A stretch of DNA of 64,000 bases, taken from assembly GCA_964016885.1 (NCBI GenBank), contig OZ024740.1:354578001-354642000 (forward strand). Direction: 5' to 3'. The notes under the pieces are model-generated. The model was not told the DNA's origin. It ran no database searches and was given only the letters and a program-made list of their open reading frames with translations. Shown piece after piece: positions 1 to 64,000 of this stretch; the stretch's first letter is position 1, and each line of letters begins with the position of its first letter. The position numbers and the translations under genes were made by a program. This stretch comes from Eledone cirrhosa (taxonomy: Eukaryota).

Positions 1-265
1 CTTTACCTAAAGATTATTGTCCATGTGCATCACATGTCCATACCAATTCAGTCTTCTCTCCTACACACCACATAGGATTCCTCTTAAACCCAGTTTATCC
101 TTTCTCTCACACTTACATTGCACATCTAATGAAGCATGGTTGTTTCACTACCATGCAGCATCACACTTCACACACAGGCATCATACAGACATCCTTTTGT
201 ACACAGGGAAAAACCTTTTATGGTCAAAGTAGGAGTATCTCGCTAAACTTTTTTCACCCTATCCC
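1..265 (-). mobile_element. Decayed RTE LINE fragment (C-terminal ORF region)
   Basis: Reverse complement resembles the KGF..LYDAC..GHVMHM region of the RTE copies at 28478-30355 and 31228-32385. Confidence 0.75.
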
Positions 266-2049
266 TATTCAAGCTATCGTACTTCCAGAGAGAGATTTGT
301 TCATTTGTAGTTCAACAAAACAACATGTTGGACACCATGTGGTTTCAGCAATGAAATGGTCTGTATAATTTATGATCAATATCTCCTCTTATTCCAAAGA
401 ATTCTACCCTGATGATAAAACAAGTTCTTCCAATATTATTTATTTCAATTATTTGAAATGGGTGGTATTGTTTCTTGTTTATGAAACCATGGTAGGGAGA
501 CGTTTATATGAGTGAGACTAACTTATTTTAGTCTGTCTGACTTATATTCCCCTAAATAGGTTTTTTGGGGGGGTGGGGGGGATTGCTTTTTGGCATAAAT
601 ATAAAATTGCTTCTCTGTATATTTTATCCATTCATTAAGATGTCTAAGTATTGGAGACAAATCACTTTTTAATTTATATATATAAGCAAATACACTAAAT
701 TTGGCTTAGATTGCCATGTATAGTACTATTAAAAATCTTACTGATCTTGTAGCTTACTAAAAACAAAATGGTTAGATTGAGCTACTATTTTAGGACATAT
801 GAAATAGAAATTACTGTAATGAAAAAAATTAAATTATTTTTTATTATGAAATAGTTGTAAATTATGTAACTTGCTTGATGAGTTGAAGAAACAAAACAGA
901 GTAATATACATTGTTTAGGGACAATACATCCTCTTAAAATCAATGGTTTACATAGAAGACTCACTTAAAATAATATGTGCTCAAAACCTTAGAATTGAGT
1001 GCCTTCTCCTCAAGGACCCACAAACATATTCTATTTTGTGAACTTGATTTCAATATAAGTTTTAATGCCTTAACATTTATCCTGCTTCTGCACAGGATCC
1101 ACTCATCATACATCACCTTTTTGCATCAATATGCAATTTAGATTTAATTGTTTATAGACATTTTTAATAGTCCATTAAAATTTTATTGAAATGATATCAT
1201 GTCCCAAAATATCAGAATTTATTTAATTCTCTAAATGTGCCAAAATTCAAGTCCCTATGACTTGTACTTTTAGATTTAGCTAGGTCTGAAAACCCATGTA
1301 AAGCTTATGCTCACGTTGCAAAATTGATTGTTTGTTACATGCAACAAAATACATGCAACAAAATAGAATTTACATAAATATTTTTTAAATTACCCCCCCC
1401 AAATTTCATTTTGAAGACCCTGAAAAAAATAGACAACTGTTATCCAATGGACACTATTAATTTGTGTAATTTGAAGATGATTATCATCTCAGTTTCAAAG
1501 GTATGACATCACAAATATGGCTAATTCGACAAGATTTCAACCAATTTGCTGACCATACAAATCGTCATATTTCCTAAACTATTCATCAAATTTCACAAAT
1601 GATGTATCAAAATGTTTCGTTTTTGATGTTCTTCAAGTAAAAATATTATAGAAGTTAGATTATAATATTTTCAAACATTCATAATGATACTTATTTAGAT
1701 ACAACAATAAGCTGAAGAATAATATCAAGCATGTTGGAACACAAGCATCAGAATTTGAGGAATGTGCTGTTAATTGCAATAGGTGGAGGGAAATCTGTCA
1801 AGATGGCATCAGAAGCCATGTCAACTCAAAGATTGAGCACCTAGATAATCTAAGGCAAGGTCAGGGGAATGCTGTTTCTGTTCAATAATTTGTGTGTGAA
1901 AGATGCGGTCTGGTTTCCAAGGACAGGGCCTGTTTTGTGTCTCACAGGAGATACAAACACTAAAATATGGAGTAAAGAGAAAGTAAATTCTTTTGGCCTT
2001 CATGCATCAAACATGATGAGAGAATCCATGAGATATATATATATACAAA

Positions 2050-2586
2050 CAATCTGCAGGTAGAATCTCAAAGACAAAATATCTAACACTGACCTCTTCA
2101 CTAAGTGCAAGATTGGAGGCATTGAAACCTTTCTTATAAAATCACAACTATGCTGGTCTGGCCATATCATCAGATTGAATGACAAAAATAAATACCAAAA
2201 GTCCTCATGTACAACCAGCTTGAGGGTGGATATAAAAATGTTGGATGGCCATGGCTCAGGTACAAAGACTAGCTGAAGAATAATCTTTCAACAATCAATA
2301 TACCTTATGAGACCTTTGAGCAAGTGGCCTTGCAGCGGCAGAACTAGAGATCTATGTGTCATAATAGGATCAGAAACTTTGAGTCCAGTTGTATCCATAG
2401 GCTACAAGAAGCAAGAGGGAAGAGCATTATTAAACATACCAGCAACATTATCCAGTAAACCTTGCCCTTGCACGATCTGAGGACTTGCTTACAAATCCTT
2501 AGCAGGTCTAAAATGTCATGCCCAATATAAACATCCAAACTGAATAGGTTATTTAGATCCTTATACACCTAAATGAACAGGAGAGT

Positions 2587-2592
<6 letters not shown>
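2050..2592 (+). mobile_element. Decayed RTE-BovB-like LINE 3' fragment ending at a (TA)n tract
   Basis: Translates as KDKISNTDLF..GIETFLIKSQLCWSGHIIRL..VLMYNQL..GWPWLRYKD*LKNNL, the typical RTE C-terminal W.GH..R / GRP..RYKD pattern, with stops. Confidence 0.7.
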
Positions 2593-2654
<62 letters not shown>

Positions 2655-4128
2655 CATGTCATAGGATATTGGCATCCCTATAAATAGTCAACCCTTGGCT
2701 GTCCAAGATAGTTTGCTTCAACTCATGGCCTTCACAGGCTCTTTGATCAATGCCATTGATTTTCTACTTGTCTCTGAGCTAAAAGAAACAGAACTTAAAC
2801 AACTTTTTTAATGCCATACATATTCTATACACATCTTGCACTGTGGGATATTCTTTTCATTAGCAGTCAACTGGAGATCTCAATGGTTTCAGCAGCTTCC
2901 AACAGTATTGCTCCCTCCAGTGGTGCCAAGCAGCATTTTAATGCTATCAGGAAATGTCCAGGTTAATCAGTCCACTCTGTAGTACAATTTTCCACATTAT
3001 CCATCCAACTATCACAAGAATTGTGATGCTGTTGTACCCATTTCTGCCATTCAAGCCCTCCCCTTCAAATTGCTGGTCTTTTGCTTAAAATAGAAACAAT
3101 TGTTATGTTTACTTTCAGTATTGGTCTTACATTTAAATGTTGTCACCATATCCACAACGGAACTTTCTCTGCCTCCCTCTCCAGTTCTTGAATCACCTCT
3201 CTACTCTCCTTTCCAAGTCCATTTAGTCATATTATCTTATCTTTAGAAAAATAAAATCATTTCTTTCATATTCCTTGATGAAGCCAAATATAAAAATTTC
3301 ACTTCCATTAAAACACTTCAATATAAAAATGAAATATTAGAGATAACAAAAACACAATAATTTTAAATTATCAAAACCAGGTTAAAAAAATGTTTTCCCA
3401 TTTTAATTATAAAAACAAATAAAATGTATAGATAGGACTGATGCTATGTTTGGGCGAGTATGTATGTGCAAGTGTATATATATGTGTGTGTGGAGAGTTT
3501 ATTTTCATGCTTACACATATCATCACATACACACATGCATATATATTTTAGAATATATATGTGTGTATATATTTATGTGGGTGTGTACATGCATGTGTGT
3601 GCGTGTATAAAAATATGCATACATGCATGTATGTGTATCCTTACATATAGATTGGAAAAAACCCCCCATTAAAATGGTGTTGATGATGATGATGATGATG
3701 CTCATGATGATAAATATACAATATACACACATTATATTTTTTGTTAAAGATACCAATAATTCACAATGCACTTGATGGTTTCTTTTAAGAAGTTTATAAA
3801 ACTTCAAAAATCTATTGTTTTCCAATCGATTCTGAAGATATATCCACAAATATGAATATGAACTAAACACGGTGACATCTTAAAGCTGATTATTTGGCAA
3901 TGTTATAATGGTAAACAAAAAAAAAATATAATATAACATAATAATATTTCATCTGAAAGAAAATGACAACTTGAATTATATGATATTGTTAAAAAAAAAT
4001 ACTTCAAGCTTTATAAGAAGAGAAGTTGGTTCTTTTCCTAGGTAAGTAGATTACTGAAATATTTTCATAGAGCAAGAATATCAAGGAACCTGTGATAAAA
4101 CTTTGATACTATTGTCAGTTTAGTTTAA

Positions 4129-4349
4129 CTCTTAACATTCTGTACCACATGAAACCGCATTAGTGAGACAGGTTTGAAAAGTACATAACAGCACAATGAC
4201 AGCATAATAATAAAATTGAAGTCTTAATTCTCAAACTGCAAATTTTCATAGTGATATGTTCAGTACTAAAGATACTAAAAGTATTTGAATTAGCAAGTGT
4301 GTTTTTAGATGTTTTCATTTTTTATTAAATCATTACAAAACATTAAGAG
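4129..4349. mobile_element. TTAA-flanked MITE (piggyBac-type target); related remnant at about 54885-55105
   Basis: TTAA|CTCTTAA ... TTAAGAG|TTAA termini; internal sequence (agtgagacagg..gaaaagtaca..aaattttcata) recurs near 54.9 kb. Confidence 0.6.
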
Positions 4350-5399
4350 TTAATGGTAAAAGCTTGCTGTATGTATTTGGTTTAGTCAAAATAAGTTACT
4401 AAAAAGGTTGGTTCCAGGAAGGACATCCAACCATAAGAAAAAAGAACCCCATTATGAGTATGAAGCTTGTTATGGGGATCACAAGGCAACCCTTGCTTTA
4501 GCATGGAAGATGACCTAAAAATGCTTATGTGAGTTTAATGGTAGAATGGAAGATTCTTGATGTGAAAACCCATGTTATCTGTGATCTCCACAGAGGAGTA
4601 AGAATAGTCATTGAGAAGGTCACAGAATGTGTGACAAAAGAGCTTTGACAATTAAATAATAATCCACCACTACCAACAACGCCATCGTCAACCTCCTCAT
4701 CATCAACATTGTTATTACATCTGTTGGTTATTTTTGGTTTTTTTTCATGCTTGCATGAGTTGAACAAGAACTTTCTTGCTGGTTTTCTCTAAGCAGATGC
4801 CTTTCCTGATGCCAATCCATACCTCATTGTTCTTGTTATGTATGATAGTCTCTACTTAACTATAATTATACACAACCATGTACTCTATTGTTAACATACT
4901 GATATACCTCTATATAGCTGAATATTGTGTTATATCTTGATACGGCTAAGTATACTCTGTTGTACCTATACACAGTTGAGCAGATGGACTACTTGATAGT
5001 TAGGTATCTTGATCATAGACACAGCAAGAACCACAGACCTCTAAACTAGTGGCCTGCTACCCAATCAACTGAAGAACTATCTGTGTTTTCATCTTTATTG
5101 TTGCTAATTGACAGCCAATGTGTGAACCTCATTTAAAGTTGTTGATTACTCTACAAATAACATCAACTACAACAATAATAGCATTATTTGTTATAATACT
5201 TGCAAAATTACCAAAACAGTTGAAACACTGCCAGTTATTATCGATCATATAATTCTGTAGCTGCCTATATTTTGAATTTTTAGCAATCTGCAGGAATTCT
5301 GCAGTTTTTGTTCTTCTATATTGTTAATGCTGTTGATAAACTTAAAACTGGCTGAGTTGTATCTGTACTTCATTTAGCTAATTAGATGACAACATTAAT

Positions 5400-6022
5400 A
5401 ATAATTGTTTCTACTTTTGGCACAAGGCCAGCAATTACCCAGTGCATTACTGGTACTTTATTTTATCGACCCCGTAAGGATGAAAGGCAAAGTTAACCTC
5501 GGCGGGATTTGAACTCAGATCGTAAAGGGACGTAACTATGCTGGAAAGCATGGCGTCCGACCCTCTACCAATACTGCCAATCCACCGAATATTAATAATA
5601 ATAATAATGATTTCTACTATAGGCATAAAGCCAACAATTTAGGGAGAGGGGAAAGTCGATTAAATCGACCCCAGTGTATTTCTGGTGCTTTATTTTATCG
5701 ACCCTGTAAGGATGAAAGGTAAAGTTTATCTCAGCTGGATTTGAACTCAGAATGTAAAGGGACGTAATTCTATGCTGGAAAGCATGGTGTCCGACCCTCC
5801 AGCGATACTGCCAATCCATAGATAATAATAATAATAATTGTTTCTACTTTAGGCACAAGGCCAGCAATTACCCAGTGCATTACTGGTACTTTATTTTATC
5901 GACCCTGTAAGGATGAAAGGCAAAGTTAACCTTGGTGGGATTTGAACTCAGTCCGTAAAGGGACGTAACTGTGCTGCAAAGCATGGCGTCCGACCCTCCA
6001 CCGATACTGCCAATCCACCGCC
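5400..6022 (-). mobile_element. Three tandem tRNA-derived SINEs (family A), about 5400-5587, 5610-5820 and 5835-6022
   Basis: On the minus strand: A-box-like TGGCAGTATTGG, B-box GAGTTCAAATCC, central GCCTTTCATCCTTACGGGGTCGATAAAATAAAGTACC, (ATT)n tails. Confidence 0.9.
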
Positions 6023-6024
6023 CT

Positions 6025-6059
<35 letters not shown>

Positions 6060-6084
6060 TGTTTCTACTTTAGAATAATAATAA

Positions 6085-6510
6085 AAAAGGTATCTTCCAA
6101 GGGGACTCATTCTCACCACTATTATTTGTTATAGCACTGAGGCGGTGAATTGGTAGTATTGGTAGAGGGTCAGACATGCTTTCCAGCGTAGTTACGTCCC
6201 TTTACGATCTGAGTTCAAATCCCGCCAAGGTTGACATTGCCTTTCATCCTTACGGGGTCGATAAAATAAAGTACCAGTAATGCACTGGGTAATTGCTGGC
6301 CTTGTGCCTAACGTAGAAACAATTATTTGTTATAGCACTGACACTCGGAAGAAGAAAAATGGGCCATTCATAAACTATCTTCTGTTTATGGATAACCTGC
6401 AACTGTTTGGGAAGTCTGAAAAAGTAATAGACTCATGAGTTAAAACAGTCCAGATATGTAGCAGTGACAATGGTATGGAATTTGGGATTTCCAAATGCAC
6501 TGTATTGGAT
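6085..6510 (+). mobile_element. R4/Dong-type LINE RT fragment, interrupted by the SINE
   Basis: KKGIFQGDSFSPLLFVIAL | INYLLFMDNLQLFGKSEK..MEFGISKC, matching the RT of the element at 57-60 kb. Confidence 0.85.
6141..6325 (+). mobile_element. Family A SINE with 20-bp target-site duplication
   Basis: ATTATTTGTTATAGCACTGA at 6121-6140 and 6322-6341; A/B boxes present. Confidence 0.92.
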
Positions 6511-6629
6511 AAAATTGGTAAAAAAATAAAATAAGTAAAGAATTATTATAAAATATACAAAAATCAACACAAAATATAATATAAAACATTTCAGTCAAGT
6601 GATGATGATGATGATGATGATGATGTTGT

Positions 6630-6835
6630 AAGTTCTAATTTAGGCACAAGGCCAGCAAATTCTGGTGGGAAAGGCAAGGTTAATTAAATCAAATCAGTAT
6701 TTGACTGGTACTTTATTTTATTGAGTCAGGAAGGATGAAAGGCAAAGTTGACCTCGGCAGGTTTAAATTCAGAACATAAAGAACTGAAACAAATACTGCT
6801 AAGAATTTCTCCAACACCCTAATCTACCAATCCAC
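6630..6835 (-). mobile_element. Family A SINE, diverged; further full or partial copies at about 39500-39605(+), 44635-44845(+), 49310-49520(+), 50175-50330(-), 50826-50930(+), 54470-54700(+), 55178-55233(+)
   Basis: Shared B box and GCCTTTCATCC..AAAGTACC..GGCCTTGTGCC core. Confidence 0.85.
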
Positions 6836-8039
6836 TGATTAGAGACTTCTTTATTAGCCACAAGGGCTTGCACATATAATACAATTTTCAATGGGTTTAC
6901 CAACAAAAGAACCCATATATTCTGGACAAAAACGCTTTATTCTTTCATTTCCCATTCCATCTACATATTACATGGATTTGGTTCCTCCAAAGCATGCATT
7001 AAACTAAGTAGACCATTGCTACTGGTTCTAAAGAATATGTATTTAATCCTTGCACCATCAAAGTACCAGCCTTCGACTTCTTTAAAATTAGTTTCAGATT
7101 CACAGACAGAGTTACATGCTTCTCTTTAGAATATTATTTCCCCTTAAAATCATGATGTAAAATCAAATATACAAGTCTGAAAGAAAGCTAATGGTAAAAC
7201 AAATTTTGTTGCATTGTATTAGTACTTATTTTTGTCACAGTGTGCATTGTGTGGCTATGCTGAACCTAATAGTCTGGCATAAGTATTAGTAAAAAATATA
7301 CAATCTTTAGGCTACATTGACCTGTCTTAATCTTTGTATTTGAGGGTATATTATTAGATTTGAAAAAAAATTACAGGCATTTAATATCATGATATTGCAA
7401 GAATAGAATCATAATGAAGAAAATCAGTTTCAATTAATACATTTTCAACAAATTTATAACACACAACGTCTTACCATGACAACATAATATTTGTTAACAC
7501 AGAGTGTAAAATCAAATAAAAAAAAGTATAGGTCATGCATAAGTAACTGGCTAAACATAGATTAAAAAAAGTTAGGAGAAGGTGTGAGCAAATGAATTTA
7601 AATAGTAGGCAAATTGAGATGCTAGATAGTTAAAAATTAGTGTGGAATGCTAGAAAGAAAGTATATATTTCTTAAAAACCAATGTAAAAGTGAATAATAA
7701 GCAGGATGTGTACTGATAATTTGCTCGCTTTCAGTCTTTATTTTATCAATCTTTCATTATCTAGCCAACTGCCAAGTATATATGAAGTGGTGTGTACAAT
7801 GTTATTTCAGAAAAAAAAAAACTCACCTGACCCTTGCTTGTGTAGTTCTAAAGCTAACTTTATGCCATAACTTTGTGTCAAATACTACATGTACTTACAT
7901 GGTAAATGGTGATTAAAAAACTTTAAATGTTCATAACATTTATAAAATAGGCATTACAAATACTTCTCAGACTCAGAAAATATGAAACACATCCATGCAC
8001 ATCGCATGTCTGTACCAACACAGTCTTCTCACACCACTT

Positions 8040-8640
8040 CAAGTTACTCTGAAACCCAGTTTCTCCCTCAGTTCATCCAGGCTCTGCCTTTTTCTCACAT
8101 TCATTCTCTACATTCATCAGCCTCTCATAGTAACATTTCCAGGCCTCTTTCTTTTGAGTATCAATGGTACTAAGTTAACCATTGTCATTTCTAACACATC
8201 TTTCCCCAACAACATCTTGATTCACATTGACACACTGCCTTGCCATACGGAACACTTCATGTCCCTGATCCTCACGTCACAAGACATTGGCAAACTTTTT
8301 TTCCTTAGCCTCTTTCCAAGCTATGTATACCTGTTGTCTAGCTTCTCTCTTAGCTACCTAGTACTGGCCTCTGCTACCCACATTTATCTAGTCTTTCCAC
8401 ACCTGTCTCATAGCTCTAATGGCTCTATCCACTGTACTGTTCCATTAGCAGGTCACCCTTGGTCTGGCTGGTGCTTTAATCCAGCAACAAGTTTCATCAG
8501 TAGTATGCAGAAAGTTGTCATGCAAGAATTCTCAATTGTCCTCTATGTTATATGTATCTTGCTCATCACCCCTCCCATCAAATGCATCCCATATGGCTTT
8601 TCTAAACCTACATTTAACCAAAAGGTGTTTTAGCTTCCAA
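8040..8640 (-). mobile_element. Decayed RTE LINE fragment (region upstream of the RT)
   Basis: Minus strand reads ..REARQQVY..KKFANVL*REDQGHEVFRMARQCV, matching RDDQKREVFRIARQCV at the start of the 30.3 kb copy. Confidence 0.75.
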
Positions 8641-8899
8641 ACCTTCTGTTGCTATATTTCCCTACGTATCATTTTCTGTATTTATTCTGGTGTCACTAAC
8701 AATCAATTTATTTATATTTATCTTAGGTCACTATTGTGTGTTTGTGTATGGTTGTTGTTGTTGTTGTTATTCCATTCATTTTTTTTCTATTCATCTTCAG
8801 TTTTCTTAGTTCTATTTCAGTTGCTTGTCTGATTTATCTACCTGTTGAGTCATTTCTATGTTTAGATATTATTTTAATTTCTATGTTGTCTATATTACC

Positions 8900-9180
8900 A
8901 TCATGTCTTCGTCTGAAATAACAGCTATAATAATAATAGTCATAACAATAACAACAATGAGAGCAGAAGAGATAGAAATAATAATAATAGAAATAGTAGT
9001 AACAACAATGATAACAATAGAGAGAACAGCAACAACAACTATAAAAACAGCAATAGATAAAACAACAATACATGTAACAACCACAATAATAGAAATAACA
9101 GTAACAACAATGATAACAGTAGGGAAAACAACAACTATAATAACAACAATGATAATAATAGTACACACAACTATGATGGT
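8900..9180. repeat. Low-complexity (AAC/AAT/AGA) trinucleotide tract
   Basis: Direct reading; abuts the PLE remnant and may be part of it. Confidence 0.8.
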
Positions 9181-9199
9181 AGATTTAATGACAACCCCT

Positions 9200-10840
9200 T
9201 AGAGAACCTGTTCTTCAACCCAGCTGACAAAACATAGAAGATGAACAAAATTTACCAAAATTTACTACATTACCCTTTAATAAAAGAGTCTGTACACCAC
9301 AACAAATAGATGACCAAACAGAGGCACAGTTTACCTTAGCTAGAAATAAACTTAGACAGGTAGTAGAACAATATACTAGGAGACAAAACAGACCAGAGAT
9401 TCAACAACTTGGAAGAAAACCTGGAAGAAACCTACTTACCCTCATGCAGTGCACAAGGGAAGGTGAGGTAGTGTGTCTACCTACAGACAAATCTGGTAGG
9501 ATGTCAATAGACAGCATGCCGAACTACATCAAGGCTATGCAATCCCACATCATCAATATGAGGGAAACAACACCACAAACACATAAGGGGAGAGAAAGGA
9601 TCCTCAATGCACACTTGATGATAGGGACTGAAATCCTAAAACCAAGTAGACGCACAGCCAATACTTTCCAAGCCTCTAACAAGAATATACCACCCTTGTA
9701 TGGGATCCACAAAGACCATAAAACAACTAACAACCCTATGGCAGGACCACCAACAAGAGCTGTATGCGGAGCCAATATTGCTAGCAACTACAGGATCTCC
9801 TACTTCCTCTCTATGATTGTACGCCCCATAATTAAGATGTCCCAGATGTGTGTGACAGCACAGAGGACCTCCTCAGCAGAAACAATGACGGCAACAACAA
9901 TGAAGACTTCACAAACTGCATAATAGGCAGTATGATGTAGTGTCCCATTGACATTGATTTTGCTGTGGAAAAATGTGTGGAAATATTCGGTGAAAGTGAG
10001 GTAGAATTTTGTGACATTAACACAAATGAACTGGGCCTCCTACTTAGACTTACATGTGACAGTGAATACTTAAATTATGACCTTAGCAGTTTCTACCCCA
10101 GTAGACTAATAAGTGGTAGACCCCCCCCCCCACGCTCACCATAACTTTAATGGCTATAAAGACTCCCATAGATAGATGGAATGGGTGGACCAAAGCCATA
10201 CGAACATCCATGAACAATGATCAGGTGAGAAAATGATTTGCACATGTGGTAGGGGCTAGTATTAAAACTACCCTAAAGGGCCACATGTTTAAATTTAATC
10301 AGAAAATTTATACTCAGGATGAGGGAGCGGCCATTGGCGTCACCATAGCTGCTGATGCTGCCAACCTATTTATGATAAGGTGAGAAAGGAGACTCAGAGA
10401 ACTCCTAGAAGAGAACTGCATAGCCCTCATCATGTTCTTTCGTTACATATATGATACCAATATAGTAATAAAAACACCCCCACAAGAGAGTTCCAATAAA
10501 CCTGAATTAGAAACTAACACAATAGAGAGTATCCAGCAGATAGCTAATTCCATACACCAGAGCATAACAGTAACTATCGACTACCCTTCCAAGCAGCCTA
10601 ACAATAGACTACCAGTATTTGACATTGAACTCTGGTTAAACACTATAAATGAGAAAACCCAAATTCTCCACTCACATTATGCTAAACCCATGGTCTCCAA
10701 ATACCTTGTACACAAAAACTCAGCAATGTCCAATAGTGCTAAGTTTAATATTTTGATCGCAGACTTAGTAAGATTGACGAAGAATGTGTGTCACACATGC
10801 GATCCAACTGAACTGGAAAGATATGTACAAAATATATAGG
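9200..10840 (+). mobile_element. Penelope-like element RT pseudogene (frameshifted, truncated after the thumb)
   Basis: PLE motifs PTDKSG, PPLYGIHKDHK, GPPTRAVCG, CDSTEDLL, FKFNQKIYTQDEGAAIG, degenerate RYIYDT, LPVFDI, HYAKP..HKNSAM. Confidence 0.85.
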
Positions 10841-11783
10841 TGTTTATGTATGTGTGTATGTATGTATTCTTTATTAAGGCCTAATTTTGAGTCTTGCAAT
10901 TCTGGAGTTACTTGTGTGTATCCACAAAGACTTGTCTGATGAACTTGTGTGTGTGAGAGAGAGGGACATAGAGAGAGAGGGGGAGAGAGAAAGAAAGAGA
11001 GGGAGGGAAGTAGATAGATAGATAGATACACACACACAGACTCATACATATACTCACACACACATCTATATATACATATATATAATGAAATGACAGGAGG
11101 CTGGATTTGTGTAAATCCTTGAAAGGTTTATTATACTATGATCATTTCACGATTGACCATACGGAATAGACCAGCTCTATACAGTGGTGAACCTCAAACC
11201 TGAATAAGTATACATATATATATATATGTATGTATTTATGTTTGAATATGTGTCTATGCATGCATGTATCTATGTTTGAGTATCTGTTTGTGTGTCTGTG
11301 TGTGTGTGCATAAATACAGAGACTGGGAGAGAGTTTATGTTTCTCTAGCCCTAGTTACCAAAGCTGTGTTGAACAGTTATGTAAACATAAAAGTGTTCAA
11401 TACAGATTCATATTACAAGTGTGTGAACTCCCTTGTGTATATATGTGATAAGCCAGCTTACAACTGCATTTCTGAATTGATCTGTACCACCTTCTCCTAA
11501 GCATTTATTATAACACTCTGGATAGGGATGATATAAGGAATAACATTTTACCTCCATAAACCATAAAACTGTCTTCATTATTTGCTAAATACCTTGTCTA
11601 ATACTGTTAACTATGCAAGACTAGTTAGATAAAGTGTCCATTTAGTTATGGATTATTCTTATTTATGGTCACCATGAACACACATATATATATATATATA
11701 TATGTACTTATGCAAGGAAAAACAAACATGAAAATTATGAGGATAATGATGACAATACTTACGTACATACACACAATCACACA

Positions 11784-11856
<73 letters not shown>

Positions 11857-11858
<2 letters not shown>

Positions 11859-12927
11859 CGAAGGAAATGTGGTAAGGAACCAGGTGGACCATAACGCACC
11901 AAAGTACTCAATACTTGAGGTAGTAGAGTGGGTAGTACCTTAGTACCCCCCCTCCCCTAGTCTTTGATAGATTTGGCGGACTCCGCCCTTTATAGCAGTT
12001 GGCTTAGACCCTTTTTCCGACCGCTCCCACTATTCTCTGTGCCCTCTATATTTCTTAGTGGCACTTATGCCTTATTTTTTCGTTTCAGTACTTCTTGCTT
12101 CGCTTTTCTTCTGGGCGGGGTGGATTCTGAATTTATTTCTCCGTATTCTACCTTTATTTCGTACGAACTTTCATGTAGCTTGTTTTAGATCCTTTAGAGT
12201 TAGCATTAGTATATATTTTTCTCGGGACTCAGAATTATTATCTCGTACAAGTTCACTTTGCTGCACTGGGTCGTTGCTGGCCCGGGATGGAAACCTTTAT
12301 TGTTTATTTCGTGGTAGTCTCTTTAGTATTTTGGCCCCTTTTGTTGACCCGTCACCGTATCATTTACGTACTTATACCTCTTAAAAGGGTCCTTGCCTTA
12401 TCCGTCCCACCTAGTTCTCTTACTTATTTCCTTATTTATTTATTTATTTATTTATTTACTTCTTCCTTTCTTTCTTTACTTTATTCTCGCCTAACAATAG
12501 CCTGACACCTAGGTCGTAGAATTTAATTTACTTTACTTTTTTCTTTACACTTATTTGCTTTTCTTCACTCTCAGTATTTTTTCTTTCCTATTTCTACCCC
12601 CCATTGTTCTACCTACCGTTCCGACTTCCTCCCCCTCCCCCTCCCCTGTATCTTCTTTGACCTCATGCCCAGCTGTAGCTGGCACTACCAACGCTTGATT
12701 GGGTCTACTCCACCCCCTCCCCTCTTTCTCCTACTGGCAGGTTTAGCCACCATCTCCCCTACTAATTTGCAACCACAGAATTACTACTGATTTTTGACAA
12801 TCACTTTGACCATATATGGAATTACCCCTTGAGAAGATCGGCTATTTAAATACCAGGATAAATTTTCATTTAGTCCAGAATTAGCCGTCGAAACGGCTTG
12901 AGCTCAGCTGTCGGGGTCTTACTGGTT

Positions 12928-12930
<3 letters not shown>
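11857..12930 (+). mobile_element. About 1.07-kb non-autonomous PLE-pLTR/retrozyme-like element in (TA)n
   Basis: (TA)n on both sides; 5' end is an inverted tail shared with 25491-25565; hammerhead near the 3' end; no convincing ORF. Confidence 0.7.
12824..12917 (+). ncRNA. Type I hammerhead ribozyme, U3-A8 core variant
   Basis: Stem I ACCCC/GGGGT; core TTGAGAA; stem II GA(T)CGGCTA/TAGCCGTC; GAAA; stem III CGGC/GCTG with palindromic loop TGAGCTCA; GTC triplet ending at 12912. Confidence 0.75.
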
Positions 12931-12972
<42 letters not shown>

Positions 12973-13002
12973 ATTATGTAATAAACAACATAAGGCAATT
13001 AT

Positions 13003-13060
13003 TCCATTTACCAGTGGTTTCTTAAAAGCAAAAGGTTTTGCTTTCAATCCTCAGAATGAA
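13003..13060 (-). ncRNA. Type I hammerhead ribozyme (inverted copy)
   Basis: Reverse complement of 13088-13145. Confidence 0.88.
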
Positions 13061-13087
13061 AAATCCTGGTTTTGTAAACCAGGATTT

Positions 13088-13145
13088 TTCATTCTGAGGA
13101 TTGAAAGCAAAACCTTTTGCTTTTAAGAAACCACTGGTAAATGGA
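13088..13145 (+). ncRNA. Type I hammerhead ribozyme
   Basis: TTCATT-CTGAGGA-[TTGAAAGCAAA acct TTTGCTTTTAA]-GAAA-CCACTGG-TA^AATGGA. Confidence 0.88.
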
Positions 13146-13252
13146 ATAATTGCCTTATGTTGTTTATTACATAATAATAATAATTAAGCTCTGTTGCATA
13201 CATAGAGCACTCTTTTTTCCTGGACTTTTCCGATGGAATTACTTCATTTATA

Positions 13253-13294
<42 letters not shown>

Positions 13295-13356
13295 CATACA
13301 CATACAAATATATACATATACATATATATATACATATACATATACATATACATATA

Positions 13357-13388
<32 letters not shown>

Positions 13389-13391
13389 CAT

Positions 13392-14880
13392 ATGACCCTG
13401 ATAAGAAGGTAGCTTGGAAGTGTCACTATGAAAGGCTACTAAATAAGGAGAATAAATGGGAGAAAGACAGTCTCCCCCACATCGATCCAATAGAGGGACA
13501 AGCAGTGCAATTTGAAGGTAGTATAATAAGTAAGGCAATCAAAGATATGAAGACGGGTAAGGCGGCTGGGCCTTCGGAAATAGTTGCTGAAATGCTGAAA
13601 GCATCTGGAACGGTGGGACACACTATGGTCACCCGGATAGTAAACCAAGTCATACAGAATGGGGTCGTATCGAAGGACTGGCGTAGCAGCATCATCATTA
13701 ACTGCTACAAGGGTAAAGGAGATGCCCTAGATAGGGGAAAATATAGAGGCATTAAATTAATTGACCAGGTCATAAAGGTCACAGAAAGAGTTATAGCGCA
13801 ACTAATCAGAGAGCAAATTGATCTGGATGAAATGCAGTTCGGGTTTGTGTCAGGTAAAAGTACCACAGACGCTCTTTTCATTGTACGACAACTACAGGAG
13901 AAGTACCTAGCTAAAAATAAATCCCTATACTTAGCCTTTGTTGACTTGGAGAAAGCCTTTGACAGAGTCCCACACCCCATTATCTGGTAGGTTCTCAGAA
14001 AACTAGGTGTTGATGAATGGCTTGTGAGAGCTATACAAGCCATGTATAAAGAAACAGTCAGCAAGGTTAGAATTAACAACGAATATAGTGAAGAGTTTAG
14101 CGTAAAAGTTGGTGTTCATCAGTGCTCCATCCTTAGCCTCCTCCTATTTATTATTGCCCTTCAGGCTATATCAGAGGAGTTCAAGACCATGGGAACTCCT
14201 ATACGCTGATGATCTAATGCTTATAGCTGAATCAATGGCTGAACTAGAGAAGAAATTCCAAACATGGAAGCACGGCCTAGAATCAAAAGGCCTTAAAATT
14301 AACCTGGCTAAGACTAAAGTTCTAGTTTGTAGGAAGGAAAATAGGGCGCCGGTCCCATCTGGGAAATGGCCATGCTCAGTGTGTAGGAAAGGAGAAGGCA
14401 GAAACTCCTTTTTATGTCCCAAATGCAAAGTATGGGTGCATAAAAGATGTAGTGGGATCACAGGTAAGCTAACTAAGAACATAGATTTTATATGTGGCCG
14501 GTGCTCAGGTGCAATATGTAGCAGCAAGTGCCCATAGAATACTAGCCCATTCCATTGCACAGATGGTTCTATAGAAATAGTGGACACCTTCCGTTACCTG
14601 GGTGACATAATCAGCAGTGGTGGAGGGTGCTCTGAAAGTACAGTAGCTAGAGTCAGAACGGGATGGAAAAAGTTCAAAGAGCTTATACCACTATTGGCCG
14701 CTAAAGGGTTCTCTCTAAAAATGAAAGGCAGGCTGTATGATGCCTGCATACGAACAGCAATGTTACATGGCAGTAAGACTTGGGCATTGTGTGTAGAGGA
14801 TCTATGCAGACTGGAGAGGAACGAAGCTTGCATGCTCCGTTGGATGTGTAATAGTAATATACGTGAATGGCAAAGCATAA
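13392..14880 (+). mobile_element. RTE LINE (PHD-in-RT family), 5'-truncated pseudogene
   Basis: [41 protein letters not shown] motifs, with stops and frameshifts. Confidence 0.95.
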
Positions 14881-15296
14881 CTTTACATTGAAAGGGGTGG
14901 TGTGGATGGGGTGGGGTGGTGGGACGGAGGTGTATTTTTGTTAGAGGTGTTTACTGACTGTAGATTTCGTTTTGCACTTAGGGAAGGTGGGTCTTCTGTA
15001 TTACTGCGTAGCGCCAATGATATCGGTCCAGTGACATTGTCTTGGAAAGGTGTAAGTGTGTGAGGTCGGAATTTATCAAGTCATCCCAGGTTTTTCTGGG
15101 TCTGCCTACTCCATGGCTACCGTCTATTTTGATCGCCCTGCACTTTTTTATACAGCTGTCGTCTTTCATGCGCATCACGTAACCATACCAACGTAGTCTT
15201 CTCTTGAGTAAACAACATCTGATCCCTCTTATTCCTAATTTCTCCCTTAGTTCATTCATGCTTTGCCATTCACATATATTACTATTACACATCCAA
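14881..15296 (-). mobile_element. Inverted 3' part of the same RTE family
   Basis: ORF 14978-15292 RLRWYGYVMRM..GRPRKTWDD; junction microhomology CATAA. Confidence 0.9.
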
Positions 15297-15307
15297 TAGA
15301 CATATAT

Positions 15308-17482
15308 AGGGACCGGGTAAATCTAGATGAGATGCAGTTTGGGTTTGAGCCAGGCAAAACCACCACTGATGTTCTCTTCCTTGTGAGGATGTTACAGGAA
15401 AAGTACCTAGCTAAAAGTAAGCCACTTTACCTGGAATTTGTCAATCTGGAAAAGCTTTTGACAGAGTGCACCATGCTATAATCTGGTGGGCTCTTACAAA
15501 ACTAGGAGTAGATGAATGGATTGTGAAGGCTGTACAAGCCATGTATAGGGGAGCAGTATCAAAGTTATGGTTAACAATGACTACAGTGAGGAATTTAGCA
15601 TACAGGTCAGTGTCCACCGGGACTCTGTTTTAGCACTCTCCTGTTTATTATCATATTGCAGGCTATAACAGAGGAGTTTAAGACCGGATGCTCATGGGAA
15701 CTTCTGTACTCAGATGATCCTACACTTATAGCTGAATCTATGGTGGAACTAGAGAAGAAATTCCAACATGGAAGCAAAGCCTAGAAAAAGGGGTCTCAAA
15801 GTCAACCTGCCAAAGATTAAGTAGATGAGAAAACAGAACCCAGATCCTCTCAGGGAAATGTGGTCAACAGCTATGGTCAACACAAAGAGAGAAAGACAGA
15901 AAACGACAAACAAAAATGTGAACTTTTCTCTAAATATATGTATGTAAACCATGTTATTTTTTTTCCCCATATCGTTATTAATATACACCTCCATCGCATG
16001 AAGAAGCCTATAAGCTGAAACCGCTACGAATAATATGGAAATTCCTATTTTGTAAATAAATATTTTGCTGTTATTCTGAGAGAAAATCCCTTTAACATTT
16101 TCTACTGTTTTTTTTCTTTTTTACTATTATATATATCAACTCGTGTGTCACTTCTCTACATTCTAAATATATAGCAGTTTAAAACGGGATGCCCATGGGA
16201 ACGTCTGTACGCAGATAATCTTACACTTATAGCTGAATCTATGGTGGAACTAGAGAAGAAATTCCAAACATGGAAGCAGGGACTAGAAAGAAGGGGTCTC
16301 AAAGTCAACCTGACAAAGACTAAGGTCCTCATAAGTAGACGAGAAAATAGAACCCAAATCCCCACAGTAAAATGGCCTTGCTCAGTATGTAGGAACAGTG
16401 TAGGTAGGAATTCCATCCTCTGCCCCAAATGCAAACTATGGGTACACAAAGAGATGCAATGGGATCTCAGGAAGTTTAGTTTAAAATGTAGGCTTTACAT
16501 GTAGCAGCTGCACTGGGACAGTAAGCAGCAAATGGCTACAGGAAACAAGCACTACCAAACTCTGGGAGGGCTCTGTAGAAAGACAGCTTCTGCTACATAG
16601 GTGACCAAATTAGCAGTGGAGGTGGGTGTTCTGAAAGTACAGTAACCAGGGTAAGAACGGGATGGAAGAAATTCAGGGAGCTATTACCACTGCAAAGGCT
16701 TTTCCCTTATTAGCTGCAAAAAGCTTTTCCCTCAAAACGAAAGGCAGACTGTATGATGCGTGCATATGAACAGCAATGTTACATGGTGGTGAGACCTGGG
16801 CCCTGTGTGTAGAAGACTTGCGTAGATTAGTAAGAAACGAAACTTGCATGCTCCGATGGATGTGTAATAGTAATATACGCAAATGGCAAAGCATAAACGA
16901 ATTGAGAGAGAGACTAAGCATCAGAGGAATCAAATGCTGTGTGCAGGAGAAGAGGTTGTGTTGGTATGGACATGTGATGTGTATGAAGGATGACAGCTGC
17001 ACAAAAAGGTGCAGAGCATTAAAAGTCAAATGAAGTCTTGGAGTGGGGAAACCCAAGAAAACCTGAGATGAGGTGATAAAAGCTGACCTTGCCCAATTGC
17101 AACTCTCAAAGGCGATGACACAGGACCAAGACCTCTGGTGTTACACAGTAATACAGAAGACCTGACTTCCCACGGGTATAAGCCGAAGCTGAAGCATATA
17201 GACAGTAGGCCCCAACCCCCTCCCACTGTAAAGTGGTCGTGGAGGTGTCACAACAAAAATCACCCAGTCCACACTGCAAAGTGGTCATGTAGGAGCCACA
17301 GTAAAAAAGCACCCAGTACTCACTGTCAATGAGGTTGGCGTTAGGAAGGGCATCCAGCTGTAAAAATCAAGCCAAAATCAGTTCCGTATGAGCAAGGTCA
17401 CCCGACCTGGCATTGCCCACAACAGGACAACCTGTCTAACCTATGCTAGCATAGAAGAATGGACGTAAAACAGTGATGATGA
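15308..17482 (+). mobile_element. Two decayed RTE LINE fragments (15308-15865, 16175-17482), the second with 3'UTR and (GAT)n tail
   Basis: [51 protein letters not shown] 3'UTR motif, GATGAT tail. Confidence 0.9.
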
Positions 17483-17569
17483 TATAAATATATATATATA
17501 ATTACATAATATTTCATTATTTACATAAACAAGATTGACATGTTGGTATCATGATTGGTAGGTGTGTAA

Positions 17570-17885
17570 TAAGTCAGCTGGAATTTGCAGACAACATGGT
17601 GTTACTTAACTCAACAGAAGGTGATTTCCAACTTGCACTTGATAGGTTAGATGCCTAGTGCTGCATGGCTGGAATGAAAATCAGTGCTGCAAAAACACTC
17701 ATCCTCTCAAGCAAGCCTGCGCAGTGCACTCTACATGTAAATAGAGTTCCACTGAAGCAGGTGGAGAAGCTCAAGTATCAAGGACCATGTTCATGAGTGA
17801 TGGAAGGCAGAAGGCTGAATTAAGTGCAAGAATAAAGTGCAAGAATTTCAGGATCTTGTGAAGTAATGTGCCAGCTTCAGCATTC
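17570..17885 (+). mobile_element. Decayed RTE-clade RT fragment of a different family (no PHD)
   Basis: QLEFADNMVLL..QLALDRL..AGMKISAAKT..LKQVEKLKY. Confidence 0.7.
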
Positions 17886-18142
17886 TCTAATCAAACTGTT
17901 TATTTATGATGAAAATACAGGCACAACATTTATGAGGATAATCATAACAATACATATGTACAAGAATATATATCTTCATCATTTAACATCTGTCTTTCAT
18001 GCTAGCATGGGTTAGATAGGTTTGTCCCATTTTTTTTTAGGCAAGTTTAGTCGGGTGGCCGTATCTTGTTCATATAGGACTGAAATATTATGTAATTATA
18101 TATAAATAGCATCACACCAACATGGTAATACACATATATATG

Positions 18143-18184
<42 letters not shown>

Positions 18185-18270
18185 TATATCATCATCATCA
18201 TCGTTTAATTTCCATTTTTCTACACTAGCATGGGTGAGACGAGTTGTCCCATTAAGAGACAAGCCAGGTC

Positions 18271-18371
<101 letters not shown>

Positions 18372-18654
18372 ATATCATGTATGTATATATGTATATATAC
18401 TATCGTTATCAAGAACGTTTAATTTCCCTTTTTACTGCTAGCAAGGGTTGGACTATATACATATATATATTGTAGGTCAGAGAAGAAAGTAAAGCTATGT
18501 GGTGTTTGAATGGTATTTGGAGAAGACAGGGACAAAAAGGAAGAATGAGCTCCAAGAGAGAAAAGAAGTATGTGGGAGATGTAAAAGAGAAAGGAAGAAA
18601 GAAAGAGTTACAAGTTGAAAAGGGTAATTTATCTATTCTGGATCATATATATAT

Positions 18655-19394
18655 ATAAACACAAAAGATGTAGTGGCATAACAAGTAGACTAACAGGAAG
18701 GGAGAACTTTGCATATAGAAGATGCACAGGAGTAATTGCAACGATGAGTGCCAATGATATAAACCTTTTCTAGTTACAGTAAGGATCTATAGACATGGTT
18801 GATAGCTTCTGCTATCTTGTTGACCTAATTACCAGTGGAGGAGGGTGTGCCAAGATAATAATAGCTAGAATAAGAATAGGATGAAAGAAGATTAGAGAAC
18901 TGTTGACAACAAAAGGTTTCACTCTACATACAAAAGGATGGCTGTATGATGCCTGTATGCAGAGTGCAATGCTGCATAGTAGTGAAACATGGGCTGTGAC
19001 TGCAGAGGACATGTGTAGACAGGAGAGAAATAAAGCAACCATGCTTCATTGGCTATGTAATGTAAATGTGAAAGAAAGGCAGAACTTGGATGAGCTGAGG
19101 GAAAAGCTGGGCTGAAGAGGAATCCAAGGTGGTGTGTAGGAGAGAAGAGTGCATTGGAATGGATATGTGATACACATGGACAATTACCAATGGATGAAGA
19201 AATACCAGGAAATCCCAGTGGATGGAAACCGCAGTTAAGGACAACCAAGAAAGACTTGTGCAGAGGTTGTGAGAGCTGAACTCGGATGACTAAGACTGAT
19301 GAAGGCGATGACAAAAGAAGACAACAAGTAGAAGGATGCCATGCTGTGAAGGACCTCTCCAACCCATGCAAGCCTGGAAAAACAAATGTAAAAC
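18655..19394 (+). mobile_element. Decayed RTE LINE 3' fragment (subfamily like 30.6-32.3 kb)
   Basis: KGFTLHTKGWLYDACMQSAMLHSSETW; terminal CCCATGCAAGC..GGAAAA. Confidence 0.85.
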
Positions 19395-19396
19395 CG

Positions 19397-21560
19397 AATA
19401 AATGGGAGAAAGACAGTCTCCCCCACATCGATCCAATAGAGGGACCAGCAGTGCAAGTTGAAGGTAGTATAATAAGTAAGGCAATCAAAGATATGAAGAC
19501 GGGTAAGGTGGCTGGGCCTTCGGAAATAGTTGCTGAGATGCTGAAAGATCTGGAACGGTGGGACACACTATGGTCATCCAGATAGTAAACCAAGTCATAC
19601 AGAATGGGGTCGTACCGAAGGACTGGCATAGCAGCATCATCATTAACTGCTACAAGGGTAAAGGAGATGCCCTAGATAGGGGAAACTATAGAGGCATTAA
19701 ATTAATCGACTAGGTCATGAAGGTCACAGAAAAAGTAATAGCGCAACTAATCAGAGAGCAAATTGATCTGGATGAAATGCAGTTCAGGTTTGTGTCAGGT
19801 AAAAGTACCACAGACGCTCTTTTTCTTGTACGACAACTACAGGAGAAGTATCTAGCTAAAAGTAAACCCCTATACTTAGCTTTTGTTGACTTAGAGAAAG
19901 CCTTTGACAGAGTCCCCCGCTCCATTATCTCGTGGGCTCTTAGAAAACTAGGTGTTGATGAATGGCTTGTGAGAGCTATACAAGCCATGTATAAAGAAAC
20001 AGTCAGCAAGGTTAGAATTAACAACGAATATAGTGAAGAGTTTAGCGTAAAAGTTGGTGTTCATCAGGGCTCCATTCTTAGCCCCTACTATTTATTATTG
20101 CCCTTCAGGCTATAACAGAGGAGTTCAAGACCGGCTGCCCATGGGAACTCTTATACGCAGATGATCTAACGCTCATAGCTGAATCAACAACGTGTCAGGT
20201 AAAAGTACCACAGACGCTCTTTTCCTTGTACGACAACTACAGGAGAAGTATCTAGCTTTTGTTGACTTAGAGAAAGCCTTTGACAGAGTCCCCCGCTCCA
20301 TTATCTCGTGGGCTCTTAGAAAACTAGGTGTTGATGAATGGCTTGTGAGAGCTATACAAGCCATGTATAAAGAAACAGTCAGCAAGGTTAGAATTAACAA
20401 CGAATATAGTGAAGAGTTTAGCGTAAAAGTTGGTGTTCATCAGGGCTCCATTCTTAGCCTCCTCCTATTTATTATTGCCCTTCAGGCTATATCAGAAGAG
20501 TTCAAGACCATGGGAACTCCTATACGCTGATGATCTAATGCTTATAGCTGAATCAATGGCTGAACTAGAGAAGAAATTCCAAACATGTAAGCATGGCCTA
20601 GAATCAAAAGGCCTTAAAATTAACCTGTCTAAGACTAAAGTTCTAGCTTGTAGGAAGGAAAATAGGGCACAGGTCCCATCTGGGAAATGGCCATGCTCAG
20701 TGTGTAGGAAAGGAGTAGGCAGAAACTCCATTTTATGTCCCAAATGTAAAGTATGGGTTCATAAAAGATGTAGTGGGATCACATGTAAGCTAACTAAGAA
20801 TATAGATTTTATATGTGGCTGGTGCTCAGGTGCAATAAGCAATAAGTAGCAGCAAGTGCCCACAGAATACTATCTCATTCCATTGCACAGATGGTTCTAT
20901 AGAAATAGTGGACACCTTCCGTTATCTGGGTTGACAAAATCAGCAGTGGTGGAGGGTGCTCTGAAAGTACAGTAGCTAGAGTCAGAACGGGATGGAAAAA
21001 GTTCAGAGAGCTTATACCGCTGTTGGCTGCTAAAGGTTTCTCTCTAAAAATGAAAGGCAGGCTGTATGATGCCTGCATACGAACAGCAATTTTAGTGAGA
21101 CTTGGGCAGTGAGACTTGGGCATTGTGTGCAGAGGATATACGCAGACTGGAGAGGAACGAAGCTTGCATGCTCCGCTGGATGTATAATAGTAATATACGT
21201 GAACGGCAAAGCATAAATGAACTAAGGGAGAAATTAGGAATAAGAGGGATCAGATGTTGTTTACTCGAGAGAAGACTACGTTGGTACAGTCACGTGATGC
21301 GCATGAAAGACGACAGCTGTATAAAAAAAGTGCAAGGCGATAAAAATAGACGGTAGCCACGGAGTAGGCAGACCCAGAAAAACCTGGGACGACTTGATAA
21401 ATTCCGACCTCACACACTTACACCTCTCCAAGACAATGTCACTGGACCAAGATCTTTGGCGCTACACAGTAACACAGAAGACCCGCCTTGCCTAAGTACA
21501 AAGCGAAACCTACTGTCAGTAGGCATCTCTAACAAAAATACCCCCCCTGTCCCACTACAA
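19397..21560 (+). mobile_element. RTE LINE pseudogene with an internal tandem duplication of part of the RT
   Basis: [15 protein letters not shown] occurs twice (about 19790-20187 and 20192 onward); PHD and C-terminus follow. Confidence 0.95.
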
Positions 21561-22559
21561 AAAAAATTCAAACCTTTTGCAAAAAAATCACAGTAGTGTT
21601 GATCATATATTTTTTTTAAATTATAATGTAATGCTCAGAAGTATTTTCTTAAAGCTTAATATTTGTAACTGACTACTAAACTGAAATATATATATATATG
21701 TGTGTGTGTTACTAGAAATAGCAGCATATATATATATATATAGGAAAATGTGTGACATCCTTGGTACAGTTAGGTATATTTGAAAAAAAGGAAAAGAATG
21801 ACTTCACTTGTAGTATTAAAACATTTTATGATTTAATGTTATAATATAATATTATAATATTATGAGTTGGTAGATCCAGTAAGTTCTTTGTTAATTTCGG
21901 TGGGAAGAATTTTAGAGATTCCTGGTTAACTTGGGTTGGAGAACTTTCTTGAATTCGTCTGTCTGTGGCGATTGTCAAACTGAGATCAGGTTGTGTTTAA
22001 ATGTGTGACTATATATGAGAGATTTGGGTGTGTCTGGGGTGTGGTGTTAATGAGTGTTGATGATGATGAAGGTCCTGAGGAATAAAAGTATACATACATA
22101 CATACACACACACACGTACACACACATACACACACACATATACATACACTCAGAAAATGGTGAGGTTGTAAGATAAAGGTGTTTGAGAAGGTAGTCGTAA
22201 ACCTACTCTCCTGCTGGTTTTATTTCATTAGCTGACCTTTGATGAGTTTATAATGGCATAGCTGAATCAACTCTTCCAAATCTATAAAGAATATCTTCTA
22301 CAGATTTCTATATCAAAGCTGAATTTAGGTGCTTGTCTGGGTTTTAATGAGGTGTAAGATACATGTCTTTTGATAAGAATGGGATGATAGGAAAAAGAGA
22401 AAAGAAGGATAGTTTGGGAATATTTGTCAAAGAAGTGTTGTTGATATCCGTCTGGGAGAGGAAGTGTGGGGGGACATGCTGGCTCACATATTCACTTCCC
22501 TATATGTAAATGTATGTATCTACAGTCCATATATACTATATACAAACACATATCAACAC

Positions 22560-22592
<33 letters not shown>

Positions 22593-23492
22593 TTAATAAA
22601 AACAATGAAATAAAAACAAAGAACAGGTTCCTTATATTGAAAAATTCATCAATGTTACGATCGTTTCTGGAATATATGTCCGTTGGTATGTATATCATGT
22701 TAAAGATCTATGTAAAAAAATATTACAAATTATCAGAGGAGATATACATACATTCACCTATACATGATGAAATGATGAAATATGTTTATTGAAAGAAACA
22801 AAGTTTTGAATTGACCAATAGAAGAGAGTTAGAGGTCAAGTTGATAGAATTACAGTAGTAGAACTTGGTGCTAGGAGTGGAGGAGTGTAAATTTATGCTT
22901 TGAATGAAAAGAATACAATGGGGAAGAGAAAGATAGGGGTTAAAATGAGATCAAATCAAGGAGATAGTGAAGGAGTCCCAGAAAATTTGATGTTATTATG
23001 CTGTTAAAAGCGAAGGGAAAGAAATTTGTGGGATGAGAGTGTTAGTGAGAAATACTAATCTTATTTAAATTTCAAGGAACCTAGATACATAAAAGGAAAT
23101 TAAATTAATTGATAGGTATACTTACAGGGTTAAAATTATATTAATTCTTATGAATGTGATAAATAAAGAAGTAAAAAAATGAAAACATAAAAAATATATA
23201 TAGAAAAACTGAAATAGATATAATTTTATAAAAAGTAGTTTATCTATCTAAACATCCATAATATTAAAGATATTAATTATATTTAATAATCCTAGGAATT
23301 AAATGTGATAAATAGGGGATGCGGTTAAAAGAAGTAGTGAGGTTAAAGATAACTTTACGTAAATTGAGCTGTAAGAAGGGAATAAAATTATGAAATTCTC
23401 TGTAGTAAATTTATAATTATAGGTCAACTAAATAAAAAAAAAAGTTTTAAATTAATCATAATGATTTGTAAAATATAAGAGTGAGGTATATA

Positions 23493-25120
23493 CTAATTAA
23501 GTTTATAATATTTGAAGGTTTTTCTAATTCTATGATTGCATGATATAATTAACTTCTGTAGCTTATTTAATAGGGTATCATTAGATTTCATGATTTCAAA
23601 TAGTTCTTGGCAGCATAACCTACACTCATATCTGCTATTTTGATAAGGGGTGGCCCTTTTGAGCACGCTCCAGGTCAGGTTGTAATCAATATCCCTCTTT
23701 CTATAATTATTAATTGTTTCAGCCAAGGAGGTTGTATTAACTAATGCAGCATTTTTAAAACTATGTTTGTGGGTATTAAATCTTACTTTAAATTGGTTAG
23801 ACGTAGCTCCTATATAGGATTGAGTGGAGTCCTTAGTACTAATTACATATTTATAGACTATGTTATTAATAAGACAATTTCCCTTTAATGGGCAATTTCT
23901 TTTGATTCTACAGTTACAGCCATTCGTATATATTGTATCAGGAGAGTTAATTGTGTTATCTATAGTGGTATTAGTGTTACTATTTTCATTAATGTATGGT
24001 TTAGAATGGGTTGTAATTAGATTAGTATGGTTAGACAGATTGTTGGTAGGTGATAGTTTAGGGGATGTGGAGCTAGTAGAGTTATGTTAGTCAAAAATTG
24101 ATGTGGAGTTATAGGTGAAGAAGAAGGTGGTTTGTTTTGGTTTATTTTAGTATTATTATGGTTGGTTTGATGTGTTGGTGGTATATTAATGGGTTTTTTA
24201 CACTTATATGTGTTGTATATTCTTATATTAGCACTTATATTCTGTTGTATATTCTTATAGCACTTATATTCTGTTGTATATTCTTAGTAGTGGAGTAGGA
24301 AAATTTGACAGTAGATCTGTTTAAAATTTGATGGTATTTATGGTTTGGTGGAAAGTTTTTCTCTAGTATAGCAAAGAATTTTTTAGGGATATGGTCTTTA
24401 ATCTGTAGATTAAATGGAGCATTATACCAAGTAACTCGTCTATTACGGTTTCAACATTGTTTCTTATATTTATATGATGTATCGGGAGGTTTACTGAGAG
24501 AGTTACTATTAGTGATTCTATTATATATAGGTTTAGTTAGATTAATTGATTTAGGTGTTTTCGTCTGATTACTAGGAATTTTGTTAGTTATGTTGTTGAC
24601 ATATGTTAGATTATTAGCGGGACTGGTTTTTTTAAAGTCATTATCTTTTATGTGAGAAAAGGTAGAGAAATTAAGTTCTGGGTTGGTGTTTTTTAGGTGT
24701 AGTATGAGTGTCATTTAGGTGTGGGTTTTTCATTTGGTGTTTGTTGGTAATATTAGGTTGTATGTTTGAAATATTATTGGTGCAAGGTATATAGACTAAT
24801 TTGTTCTTGTGGCCGCTTCTAGCTAAAGCTTCATTATAAAAGGGCGCGTTTTTATCGAATACATCCTGGTTAGATGAAAGGTTAGAAATTCTGAGTAAGA
24901 TATTATATGCTAGGTTTTTAAGGATAGATCTCGGGTGATTGGATTGTGAGTGTATGTAATGTAAGTTTTGGTTAGGTTTATGGTAAGGTTGGTAGATACC
25001 CGTAGATAAGTCCATAGTTATATCTAGGAAATTGACTATCTTACTGGTGTTTTCAAATGTAATAGTGAGATTATAATAGTCTTTCAGGAAAGTTCTAAGT
25101 TTTTATTTCTTTCAATTTCT
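23493..25120 (-). mobile_element. Penelope-like element resembling the Naiad clade (RT thumb, linker, C-terminal GIY-YIG), decayed; probable AT-rich 3' region down to about 22590
   Basis: NFLDITMDLSTGIYQPYHKPN..YIHSQSNHP; VTWYNAPF; CNC..CPLKGNCL..IVY..YIGATSNQFKVRFNTH..SF; LTWSVL..Y..CRLC..LLN..CNH. Confidence 0.88.
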
Positions 25121-25490
25121 GATAGGCTAAGATTGGACACTACCGTTTATTTTGGTAGATTTATCTACATATATATATATATTACACACACACATATACG
25201 CATACACACCCATACACATATACATATACGCACATATATACACACACACATACACATATATATATATATATATACACACATACATATATATATATATATA
25301 TACATATATGTGCACACACATACCTACACATATATACACACATATATATATATATACATATAAACATACACATACCTACACATATATACACACACACATA
25401 CATATACACATACATACACATACCATATATATACACATACCATATATATATATATACACTACATATATGCACACATATATATATATATAA

Positions 25491-25692
25491 CAAAGGAATT
25501 GTGGTAAGGAACCAGTTGGACCATAACGTGCCAGAGTACTCAATACTTAGGGTAGTAGAGTGGGAAATAGGAAAAAGTATGACCCCGACGGCAGAGCGCA
25601 AGCCGTTTCGACGGCTATTTCTGGACTAAATAGCCGTCCATAAATAGCTGTCGAAACGGCTTGAGCTCTGCCGTCGGGGTCATACTTCTTCC

Positions 25693-25695
<3 letters not shown>
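25491..25695 (-). mobile_element. Short fold-back copy of the 11857-12930 family: hammerhead 3' half on both arms plus tail
   Basis: Arms 25567-25620 and 25642-25695 contain TAGCYGTC-GAAA-CGGC..GCCG-TC-GGGGTC; tail 25491-25565 matches 11860-11932. Confidence 0.85.
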
Positions 25696-25723
<28 letters not shown>

Positions 25724-25800
25724 CACATATATATACATACACCAAACACATATATACATATTATACAAACACACATATATATATATTTATATATATACAT

Positions 25801-26079
25801 GTGTGTAACGGTAGCTATGGTGCTTCCATAGGCGGTATGCCAAAATTAGCACTCAATATTCATACAGAGCAGAGTGTGAATAGTATAAAAAAACGAAAAA
25901 TCAGTGATGCATCTGGACTCAGTTTGCTCCGAACGAACTACCCGTGTCCGAAGGAACCTGCAGCCGTAGAATCAGCCAGATCCATACAGGGACCATGTCT
26001 CGAGCTACCTGCTGGCAAAACAATTGTAACACGCAATAAACTGAGTCCAGATGCATCACTGATTTTTCTTTTTTTTATA
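25801..26079 (-). mobile_element. Small element with 42-bp inverted arms and one-sided tail in (TA)n
   Basis: Arms 25884-25925 and 26038-26079; tail carries ATATTGAGTGC on the minus strand. Confidence 0.75.
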
Positions 26080-26330
26080 ATATATATATATATATATATA
26101 TATACATACACACACACCCATATACACACATATATATGTATATATATATACATACATATACACACACACATATATATATATATCCTATACATACATACAC
26201 ATATATACACACATATATATATACATATATACATATATATATATCTCACTTACATACAAATATATATTTTCTACATACATACATATACATATATACATAT
26301 ACATATATACATACACACACACACATACAT

Positions 26331-26385
<55 letters not shown>

Positions 26386-26454
26386 TAAACGGAATAGAAA
26401 ATGCTGACAAATTGTTCATAGTTGAAAAATGGTTTAATTAGGAATAAAGTAGTA

Positions 26455-27426
26455 CTAGCAGTAAAGCCCGGCGTTGCTCGGGGTCGCTCAGTAGCTGTGT
26501 TAAAGTTACAATGTTAAGTTTCTTTCTTGGCTTAAAAACTGTAGAGTCTACTGTGCAGACTTGCATGTGGTGTTTTTGATTAATATTCCCTCAACCAACA
26601 ATATGCCTTATGAAGTTAAGAAAACATAACGATAACCCGAATGTTATAACAAAAGAGGATGCTGGGGATAGAAACTGCACTGGTTATTTATTAACAAAGA
26701 TCGAAAATGTAAACACTGCAACGCAGAGAAAAACATTAGCGTAACCAAATTATCAGTTATGTCTGTCTGCACGCCTATATCACCTCTCTGCACGACTGTC
26801 TGTCTGCACGCCTATATCACCTCTCTGCACGACTGTCTGTCTGCACGCCTATATCACCTCTCTGCACGACTATCTGTCTGCACGCCTATATCACCTCTCT
26901 GCACGACTATCTGTCTGCACGCGTATATCACCTCTCTGCACGACTGTCTGTCTGCACGACTGTCTGTCTGCACGCCTAACGACGAAATATTTGCTTGTTT
27001 TACGTAGTCTTTAAATAGACTTGTTTTCAAGTAAAAATATTGTTTTAAAATGCTTTTAAATGGAAATGAAGCAAAACGGAAGCTTAGTGTTCGAACTGAT
27101 GAATTTTGCAGGTCAATATTTTGCTGGCTCGACGACTGTTAATGTCATTTTAAACGCTGAGAAAGCCAGCGTAATTTTTTACGTAAGACGCTCAATGTAA
27201 ACAGAACAAAGGGAAATAACTGATAACTTACGCTCAAAAATCGATACATTATATTCGATTTCGTCACATAGGGTGGGTCAATTTGAAATTTTTTTTTTCC
27301 GATGTCTTCGCTCGGGCTCAATGTACAAGTATAGCAATTTCGGTGCAATTCCGTGAGAGATTCTAAGAGGAGATGTGTGCCAAAAATCGATAGACAGACA
27401 GACAACCACAGTTTTATATATATAGA
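26455..27426 (-). mobile_element. Non-autonomous Helitron-like element
   Basis: Minus strand: A|TC start, (CTGT)n near the 5' end, 3' hairpin CCCGAGC-AAC-GCCGGG then CTAG|T; no TSD. Confidence 0.85.
26760..26977. repeat. 37-bp minisatellite (about 5.5 units) inside the Helitron
   Basis: Unit CTGTCTGTCTGCACGCCTATATCACCTCTCTGCACGA. Confidence 0.95.
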
Positions 27427-27751
27427 TTAGTGATTGTATGGGTTAGTATTCAGTTGTGGTTTTAAGTTTTTAAGTTTTTACCGGTTGCGCATTTCTAAAT
27501 GCTTTTCAAAAATAATTTTGAGATAGAGTGTCCGTGTTGTTTGCTCTGATCTGTATATATATATATATCCTATACATACATATATATATATATCCTATAC
27601 ATACATATACATATATTTCAAATGCATACATATATACATATATATATATACACACCACATATACATACACATATATTTTTCTACATACATAAATATATAT
27701 ATACATATATATATATATATTTTTTTTTTATTTTTTTTATTTTATAGAAGG

Positions 27752-27802
27752 AGCTTCTACAGGACTAGTACTGTTTCATTCAGATGAAATCTTCAGGAAG
27801 CT
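27752..27802 (-). ncRNA. Type I hammerhead ribozyme (inverted copy)
   Basis: Reverse complement of 27931-27981. Confidence 0.88.
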
Positions 27803-27930
27803 GGGTGTCATATTAAGTTCTGGTATTTATACATTTAGGTAGTGGTAAGGGAGGGGGTCCCCCCCCCCCCAGCCACCCCCTCCCTTACCACTACCTAAAT
27901 GTATAAATACCAGAACTTAATATGACACCC

Positions 27931-27981
27931 AGCTTCCTGAAGATTTCATCTGAATGAAACAGTACTAGTCCTGTAGAAGCT
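27931..27981 (+). ncRNA. Type I hammerhead ribozyme
   Basis: AGCTTC-CTGAAGA-[tTTCatctGAAt]-GAAA-CAG-tactagtc-CTG-TA^GAAGCT. Confidence 0.88.
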
Positions 27982-28067
27982 CCTTCTATAAAATAAAAAA
28001 ATTTTACTCTGCCATGTATTGAGTACCTTACTTACTGTGGTTATCCCCGACTCAACCCGGGACCTAC

Positions 28068-28122
<55 letters not shown>

Positions 28123-28125
<3 letters not shown>

Positions 28126-30395
28126 TCATCATCATCATCATCAACGTTTAACGTCCGTGTTCCACGCTTGCATGGGTTTGGACGGGGGTAGTCCCACTTG
28201 AGGCAAGAGTGATTGTCTTGCTCGCATAGGACTGTCTGGCAGGTTTTCTACAGTTGGATGCCCTTCCTAACACCAACCACATTTACAGTGTGGGTCTGGG
28301 AGGTTTTTACCGTGTTGCCTACACGGCCACATTACAGCGTGGACTGTGTGTTTTTTTGTCGTGACACCTACACGATCTCATTTGTTTCGGCCTGGATGGC
28401 GCGGCACCAACATAACTTTACATAGAACGGGGTGGTGTGGATGGGGTGGGGGTGGTGGCGGGACGGGGTGTAGTTTGTTAGAGATGCCTACTGGCAAGGC
28501 GGGTCTTCTCTGTTACTGAGTACCGCCAAAGGTCACGGTCCAGTGACATTGTCTTGGAGAGGTGTAAGTGTGTGAGGTCGGAGTTTATCAGCTCATCCCA
28601 TGTTTTTCTAGGTCTGCCTATTCCGTGGCTACCGTCTATCTTTATTGCCCTGCACTTTGTAATACAGCTATCGACTTTCATGCGCATCACGTGTCCATAC
28701 CAACGCAGCCTTCTCTCGAGTAAACAACATCTGATCCCTCTTATCTCTAATTTTTTCCTTAGTTCGTTTATGCTTTGCCGTTCACGTATATTACTGTTAC
28801 ACATCCAGCGGAGCATGCAAGCTTCGTTCCTCTCTAGTCTGCGTATATCCTCTGCACACAATGCCCAGGTCTCACTACCATGCAACATTGCTGTTCGTAT
28901 GCAGGCATCGTACAACCTGCCTTTCATTTTTAGGGAGAACCCTTTAGCAGCTAATAGTGGTATAAGCTCTCTGAACTTTTTCCAACCAGTTCTGACTCTA
29001 GCTACAGTACTTTCAGAGCACCCTCCCCAACTGCTGATTTTATCGCCCAGGTAACGGAAGCTGTCCACTATTTCTATAGAACCCTCTGCGCAATTGAAAG
29101 AGCTAGTATTTTGTGGGCACTTGCTGCTACTTATTGCACCAGAACACTGGCCACATGTAAAGTCTATGTTCTTAGTTAGCTTACCTGTGATCCCACTACA
29201 TCTTTTATGCACCCATACTTTGCATTTAGGACATAAGATGGAGTTTCTACCTACGCCTTTCCTACATACCGAGCACGACCATTTCCCAGAAGGGACCGCC
29301 GCCTTGTTTTCTTTCCTACAAACTAGAACTTTGGTCTTAGCCAGGTTAATTTTAAGTCCTTTTGACTCTAGGCCGTGCTTCCATGTTTGGAATTTCTTCT
29401 CTAGCTCGGCCATTGATTCCGCTATGAGTGTCAGGTCGTCTGCGTATAGGAGTTCCCATGGGCAGCCTGTCTTGAACTCCTCTGTTATAGCCTGAAGGGC
29501 AATAATAAATAGTAGGGGGCTGAGAACAGAGCCCTGATGGACGCCAACTTTTACGCTAAACTCTTCACTATATTCGTTGTTAATTCTAACCTTGCTGACT
29601 GTTTCTTTATACATGGCTTGTATAGCCCTCACAAGCCATTCGTCAACGCCTAGTTTTCTAAGAGCCCACCAGATAATGGAGCGGGAGACTCTGTCGAAGG
29701 CTTTCTCCAGGTCGACAAAAGCTAAGTAGAGGGGTTTACCTTTAGCTAGGTACTTCTCCTGTAGTTGTCGTACTATGAAAAGAGCGTCTGTGGTACTTTT
29801 GCCTGACACAAACCCGAACTGCATTTCATCTAGATCAATTCTCTCTCTGATTAGTTGCGCTATTACTTTTTCCGTGACCTTCATGACCTGGTCGATTAAT
29901 TTAATGCCTCTATAGTTACTCCTATCTAGGGCGTCTCCTTTACCCTTATAACAGTTAACGATGATGCTGCTATGCCAGTCCTTCGGAACAACCCCATTCT
30001 GTACGACTTGGTTAACTATGCGGGTGACCATGGTGTGTCCCACCGTGCCAGATGCCTTCAGCATCTCAGCAACTATTTCCGAAGGCCCAGCCGCCTTACC
30101 AGTCTTCATATCCTTGATTGCCTTACTTATTATACTCCCCTCGACTAACACTGCTGGTCCCTCTATCGGGTCGATATGGGGGAGACTGTCTTTCTCCCAT
30201 TTATTCTCCTCATTTAGTAGCCTTTCATAGTGACACTTCCAAGCTACCTTCTTATCAGTGTCGGTGATGGCAAGTATGCCATCATCGTTAAGTACACACT
30301 TCTCCCCGACAATATCACGGTTTTCCTTGACGCATTGCCTGGCAATCCTGAACACCTCACGTTTTTGGTCATCGCGTTGTAGAACATGCTTGAAC
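28123..30395 (-). mobile_element. Young 5'-truncated RTE LINE with 3'UTR and (GAT)n tail
   Basis: Open ORF, complete 3'UTR, (CAT)n on the plus strand at about 28123-28141, (TA)-rich flanks. Confidence 0.97.
28478..30355 (-). CDS. RTE reverse transcriptase ORF (625 aa, no endonuclease in this copy) with embedded PHD-type finger
   Basis: [50 protein letters not shown]4HC3, FRYLG, RLRWYGHV, GRPRKTW all in one frame; the start codon is only the first available one after truncation. Confidence 0.9.
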   Translation of the reverse strand: MFRIARQCVKENRDIVGEKCVLNDDGILAITDTDKKVAWKCHYERLLNEENKWEKDSLPHIDPIEGPAVLVEGSIISKAIKDMKTGKAAGPSEIVAEMLKASGTVGHTMVTRIVNQVVQNGVVPKDWHSSIIVNCYKGKGDALDRSNYRGIKLIDQVMKVTEKVIAQLIRERIDLDEMQFGFVSGKSTTDALFIVRQLQEKYLAKGKPLYLAFVDLEKAFDRVSRSIIWWALRKLGVDEWLVRAIQAMYKETVSKVRINNEYSEEFSVKVGVHQGSVLSPLLFIIALQAITEEFKTGCPWELLYADDLTLIAESMAELEKKFQTWKHGLESKGLKINLAKTKVLVCRKENKAAVPSGKWSCSVCRKGVGRNSILCPKCKVWVHKRCSGITGKLTKNIDFTCGQCSGAISSSKCPQNTSSFNCAEGSIEIVDSFRYLGDKISSWGGCSESTVARVRTGWKKFRELIPLLAAKGFSLKMKGRLYDACIRTAMLHGSETWALCAEDIRRLERNEACMLRWMCNSNIRERQSINELRKKLEIRGIRCCLLERRLRWYGHVMRMKVDSCITKCRAIKIDGSHGIGRPRKTWDELINSDLTHLHLSKTMSLDRDLWRYSVTEKTRLASRHL

Positions 30396-30602
30396 TATAT
30401 AGGATATATATATATATATATCCTATACACACCCCATATATATATATTTTTTACACATATACCATACTTACATGTTATATACACACCATATATATCCTAT
30501 ACATATACCGCACATATATCCAACACATATATCATATATATCCTATATATACACTATACATAGCCTACATACATATTATATATATCTCCCACATATATAC
30601 AC

Positions 30603-30632
<30 letters not shown>

Positions 30633-30634
<2 letters not shown>

Positions 30635-32352
30635 GAGAGACTGATGAATGTGGAGAACGAATGGGAGAGAGAGAAATTACCCTTGGTAGATCCGACAGAG
30701 GGACCAGCTATTGAGATTGACGAATATAGGGTCCAAGAGGCGATTAGGGAAATGAAAAATGGTAAGGCTGCCGGACCATCGGGAATAGTTGCTGAGATGC
30801 TGAAGGCATCAGGGGACGTAGGCACTAAACTGGTTGCACGCATCATCAATCAGGCTATATATGGTGGTGTCATACCCAAAGACTGGTGCAGCAGTATTCT
30901 CATAAATTGCTACAAAGGTAAAGGGGATGCTTTGGAGAGGAGCAATTATAGGGGTATAAAACTGATAGATCAGGTTATGAAAGTGGCAGAAAGGATTTTA
31001 GCACAACTAATTAGAGAAAGGGTCAAACTAGATGAGATGCAGTTTGGTTTTGTGCCTAGGAAGAGTACAACAGATGCCCTCTTCTTGGTGAGACAATTGC
31101 AAGAGAGGTTCTTAGAGAAGAATAAGCCACTATACTTAGCCTTTGTTGACCTAGAGAAGGCTTTGATAGGGTACCCCGATCTGTCATCTGGTGGTCCCTA
31201 AGGAAGCTAGGTGTTGAGGAATGGCTTGTGAGGACAGTGCAAACTTTGTACAGAGGTACTCTCAGTAAAGTCAGGGTAGGAATGGAGTTTAGTGAGGAAT
31301 TCCAGATACAAGTAGGAGTACATCAGGGTTCGGTCCTCAGCCCGCTCTTGTTCATTATAGTCCTCCAAGCCATAACAGAGGAGTTTAAGACTGGCTGTCC
31401 ATGGGAACTTCTCTATGCTGACGATCTGGTTCTTATAGCAGAATCAGTAGAGGAGCTAGAGAATAAATTCTGGCTATGGAAACAGCAGTTGGAAGCAAGA
31501 GGACTGAGAGTGAATCTAGCTAAGACAAAAGTGTTGATGAGTAGAAAAGAGGACAAAACCCTGATTCCGTCAGGGAAATGGCCATGTTCGATATGCAGAA
31601 AAGGAACTGGCATAAATTCTATAAAATGCACACAATGCAGATCCTGGGTACACAAGAGATGTAGCGGGATAGCAGGCAAACTAACAAGTAGGGAGAAATA
31701 TGTATGCAGTAGATGTACAGGGAAATTAGACAGTAGAAGTCGCACTGATAGACACATTTTTCAAATGCAAGAGGGCGCTATAGAAGTGGTGGATAGCTTC
31801 CGGTACCTAGGAGATCAGATTAGCATGGGAGGAGGGTGTTCCGAGGCCATAGTATCTAGAATAAGGACGGGTTGGAAGAAGTTTAGGGAGCTGCTTCCTC
31901 TGTTGATGAAGAAGGGTTTCTCCCTGCGTACGAAAGGCCGGTTGTATGATGCCTGTGTGAGGAGCGCGATGCTGCATGGTAGTGAGACATGGGCAGCAAC
32001 TGCAGAGGATATGCGACGGCTGGAGAGAAATGAGGCAAGCATGCTCCGTTGGATGTGCAGTGTAAATGTGCGTGAACGACCCAGCATAAATGTGTTGAGA
32101 GAGAAACTGTGTCTGAGAGGGATAGAATGTAATGTACGGGAGAGGAGACTGAGGTGGTATGGCATGGAGGATGACCGATGGGTGAAGAAGTGCCAGGAAT
32201 TGCCAGTTGAAGGAAGACGTGGTAGAGGTAGACCACGAAAAACATGGGCAGAGGTGGTGAGAACAGACCTCAGGTCATTGAAGCTCACGGTGGAGATGAC
32301 GAGGGACCGTGACGAGTGGAAAGATGCTGTGCTGAATAAGACCCATCCCACC
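30633..32352 (+). mobile_element. RTE LINE, second subfamily, 5'-truncated, frameshift near 31160
   Basis: ORFs 30386-31201 and 31228-32385 give the same motif order with many substitutions; PHD CSIC..CTQC..HKRC..CSRC. Confidence 0.95.
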
Positions 32353-32399
32353 ATATATACATTGGTGTGGGGAAGGGGAAATTAATGAAAAGTTATTGT

Positions 32400-32732
32400 A
32401 CCTCTGAGGGTTTTTCTTCTTTTCAGCGATCGAATGTTTGAGAGTACGGGTGTCATCAACTATTTTTCTTTTTCAATATGAGATTTTTTTAAAGAAAAAA
32501 GAGGGGGAGAATCCCGTTGCTTGAAGATGGAATATCACTTTTTTGTGTTCAGTAGTGGTTTGTATTTTCTAATAAAGAATTCTTCTTTATATTTTCGGAA
32601 GTGTTCGTTGTCCGACCATATCTTAAAGAAGGGGATAATTGTGAAATTTCCCTTTCCGCATGTTGCAAAGTGTTCACTGCATGTGGTGTTTCTGACAGAG
32701 GGGTCTCTCATTTGTTGTTTATATAAAACCAC
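32400..32732 (-). mobile_element. PLE GIY-YIG C-terminal remnant plus downstream sequence
   Basis: KQQMRDP..SEHFATC..FTIIPF..FRKYKEEFFIRKYKPLLN (R..E..FI..P.LN terminal motif). Confidence 0.7.
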
Positions 32733-33054
32733 TTAAATGCTTAATCACTGTATAAATATATAAAAATGTAAAACCTGAAAAATTATTTTAAAATGATTTA
32801 GAGATTATAAAATCTAGAAAGAAAACTTCAATAAAAATTAGAAAAGCTTCTTAAACGTATTAATATATAAATATTAGATGTATAAGATTTGTGTAATAAT
32901 TGTTGTACAACTGTTGTATGATGACAAATAATGAGTATAAAAGCTATGGAAGGAATCATGTGGAATTAGAAGAATGTGAAAATATGGGAACAAAGAAACA
33001 TATCAGTGTAGAAATATAAAAACAAAAATACACATATGATAGCCCACTTATGTA

Positions 33055-33200
33055 TAGTCATGGCTGTTAAGGAGTTTGCTACACAACCACATGGTTTTGG
33101 GTTTAGTCATCTCACTGCACAGTACCTTGGGCAAGTGTCATTTAATATAGTCTTGGGTTCACCAATGCCTTATGAATGAAATTTGAGACACAAACTGCAA
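33055..33200 (+). mobile_element. Decayed tRNA-derived SINE (family B); related copies at about 43280-43380 and 48448-48600
   Basis: TGGCTGT..CAACCACATGGTT..GGGTT..CCTTGGGCAAGTGTC..TATAG; resembles octopus OK-type SINEs (from memory). Confidence 0.7.
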
Positions 33201-33340
33201 AAGCTGGTCTTATATGCTAAAATGATCTCAGTAAAGTGTGGTTATGCATATAAGCAATATACTGAACCTCCGGCCCATCTGAAAAGTTAGTAACTCAACT
33301 AGAATGCTGACCAGTCTGTTACAACTTGTTCAGCCCTTGA

Positions 33341-33548
33341 CCCTTTAGCATTTGCAATACTCTATATTTACTATTGTATTTTCACAGAAAAGGCTTTATC
33401 TCGCATAATATCGAATTTATGAGATTTTGATATTATTTATTTTGAGAACAATACCTTAACGTCAGTATGAGCGGCCATTTGTGACCAGCTTGAACAGAAA
33501 GATGTGAGAGAATTCTGGCCAGATACGGCTGGTTTAAACGCTAAAGGA
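33341..33548. mobile_element. TTAA-type MITE (piggyBac-like ends)
   Basis: TTGA|CCCTTTAGCATTT ... AAACGCTAAAGGA|TTAA; same family at 49761 and 55780. Confidence 0.85.
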
Positions 33549-33555
33549 TTAAACA

Positions 33556-33587
<32 letters not shown>

Positions 33588-33604
33588 ATATATATATATA
33601 TAAT

Positions 33605-33915
33605 CATCATCATCATTTTATAATTCACTTTTCCATGCTTGCATGGGTCATTTCCTCAGTGAGCTTCAGTAATTTCAGATTAGCTCTTGCAATCTTTGCC
33701 CAGGTCTGCCTTGGTCTTCTAGTGCAGCTAAGATTTCTTCACCCAACGATCATCATCCATACGCATCAAAAGTCAGCCCTGCACCACACAACATCTGATT
33801 CCACTTAGACTCGTATACTCAGTTTCAGTTTCTCTCTCAGTTCATCGATGCTTTGTCCTTCACACATATTAACATTGCATATTCACCAAAACATGCTTCC
33901 TTCATTTCTCTCCTT
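33605..33915 (-). mobile_element. Decayed RTE 3' fragment
   Basis: (CAT)n tail, TTCCATGCTTGCATGGG terminus, RMDDDRWVKK on the minus strand. Confidence 0.7.
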
Positions 33916-33929
33916 CCTTTATATATATA

Positions 33930-34715
33930 CTAGCAGAATGGCCCAGCGCTGCTCGGGATTCGAAACATAGATTGGCATGTTTATCGCCCCTTTCTGAAAC
34001 AGTACAGAGAAGTACAGAATATCTCGGCCTCGGGATGGTGTTTACATTTTGTGCTTTCGTGAAATAAATACGTTTGTTTATATTTTGTTATTGTGTATGC
34101 AAATATATCTGTACACGAATATATAATTATATATATATATATGTATTAAAATAACATATTAAAGTTTAAGCAAAGAATCGCTGCTTTCACCCTTAACAGG
34201 ATCTTCTGAAACTAAAAAAAATCAATCTGAGAACGCAGAAGAAAATATTTCGAAAAACGTTGCAACCGAAGGAAAACGGGAAGACGATACTTTGGTTCGT
34301 GAAGATGTTCCCTGGCAATGAACAGAAAATAGTGAAGATAATACGTCAGCAATGAGAACAATATATATATACACACTATATATATATATATACATATATA
34401 TATAAACACACACACACACACAGATAGCGAAGTCAATGTTTTCATAATGTCGTAATGCAGACAGCCAGTCATACAGACAGATATTATAGTTATGTATCTA
34501 TCTAAAAAGACAAACTAAGAAAGAGAGAGAGATCGCTAATCGGTGTCTATGCGGTCCCTATGGCATTGAAAATTTGAAATATTTTTTGCTCAAAACACTT
34601 ACATAACCATAAGTATTACATGTGTAAAGTTTGAAAAAAATCGGTTGGGTGGTTCTCAAGTTTTAGGGGGACAGACAGACAGAAAGACAGACATTCTCTG
34701 TTTTAGATATATAGA
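33930..34715 (-). mobile_element. Non-autonomous Helitron-like element, second family
   Basis: Plus strand starts A|CTAG..CCCAGCGCTGCTCGGG hairpin and ends (GACA)n..TATATAGA|T. Confidence 0.8.
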
Positions 34716-34799
34716 TATATATCATCATCATCATCATTATCACCATTTTATGTCCATTCTTCCACGCAAAACGGTGATGATGATGATGATATATATATA

Positions 34800-36878
34800 T
34801 TGATCCAATAGAAGGACCAGCGGTGCAAGTTAAAGGTAGTATAATAAGTAAGGCAATCAAAGATATGAAGACAGGCAAGGCAGCTGGGCCTTCAGAGATA
34901 GTTGCTGAGATGTTGAAGGCATCTGGAATGATGGGACGTACTATGGTCACCCATATAGTTAACCAAGTAATACAGAATGGGGTCATACCAAAAGACTGGC
35001 GTTGCAGCAGCATCATTAACTGCGACAAGGGTAAAGGGGATGCTCTAGATAGGGGAAACTATAGAGGCATTAAGTTAGTTGACCAGGTCATGAAGGTCAC
35101 AGAAAGAGTTATAGCACAACTAATCAGAGAGCGAATTGATCTAGATGAAATGCAGTTTGGGTTTGTGTCAGGTAAAAGTACCACAGACGCTCTTTTCTTT
35201 GTACGACAACTGCAGGAGAAGTACCTAGTTAAAAGTAAACCCCTCTACTTAGCTTTTGTAGCCCTGGAGAAAGCCTTTGACAGAGTCCGCCACTCCATTA
35301 TCTGGTGGGCTCTTAGAAAACTAGGTGTAGATGAATGGCTTGTGAGAGCTATACAAAAAGAAACAGTCAGTAAGGTTAGAATTAACAATGAATATTGTGA
35401 AGAAGTGTAAAAGTTGGTGTTCATCAAGGCTCTGTCCTCCTATTTATTATTGCCCTTCAGGCTATAACTGAGGAGTTCAAGACCAGCTGTCCATGGGAAC
35501 TTCTATACACAGATGATCTAACTCTCATAGCTGAATCTGTGGCTGAACTAGAGAAGAAATTCCAAACATGGAAGCATGGCCTAGAATCAAAAGACCTTAA
35601 AGTTAACTTGTCTAAGACTAAAGTTCTAGTTTGTAGAAAGGAAAATAGAACACAGGTGCCCTCAGAGAAATGGCCATGCTCAGTGTGTAGGAAAGGTATA
35701 GGCAGAAATTCCATTTTATGTCCCAAATGCAAACTATGGGTACATAAAAGATGTAGTGGGATCACAGGTAAGCTAACTAAGAATATAGATTTTATATGTG
35801 GCCTATGCTCAGGTGCAATAAATAGCAAGTACCCACAGGATATTAGCTCCTTCTATTGCCCAGATGGTTCTATAGAAATAGTGGACACTTTCCATTACCT
35901 GGGTGACAAAATCAGCAGTGGTGGAGGGTGCTCTGAAAGTACAATAGCCAGAGTCAGAACGGGATGGAAAAAGTTCAGAGAGCTTATACCACTGTTGGCC
36001 ACAAAAAGTTTCTCTCTAAAAATGAAAGGCAGATTGTATGATGCCTGTATACGAACAGCAATGCTACATGGCAGTGAGACATGGGCATTGCGTGCAGAGG
36101 ACCTGCGCAGACTGGAAAGGAACGAAGCATGCATGCTCCGTTGGATGTGTATTAGTAATATACGTTAACGGCAAAGCATAAATGAACTTAGTGAGAAATT
36201 AAGAGGGATCAGATGCTGTTTACTTGAAAGAAGACGATGTTGGTGTGGTCACGTGATGCGCATGAAAGATGACAGTTGTATAAAAAAGTGCAGGCTGATC
36301 AAAATTGATGGTAGCTGCAGAGTAGGTAAATCCAGAAAAACCTGGGACGATTTGATAAATTCCGACCTTATACACTTGCACCTCTCTAAGACAATGTCAC
36401 TGGACCGAGATCTTTGGCACCACACAGTAATACAAAAGACCTGCTTTGCCTATGTACAAAGCGAAACCTAGTCAATAGGCACCTCTTAACCAAATATACA
36501 CCCCAATCCACTACCCCTACCCTATCCTTCCACTCCCACTAACACCACCCTTTCTCTGTAAAGTTGGTACCACAACATCCAGTCCAAATAAATGAGATAA
36601 TGAGATCAAGATCGAGATCGTGTAGGTGTCATGACAAAAAAATACACACAGTCCACACTGTAATGTGGCCGTGTAGATAACACAGTACAAAGTTCCCAGT
36701 TCCACACTGTAAATGTGGTTGGTGTTAGGAAGGGCATCCAGTCATGGAAAACCTGCCAGATAGACCTATATGAGCAAGACACAGTCACCCAACCAACCTT
36801 GCCTCAAGTGGGACAACACCCGTCTAACCCATGCTAGCGTGGAAGATAGACGTTAAACAAAGATGATGATGATGATGA
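34800..36878 (+). mobile_element. RTE LINE pseudogene, 5'-truncated, with 3'UTR and (GAT)n tail
   Basis: ORFs 34823-35410, 35539-36168, 36253-36471. Confidence 0.95.
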
Positions 36879-37106
36879 TATGTATATATATATATATATA
36901 TAAAATTATAAAATAAATCGAAATAAAAACATTTCAATTTTATTGTTCTGTAAAATCTCAATGGAAGTAAGATTTGAAAAATCTGTTTCAAAGCTCACTT
37001 ATATAAGAATATTAGAGAAAACAATATAATTATATAATGTAATTAATACATAAGACAAGTACAAAAGCAATCAGAATATAAAAAATATTACTTACATTAC
37101 TTATTA

Positions 37107-37932
37107 CTTCATCATCATCATCATCGTCGTCGTTTAACGTCCATCCTCCACGCTTGCATGGGTTTGGATGGGAATTTTCCCACTTGAGGCAAGATTGGTT
37201 GTCTTGCTCGTATAGGACTGTCTGGCAGGTTTTCTATGGCTGGATGCCCTTCCTAACACCAACCACGTTTACAGTGTGGACTGGGAGGTTTTTACCGTGT
37301 TACCTACACAGCCACATTACAGCGTGGACTGTGTGTGTTTTTTGTCGTGACACCTACACAACCTCATTTATTTAGGACTGGATGTTGTGGTACCAACATA
37401 ACTTTATATTGAAGGGGGTGGTGTGGATGTGGTGGGGGCTAGTGGGACGGGGTGTATTTTTGTTAGAGGTGCCTACTGACTGTAGGTTTTGCTTTGTACT
37501 TAGGCAAGGCGGGTCTTCTGTGTTACTGTGTAGCGCCAAAGATCTCGGTCCAGTGACATTGTCTTGGAGAGGTGTAAGTGTGTGAGGTCGGAATTTATCA
37601 AGTCGTCCCAGGTTTTTCTGGGTCTGCCTACTCCGTGGCTACCGTCTATTTTTATCGCCCTGCACTTTTTTATACAGCTGTTGTCTTTCATGCGCATCAC
37701 GTGACCGTACCAACGTAGTCTTCTCTCGAGTAAACAACATCTGATCCCTCTTATTCCTATTTCTCCCTTAGTTCGTTTATGCTTTGCCGTTCACGTATAT
37801 TACTATTACACATCCAGCGGAGCATGCAAGCTTCATTCCTCTCCAGTCTGCGTATATCCTCTACACACAATGCCCAAGTCTCACTGCCATGTAACATTGC
37901 TGTTCGTATGCAGGCATCATACAGCCTGCCTT
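37107..37932 (-). mobile_element. 5'-truncated RTE LINE with 12-bp TSD
   Basis: CATTACTTATTA at 37095-37106 and 37933-37944; (CAT)n tail. Confidence 0.93.
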
Positions 37933-38009
37933 CATTACTTATTATACCTAAACTAATCCTATACAGCATTTTCAAATTTTGAAGAAAAAATCCACAAACT
38001 GCCATTGTT

Positions 38010-39372
38010 TATCATCATCATCATCATCATCATCAACGTTTAACGTCCGTGTTCCACGCTTGCATGGGTTTGTACGGGGGTAGTCCCACTTGAGGCAAGA
38101 GTGATTGTCTTGCTCGCATAGGACTGTCTGGCAGGTTTTCTACAGTTGGATGCCCTTCCTAACACCAACCACATTTACAGTGTGGGTCTGGGAGGTTTTT
38201 ACCGTGTTGCCTACACGGCCACATTACAGCGTGGACTGTGTGTTTTTTTGTCGTGACACCTACACGATCTCATTTGTTTCGGCCTGGATGGCGCGGCACC
38301 AACATAACTTTACATAGAACGGGGTGGTGTGGATGGGGTGGGGGTGGTGGCGGGACGGGGTGTATTTTGTTAGAGATGCCTACTGGCAAGGCGGGTCTTC
38401 TCTGTTACTGAGTACCGCCAAAGATCTCGGTCCAGTGACATTGTCTTGGAGAGGTGTAAGTGTGTGAGGTCGGAGTTTATCAGCTCATCCCATGTTTTTC
38501 TAGGTCTGCCTATTCCGTGGCTACCGTCTATCTTTATTGCCCTGCACTTTGTTATACAGCTATCGACTTTCATGCGCATCACGTGTCCATACCAACGCAG
38601 CCTTCTCTCGAGTAAACAACATCTGATCCCTCTTATCTCTAATTTTTTCCTTAGTTCGTTTATGCTTTGCCGTTCACGTATATTACTGTTACACATCCAG
38701 CGGAGCATGCAAGCTTCGTTCCTCTCTAGTCTGCGTATATCCTCTGCACACAATGCCCAGGTCTCACTACCATGTAACATTGCTGTTCGTATGCAGGCAT
38801 CGTACAACCTGCCTTTCATTTTTAGGGAGAACCCTTTAGCAGCTAATAGTGGTATAAGCTCTCTGAACTTTTTCCAACCAGTTCTGACTCTAGCTACAGT
38901 ACTTTCAGAGCACCCTCCCCCACTGCTGATTTTATCGCCCAGGTAACGGAAGCTGTCCACTATTTCTATAGAACCCTCTGCGCAATTGAAAGAGCTAGTA
39001 TTTTGTGGGCACTTGCTGCTACTTATTGCACCAGAACACCGGCCACATGTAAAATCTATGTTCTTAGTTAGCTTACCTGTGATCCCACTACATCTTTTAT
39101 GCACCATACTTTGCATTTAGGACATAAAATGGAGTTTCTACCTACGCCTTTCCTACACACCGAGCACGACCATTTCCCAGAAGGGACCGCCGCCTTGTTT
39201 TCTTTCCTACAAACTAGAACTTTGGTCTTAGCCAGGTTAATTTTAAGTCCTTTTGACTCTAGGCCGTGCTTCCATGTTTGGAATTTCTTCTCTAGCTCGG
39301 CCATTGATTCCGCTATGAGTGTCAGGTCGTCTGCGTATAGGAGTTCCCATGGGCAGCCTGTCTTGAACTCCT
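38010..39372 (-). mobile_element. 5'-truncated RTE LINE nearly identical to 28123-29480
   Basis: Same 3'UTR and protein; single frameshift near 39104. Confidence 0.96.
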
Positions 39373-39699
39373 ATATATAAATAGGTTAATAGAAAAATAA
39401 GGCACATACGCTGATATTCTATGAATCATTTATTGAATACTTGAAAGTTGTATATGTGTTTCAATGCTTTACATAATCAGCCTTTAAAATCTACATTTTG
39501 ACAGTGTCGGTAGAGCGTCAGACACTATGCTTTGCAGCACAGAGTTATGGCCCTTTACGTTCTGAGTTCAAATCCCACCAAGGTTAACTTTGCCTTACAT
39601 CCTTAAATAAATAACTGGTTACTGCCTACAAAAAGCTGATACCTGTAATTTATTTCCCATACACACACACACATGCATACATACACACATACGTATATA

Positions 39700-39862
39700 T
39701 ATCATCATCATCATCATCATCATCGTTTAACGTCCATCTTCCACGCTAGCATGGGTTAGATGGGAGTTGTCCCAATTTGAGGCAAGGTTGGTCAGGTGAC
39801 CGTGTCTCGCTCATATAGGACTATCTGGCAGGTTTTCTACGGCTGGGTGCCCTTCCTAACAC
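39700..39862 (-). mobile_element. RTE 3' terminal fragment; similar tail or 3' fragments at about 42950-43150, 51660-51900 and 55480-55680
   Basis: (CAT)n-CGTTTAACGTCC..GCATGGG..CCCTTCCTAACACC. Confidence 0.8.
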
Positions 39863-40136
39863 CTATATATATATATATTATACATATATACATCATCATC
39901 ATCATTTAATGTCTTCATATATATATATACACATATATATATATGTGTGTTTGTGAATATGGATGTCTTTTATATATAGCCCAACAAAAGAACCAGTTAA
40001 ACATAAACTGAATGTTTGCTTATTCCATACAAGTATAGTATAGATTTTCATTTACAAGGAAATGGCTGATAGTGACTTCAAAGTCTTATCTATAGTCAGC
40101 CTTATCTGACAACAAATACATGCACACACACACACA

Positions 40137-41550
40137 TATTCCCTCTGAGGGATGGCCTTCCTCAATGTGCAGAAAAGGAGTAGCTAGAAATTCCATCCTA
40201 TGACCCAAATGCAAATTATGGGTGCAAAAGAGATGTAGTATGATCTCAAGCAGGCTAGCAAAGAACATAAGTTTTACATGTGGCTGATGCACAAGTGCAA
40301 TAAGTATCAAGAGCCCACAGGATACAAACTCCTTCAAATGCCCAGAAGGCTCTGTAGAAGAAGTAGATAGTTTCTGTTACCTGGGTGACCAAATTAGCAG
40401 TGGAAGAGGGTGTTCTGATAGCACAGTAGCCAGAGTGAGAACGAGTTGGAGAAAGTTTTTCCCTTAAAATGAAAGGCAAATTATATGATGCATGTATACA
40501 AACAGCAATATTGCATGATAGTGAAAACCTGGCACTGTGTGCAGAGGTCCTGCAAAGATTGGAAAAAAATGAAGCTTCCATGCTCCGATGGATGTGTAAT
40601 AGAATATACATGAACTATGATAAAAACTGGGCATAAGAGGGATCAGATGCAGTGTGCAGGAAAGGAGATTGTTTTGGTATGGACGTGTGATGCATATGAA
40701 GGATGACAGCTGTATAAAAAGGAGCAGAACACTCAAAGTTGATGGAAGTTATGGAGTAGGAAGACCTAGGAAGACTTGAGATGAGGTGATAAAAGATGAC
40801 CGTGCACAATTGCACCTCTCAAAGGTGATGACACATGACTGTGATCTCTGACTCTATGCAGTAATACAGAAGACACACCTTACCATACACAGAGACAAGA
40901 GGCATACATGTAGTATGCACCACCTTCCCTCCCATCTCCCCTCCCATTCACCTCCCCCATTGCAATCACCCCCTCCCTCATCCTAACACCCCACTCCTAG
41001 ACCTGTCTTCTTAATTCCCATGCATCTCACCCACCTAAATCCCCTATCGACACTATAAAGTGGTTATCTTGGTGCCACGACAATGAACACACAGTCCATA
41101 CTGTAAAGGGGTCATGTAGGTGACATGATAAAAAGTGCCCAGCCCACACTGTAAAGTGGTCGTATTGGTGACACAACAAAAATTGCTCAGCCCACAATGT
41201 AAAGTGTTTGTGTAGGTGTCACAATAAAAAGCACCAAGTACACGCTGTAAAGTGGTCGTGTAGGTGTCACGACAAAAAGTACCCAGTCCATACTGTAAAG
41301 TGGTCGTATAGGTGTCACAACAAAAAGTATCCAGTCCACACTGTAAAGTGGTCATATAGGTGTCACGACAAAAAGCACCCAGTACACACTGTAAATGTGG
41401 TTTGCATTAGGAAGGGCATCTATCCATAGAAACCAAGCCAAAATCAGTTCTGTGTGAGTAAAATATGGCTCTCCTACCTGGCTTGTCTCACAACAGAACA
41501 GCTCATCTAACCCATGCTACCATAGAAAATGGACATTAAACGATGATGAT
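40137..41550 (+). mobile_element. Decayed RTE LINE 3' half with an expanded 3'UTR repeat
   Basis: Degenerate PHD, CYLGD and GRPRKT* motifs; tail GATGATGAT. Confidence 0.9.
41050..41400. repeat. About 47-bp tandem repeat (about 7 units) in the RTE 3'UTR
   Basis: Unit approx. CACTGTAAAGTGGTCGTGTAGGTGTCACGACAAAAAGTACCCAGTCCA. Confidence 0.92.
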
Positions 41551-43157
41551 ATATAAAGCAAAGGTAAAATAGTATATAAATCAGTTTATATGCAAAGAAT
41601 TATATATGGGAATTCAAATAGTTTTAGACTGAGCTCAATGTGTTTATGTAGAATAAGAGATAGTTTGGTTGGAAGAATAAGAGATACTTTTAAGGAAAAT
41701 GGTATGAAGAGATAGATGTAAATACAGAGCATATATAAGCAAATAGAAAGATGGAATCGAAATTCTAAACTAATTTATTGCTTTACAGTTGTTTCAAGTG
41801 TGCTATACATCATTACACAATTAGTTAAAAATACAATTTTACAACTTGTGAAAGTAAAAAATAGAGAAAAAAATCATTTCTCAGTAAAATTTCCAGATAT
41901 AGTCCCATAATCGCCTCCAGTTTGCCATATAAGGATTGGCTTTAGTATATTTTGAAATATTTATTCTCGTTTTTTATTTGTTTCTTTTTTTGCCACTTCC
42001 AATGATGGTATGTTATAAATTTCTTTTTCTTTTCTTTTTATGTTTTTTTCTCTATTTTTTGCTTGCACAAGTTACTTGTAAATTTGTATTTCTAACTGTG
42101 TAAGACAGTTAGTTTTTAACACACCTAAAACAGTTGTAAAACAACAGCCTATATCTAATCTCAAAAATATTAATGTTAATGTCACAATAAAATGCATCTG
42201 GCCCACACTGTAAAGTGGTAATGCTGGTGCCATGATAAAAGCAACAAGTCCACTCTTTTAGGTGGTGGTAGTGGTGCCACAATTAAAATGCACCCACTAA
42301 ATGCAGTAAAAAAAATGATTGGAATGTATAAGCAAGATATAGTCATCTGACATGTCTGGTCTCAGATTGTGACAACCAAAGTATGGAAAATAGACATAAA
42401 ACAGTGATGGTGATGATGATGATGGCAACGACAATGATAATGATATACATGCACACATACACATACAAACACACAATACAATGCAAGCAAATAATTGCCT
42501 ATATCTAATCTAATTTGAATCCTTCAACTTAAAATGATAAAATAAGAATAATAGTTTTTAAAATATTCAAATTTTAGTACAATTATTACAGTCATTTGCA
42601 TTGGGACGATCACATTTAAAATTAGAAATTTTTCCAGTGCTTCTTAAGTCAACTGGATATAATAATATTTAAAATCTCCAAATTTCATGACAGGATGTGA
42701 TATTCAATAAAAACCGGTCCCTACACACTAAGATACAATAACCATTTTAGTTGAAATATATAAATGATAAGATCAAATTTAGTATTTGTATAATAGACAT
42801 TTAGATGTTATATATGTATTTATATTTTCAATCGTCAACCATTCCAAGATTAAACTACTTTAGTGTAAATTCTTCACATATTTCCCCCATTGTTAAAATT
42901 AGCTACAGTTAAAGATCACAAGTAAAAATACTTTCTTATTCATTAGCTTTCACATATTTGTGTCTTTGACTGTGATAGTAATGACATGTGATGAGTATGA
43001 AGGATGACAGTTGGATAAAGAAGTGTTATGTGATCCAAGTGGAATGAACCTGTGAAAAAGGAAGACGTGGGAAGAAGTGCTGAAAGTTGATCTCAATTTG
43101 TTGAACCTCTTGAGGAAGATGACAAAGGCCTGCAACAAGTTGTAAGAGGTCGTATTA

Positions 43158-43244
43158 GAAGAAGAAGAAGAAGAAGAAGAAGAAGAAGAAGAAGAAGAAG
43201 AAGAAGAAGAAGAAGAAGAAGAAGAAGAAGAAGAAGAAGAAGAA
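43158..43244. repeat. (GAA)n microsatellite
   Basis: Direct reading. Confidence 0.99.
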
Positions 43245-43260
43245 TGTATTTACACATTAG

Positions 43261-43495
43261 TGTGGTTAAACCAATAACAGATAAGGCTGTGTGGTTAAAA
43301 CATCTGATTTATGACTGAAGTTTTGGGTTCATCCCACATTATATTACCTTGGACGTCTTCTAATATAACCTGAGGTTGACCTTATCAGGGACATTTGGCT
43401 TAAAACGTTTGAAAATCATGAAACTTGTGAAACCAATAAAGTCATAAGTTATTGCAAATAAACCTTCTTAAAGACTCCAACTGCATTTTCAACTT

Positions 43496-43547
<52 letters not shown>

Positions 43548-44095
43548 GGAGGCACATGGCTTAGTGGTTAGAGCATTGGCCTTGCAATCAAAAGGTTGTG
43601 AGTTCAATTCTCAGACCAGTTGATGTGTTGTTTCCTTGAGCAAGACACTTTATTTCACATTGTTCCAGTTTACTCAGCTATAGAAATGAGATGATAGGGA
43701 CTGGGGTCCATATCATTCCACTGCAAAGTGGTTGTGGAGGTGCCACAGCAAAAAAGCACCCAGCACCCACTGTAAATGAGGTTGGTGTTAGGAAGGGCAT
43801 CCAGCTGTAGAAATCAAGCCAGAATCAGTTCCCGTCCCACCCTTGCAAGCAGGGAAAAAGCGGACGTAAAATGAAATGAAATGATGATGACACACACACA
43901 ATGCAGTTGGAGTCTTTAAGAAGGTTTATTTACAATAACTTATAACTTTATTGGTTTCACAAGTTTCATGATTTTCAAACGTTTTAAGCCAAATTTCCCT
44001 GATAAGGTCAACCTCAGGTTATATTAGAAGACATTTTTCCAAGGTAACATACTGTTTTAACCACACAACCTTACCCGTTATTGGTTTAACCATAC
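43261..44095. repeat. Inverted duplication (about 43261-43487 / 43900-44095) enclosing (CT)n and a SINE
   Basis: ..AAACCTTCTTAAAGACTCCAACTGCATT versus AATGCAGTTGGAGTCTTTAAGAAGGTTT.. and continuing complementarity. Confidence 0.9.
43547..43890 (+). mobile_element. tRNA-derived SINE (family C, CORE-like centre) with RTE-derived 3' tail
   Basis: TGGCTTAGTGG A box, GAGTTCAATTC B box, CCTTGAGCAAGACACTT, then RTE 3'UTR motif GTTGGTGTTAGGAAGGGCATCCAGCTG. Confidence 0.85.
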
Positions 44096-44400
44096 AACCT
44101 TACTGGCTATTTTTTTAACAACACCATCATACCTGCTATTGGTTTAATTACACAACCATACATATTATTATTTTAACCATACAGTCATACCTGTTATTGC
44201 TTTAACCTTCTGGATGTTACAGGCACACTATGTCACCAATAAAGTAATCTCCCCTTAATACATAATGCAGTGTCAAGGGAAGCAATTCATACAAAATTCA
44301 TACCTCTTATTGCTAAAGGTTAAACCACACAGCCATACCTGTTACTGTTTTAACCACACAACCATACCTGTTATTGTTTTAAATCACAGTCATACCTGCA
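44050..44400. repeat. Degenerate ~29-bp tandem repeat
   Basis: TTTTAACCACACAGCCATACCTGTTATTG-like units. Confidence 0.75.
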
Positions 44401-45149
44401 GTCTTGTTTGCTATTCTATTATTTTTTTTACTATCAATTACAGATTCTATCAATATTCAAATTCCGATACTGCTCACAAAACTTCTGATTGCTCACCATT
44501 TTTTTGCAGATGTGCTCACTGCTCAAACAAGAACTGAAATTACCCAATGGTTGCCAAAACCACCCAATAAATGTAGAGTCTCCATGGTGTGGTTTCTTCT
44601 GTTAATATTTCACACTTAAATTGCTATTATTTTTGTAGCAGAATTGATAGAGCGTCGGACAACATGCTTAGCGGCATAGAGTCACCGCCCTTTATGTTCT
44701 GAGTTCAAATCTCACCAACATTAGCTTTGCCTTTCATCCTTACAGGGTCAATAAAATAAAGTACCAGTAATGCTCTGGGGTCGATTTAATCAACTTTCCC
44801 TTCTCCTTCAAATTGCTGGCCTTGTGCCTAAAGTAGAAAGAATTATTTTTTGCTTTTATTTTTTTTAAATACCTTCTTAGTTGTATAAAATTATAATACA
44901 ACATATAATTTTGCTCTGGAATTTTTGTAGTCTGTAAATTAATTTGAAAGAAGAAAAATTATATTAAAAGTATTTTGAAATGGAAATTGGTTGTCACACG
45001 CAATGTCCAAATTCGGGTAGCATAATCACTTCTTTAATGTAATGTATTTACAATAAGATCAACATAATCAGCAGTAGCAACAGAACCAACATCTAATAAC
45101 TCTTGTTGTTGTTTAGCCTCAGGTCAGCTCCTGGCTGAACAACATCAAG

Positions 45150-46090
45150 TAGTAGTGGTGGTGGTGGTGGTGGTGCCTGTGGTGGCAGTGGTGGTGGTGG
45201 TGGTGGTGGTGGTGCCTGTGGTGGCAGTGGTGGTGGTGGTGGTGGTGGTGGTGCCTGTGGTGGCAGTGGTGGTGGTGGTGGTGGTGGTGCCTGCGATGAC
45301 AGTGGTGGTGGTGGTGATGATAGTAGTACCTGTGGTGACAGTGGTGGTGGTGGGGGTAGGGTGGTGATGGGGGTGGGGGTGCATGTGGTGACAGGGGGGG
45401 GGCTGTGGTGACAGGGGGGGTGACAGTGGTGGTGGTGGTGGTGGTGCCTGTGGTGGTGGTGGTGGTGCCTGTGGTGACAGTGGTGGTAGTGCCTGTGGTG
45501 GTGGTGGTGGTGCCTGTGGTGGCAGTGGTGGTGGTGGTGGTGGTGGTGCCTGTGGTGGCAGTGGTGGTGGTGGTGGTGGTGGTGGTGCCTGTGGTGGCAG
45601 TGGTGGTGGTGGTGGTGCCTGTGGTGGCAGTGGTGGTGGTGGTGGTGGTGGTGGTGGTGGTGGTGCCTGTGGTGGCAGTGGTGGTGGTGGTGGTGGTGGT
45701 GCCTGTGGTGGCGGTGGTGGTGGTGGTGGTGGTGGTGGTGCCTGTGGTGGCAGTGGTGGTGGTGGTGGTGGTGGTGCCTGTGGTGGCAGTGGTGGTGGTG
45801 GTGGTGGTGGTGGTGCCTGTGGTGGCAGTGGTGGTGGTGGTGGTGGTGGTGGTGCCTGTGGTGGCAGTGGTGGTGGTGGTGGTGGTGCCTGTGGTGACAG
45901 TGGTGGTGGTGGTGGTGGTGGTGGTGCCTGTGGTGGCAGTGGTGGTGGTGGTGGTGGTGGTGCCTGTGGTGGCAGTGGTGGTGGTGGTGGTGGTGGTGGT
46001 GCCTGTGGTGGCAGTGGTGGTGGTGGTGGTGGTGGTGGTGCCTGTGGTGGCAGTGGTGGTGGTGGTGGTGGTGCCTGTGGTGGCAGTAGT
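45150..46090. repeat. Compound minisatellite (GTG)n-CCTGTGGTGGCA
   Basis: Direct reading. Confidence 0.97.
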
Positions 46091-46295
46091 GGTTTTACTT
46101 CTAGAAGTAGCACAACCTGACCAAACCATTAAAAATAGATTTTATTTTTAAACAGAAATTTAAAAATTCTACAAATACAACATAATGACCCAAACTAATG
46201 AGTGAAGTCAAATTCTTCTTTGCTTTTATTATATTTTTTATTAAACACTCCATCAACATTTCTAAAAATTAATCATAAATAACAGAGATTAAACA

Positions 46296-46534
46296 CCACC
46301 ATCATCATCATCATCACCCTCATCATCATTGTCACCATCATCTTAATCATTTTAGTTGCCATCATCAACATCAGCAACAGCATCATTTCCCCTCTCTCTC
46401 CTCTTCATCATCATTTTTACTTCCTCTTCCTCCCCTACATCATCATCATTATCATTATCACCACCACCACTACCACCACCACTAACATCATCATCATCAT
46501 CATCATTCTTACCACTGCCACCGCCATCATTATC

Positions 46535-46565
<31 letters not shown>

Positions 46566-47190
46566 CCACCACCACCATCACTATAATCATCATCCTTCAT
46601 CATCATCATCATCATCACCACCATCATCATCACCACCACCGCCACTATCACCACCACCACCACCACCACCACCACCACCACCACCACCACCACCATCACC
46701 ACAACCATCATCACCACCACCACCCGCATCACCACCACCACCACCACCACCATCATCATCATCACCACCATCACCACCACCACCACCACCACTATCACCA
46801 CCACCACCACCACCATCACCACAACCATCATCACCACCACCACCACCACCACCCGCATCACCACCACCACCATCACTATCACCATCACTACCACCATCAT
46901 CATCATCACCCCACTACCACCATCTCCACCACTGCCATCATCATTGTTGTTGCCATGGCAGGCATTATCGTCATCAGCCTTAATATCATTATTGTGTATG
47001 ATTTTTTTTCATTTATTTTTATTTTCCTTTTTGTTTTCATGCAGATATAAGCAATTTTGTTGGAAAGCAGATATTAAAATGCATCATCATCATCATCATC
47101 ATCATCATCATAATCATCATCATCATCCACATCATCATCATCCATATTATCATCATAGTACACATCATCATCATCATTATCATCATTTAA
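46296..47190. repeat. (CAC/CAT)n low-complexity tracts
   Basis: Direct reading (46296-46942 and 47082-47190). Confidence 0.95.
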
Positions 47191-47365
47191 TCACTATTAT
47201 TATTGCATCTTAACTCATTCACTAGCATATTCCCAATAAAAAAAAAACACTGCTTATAATTTTCAAACAATTTCAAAGCTAATCGGCCATTTGGAAAGAT
47301 TTAGTAAAATAACTAATTTTGTCATTATTAAGATTGTATTTGGAATGTAATTTAAATCTTCTTCT

Positions 47366-47810
47366 TCACCTATTTATTCCTGAGGAAGTTGTAGGAGCAG
47401 AGTCCTCCCTCCAGTGGGTCCTATCAGAAGAAAATGTCTCCAACTGATCCGGCTGGATTCCCAAGCAAGACCAGCCAAACTTGTGGATATTATTCAACCA
47501 GCTTGTTCGGAGTCTGCCTCTGGGTCTCCTACCAGTTGGTTTTGTCTGTAAAATCTGTCCAGTGATTCTTTCCTGAGATATTCTAACCACATTTCCATAG
47601 TATCAGAGCTGTGATCTCCCAATTCAGAGAAGTAGTGGTTCTACCTGGAGTAACTCCTTGATCTCCAAGCTATGCACTCTATCGAGTAATGTTACTCCAA
47701 AAACCCCTTGAAGGAATCCCATTTCAGCCGCTTGTATTTACGATCGTATTCTTCGCTCATTACCCAAGATTCATGACCATAGGTAAGAGTTGGCATGAAC
47801 ACCTAACTGA
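47366..47810 (-). mobile_element. Decayed RTE-clade 3' fragment
   Basis: LTYGHESWV..QAAEMGFL..KPTGRRPRGRLRTSW. Confidence 0.8.
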
Positions 47811-48622
47811 AACATTCACACATAAAATTATGATGAAAGGCTTTTAGATAAATATAAATAATTTAAAACACAGGTTTTTGTATTGTAGAATCAAGAGCTG
47901 TTACAGGTGGTTTAGTATCAAAAGTGTTAAGGATAGAACCTTCAGCTGCTCTCCTAACCTTTTTAGTATTTGGGGCTGAAAATTCTCTAAGTGAATATGT
48001 AACAACCATGAGCAAGACCTGGTCAATATGTAACAACCATGAGCAAGACCTGGTCACCTGACCTGGCATTGCTCACAACAGTATAACTTGTCTAACCCAT
48101 GCCAGCATGGAAACATGAAGGTTAAATAATGATGATGCCGATGATGAATATTGAAAAAGTAAGAGAATAAGTAGTGGAAAGTGATACAGACGCATACACA
48201 CACACACACAGACACCATCACATACATACACACACACATGCACACACAAAAACAAGCATACACACAAACACACAGATGCACAGACACAGGCACATAAACA
48301 CACACACACATATATCAATGCACACACATGCTGAAAGGGAAAACAAGCGATAGTAAGCAACCGTAGTATCTTAGCCTGCTCTCACATCGTTACTGATTGA
48401 TAATAGTGTCTGTTATCTCTTATTTAGAAAACTTATATAATAACCATAGGCATGGCTCTGTGGTTAAGTAGTCTGTTTTATAACCATGTGGTTTCAGGTT
48501 CATACCCACTGCATGCTACCTGGGCAAATATATTTTACTTTGGCAATCGGTTTAGCAATCTTTTGTGAATAGAATTTGCTAGGCAGAAACCATGTAGAAT
48601 CTGGTCTTATTTACACACACAG

Positions 48623-48658
<36 letters not shown>

Positions 48659-48969
48659 GCAGTAATACAGAAGACCCGCCTTCCCATGAGCACAGACTGA
48701 AGCTGAAGCATATATATGATATGCTGTTCCAGCCTGAAAATAAACATAACAAAATATGTGACAAAGCTGCACCTTTGAATTACAGATATAATCTAGTCAA
48801 CTAGCTACTCAATAATTTCTATCTACTCATTTCACTGATAAGGTTTATGTTGACTGAAGTTGCCACATGGTGGAACAGAAACTAGAACCTTATGATTATA
48901 TAGCCAAGCTTGCCTCCACTATGCAGTATTGTAGTCTACTATATCACCAATTTAATTCTTACTGTAAAC

Positions 48970-49287
48970 CAGGGGTTCTCAAAGAGGGCGCTACCACTCT
49001 AGTGGAGGGGCTTGAGAAAGTCCAGGGGGCGCTGGGGGAGCTGTAGTGATGATATAATAGTATATTAAATATCAAATGGTACATATATATAAATATGGTA
49101 AAATAAAAAATATATAATATTTATACATAGTATATATTATATTATTTATTATATATAAATTGACGACTTTATTTATTGTATATTATTTACAATTTGCATA
49201 TAGGTAGGTCTCTCTGGAAATAGGGTCTGAGGTGCTGAGGGTATTACATGACCATGGGGGGGGGGGTAAAAAGTTTGAGAACTTCTG
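48970..49287. mobile_element. hAT-type MITE
   Basis: TIR CAGGGGTTCTCAAA / TTTGAGAACTTCTG; 8-bp TSD CTGTAAAC / TTGTAAAC. Confidence 0.85.
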
Positions 49288-49760
49288 TTGTAAACAATAA
49301 TAATAATTGCAGAGTGAGGGATTGGCAGAATTGGGAGAGTGTTGGTTCAAATGCTATTGCAGTATTTGTTCTGGTTCTTTACATTCTGAATTCAAATCCT
49401 GCTGAAGTAAACTTTGCCTTTCATCTTTCTGGGGGTCTATAAAAAAAAAGTACCAATCAAGTACTGGTGTTAATTTAATCAACTTTGCCCTTCCTCCAAA
49501 ATTTGTGCCTAAATTAAAAATCAATAAATTGTTATTATAGTACAAAATCTTAATTTGTACCAGAGGAGATTGTAGTTAAATGAGTTGATCTATTTTATCT
49601 ACTTCTGTCATGTTTTTGCCATTCCACTCTTCTGCAGTAAACAACAATTAATTCATGAATTTTATATTTATTTTATTTGATGTTTTGTGAAATCAGTCAA
49701 AATATCATTAACAAAATTAAAAAATTAACTGGTCATCAATGATCCCATTTCCAAATTTAA

Positions 49761-49972
49761 CCCTTTAGCATTTAGATTATTTTATATTTACTATTGTATT
49801 TTTGCAGTAAAGGCTTTATCTCACATAATTATCTCACATAATATCGAATCTATGAGATTTTGATATTATTTATTTTGAAAAGAATACCATGACATCGGTA
49901 TGAGGGGCTGCTTACAGCCGGTTTGAACTGAAAAAGGTGAGAGAATTCTAGCCAGATACAGCTGGTTTAATT
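49761..49972. mobile_element. TTAA-type MITE, right end damaged
   Basis: TTAA|CCCTTTAGCATTTA; body matches 33341-33548. Confidence 0.8.
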
Positions 49973-52059
49973 GCAGTACTTCCATCCACTATTGTTTGGT
50001 AATAAAGAGGAAGAAGGACCCTTAACTCTTGAGGGAGTTGTAGGGATACCATCATGACACATGGCATGTCATGGGCATTTTTACCTGGTGGTGCCCATCC
50101 CAGTGCAGTCAGAACTCAGCCAAATTCTTCCAGAGGAGAAAGAAAGAAAGAATGAATAAATAAATAAATAAGTTGACCCTAATGCTGTATTGGTACTTCA
50201 TGTATTGACCTTGAAAGGATGAAAGGTAAAGTTGACCTTGGCAGGTTTTGAACTCTGAGCACAAAGAGTTGAAACAAATACCAAGGTATTGTTAATCCAA
50301 TGTCCTAGCAACTCTGCTAATTAATTGTCCTGGTAATAAAGAACAACACTAAAAAAACACTTTTCAGCTTTTATTTAGCAACCCAAATAAAATGCTCAAG
50401 ATATAAGTTTTAATAACAATAGGTTCATAATAAAAGACTTAGTGATAATAAGGTAGAGATAAGTAGACTTAGTGATAATAAGGTAGCGAACAGAGTTGAC
50501 CACATCGTTTCATTTGATTTATGTCAGTTAAACTCTTAGAAAATATATGAACACCAACATCTGAATTTCTCTTGCCATAAAAAAATCTCAAGCTTCATAT
50601 ATGTAAGGAACATATATGTGCAGCATTTGACTAAATTTATTATACGTTTGTAAGCATGTTTAGAATTACTTGGTATTAAAATCTAAGTTAAGTAGTACTT
50701 ATGGGTAATAACTAAGCTTTGGTAATTTGAAACGTCTATAAATTCTCTTGTATAGCTGGGCTCATGCACTCTAAATTAAATGTAAATTAGTTAAATATAT
50801 GGAACATGATAATGATTTGACAAACAATCCTGCCGAGGTTAACTTTGCCTTTCATCCTTACGGGGTCGATAAAATAAAGTACCAGTATTGGGTAATTGCT
50901 GGCCTTGTGCCAAAAGTAGAAACAATTATTATATCAATTTTACTTCACGTAGCATATAGCATCATCTCCTATATATGCATAAACATGAGTATTTTATTAA
51001 CTTAGCTTAAAACCCAAGTTAATAAGAGATCAAAAACCTAAACTATTACCATTTCAAGCTTTTCTTAGATCCTCAAATGTCATTGATTTAGACATAAACA
51101 TATATCAGAAAGGCCTACAAAGACTCTATTTACTATTCTGTAAACCAAACAATAAAAAGGCCTTTTGTAAATTCTTGAATATATCGCTATAATCGCTTTT
51201 ATTAACTTTTTAGCATTGAGAAATTTAGGAATGGGTTTTACAACAATCAAAATTTAAATATTAAAGTTATATGTTAAATAGTTAAGCTAATACAGAAGTA
51301 ACAGATGATCCCAAAACATGATATTGTAAAACCATGGTGCCTGAATATCTACAATATTGTATCATTTTGACATACAAAGGTGTTTTATATTCATATCAGA
51401 TGAAAAATGATATACAATAAGTGTGGGTGGGAAATCTGAAGATACAAGTCAAATCATATCTGTTTAGAGATAAAATTATAATTGCATTAGTATACTGATG
51501 TCTTTCCAAGTTTCCCTATTGTTTTGTTGGTTATGTAGGAAGTAACATCACATCCACAGAAAGGATGTAAAAACTCATCCCACAAAAGCATGGTTTATTC
51601 TCAATTGCCTGAGTGTCCTCTGGAAATCTTCATTATGAGATGATCTTAAGAGTAGCTTCTTCTGTGCCACTGCAGCTCACACTGTAAAGTGGTTGTGTAG
51701 GCATCAGAACAAAAAGCACCCAGTACTCACTGTAAATGAGGTTGGTGCTAGAAGGGCATCCAGCTGTAGAAACCAAGCTGAAATTGGTTCTGTATGAACA
51801 AGACATAGTCACCTGACCTGGCATTGCTCACAAGAGGATAACTATTTAACCCATGCCAGCATGGAAAAATGGACGTTAAACGATGATGATGATGATGTAT
51901 GGGTTCATTGCCTGAACACTCATGAAACATTTTCATGCAAGATTTGATGGTGCTTTCATATGCATATTACCAACCATTCTGAATATCTCCTTGCTAAAAG
52001 CATCCAATCAAACAAAAACTATTCATCAATATTTCTGCAATAACCAATACCGTTAATAG

Positions 52060-52640
52060 CAGATGCATGTACTTTGCAGGACATTGCTAGAGGGCTAGAT
52101 CAGAACTCATTAGTGATATACTCCTATGGACACCATGACATAGATATACATAGGTCAGACATCCAGCAAAAACCTTTATCCACCAGCTCCGTATGGGCAT
52201 GAGGTGTTGCCCTGCTGACTTTTCAAATGTTATAAAGGATCAAAATAGATCACATGATCAAGCCAAATAAATCTGAGAAAGTTCCTCCAGATGATGATGA
52301 GATAAGAAACCAGTGAATCAGGGTTCCCCTGTGATGCTTAAGCTGATAAATGACTGACTAGTCAAATGTTATACACTCATCCTCATCATTAGTCCCTTAA
52401 CTTCAGTAATTGTTGGGAGGATCCGACTGCAGAAGCAGCACTCATTCAAAATAGTCTATCAACAGTGGCCATCAGCAAATCTGGTGTAGTCATGTACGTT
52501 CATTCTTTGACATTGTCCAATCAGTTTTTGTGTTGGCATCCCCCTCCTGTGTCCACCTTCAATGGTGCCTTGCATGAAGGTCTTGCACAGGCTGTCATGT
52601 CATGTGACATGACCAAACCACGTCAGTTTCCTCCTCACTG
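52060..52640. mobile_element. Old RTE-type 3' remnants (plus about 52060-52300; minus about 52380-52640)
   Basis: FAGHC*R..ELISDILLWTP on plus; WFGHVT.HDSLCKTFMQGTIEGG.RRG on minus. Confidence 0.6.
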
Positions 52641-53434
52641 TTATACACTAATACCAAAAGATAAAAATAATGAGCAAAATAGCTTTAAAAAAAAAGAAGA
52701 AATTTTTTTAAATAATCCAGAAACAAAAAATGAATAACATTTTATTTCTATTTTTGTTTGAAACAATGTATAGGAATGAAGTTCAGGATAGATAATTATT
52801 TCATGCAAATTTCTTCTTAACTTGTTATCAAACATTATCTGATTGGCTGACTGTAATTAGTGGAATAAATTAAATGTTTATTCGATTGAGTTCATTTAAA
52901 AAGTATTTCTCTTTAGACTATGTTTAGCTGAAAGATTAATTATCAATTACTTGTTTAGACCATGAAAATGTATTTTATGCTAGTGGTGTTAGATTATGAA
53001 TCAATGGCAGAGTTGTTATGACTGAGAACAAAATGCTTTGCAGTATTTATTCTGGTTAGGGTGATAGATTAACAGAGTCGTTAGAATGTCAGTACCATTT
53101 TGATTGATGCAAGTCCTACAGGTCATCTCTACCTTCAGGTGGAGTCTGCCGGATTTCTAGGTTCTGTGGCCCCAGGACCAGACTTTCACTTGCTGAGACG
53201 CTAAGCTATATGTCATGTTCCACATTCTGAAGATCTCAGTCTCAAGGTCTTTATATTTAGACAGTTTTTCCATCAACTTACTATCTCATACAAGTTTTAT
53301 CTTTGGCCTGTTTTGTCAGATTTCCCTATTTTTCTGCACTGACATGCCCTGTGGGATGGTAACAATCATTCTTGGCAATTATTTCTGGTTTGTAGTCATA
53401 TCATTTTTCAGAGACTTTGATATTATATTATTAT

Positions 53435-54440
53435 TACTCCATTCTCTGCCTCAAATGCAAACAATGGGTACACAAGAGATGTAGCGGGATCTCAGGAAGC
53501 TTAATTAAGAATGTAGGCTTCACATGCAGCAGCTGTGCTGGGACAACAAGCAGCAAACAGCCACAGGAAACAAGTACCACCAATCTCTGGGAGGGCTCTG
53601 TAGAAACAGTAGACAGCTTCAGCTACCTAGGTGACCGAATTAGCAGCGGAGGTGGGTGTTCAGAAAGTACAATAACTAGGGTAAGAACGGGATGGAAGAA
53701 GTTTAGCGAACTACTATCACTGCTAGCTGCAAAAGGCAGACTGTATGATGCGTGTATCCGAACAGCGATGTTGCATGGTAGTGAGACCTGGGCACTGAAG
53801 GTGGAAGACTTACGTAGATTAGAGAGAAACGAAGCCTGCATGCTCTGATGGATGTGTAATAGTAATATACGCGAACGACAAAGTATAAATGAATTGAGAG
53901 AGAGACTGAACATAAGAGGAATCAAATGCTGTGTGCAGGAGAGGCGGATGCGTTGGTATGGATATGTGATGCATATGAAGGATGACAGCTGCATAAAAAG
54001 GTGCAGAGCACTAGAAGTCGATGGAAACCGTGGAGTGGGGAGACCCAAGATGACCTGGGATGAGGTGATAAAAGCTGACCTTACCCAATTACACCTCTCA
54101 AAGGCAATGACACACGACCGTGACCTCTGGCGTCACGCAGTAATACAGAGTACCCGACCTCCCATGGGTACAAGCTGAAGCATATAGACAATATGCCCCC
54201 ACACCCCCCACTGCAAGGTGGTCGTGGAGGTGCCCCGGCAAAAAAGCACCCAGCCCACACTGTAAATGAGGTTGGTGTTAGGAAGGGCATCCAGCTGTAG
54301 AAATCAAGCCAAATCAGTTCCTGTATGAGCAAGGCATGGTCAGCCGACCAGACACTGTCCACAACAGGACAACCCATCTAACCCATGCTAGCGTGGAAGA
54401 ACGGACGTAAAACGGTGATGATGATGATGAAGATGATGAT
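53435..54440 (+). mobile_element. 5'-truncated RTE LINE (starts inside the PHD) with tail
   Basis: ORFs 53417-53848 and 53852-54178; 3'UTR; (GAT)n. Confidence 0.93.
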
Positions 54441-55779
54441 TAAAGAAATCATCATTATCCTAATTTAAGGAGAGGTGGGGAGGCTGATTTGCAGAATCAT
54501 GAAAACATTGGACAAAATATTTTCTGTTATTTAGTTATAACAGTTTATGTTCTGAGTTCAAATCCGAACAAAGTTAGCTTTGCCTTTCATCCTTACAGAG
54601 TCGATAAAACAAAGTACAAGTAACCCACTGAGGTTGATTTATTCAATTTTTCCCTTCATTTCAGATTGCTGGCCTTATGCTAAAAGTAGAAACAATTATT
54701 ATTGCTAGTAGTAGTAGCTATTTGTAGTTAAATGAAAGCCTGGGAGAAATTCAGATGTTTTTATTGCCATGGATATGTCAGAAATTAATTGAATGAAAAA
54801 TATGCACCAATAATAACAGCAATAACTATTAAAACATCAGTAGTTGATCGTGAGAAATAAAAGCCATATTGTTTATCTAAAATAAGACTCAGTGAGACAG
54901 GGTACTTAATCAATTTGGAATTAACAAACCATATTAGCAAGAGGTTCTTGAAAAGTACAAAACAGCATCATTAAAAAATTAAATTACTGTAGTTTACAGC
55001 AAATTTTCATAACAATCTGCCCACCAGTAAAGATAGTATAAACATTTGAATTAACAAACCCATTTTTAGTTATTTTCTGCTGAATCATTATGGAGTTTTA
55101 AATGTTATGCAAGAAAATAAAATAAGCTTGCATGTCATACTGATAAAGCATGTGTTGAGTTTCATTAGATTTTGTTAAAGTACCAGTAATGCACTGGGTA
55201 ATTGCTGGCCTTGTGCCTAAAGTAGAAACAATTATCTCATAAACATATCCTTGGCCTAACACGTCATTCAGTTTAACACATGATCCTTTAGTACCATAAC
55301 ATGTGCGTGTGTGTGTGTGTGTGTGCATGTGTGTGCAAACCTGTGTGTGTGCGTGCATGTGTGTGTGTGAGTGTTTGCATTGGAGGTGGCATGTGTGTTA
55401 TGGTACAAAGAATTGTGCAAACAAAAAGGAGAAAAAGTGTACACAATATATATTTCAAACATCATCTTTTTAGATCCATTTTTCTATGCTCACATGGATT
55501 GGATGGGTCCTTTCTAGCTCAGTCTCCTTCCACTTGTAGTATTCCTTCATCATCTCCTCGGTGAGAGATCTGCTCTCACCACATCTGTCCAGGTTTTCCT
55601 TGGTCTTTCTCTGCTAGAATCTCTTAGCACTTCTTCAACCAACAATTATCATCTATATACATTATATGTCCATACTAGCACAATCAAACTAAATTTAGAT
55701 AGTGCACCTATCTGCAACATTCCGCTTAATAGCAATTGCCAGATAATATCTATAATTTATTTAACTAAAGTTGTCTTAA

Positions 55780-55986
55780 CCCTTTAGCATTTACATTACT
55801 CTATATTTACTACTGTATTTTCAAGGTAAACACTTATCTCACATAATATCGAATCTATGAGATTTTGATATTATTTATTTTGAGAATAATACCTTAACAT
55901 AAGTATGAGTGGCTGGTTATGGCTGGTTTGAACAGAAAGAGATGAGAGAATTCTGGCCAGATACTGCCAGTTTAAATGCTAAACGG
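55780..55986. mobile_element. TTAA-type MITE, intact ends
   Basis: TTAA|CCCTTTAGCATTTA ... TAAATGCTAAACGG|TTAA. Confidence 0.88.
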
Positions 55987-56679
55987 TTAAGTGACAACTC
56001 TTCACCTAAATTCTACATTGAACTCAATGACCACAGCTTTAAATCATAGATCTATCACCTTTTAAGGACCCGGTATGACAGCTTTATCAAAATACTAGCA
56101 AAGTAGCTTATCGTTGCTGAGTAATTCTTCCTTATGCGTCATCTCCTGTTATTTATTCCCCATGGCCCATCCCCAAAGTGGTTTCAATGGAAATTTACTC
56201 AGCGGTGCTGTATGTTGAAATGGTATCAGTTACTTGTTGTATACTTTAGTGTGAGTGTCCTTATGTTAACATCGACTGACCTCTGTGAGGACAAAACTTT
56301 GCCTAATAACGAAAACAATACTGATGGGGCATAGCCTAGGATAGATCAATGAATTATCATCAAATGTCTTGCTAAATAGCTAGATATCTAATATATATTT
56401 GAGAGTATGTTTGTATGTATGTTTGTATGTATGTGTGTATGTATGTGTGTATGTATGTGTCAAGGGTTGACATAATCTTGTAATCTTGTATCAGTAAGGA
56501 CGGTAATATATATATATGTGTGTGTGTAAGTGAGTAGCGTGTGTGTGTTTGTTTGTATGTATGAGTGTTGGTGTGTGCATGCGTATGTATGTGTGTGTGT
56601 GCGCGTGTGTGTATGTCGTACGTATAAGTGTCAATAAGTGAGTTTTGTTGTTGTTTTTTTGTTTTGTTGTTTTTTTATG

Positions 56680-56960
56680 CGCGGGGACATAGAAATAATC
56701 GGGCTGGATGCCCGATCGCGCAGTTAAACCACTGGAAGTGAAGAACCCCTAGCCCTTGTCAGGGCATTTTCTAGGAGAAGGCATCTCAGGAAACTGGGTT
56801 AATTCCGACATAAAACCTGCGGCTTAGTAGTTACCGATGATGTTGATCTTTTCTTCTTTTCGGGTTATAGCTACTGTCGCTCAGAGAGTGGGATTGGCAC
56901 TTTAAAAATGTTCGTCACGCACAGGCATTGCACGATTGCATTAATTAATAATTACTAATA
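56680..56960 (+). mobile_element. Probable 5'UTR of the RTE-BovB-like element that continues at 60540
   Basis: CpG-containing island with CTAGGAGAAGG..AAACC, similar to RTE 5'UTR motifs; separated from the ORF only by the Dong insertion (inference). Confidence 0.5.
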
Positions 56961-56990
56961 GTGTATTATTATTATTATTATTATTATTAT

Positions 56991-59900
56991 TGTTCTTTGA
57001 GTCTCAGTCATTGATGTTATTTAACTGGAAAGTTTGTTGAAATGAATATCAAGCCACTACCTGCAGCCTCAATTAATCAGGACGTATCGGAGGGTTCTTG
57101 CTGTTCCCAGCAAGCATGCCTTTTGAAGTGTTCCAAAAAGCGGGGTGGGACCAATTTTCTTTAACCATCCTTGGAAACTCTTTGAGATAGTACCTAGTGC
57201 GCCTATGACAATCGGGACCACTTTGACCTCATGGCAGTTCCAAATCCTTTTTTCCTCCCACTTCAAGTCCTGGTATCGGTTAATTTTCTCCCTCTCCTTC
57301 TCTTGCGCTCTCGTGTCGAATGGGCAGGCTACATCCACAATCAGGCACGATCTTTTTCCCTTGTCCAAAACCACCAGGTCAGGTCTATTGTGTTCCAGTT
57401 TCTTGTCCGTCTGTATCCTAAAATCCCACAGCACCTTCACCTGATCGTTTTCCATCACCGACTGTGGCTTATGCTCATACCACTTCTCAGAATGTAGTAA
57501 ATTGTTTACTTTGCATAGGTGCCAGTGGATCACCCTGCCCATCACATCATGTCTCCAGCCCTTATAGTGAGTCTGGGCTAGGTGTTTACACTCGGATACA
57601 ATGTGAGCCACAGTCTCCTCTCTCTCTCCACAGATCCTACACAGTGGGCTAGCCTCCTCCTTGTAAATATGGTGTTTCAGCCACTTCGTTTTGAGGGCCT
57701 GCTCTTGCGCAGCCATTAGCATTCCTTCTGTAGCCTTTTTAAGGTCTCCTCTTTTCAACCAGTTCCATGTCTGTGGATCTCTAAATTCAGTTTTCTCAAA
57801 GAAAGCACTATGAAGGGATTTTTCATGAAGGTTGCTCTTTCTCCTTGTTATTTCCTCCTTGGACATCCCCTGGTCTATTGTCCTCTCCTTCAGTACAATT
57901 CTGAGCATTGGCTCCTTACTATCAGTCACGTATTTGTGTAGGTTGTTTTTCTCCATCTGAACACAGTCCGCTATGCTGATAAGACCTCTTCGACCTTCAG
58001 ATTTCCTTAAGTAGAGTCTATCGACATCACTCCTCTAGTGGAACATGTTGTAGATAGTCAATATCTTCCTAGTCTTCCTATCCATTTCTTTTTGTTCAGC
58101 AACATTCCATCTCAGACTTCCCGCACTATACCTAATAATAGACACAGCTCGGGAATTTACTGCACTTATGGCATTCCTACTGTTCAGATGTGACTTTAAT
58201 ACGCTCCTTACTCTCCGAATGTACTCAGATCGTATCAATTCCTTCATTTTTTTTGTTCTTGATGTCATCAGCCTCCAGAACACCTAAATACTTGTATCCC
58301 TCTTCAGCATCAATTTCCTTTATCATCTCACCTGTTGGTACCTGGATTCCGTTGCTTCTGCTCAATTTCCCCCTCTTCATCACAAGGACTCCACACTTAC
58401 TAATACCAAATTGCATACATATATCATTGCTGAAAATACGGACAGTGTCAACAAGCACATCCAACTCCTTTTCACTCTTCCCGAAGAGCTTAAGATCGTC
58501 CATGAAGAGGAGGTGATTGATGGTAAGCTCTCCCTTTCCCAACTTGTATCCAGCTCTCACTTTTCACAGTACAATGATCAGGGGGATCAGGGCAAGGACA
58601 AACAACAGAGGAAACAAACTATCTCCCTGGAAGATACCTCTCTTGATCTTCATGCCTCCCAAGGATTCTCCGCCCGATGTTAACTCTTTTTTCCAGGACT
58701 TCATACTTTTGCTCAACAACTGTCTGATGTTATCTGCCACCCTGAAGATCTCTAGGCTTTCGGTTATCCAAGAATGAGGCACCATGTCAAATGCCTTTTT
58801 GTAATCTATCCATCCCATGGCAAGACCAGTGTGTCTCCTCTTGCAATTCCTCATTACCATCTTATCAATAAGTAACTGGTCCTTTGTACCACGGGACTTC
58901 TTTCGGCATCCTTTCTGTTCGTCCGGTAACAAGTTGTTTGTGTGGAGGTGGTGGTAGATTTCCTCAGACACAATGCTTGTTAACAGTTTCCACATTATGG
59001 ACAGACATGTGATAGGTCTATAGTTGGTAACATCATTACCCTTGGTTCAGTCTTTCATTACCAGAACTGTGGTACCTTTTGTCAACCACTCTGGTACCTC
59101 ACCTGACATCAAGTAGTCATTGAACATAGTTGTCAGTTTCGGGTGGAGGGATGTTATATTTTTAATCCAATACCCCTGCACACCATCTGGGCCTGGTGAT
59201 TTCCAGTTGGTTAGTTTTCTGGCCTGCCCCTTAAGAGTTTCAACTGTGATACTCAAATCAGTTTGTTGGTGTGCCTGTTCACTAATCTCCTTTTGTACTG
59301 TCTCAATCCACACTGCCTGATCATTATGTTCAACATCCTCCTCCCATATTTCTCTCCAGAATGTCTTAGTTTGTTCCGCCTCAGGGATCAAGTCGTTGCC
59401 TCTTTATCTCCCTTCAAGCTGCCCAAACAACATTTTCTGGTTGTTGTCAAACATGCGGTTCTGTCTATACTGACTGATTTTGCTCTTGTATCGCCTAATC
59501 TTTGCGCTCTTTGCTACATTGCGTTGCTTCAGCGCCTCTATGATAATATTTAGCTTTTTCCTCCTAGTTTTGTACTTTATTTCCAGTCTAATTTTAGTGT
59601 CTATGTTTTGTAGTGTCCCATTCAGTAGGGACTCAAGCTTTCCAATGTCATTTCTCATTTCCCTGATTTGACCATTCAGTCGTTTCTTCCACCAAGGTTC
59701 TGATCTTTCTTGTTTCTTGTTTCCTCTCGCTTTTATGCCAAGTAATTTCCTCACTGCATTTGCTGTTGCTTTGAGGATATTGTTGCACTGGTGAAGGTTC
59801 CTCGCCTCAAGGTATGGGATGACTTTGTTTACCTTAGCTGTTGTTTCTTTTAACTTTTTCCTGTCTACAAATCTTAGGTTCATAGGTTTCCCACTATCAT

Positions 59901-60487
59901 TGTTCATTTCATCTACCACTAAGTTTAGGATATCAACCAAATCTTGTCCTAGCCCGCCAGCATTCATTTCCTCAATGGCCGTATCTTTGTTCCAGGTATT
60001 ATTTATTTCAGCATTCAGATCATTGTCTGCTTCGGTTGCTTCCTCCGTTCTCTCAACATCTTCACCTTCATCTCCCACTGGCTCGTTTGCCTGGCATACT
60101 CCACTCTCCATTTCCAATCTAATCTCTCTGCTGAGTTCCTCCAGTTCCAGCACGCTTATCCACCCATTAGTTCTTATTACCCGAACCTGCCCGGCCAATT
60201 TTTGTTCATATAATTTAAATAGACCAATCTCATTCCAGATGCTAGGCATCCGTTTCCTATAGCCTTTTTCCGTGGGGTTACTCTTCAGGTAACATTGCAT
60301 AACAGTTCTATTCAAGTCTTTCGTCCACTTGGTTCTGGTCCCTTTCCTTCTTCTTCTCCAACACCAGCAGTATTTGGATGACAGCCAGGTCCCTGCTGCT
60401 GGGCCAGGGATCACTTGCTGGGTGAAAGTCTGTCACATGACATTCCAGTCTCCACTTCACCGTTATCCGAACTGTTTAGGTTCAACA
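56991..60487 (-). mobile_element. Near full-length R4/Dong-clade LINE (RT + restriction-like endonuclease), frameshifted
   Basis: KWT..N..VM.CY N-terminus, [68 protein letters not shown]; (TAA)n on both sides. Confidence 0.95.
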
Positions 60488-60539
60488 TTATTATTATTAT
60501 TATTATTACTATTATTATTACTTTTTTTTTTTTTCAAAA

Positions 60540-63500
60540 TTCAATGATGTTCCAAAACAATATAAAAGAGATAATTGGCAATAAAGGTTCTGGAACAAAA
60601 AAGATAATTGGCAATAAGGGCAGGGGCCCCAGGTTATCACAGCCTGGGCCCGCTCATTATCGTGCCACTGTAATAGAGCCAAACAAGGCATTTAGTCTTG
60701 GCTGCTGGAACGTACGCACGCTGCTTGACATGGATTCCTTGGAGTGTCCTGAACGAAGGACCACTCTTGTTGCAAAGGAGCTTTGACGTTACGATCTTGA
60801 CATCGTGGCTTTATCTGAGATGAGGTTAGCTGGAGATGGTCATCTTACAGAATTTTGTGGAGAATATACATTCTTCTGGAAAGGAAGTGATGAAGGAACC
60901 AGAAGAGAGGCTGGGGTAGCATTTTGCTGTTAAGACTGTTCTTGTGAATAAATTAGAAGAATTCCCAGTAGGGATTAGTGAGCGTCTTATGTCCATGAGA
61001 GTTCCGCTGGACAAAGGAAGATATGCTACCCTGGTGAGTGTGTACGCTCCAACTATGAATTCTGTCGATGAAGAAAAAGTGTCCTTTTACCATGCCTTGA
61101 AAGGTGTTTTAAGAAATATCCCTCAGGCAGACAAAGTCATCGTGCTTGGTGACTTTAATGCTAGAGTGGGTAGGGATTTTAACACATGGAATGTAATCGG
61201 AAGGCATGGGGTGAGAAAGTATAATGGTATGCTCCTGCTGCAGATGTGTGAGGAGCTGGATCTATGTGTTACCAACACCATGTTCCAACAAAGGAACAAA
61301 TTCAAGACCACATGGATGCATCCTGCATCTAAGGAATGGCATCTTTTGGACTACGTCCTAGTCAGGATGCGTGACAGACAGGATGTGCAGTGTGTTCGTG
61401 TTCTTCGTGGAGCTGAGTGCTGGACGGACCACCGCCTGGTACGCGCAAAAGTGAAACTAATCACTAAACGTAAAATCCGGGCTCCTGGTGTTGCCCTGCC
61501 CAGAAGATTGAATGCTGCTCGTCTTAAGGATAAAAATGTGAAGAGGACATTGCAAGAAGGTTGCAGATCTTGGTGAGGATTGCGCGACCCTTAAAAAGTC
61601 GGTTTATGATGTAGGCAGGTGTGTTCTGGGATTGGTGCAGAGAAAACATCAGGACTGGTTTAATGAGAATGATGTACATATAGAAGACTTGTTGGCTGAT
61701 AAGAGGCGTGCTCTGTCACGCTACTTGATGGCAAAACCACAGGAGAGGAATATGTTGCATACGGAACTCAAGGATGTGAAATCACGTGTTAGGCAGAGTC
61801 TTTCTCAGATGAAAGATCAGTGGTGGAGTGAGAAGGCTGATGAGATACAAACTGCATCAGATTCCAATAACACAAAGCTGTTCTACAGTCTCTTGCGTGA
61901 GGTTTATGGACCGTCTTCTTCTCTGGTGACACCGCTTCGCAGCAAGGATGGCAAAGAACTTCTTCGTGACTCACAAGGAATTCTACGAAGGTGGCGAGAG
62001 CACTTTGATGATCTTTTGAATCAGCCGTCTTTCGTCAATGAAGATTTCTTCAATCTTATTCCAGAAAGTCCTGTGAAAGTAGTTCTCGCAGAACCTCCGA
62101 CGCTTGTGGAGGTTGGAGTGGCTATCTTGAAGCTGAACAGTGGAAGGTCTCCAGGTATGGATGGCATACATGCTGAGCTCCTACAATATGGTGGTGAGAG
62201 ACTCCTGCAACATCTTCACTCTTTGTTTGGCAGGATATGGGCTAATGAATCCGTACCTGAGGACTGGAGAGATGCAGTAATGGTGGTCTTGTACAAGGGA
62301 AAGAGTAACAGGAATGATTGTGGGAACTACAGAGGTATATCATTGCTTTCTGTTGTAGGGAAAGTTTTATGTAGGGTGCTTCTGGACCGTCTGCTGACAC
62401 ACATTGGAGATTGTGTTCTTCATGAAAGTCAATCTGGTTTTCGTGCTGGACGCGGCACTACTGATATGATCTTCTCAGCTAGACAGCTCCAGGAGAAGTG
62501 CATGGAACAAGTTTTAGATCTGTATCAGGTTTTTGTCGATCTGACAAAAGCTTTCGATACTGTTAACAGAAATGCATGATGGAAGGTTCTCCAGAAACTT
62601 GGTTGCCCTGATAAGTTCCTTGCTTTAGTTAGGTCTTTCCATGACGACATGAAGGCTTGGGTTAATGTCAGAGGTAACAAGTCGGAGCCTATCTCAGTAA
62701 AAAATGGAGTGAAACAGGGGGGTATTCCAGCACCAACCCTGTTTGCCATATACTTTGAAATGGTTTTCTATATTGCATTCAGGAATTGCGAGCATGGTGT
62801 TTACATCCAATATCAAACCTCAGGCAGCATATTTAACATCAGGCGCTTTGCTGCAAAGACAAAAGTATTTACATCAATCATAAGAGACCTCTTGTATGCA
62901 GATGATTGCGATCTTGTAGCGCACACAGAGAGTGATATGCAGCACATTTTGAATACATTTTCTGATGCTTGCACTGCCCTAGGATTGACTGTCAGTCTCA
63001 AGAAAACCGTCGTCATGTACCAACCTGCCCCTGGTAAGCAGTACAGTGAACCAAATATCTATGTGTAAGGAAAACAACCGCCATATAAACCAAAAAAGAG
63101 GTATAAGGATTCCTTGAAAGCCTCTTTGAAAGACACTAACATCTCTGCTGATACATGGGAAAATATTGCTGCTGATCGTAATAAATGGAGAAGGACTGTA
63201 TATGAGGGAAAAGTTGCTTTTGAGGCATCTCGGATCGCATACGAGAAAGTAAAGCGGGATGTGAGGAAGGGCATTGCTGTTGCACTTCCAGACGGCGAGG
63301 GTCCTCTTATGGTGCTGACATGCAGCGGCTGTGCGAGACTCTGCCTAAGCAAAGGTGGGCTCGAAAGTCATCTTCGCAGTCATAAAGTAAGACCAGTGGT
63401 TGACTACCAGGCTGCTGTTGAAGATGCTACTCATCATGCCTGCCAAGCATGTGGTAGAGAATGTAAATCAGCAGGAGGGCTCAAACGACATGCAAAAGTT

Positions 63501-63835
63501 CATGAACTCCAACCACAGCCGGCTATTCCCAGTGAATGTTTTGGTTGCCGACTCTGTGCAAGACATTTTAGATCATTGGCTGGGCTAAAAAGCCACATTC
63601 GATCGCAGTGCTGTTAATTGCTATCATGTGTGTGTATAGATATGTTTAAGTGTGTGCGTGTGTGTGTATATATAATATGTATATTATTATTGTTGTTGTT
63701 GTCGTTATAATTATTGTTGTTATTATTATTATTATTGTTATTAATATATATATATATATTTTTTTTTTTTCTCGTGCAATGGCCATACTCGATAACGAGG
63801 CGGCAGTCATCATGTATGTGTGTATGTATGTGTGT
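60540..63835 (+). mobile_element. RTE-BovB-like LINE pseudogene (APE endonuclease + RT + C-terminal zinc fingers), internal deletion near 63068
   Basis: GCWNVRTL, YAPT, GDFNARVG, TTWMHP, LDY, TDH, SPGMDG, NYRGISLLS, QSGFR, FVDLTKAFD, GVKQG, LLYADD; three CxxC..H fingers; (ATGT)n tail. Confidence 0.95.
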
Positions 63836-64000
63836 ATGCTGCTGAAAGGCTCCAAAATGGTGCATCCTAGAGAAAAACGCATTTGATTATCGAAATCTAT
63901 GTCCCAAAGAAAAGATTTTGGGGTACATGGAGTTTCTTAATTCTGAAAAGAATAAAAGAGGAATAAAGAAAAACAAAAAAAGTAATGCTATCAATCACTG

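Follow-up and report, generated by a model that had tools for sequence, protein, structure and literature searches.

How does a genome come to hold a short, perfect palindrome that carries a hammerhead ribozyme motif on each strand? The question arose from a first-pass annotation of a 64,000-nucleotide stretch of the Eledone cirrhosa genome (contig OZ024740.1; this whole stretch is referred to here as the window), which described two 106-bp arms, a 3-nt spacer, hammerheads on both strands, and a one-sided tail that runs into (TA)n. That architecture held on reanalysis, with one adjustment: the arms are 107 bp long, the difference being one base at the TA boundary (Table 1). The left arm is a 100% match to the reverse complement of the right arm, (TA)n flanks the palindrome-plus-tail on both sides, and the tail is predicted to fold into two stem-loops. 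The locus contains a single direct unit and no tandem repeat. We consider it highly probable (about 0.93) that a Penelope-like retrotransposon (PLE) of the Hydra clade inserted here not long ago, was heavily truncated at its 5' side, and left an inverted copy of the same end alongside. Only the end of the terminal repeat was copied, that is, the hammerhead and the tail.

Table 1. Features of the palindromic insertion and its flanks (window positions)
Feature	Position	Strand	Basis
(TA)n target tract, common to the left neighbour element	12931..12966	.	sequence
Left arm: inverted, 5'-truncated, tail-less pLTR copy	12966..13072	-	match to right arm
Mirror type I hammerhead, predicted to be masked in hairpin	13002..13061	-	descriptor, folding
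Junction spacer TGT, particular to the window copy	13073..13075	.	centre varies among the 30 closest copies
Right arm: direct 5'-truncated copy of the terminal repeat (pLTR), reaching the tail-less end point within (AAT)n	13076..13182	+	
Type I hammerhead; stem III ACCA-C-UGGU, cleavage predicted after 13139 (GUA)	13087..13146	+	
One-sided tail, about 66-68 nt, between two preferred element ends	13183..13250	+	
(TA)n/(TACA)n tract	13250..13394	.	sequence

Copies elsewhere in the 3.0-Gb genome trace the palindrome to a longer parent. A 284-bp query returned 1,732 candidates, and the 40 that were scored were 93-100% identical to it. A 23-nt pLTR word had 4,482 exact matches and the 51-nt hammerhead (13094-13144) had 1,473 exact copies, with none for the reversed control of either. 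Among the 30 closest copies the arms and tail were nearly invariant and the centre varied from copy to copy, which indicates that a new palindrome arises with every insertion and that the palindrome is not itself the mobile unit. Searching with the tail alone recovered copies that extend upstream, in some of which the tail continues into coding sequence, and a near full-length element was present in two of the three regions examined (L063 and L061). The element in L063 (contig C3), about 4.3 kb long, runs from one pLTR through a 710-aa ORF (L063:1980-4112) and a 1.9-kb 3' region to another pLTR; the L061 ORF is divided between two frames. The first-pass annotation had suggested looking for longer parents with a PLE ORF, and L063 is such an element. 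In the parent the tail runs on into the 5' region and then the ORF. The right arm with its tail is identical to the pLTRs of both elements over 175/175 bp, and the right arm itself is identical to L063:1690-1796. The palindrome is very probably not a stand-alone ribozyme element.

The Hydra clade has been described as having a reverse transcriptase (RT) with a C-terminal GIY-YIG domain, RWK, DKT, and CxCx5C motifs, no CCHH, a (TA)n target, and a canonical hammerhead (Craig et al. 2021, PMC8557442). By motif, the single parent ORF encodes an RT (YRDDG) followed by a C-terminal GIY-YIG (VVYEA..YVG). The L063 protein has all of the motifs listed for the clade (RWK, DKT, YRDDG, CxCx5C, VVYEA..YVG, and CxxC-E..N-CxH, with no CCHH) and, by eye, closely follows Hydra-1_Obim in the supplement alignments. 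It had 1,320 relatives at E<=1e-10 among 7,998 scored. Pfam searches returned no matches for this protein or for the Hydra protein of the second family discussed below, and a search of solved structures gave nothing significant for the parent protein. These motifs and the by-eye comparison with Hydra-1_Obim place the parent, on sequence, in the Hydra clade. Other traits of the clade are present as well, namely the canonical pLTR hammerhead, insertion in (TA)n, an optional tail, and an inverted 5'-truncated copy. Length is the exception, as Hydra-clade elements are generally <3 kb, which is a tendency and not a defining motif (PMC8557442), and the parent reaches about 4.3 kb owing to its long 3' region.

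A shorter derivative of the family was seen in the third of these regions, on contig C7 (L062:3832-4960), where an inverted tailed arm is followed by tandem 423-bp units (pLTR plus ORF start) and a tail-less end, as in a retrozyme-like mini-element. Its inverted arm and first unit share a variant that is absent from the later units. Tandem mini-units were found at L062 and L140 and none at the window locus.

The first-pass annotation had compared the palindrome with another in the same window, the 27.7-kb element (27732-28070; 127-bp arms and a 16-nt spacer), and had judged that the two differ in sequence and that a shared mechanism was more likely than recent common ancestry. There is no significant DNA similarity between them (best E 0.35). 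The tail of the 27.7-kb element gave no matches when used as a DNA query, and a 20-nt word pattern of its family had 3,138 genomic matches. One region (L185) carries a 784-codon Hydra-type frame between inverted pLTR copies, and its product is 33% identical to the L063 protein (P0001). These comparisons assign the 27.7-kb element to a second Hydra family. Because both parents belong to the Hydra clade and their proteins are 33% identical, the inference of a shared mechanism was right.

Other elements lie nearby. A third, unrelated element (11858-12929) uses the same left (TA)n tract as the palindrome. Its hammerhead (12822-12917) has a U3-A8 core variant, a long stem II, and a palindromic loop 3; its right end is tail-less, its own tail is inverted at the left end (11858-11937), and another short palindromic copy is present at about 25490-25693. 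A further Hydra-type ORF survives in broken form at 23532-25183 (-), with 30-41% identity to P0001, and fragments at 10246-10833 (+) and 8783-8914 (-) are 70-73% identical to another PLE-type RT frame (L063:6555-7982). LINE-type RT fragments are abundant (13403-14885 and about 15 other places; Pfam RVT_1 on an L062 relative) and are the source of the window's longest inverted repeats.

The right-arm hammerhead has the type I core and all three stems, with a 7-bp stem I, CUGAGGA, an 11- to 12-bp stem II, GAAA, CCACUGG, and UA. The first pair of stem II (10.1-11.1) is U-A instead of the usual G-C. A relaxed descriptor found three motifs in the window (two in the palindrome and one in the left neighbour) and none in the reversed or the complemented window; it missed the motif of the 27.7-kb element, in which stem II begins with a mismatch. 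An Rfam search found no hammerhead family at the locus, only sub-threshold microRNA-hairpin matches. The core nucleotides are kept among genomic copies: in 83 terminal copies, minority letters made up 9/913 in the core, 27/83 at N7, and 75/332 in loop 2, and an intact core together with H17 was kept in 73 of the 83. The 3' strand of stem I is uninformative in this sample because the copies were chosen by a word over that strand. Enrichment of 5' ends at the cut site was considered and dropped as a claim, with only two suggestive cases (L056 and L134).

Folding predictions bear on whether these motifs could cut. The nearly palindromic stem III had been taken as a hint of dimer-dependent cleavage, and the computations favour the dimer as well. 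In the monomer the 3-bp stem III forms with a predicted probability of about 12%, and two 60-mers cofold as a double hammerhead at -31.2 kcal/mol, compared with -22.2 kcal/mol for two separate molecules (2 x -11.1). Within 276 nt of parental context, stem I was absent from the predicted fold, which fits reports of weak dimer cleavage or protein-dependent cleavage. The hammerhead was inherited from the parent, in which cleavage would proceed through a dimer or be assisted by the protein. In the palindrome, on either strand, the hammerhead fold was predicted to lie 90 kcal/mol above the 107-bp hairpin, and transcription reaches the antisense arm first whichever strand is read. Because read-through RNA of either strand would form this hairpin, both hammerheads of the window copy are predicted to be inert, buried within it. 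The weight that had been placed on hammerheads on both strands is not borne out: the second hammerhead comes along with the inverted truncated copy as a side product, the junction varies from copy to copy, both motifs are predicted to be masked, and the same arrangement has been published for Penelope-13_HM.

The first 100 of the 4,482 pLTR word matches (contig C1, 0.1-104.6 Mb) were examined over 1.5-4.4 kb upstream and grouped by hand into 68 consecutive insertions. An inverted partner was present in at least 35 of the 68, since farther partners fall outside the examined flanks. Four of the 35 were set aside, one with a deleted end (L145), one with a tail-to-tail rearrangement (L068), and two in which the partner end was unseen (L109 and L138). 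Among the 31 readable inverted insertions, 30 had one tailed and one tail-less end, none had two tails, and one (L125), which joins two different parts of the element, had two tail-less ends. Two of the 30 are a segmental duplicate; counted once, they leave 29/30 (P about 3e-8 at 50:50), with the three longest insertions (5-6 kb) assumed to be single events. Single insertions, those with no inverted partner, end either way. The tail occurs at either end of the palindromes, and the arms range from a few bases to kilobases. The second family gave one tail in 14/14 short pairs from its first 30 loci and in 4/4 long pairs, the latter having been picked. When 22 short palindromes were inspected by eye, 11 were symmetric within about 5 nt, 7 had the longer arm on the tail-less side, and 4 had it on the tailed side. 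A search of the literature on PLE twin priming found no statement of a one-tail rule, within a coverage that leaves out most subscription journals.

Several further observations were made at individual junctions. In most of the 14 short pairs of the second family, the arms meet at a self-complementary word on the 5' border of hammerhead stem I or slightly within it, and junctions cluster there far more tightly than in the first family. Both arms of L009 share a change in the GAAA of the core, which indicates that the arms were copied from one template or homogenised later. Within 34.75-36.10 Mb of C1, two insertions each occur twice in the same flanking sequence (L086/L091 and L089/L094), with about 0.9-1.2 Mb between the copies; the duplication is either segmental or a product of the assembly.

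A likely explanation for the inverted copy is that the two ends of a single (TA)n cut both served the enzyme of the element as primers for reverse transcription. Copying from one break end would start beyond the tail, on its far side, and copying from the other on its near side, most simply with both starts on one RNA held by an enzyme dimer, and both cDNAs would stop early and then be joined in the middle. The one-tail rule, taken together with the two start sites reported for the PAc protein (described below), leads us to infer that each break end is primed at a different site. We rate twin priming with one start site per DNA end at roughly even odds. The two tail-less ends of L125 count against it, as does the report that the in vitro start site of PAc did not differ between strands (PMC11167929). 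The near-symmetric half of the short junctions is also what would be given by fold-back self-priming, in which one cDNA copies itself and asymmetric centres arise from later repair; the asymmetric junctions could be accounted for if the centre of the palindrome lost sequence later on. Self-priming by fold-back has been put forward for PLEs on the basis of palindromes seen where inverted copies join (PMC3846280), and several of the 11 near-symmetric junctions are centred on self-complementary words. The arms share private variants in L009, L062, and L145, but such sharing is also expected if one RNA is copied twice. Simple fold-back of a strand that begins with the tail would never leave the tailed arm the shorter one, yet it is shorter in 7 of the 22 palindromes, and the joining of two different element parts in L125 is likewise at odds with it. 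Fold-back is a serious rival, to which we give less credence than to twin priming.

Readings in which the palindrome is not a by-product of PLE insertion fare much worse. A self-standing, non-autonomous element (a retrozyme, a MITE, or a viroid-like RNA) with a fixed palindrome and ribozymes working in both polarities might be suggested by the hammerheads on both strands, by the many near-identical palindromic copies, and by the tandem 423-bp mini-units that exist in the family at L062. It is very improbable, given that the centre differs in every copy, arm length spans a few bases to kilobases, the tail occurs on either side, both ribozymes are predicted to be masked, and the locus has no tandem repeat. 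Perfect palindromes are a known artefact of long reads, and the locus was read from the assembly; a fold-back chimera was therefore weighed as well. However, the flanks differ, the tail is one-sided, the ends in both families map to two fixed positions, and substitutions separate the arms of older copies; an artefact of assembly or reads is the least probable of these readings.

The parent contains a third hammerhead copy (L063:4512) between the ORF and the pLTR, about 1.2-1.9 kb upstream of the pLTR hammerhead. In 21 sampled internal copies the core had no changes over 231 positions, and position 17 was G in 20 of the 21. The G17 pattern has up to 691 genomic matches, a few of which are terminal copies. 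UG at the cut site of a hammerhead is not known to be cut. The internal hammerhead could conceivably be an enzyme-only half that acts in cis and cuts only the pLTR site, in combination with one enzyme dimer, one RNA, and one start site per DNA end, but we regard this whole scheme as unlikely. The double-hammerhead fold of the internal and pLTR copies is predicted at -22.1 to -23.4 kcal/mol, compared with -19.4 to -21.0 kcal/mol for the separate monomers, and the best cofold lies at -28.0 to -28.4 kcal/mol, so that the heterodimer fold is 4.6-6.3 kcal/mol above it. Because of this gap, and because the conservation of the internal core is not significant, a decayed old pLTR is the more likely and plainer reading. 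A second copy in L186 was considered as a replicate of the G17 form and rejected, as it has a normal GUA site and a microsatellite end and looks like a separate insertion.

The window copy itself is an ordinary retrotransposon stub. Its value lies in the young family that it represents, which has intact ORFs and more than a thousand identical copies of the ribozyme, and in the rule of one tail per inverted insertion, which any model of PLE integration must explain. The origin of tandem and inverted PLE structures has been named as an open question (PMC8557442, PMC11167929). The hairpins, if transcribed, would supply double-stranded RNA against the family.

In L1 twin priming, both target ends prime on the template and produce a head-to-head inversion, and the two pieces do not overlap. 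Here, in contrast, the two arms represent one and the same stretch, with start points offset by about 67 nt. Within the Hydra clade, the inverted truncated copy, the tail, the (TA)n target, the two-strand hammerheads, and the palindromic stem III are all published features. For Penelope-13_HM, an inverted 5'-truncated copy is described and hammerheads are listed for both strands, and a palindromic 4+1 stem III is the rule in the published Hydra hammerheads (PMC8557442); that of Hydra-1_oBim is acca-a-tggt and that found here acca-c-tggt, both with 4 bp and 1 nt. The present family is different from the described Hydra elements, being 4.3 kb with a 1.9-kb microsatellite-rich 3' region where those are mostly <3 kb; its stem II is longer, and a second hammerhead, with G17, lies inside the element. 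Its tail of 66-68 nt exceeds the 30-40 nt described for PLEs.

The hammerheads reported in PMC4209133 have a long helix II, a palindromic helix III, and weak dimer-dependent cleavage and occur in pairs 100-700 bp apart on opposite strands. The long helix II, the palindromic helix III, and the opposite-strand pair recur here, whereas pair 10.1-11.1 is U-A without a bulge and a helix III of 3 bp can form in the monomer, with a predicted probability of about 12%. The non-LTR retrozymes of animals are defined as tandem arrays in which two or more hammerhead units point the same way (bioRxiv 10.64898/2026.07.22.740005). The window copy resembles them in its type I hammerhead, PLE derivation, and lack of a protein, but has a single direct unit.

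The closest mechanistic comparison is with PAc, a PLE of the Poseidon clade from Anolis. The PAc protein cuts and extends both strands in vitro, uses two reverse-transcription start sites that flank the tail, and is predicted to be dimeric; the target is AT-rich, and the hammerhead is protein-assisted and dispensable for insertion in vitro (Frangieh et al. 2024, PMC11167929). PAc belongs to another clade, and its hammerhead and tail lie in the start of the ORF, compared with 120-280 nt upstream of the ATG here. One tail per insertion is a feature of the present families and not of the PAc account as far as it was available (PMC11167929), and the rule connects the pair of start sites seen in vitro with both ends of a single insertion. 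The additions made here to these known systems are the one-tail counts in two families and the parent's internal G17 hammerhead.

Follow-up and report, generated by a model that had tools for sequence, protein, structure and literature searches.

The window (the whole 64-kb stretch of DNA analysed here) carries a perfect fold-back element at 27720–28068. An inverted-repeat search of the window returned two arms, 27732–27858 and 27875–28001, of 127 nt each, which are 100% complementary and separated by a gap of 16 nt, in agreement with the mismatch-free arms reported in the preliminary description, and which fold into a rod of −244 kcal/mol (z = −32) that none of 100 shuffles equals. Throughout, we number from +1 at 27931, the first base of stem I of the plus-strand hammerhead motif, which places the predicted ribozyme cut at +45 and the end of the tail at +138. 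The short arm (27732–27858, minus strand), delimited by the inverted-repeat search and by the outer ends seen across the family, is an inverted pseudo-LTR copy that runs from −56 to +71 and has no tail. Its outer end is extended by an A-rich run of ~12 bases (27720–27731, minus strand; T-rich on the plus strand, read from the sequence), likely slippage at priming site 1, and expanded A-runs akin to it are seen in L132, L138 and L166. The tail arm shares 27875–28001 (plus strand, from the same search) with the short arm, and the two meet at a junction (27858–27874, plus strand) that comprises, by sequence and locus comparison, a 1-nt overlap at 27858 and the C-rich parent sequence forming the 16-nt loop. 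This spacer is part of the right arm (compare L001 and L099), whose 5′ truncation point lies at about −72; the core of the bounds first proposed stands, with the ~12 bases added on the left and the spacer assigned to the right arm.

Within the tail arm, a TATAAAT at 27902–27908 (plus strand, −29) is the putative promoter of the element, judging from mapped family copies and from the spacing in a sister family and in a second family. Its mirror image, a TATA-like box at 27825–27831 (minus strand), stands 29 nt above the short arm's own +1 at 27802. The preliminary description had recognized the hammerhead in each arm and had missed this box, 29 nt above stem I. Further down come an A-rich putative priming site 1 (27990–28006, plus strand, +60 to +76), where short arms stop family-wide in mapped copies, and the tail (28002–28068, plus strand), which comparison with full copies identifies as the element's 5′ UTR up to a putative priming site 2 at +138. 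The tail is one-sided, as first described, and measures 67 nt rather than ~70; in full copies it runs on, and the ORF begins about 50 nt further. The whole feature is embedded in (TA)n, as had been noted, a repeat that would mask any target-site duplication, with a degenerate (TA)n target on the left (27554–27719, from sequence and repeat search) and (TA)27 on the right (28069–28123, from repeat search and full copies), the first bases of which also match the parent's continuation.

Two further palindromes of this sort, from other families, lie within the same 64-kb window. Family 2, present at 25567–25695 and at about 12850–12921 and represented by L292–L294, is another Hydra-like Penelope-like element (PLE) with the same mini-palindromes, a unit of about 3.1 kb and 9,790 exact 35-mer matches. 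A third family accounts for the third perfect head-to-head palindrome, at 12966–13182, which has 107-nt arms, a 3-nt loop and a hammerhead on each strand with a CUGAGGA core and a long stem II. Type I hammerheads of at least six more, unrelated families turn up in the flanks of analysed loci, often nested in the same (TA)n. The (TA)n of the window feature is bordered directly on its right by the 3′-terminal part of a LINE (28124–30394, minus strand), which contains an RT frame of 638 aa, ends in a short trinucleotide tail and is taken to be RTE-like; the window holds several more copies of it. Pieces of a further PLE ORF, recognizable by a CNC...CPL linker and a GIY-YIG motif, lie at 23493–25102 (minus strand), a young 37-bp minisatellite (5.4 copies, 98%) at 26760–26958, and a 39-bp G-rich array of about 25 copies at 45148–46073.

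On each strand of the palindrome, a pairing-checked descriptor found the type I hammerhead motif that had been claimed, a predicted ribozyme, with matches at 27937 (plus) and 27796 (minus). On the plus strand the motif spans 27931–27981, its first base being the putative transcription start, with a predicted cut after 27975; its mirror on the minus strand spans 27752–27802, with a predicted cut between 27758 and 27757. It is built from a 6-bp stem I, CUGAAGA, a U.U-flanked 3-bp stem II, GAA, a 4-bp stem III with a palindromic loop, and a GUA cleavage triplet at 27973–27975, and so presents the type I core of CUGANGA, GAA and UH together with stems I–III. The descriptor gave 405 matches in 1.44 Mb, a set made up by selection mostly of the PLE family of the window feature, versus 0 in one block shuffle. 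The search with Rfam hammerhead models that had been proposed as a check returned no hammerhead match for the window element at E up to 1 or up to 10, just hairpin-driven miRNA matches, all below gathering score, and these models appear not to cover the minimal form found here. Its layout of CUGAAGAU...UGAA with an ACAG/CUGU stem III is listed for Hydra-clade PLEs in file S2 of Craig 2021 (PMC8557442), and stem I of the sister family shows compensatory changes (AGATTC/GAATCT versus AGCTTC/GAAGCT).

Fold predictions bear on what these motifs could do. Pairing through the palindromic loop III favours a dimer, as had been suggested, with a cofold energy of −30.0 versus −19.6 kcal/mol for two monomers, and the hammerhead monomer has a fold probability of 0.001. 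In read-through RNA the rod wins and every hammerhead stem pair has a probability of about 0, which makes it unlikely that host pre-mRNAs are cleaved as had been proposed. Transcripts of the element's own would, given two outward-facing TATA boxes, start with the hammerhead and exit the element, and so would not form the rod. The hammerheads in the window copy are probably passengers; those in the parent would likely cut as dimers. Given transcription of the locus, 127-bp dsRNA from the window copy is possible, as is a dsRNA/ADAR route for the palindrome. No host exon is evident among the 81 window ORFs of at least 110 aa, in which just LINE and PLE fragments and repeats were recognized.

The arm plus tail match the end of a 4.25-kb PLE, the parent, and correspond to its pseudo-LTR and 5′ UTR, which bears out the PLE origin suggested earlier. 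Two units, L059 (4,251 bp) and L060 (4,267 bp), each carry the window arm and tail at both ends, that is, the same end twice, 4.25 kb apart, as pseudo-LTRs in partial tandem, and in the 5′ one the tail sequence continues into the ORF. By this comparison the window feature consists of two 5′-truncated copies of the element end placed head to head, and the inverted partial pseudo-LTR that had been postulated is confirmed. Walking upstream from window-type ends, we find a 1.9-kb microsatellite-rich 3′ UTR and then the ORF; this 3′ UTR accounts for the length of the parent unit and consists in L059 and L060 for the most part of (TA)n, (TG)n and (ATTT)n, which means that the element disseminates the very repeat it targets.

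The coding capacity of the family is seen in one copy, L310, where an uninterrupted 814-aa RT-endonuclease frame lies just downstream of a stretch 95% identical to 210 nt of the window. Its YRDD at 347 and VY...YIG at 587–605 reveal an RT followed by a C-terminal GIY-YIG domain, the arrangement of EN+ PLEs, and regular expressions further locate RWR at 38, DKT at 116, CNCPDKTTC at 567 (the CxCX5C linker) and N...CMH at 686; CDLCISE (CxxC before E) was read by eye, one Cys lies inside the GIY-YIG core, and there is no CCHH. Pfam gave nothing significant on three fragments of the window family's ORF; in homologues at 41–42% identity GIY-YIG scored above and RVT_1 below the cut-off. Of the 120 homologues listed, 119 bear uninformative names. 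The motifs of L310 agree with the criteria given for the Hydra clade in PMC8557442, which would make the parent a Hydra-clade-like PLE. An assignment to the Neptune clade was considered and dropped against the published clade criteria (PMC8557442). The (TA)n insertion and canonical hammerhead of the Hydra clade are both found here, GTATA following 93 of 98 tail ends in a count whose search pattern itself required the first TA bases; the 4.25-kb unit departs from the clade's 'generally under 3 kb', which is a descriptive tendency and not diagnostic. A sister family of ~77% protein identity has many uninterrupted 758-aa frames (for example G000:C2:347035618-347037096), far more than the window family, and is a candidate helper in trans.

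The genome-wide search for copies and for a parent, another of the checks proposed, thus yielded L310 and, in the 3.0-Gb genome, 1,498 exact tail ends and 1,393 copies of an exact 49-nt core. Sampling rests mostly on the first 252 Mb of contig C1 and on exact-match copies. All of the first 30 loci end at the last base of the tail, followed by (TA)n, and differ in their 5′ ends. Divergence from the window copy averages 1.4% over 52 nt in 73 of 98 copies, and its arm plus tail are 100% identical to six other loci, which upholds the claim of recent insertion. The junction in the window is unique among the 40 scored of 879 candidate loci, and four loci with palindromes of similar size have junctions different from it. 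We conclude that the window locus is a real but ordinary PLE product.

The ends of the arms follow a rule across the family. In a hammerhead-selected set of 84 loci, 55 of 59 inverted pairs have one tail end and one A-rich short end, the four exceptions being three short/short and one tail/tail pair. Short arms end on the outside between +60 and +76 in 66 of 70 cases, under a filter that admitted +39 to +110. An inverted partner is present at 70 of 98 tail ends and was found at none of the other 28, in a search that covered at most 1.5 kb of upstream sequence at some loci. Inner ends were mapped at the same 98 sites, which are the first 100 tail ends of contig C1 less two that a 1-base probe shift caused to be missed, and here both arms lie inside +1 at 58, both extend upstream at nine and the two differ at three (Fisher p = 8e-9). 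The commonest copy type is therefore, at 58 of 98, a promoterless mini-palindrome, and most of these end within a few bases of +1: arm 5′ ends at 0 to +5 number 44 for tail arms and 42 for short arms, as against 0 and 1 at −13 to −1. Near the ribozyme cut (+41 to +50) the counts are two and 0. We also considered cleaved RNA as the template and rejected it, given that just 2 of 98 tail arms begin near the cut. Genome-wide, the junction falls inside the 5′ part of the hammerhead at about 680 loci (678 and 688 strand matches, head to head), and 736 arms begin exactly at +1 versus 497 that keep the upstream 30-mer.

This variety speaks against the proposal, made in the preliminary description, of a non-coding, rod-folding element with ribozymes on both strands that is transcribed and re-mobilized in trans like a retrozyme. 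Such a unit would fit the recurrence of some mini-palindrome junctions (perfect AGCT pairs, for instance, make up 17 of the first 100 among 736 rows), the similar-sized palindromes at four other loci and the two TATA boxes that the window copy retains. Yet the junctions of those four loci all differ, the recurrent junction types have the tail on either side, the mini-palindromes lack a TATA box, no tandem monomers are present at the locus, and the hammerheads are predicted not to form in the rod. Since arm lengths and junctions vary by locus and the sequence is the end of a coding element, we hold mobilization as such a unit to be very improbable.

Two priming events on sense RNA account better for how the arms are joined. 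Among 40 parsed junctions (of 98 sites), the tail arm is the longer at 17, the short arm at 14, and the two are equal at nine; 20 of the junctions overlap by 1–4 nt, four are blunt and 16 contain inserts. In L144, L151, L167, L168, L169 and L172, inserts of 5–14 nt look copied from nearby hammerhead sequence and presumably resemble polymerase-theta-type templated insertions. In 8 of 58 mini-palindromes the tail arm starts at +53 to +88, which leaves the two arms with little or no overlap, a geometry known from classical twin priming. The two arms of a locus share sequence variants: 83 pairs gave 48 A/A, five C/C, 0 A/C and two other mismatches, with 28 unscored, and for an upstream variant 30 pairs gave 15 A/A, six G/G and two discordant, with seven unscored (2 of 23 scored long pairs differ); both sets were deduplicated by sequence context, and one locus may therefore count twice. 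Illumina reads of another sample contain four opposite-strand joints of this same geometry, in which +4 to +22 is joined to +76 to +84; these reads were admitted from 88% likeness, so that sister families may contribute, and they bear on joint geometry, not on transcription, strand or ends.

Perfect palindromes are a known read artefact, and an assembly or long-read chimera at the window locus had to be weighed on that account. The asymmetry of the structure, with its tail on one side and a 16-nt loop, the same rule at hundreds of loci, and the presence of opposite-strand joints in Illumina reads of another sample all argue against a chimera, to which we give next to no credence.

A more substantial competitor is self-priming, whether by fold-back of the cDNA or by an antisense template that primes itself, as proposed for rotifer PLEs (PMC3846280). 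In its favour, the window copy has identical arms and truncation points just 16 nt apart with a 1-nt overlap, variants are usually common to both arms, and 20 of 40 junctions show 1–4 nt microhomology. However, at 14 of 40 junctions the tail-less arm reaches further 5′, which fold-back of a tail-primed cDNA could give only with later deletion, the arms of 8 of 58 mini-palindromes share little or no sequence, and an antisense template leaves unexplained why the two arms should both end 29 nt downstream of a TATA box on the sense strand. We therefore regard self-priming as unlikely to make the inversion.

The TATAAAT lies 29 nt above +1 in the window family; in the sister family a TATA stands at −30 in two of three copies that keep the region, the third being a variant, and in family 2 TATTTAAA lies at −29 relative to that family's own boundary. 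Read by eye, the family 2 hammerhead has a U3-A8 variant core, for which Rfam gave no hammerhead match, and a 45-nt loop II that holds both the TATA box and the boundary of the mini-palindromes, so that RNA started there would hold half a ribozyme and read-through RNA a whole one. Because this boundary falls inside loop II at the same TATA spacing, it follows the promoter and not the ribozyme edge. We infer from these sequence patterns that +1 is the 5′ end of the RNA and that the template is uncleaved RNA. Read depth steps across +1 by about 50-fold in X1 and 30- to 50-fold in X21, figures in which overlapping contigs and sister families at 88% likeness are pooled, so that they do not represent copy numbers. 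The base before +1, read by eye in the first 100 of 736 rows, is G in 45, A in 53 (34 of them in perfect palindromes) and T in two; an extra G before the start would mark a copied cap (PMC9341517). A test for such a G on the mapped sites gave a binomial p of 0.001, a statistic that ignores templated inserts, and microhomology and templated inserts predict G and A before +1 as well. Family 2 has no G excess before its boundary (one G of three arms).

With dual priming otherwise as described, the same boundary could instead mark a splice acceptor or reflect stalling of RT at the hammerhead structure. AG stands at +1/+2 in both the window family and family 2, giving YAG at −1/+2 here, upstream of which CTTAAT resembles a branch point; the AG of family 2 is preceded by a run of pyrimidines, and a D. 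virilis intron ends at helix I (PMC4209133). Against this, arm starts are most frequent at +1, so that the A is included (28 parsed arm starts at +1, 12 at +2 and five at +3, beside the 736 genome-wide), a common upstream exon is absent from the 40 parsed junctions, and the family 2 boundary lies off the ribozyme edge, inside loop II, with the TATA spacing unchanged. We consider a splice acceptor or stall quite unlikely. The family 2 boundary is less sharp, from −3 to +11 in 21 junctions, which counts against the reading given next, as do the four pairs of 59 that break the rule for the ends and the two discordant long pairs of 23.

Taken together, the window feature is a 5′-truncated head-to-head double copy of a Hydra-like Penelope end in (TA)n, and we think it probable that it arose when the element's protein cut both strands and primed RT twice, at the A-rich site and at the end of the tail, the cDNA 3′ ends then likely being joined. 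Transcription of the element would start at +1, and its protein, probably dimeric, would cut both strands of (TA)n; one cut strand would prime cDNA at the A-rich site and its counterpart at the end of the tail, both through a TA-like overlap with the target. A single pseudo-LTR copy, probably on one RNA, would template both cDNAs, with overlapping mini-palindromes needing strand displacement or two RNAs from one source, and the cDNAs would be joined via microhomology or templated inserts. If started on the 5′ pseudo-LTR, they would reach the end of the RNA after about 65 and 138 nt and leave a promoterless palindrome of about 200 bp; if started on the 3′ pseudo-LTR, they would yield longer copies. 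The window copy would be of the latter kind, with arms to −56 and about −72 that stopped early in a C-rich tract, which would explain why it retains two outward-facing TATA boxes.

Much of this geometry has precedents. In L1 twin priming both cut strands prime cDNA on one RNA, which leaves a 5′ inversion joined by microhomology; the second L1 primer anneals anywhere, giving pieces without overlap, whereas here the starts are fixed and the arms usually overlap into palindromes. Inverted 5′-truncated copies with a one-sided tail are standard for PLEs (PMC8557442), and opposite-strand hammerhead pairs were noted in 2014 by Cervera and De la Pena (PMC4209133), whose dual minimal hammerheads, 100–700 bp apart, are likewise close, on opposite strands and ascribed to truncated PLEs; they are a brief remark there on Schistosoma, which goes into neither junctions nor mechanism. 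For rotifer PLEs a TATA plus initiator in the pseudo-LTR has been proposed (PMC3846280), and Penelope has a TATA-less internal promoter (PMC2377424). An explicit model for PLE inversion, that of Arkhipova 2013, is self-priming on an antisense template (PMC3846280), and the origin of head-to-head ends and one-sided tails is stated to be open both by Craig 2021 (PMC8557442) and by Frangieh 2024 (PMC11167929).

Two published systems come closest. The Hydra clade of Craig et al. 2021 (PMC8557442), which includes Hydra-1_Obim of Octopus bimaculoides, shares with the parent the C-terminal GIY-YIG, RWR, DKT and CxCX5C without CCHH, a canonical hammerhead with CUGAAGAU...UGAA, the (TA)n target, and an inverted 5′-truncated copy with a tail at one end. 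The element here differs in its 4.25-kb unit, in a tail of 67 nt versus 30–40, in a hammerhead unlike the one listed for Hydra-1_Obim, and in a majority product of promoterless mini-palindromes, which we did not find mentioned there. With the protein of Anolis Poseidon (PAc; Frangieh et al. 2024, PMC11167929), both strands of an AT-rich target were cleaved and extended in vitro, with uncleaved RNA as substrate and two internal RT starts that bound the tail, all as proposed here. PAc belongs to a different clade and its ORF overlaps the hammerhead, whereas the ORF here starts about 190 nt after +1; the main text of that paper leaves head-to-head insertions unexplained and reports no run-off copies (PMC11167929). 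Since both strands used the same start sites in vitro, the one-tail/one-short rule needs an extra constraint. Non-LTR retrozymes (bioRxiv 10.64898/2026.07.22.740005; PMC7229834) are also non-coding, derived from PLE pseudo-LTRs and equipped with type I hammerheads, but are head-to-tail tandems giving circular RNA, as described in those sources, whereas the window feature is a head-to-head single unit from a family with variable junctions, and its locus holds no tandem array.

Earlier publications thus already contain both the tailed, inverted pseudo-LTRs and the pairs of hammerheads on opposite strands, and what is new is the family-wide pattern of ends and junctions. We found in the open literature no description of run-off mini-palindromes or of fixed-site twin priming in PLEs, with the qualification that the supplementary genomic end mapping of PMC11167929 may bear on this. 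About 1,500 young insertions have ends and junctions that favour two sense-template priming events, mark the likely transcription start to the base, and form a pattern in which cleaved RNA rarely if ever templates, making an open question of PLE transposition directly testable, also in the existing in vitro system. For annotation, MITE, retrozyme and viroid-like unit are wrong labels for such palindromes. We further put forward, as a proposition we would neither back nor bet against, that Hydra-clade Penelope elements transpose by obligatory twin priming, in which a protein dimer would start two cDNAs, one from each DNA strand, at two fixed sites of a single RNA that is capped and uncleaved. 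Those begun on the 5′ pseudo-LTR would extend to the cap and run off, and so produce promoterless hammerhead palindromes en masse, and several such families would have seeded thousands of perfect hairpins in (TA)n. If this is true, the promoterless palindromes would be the PLE counterpart of strong-stop DNA, and the hairpins might contribute dsRNA on a large scale to editing and silencing in this genome.
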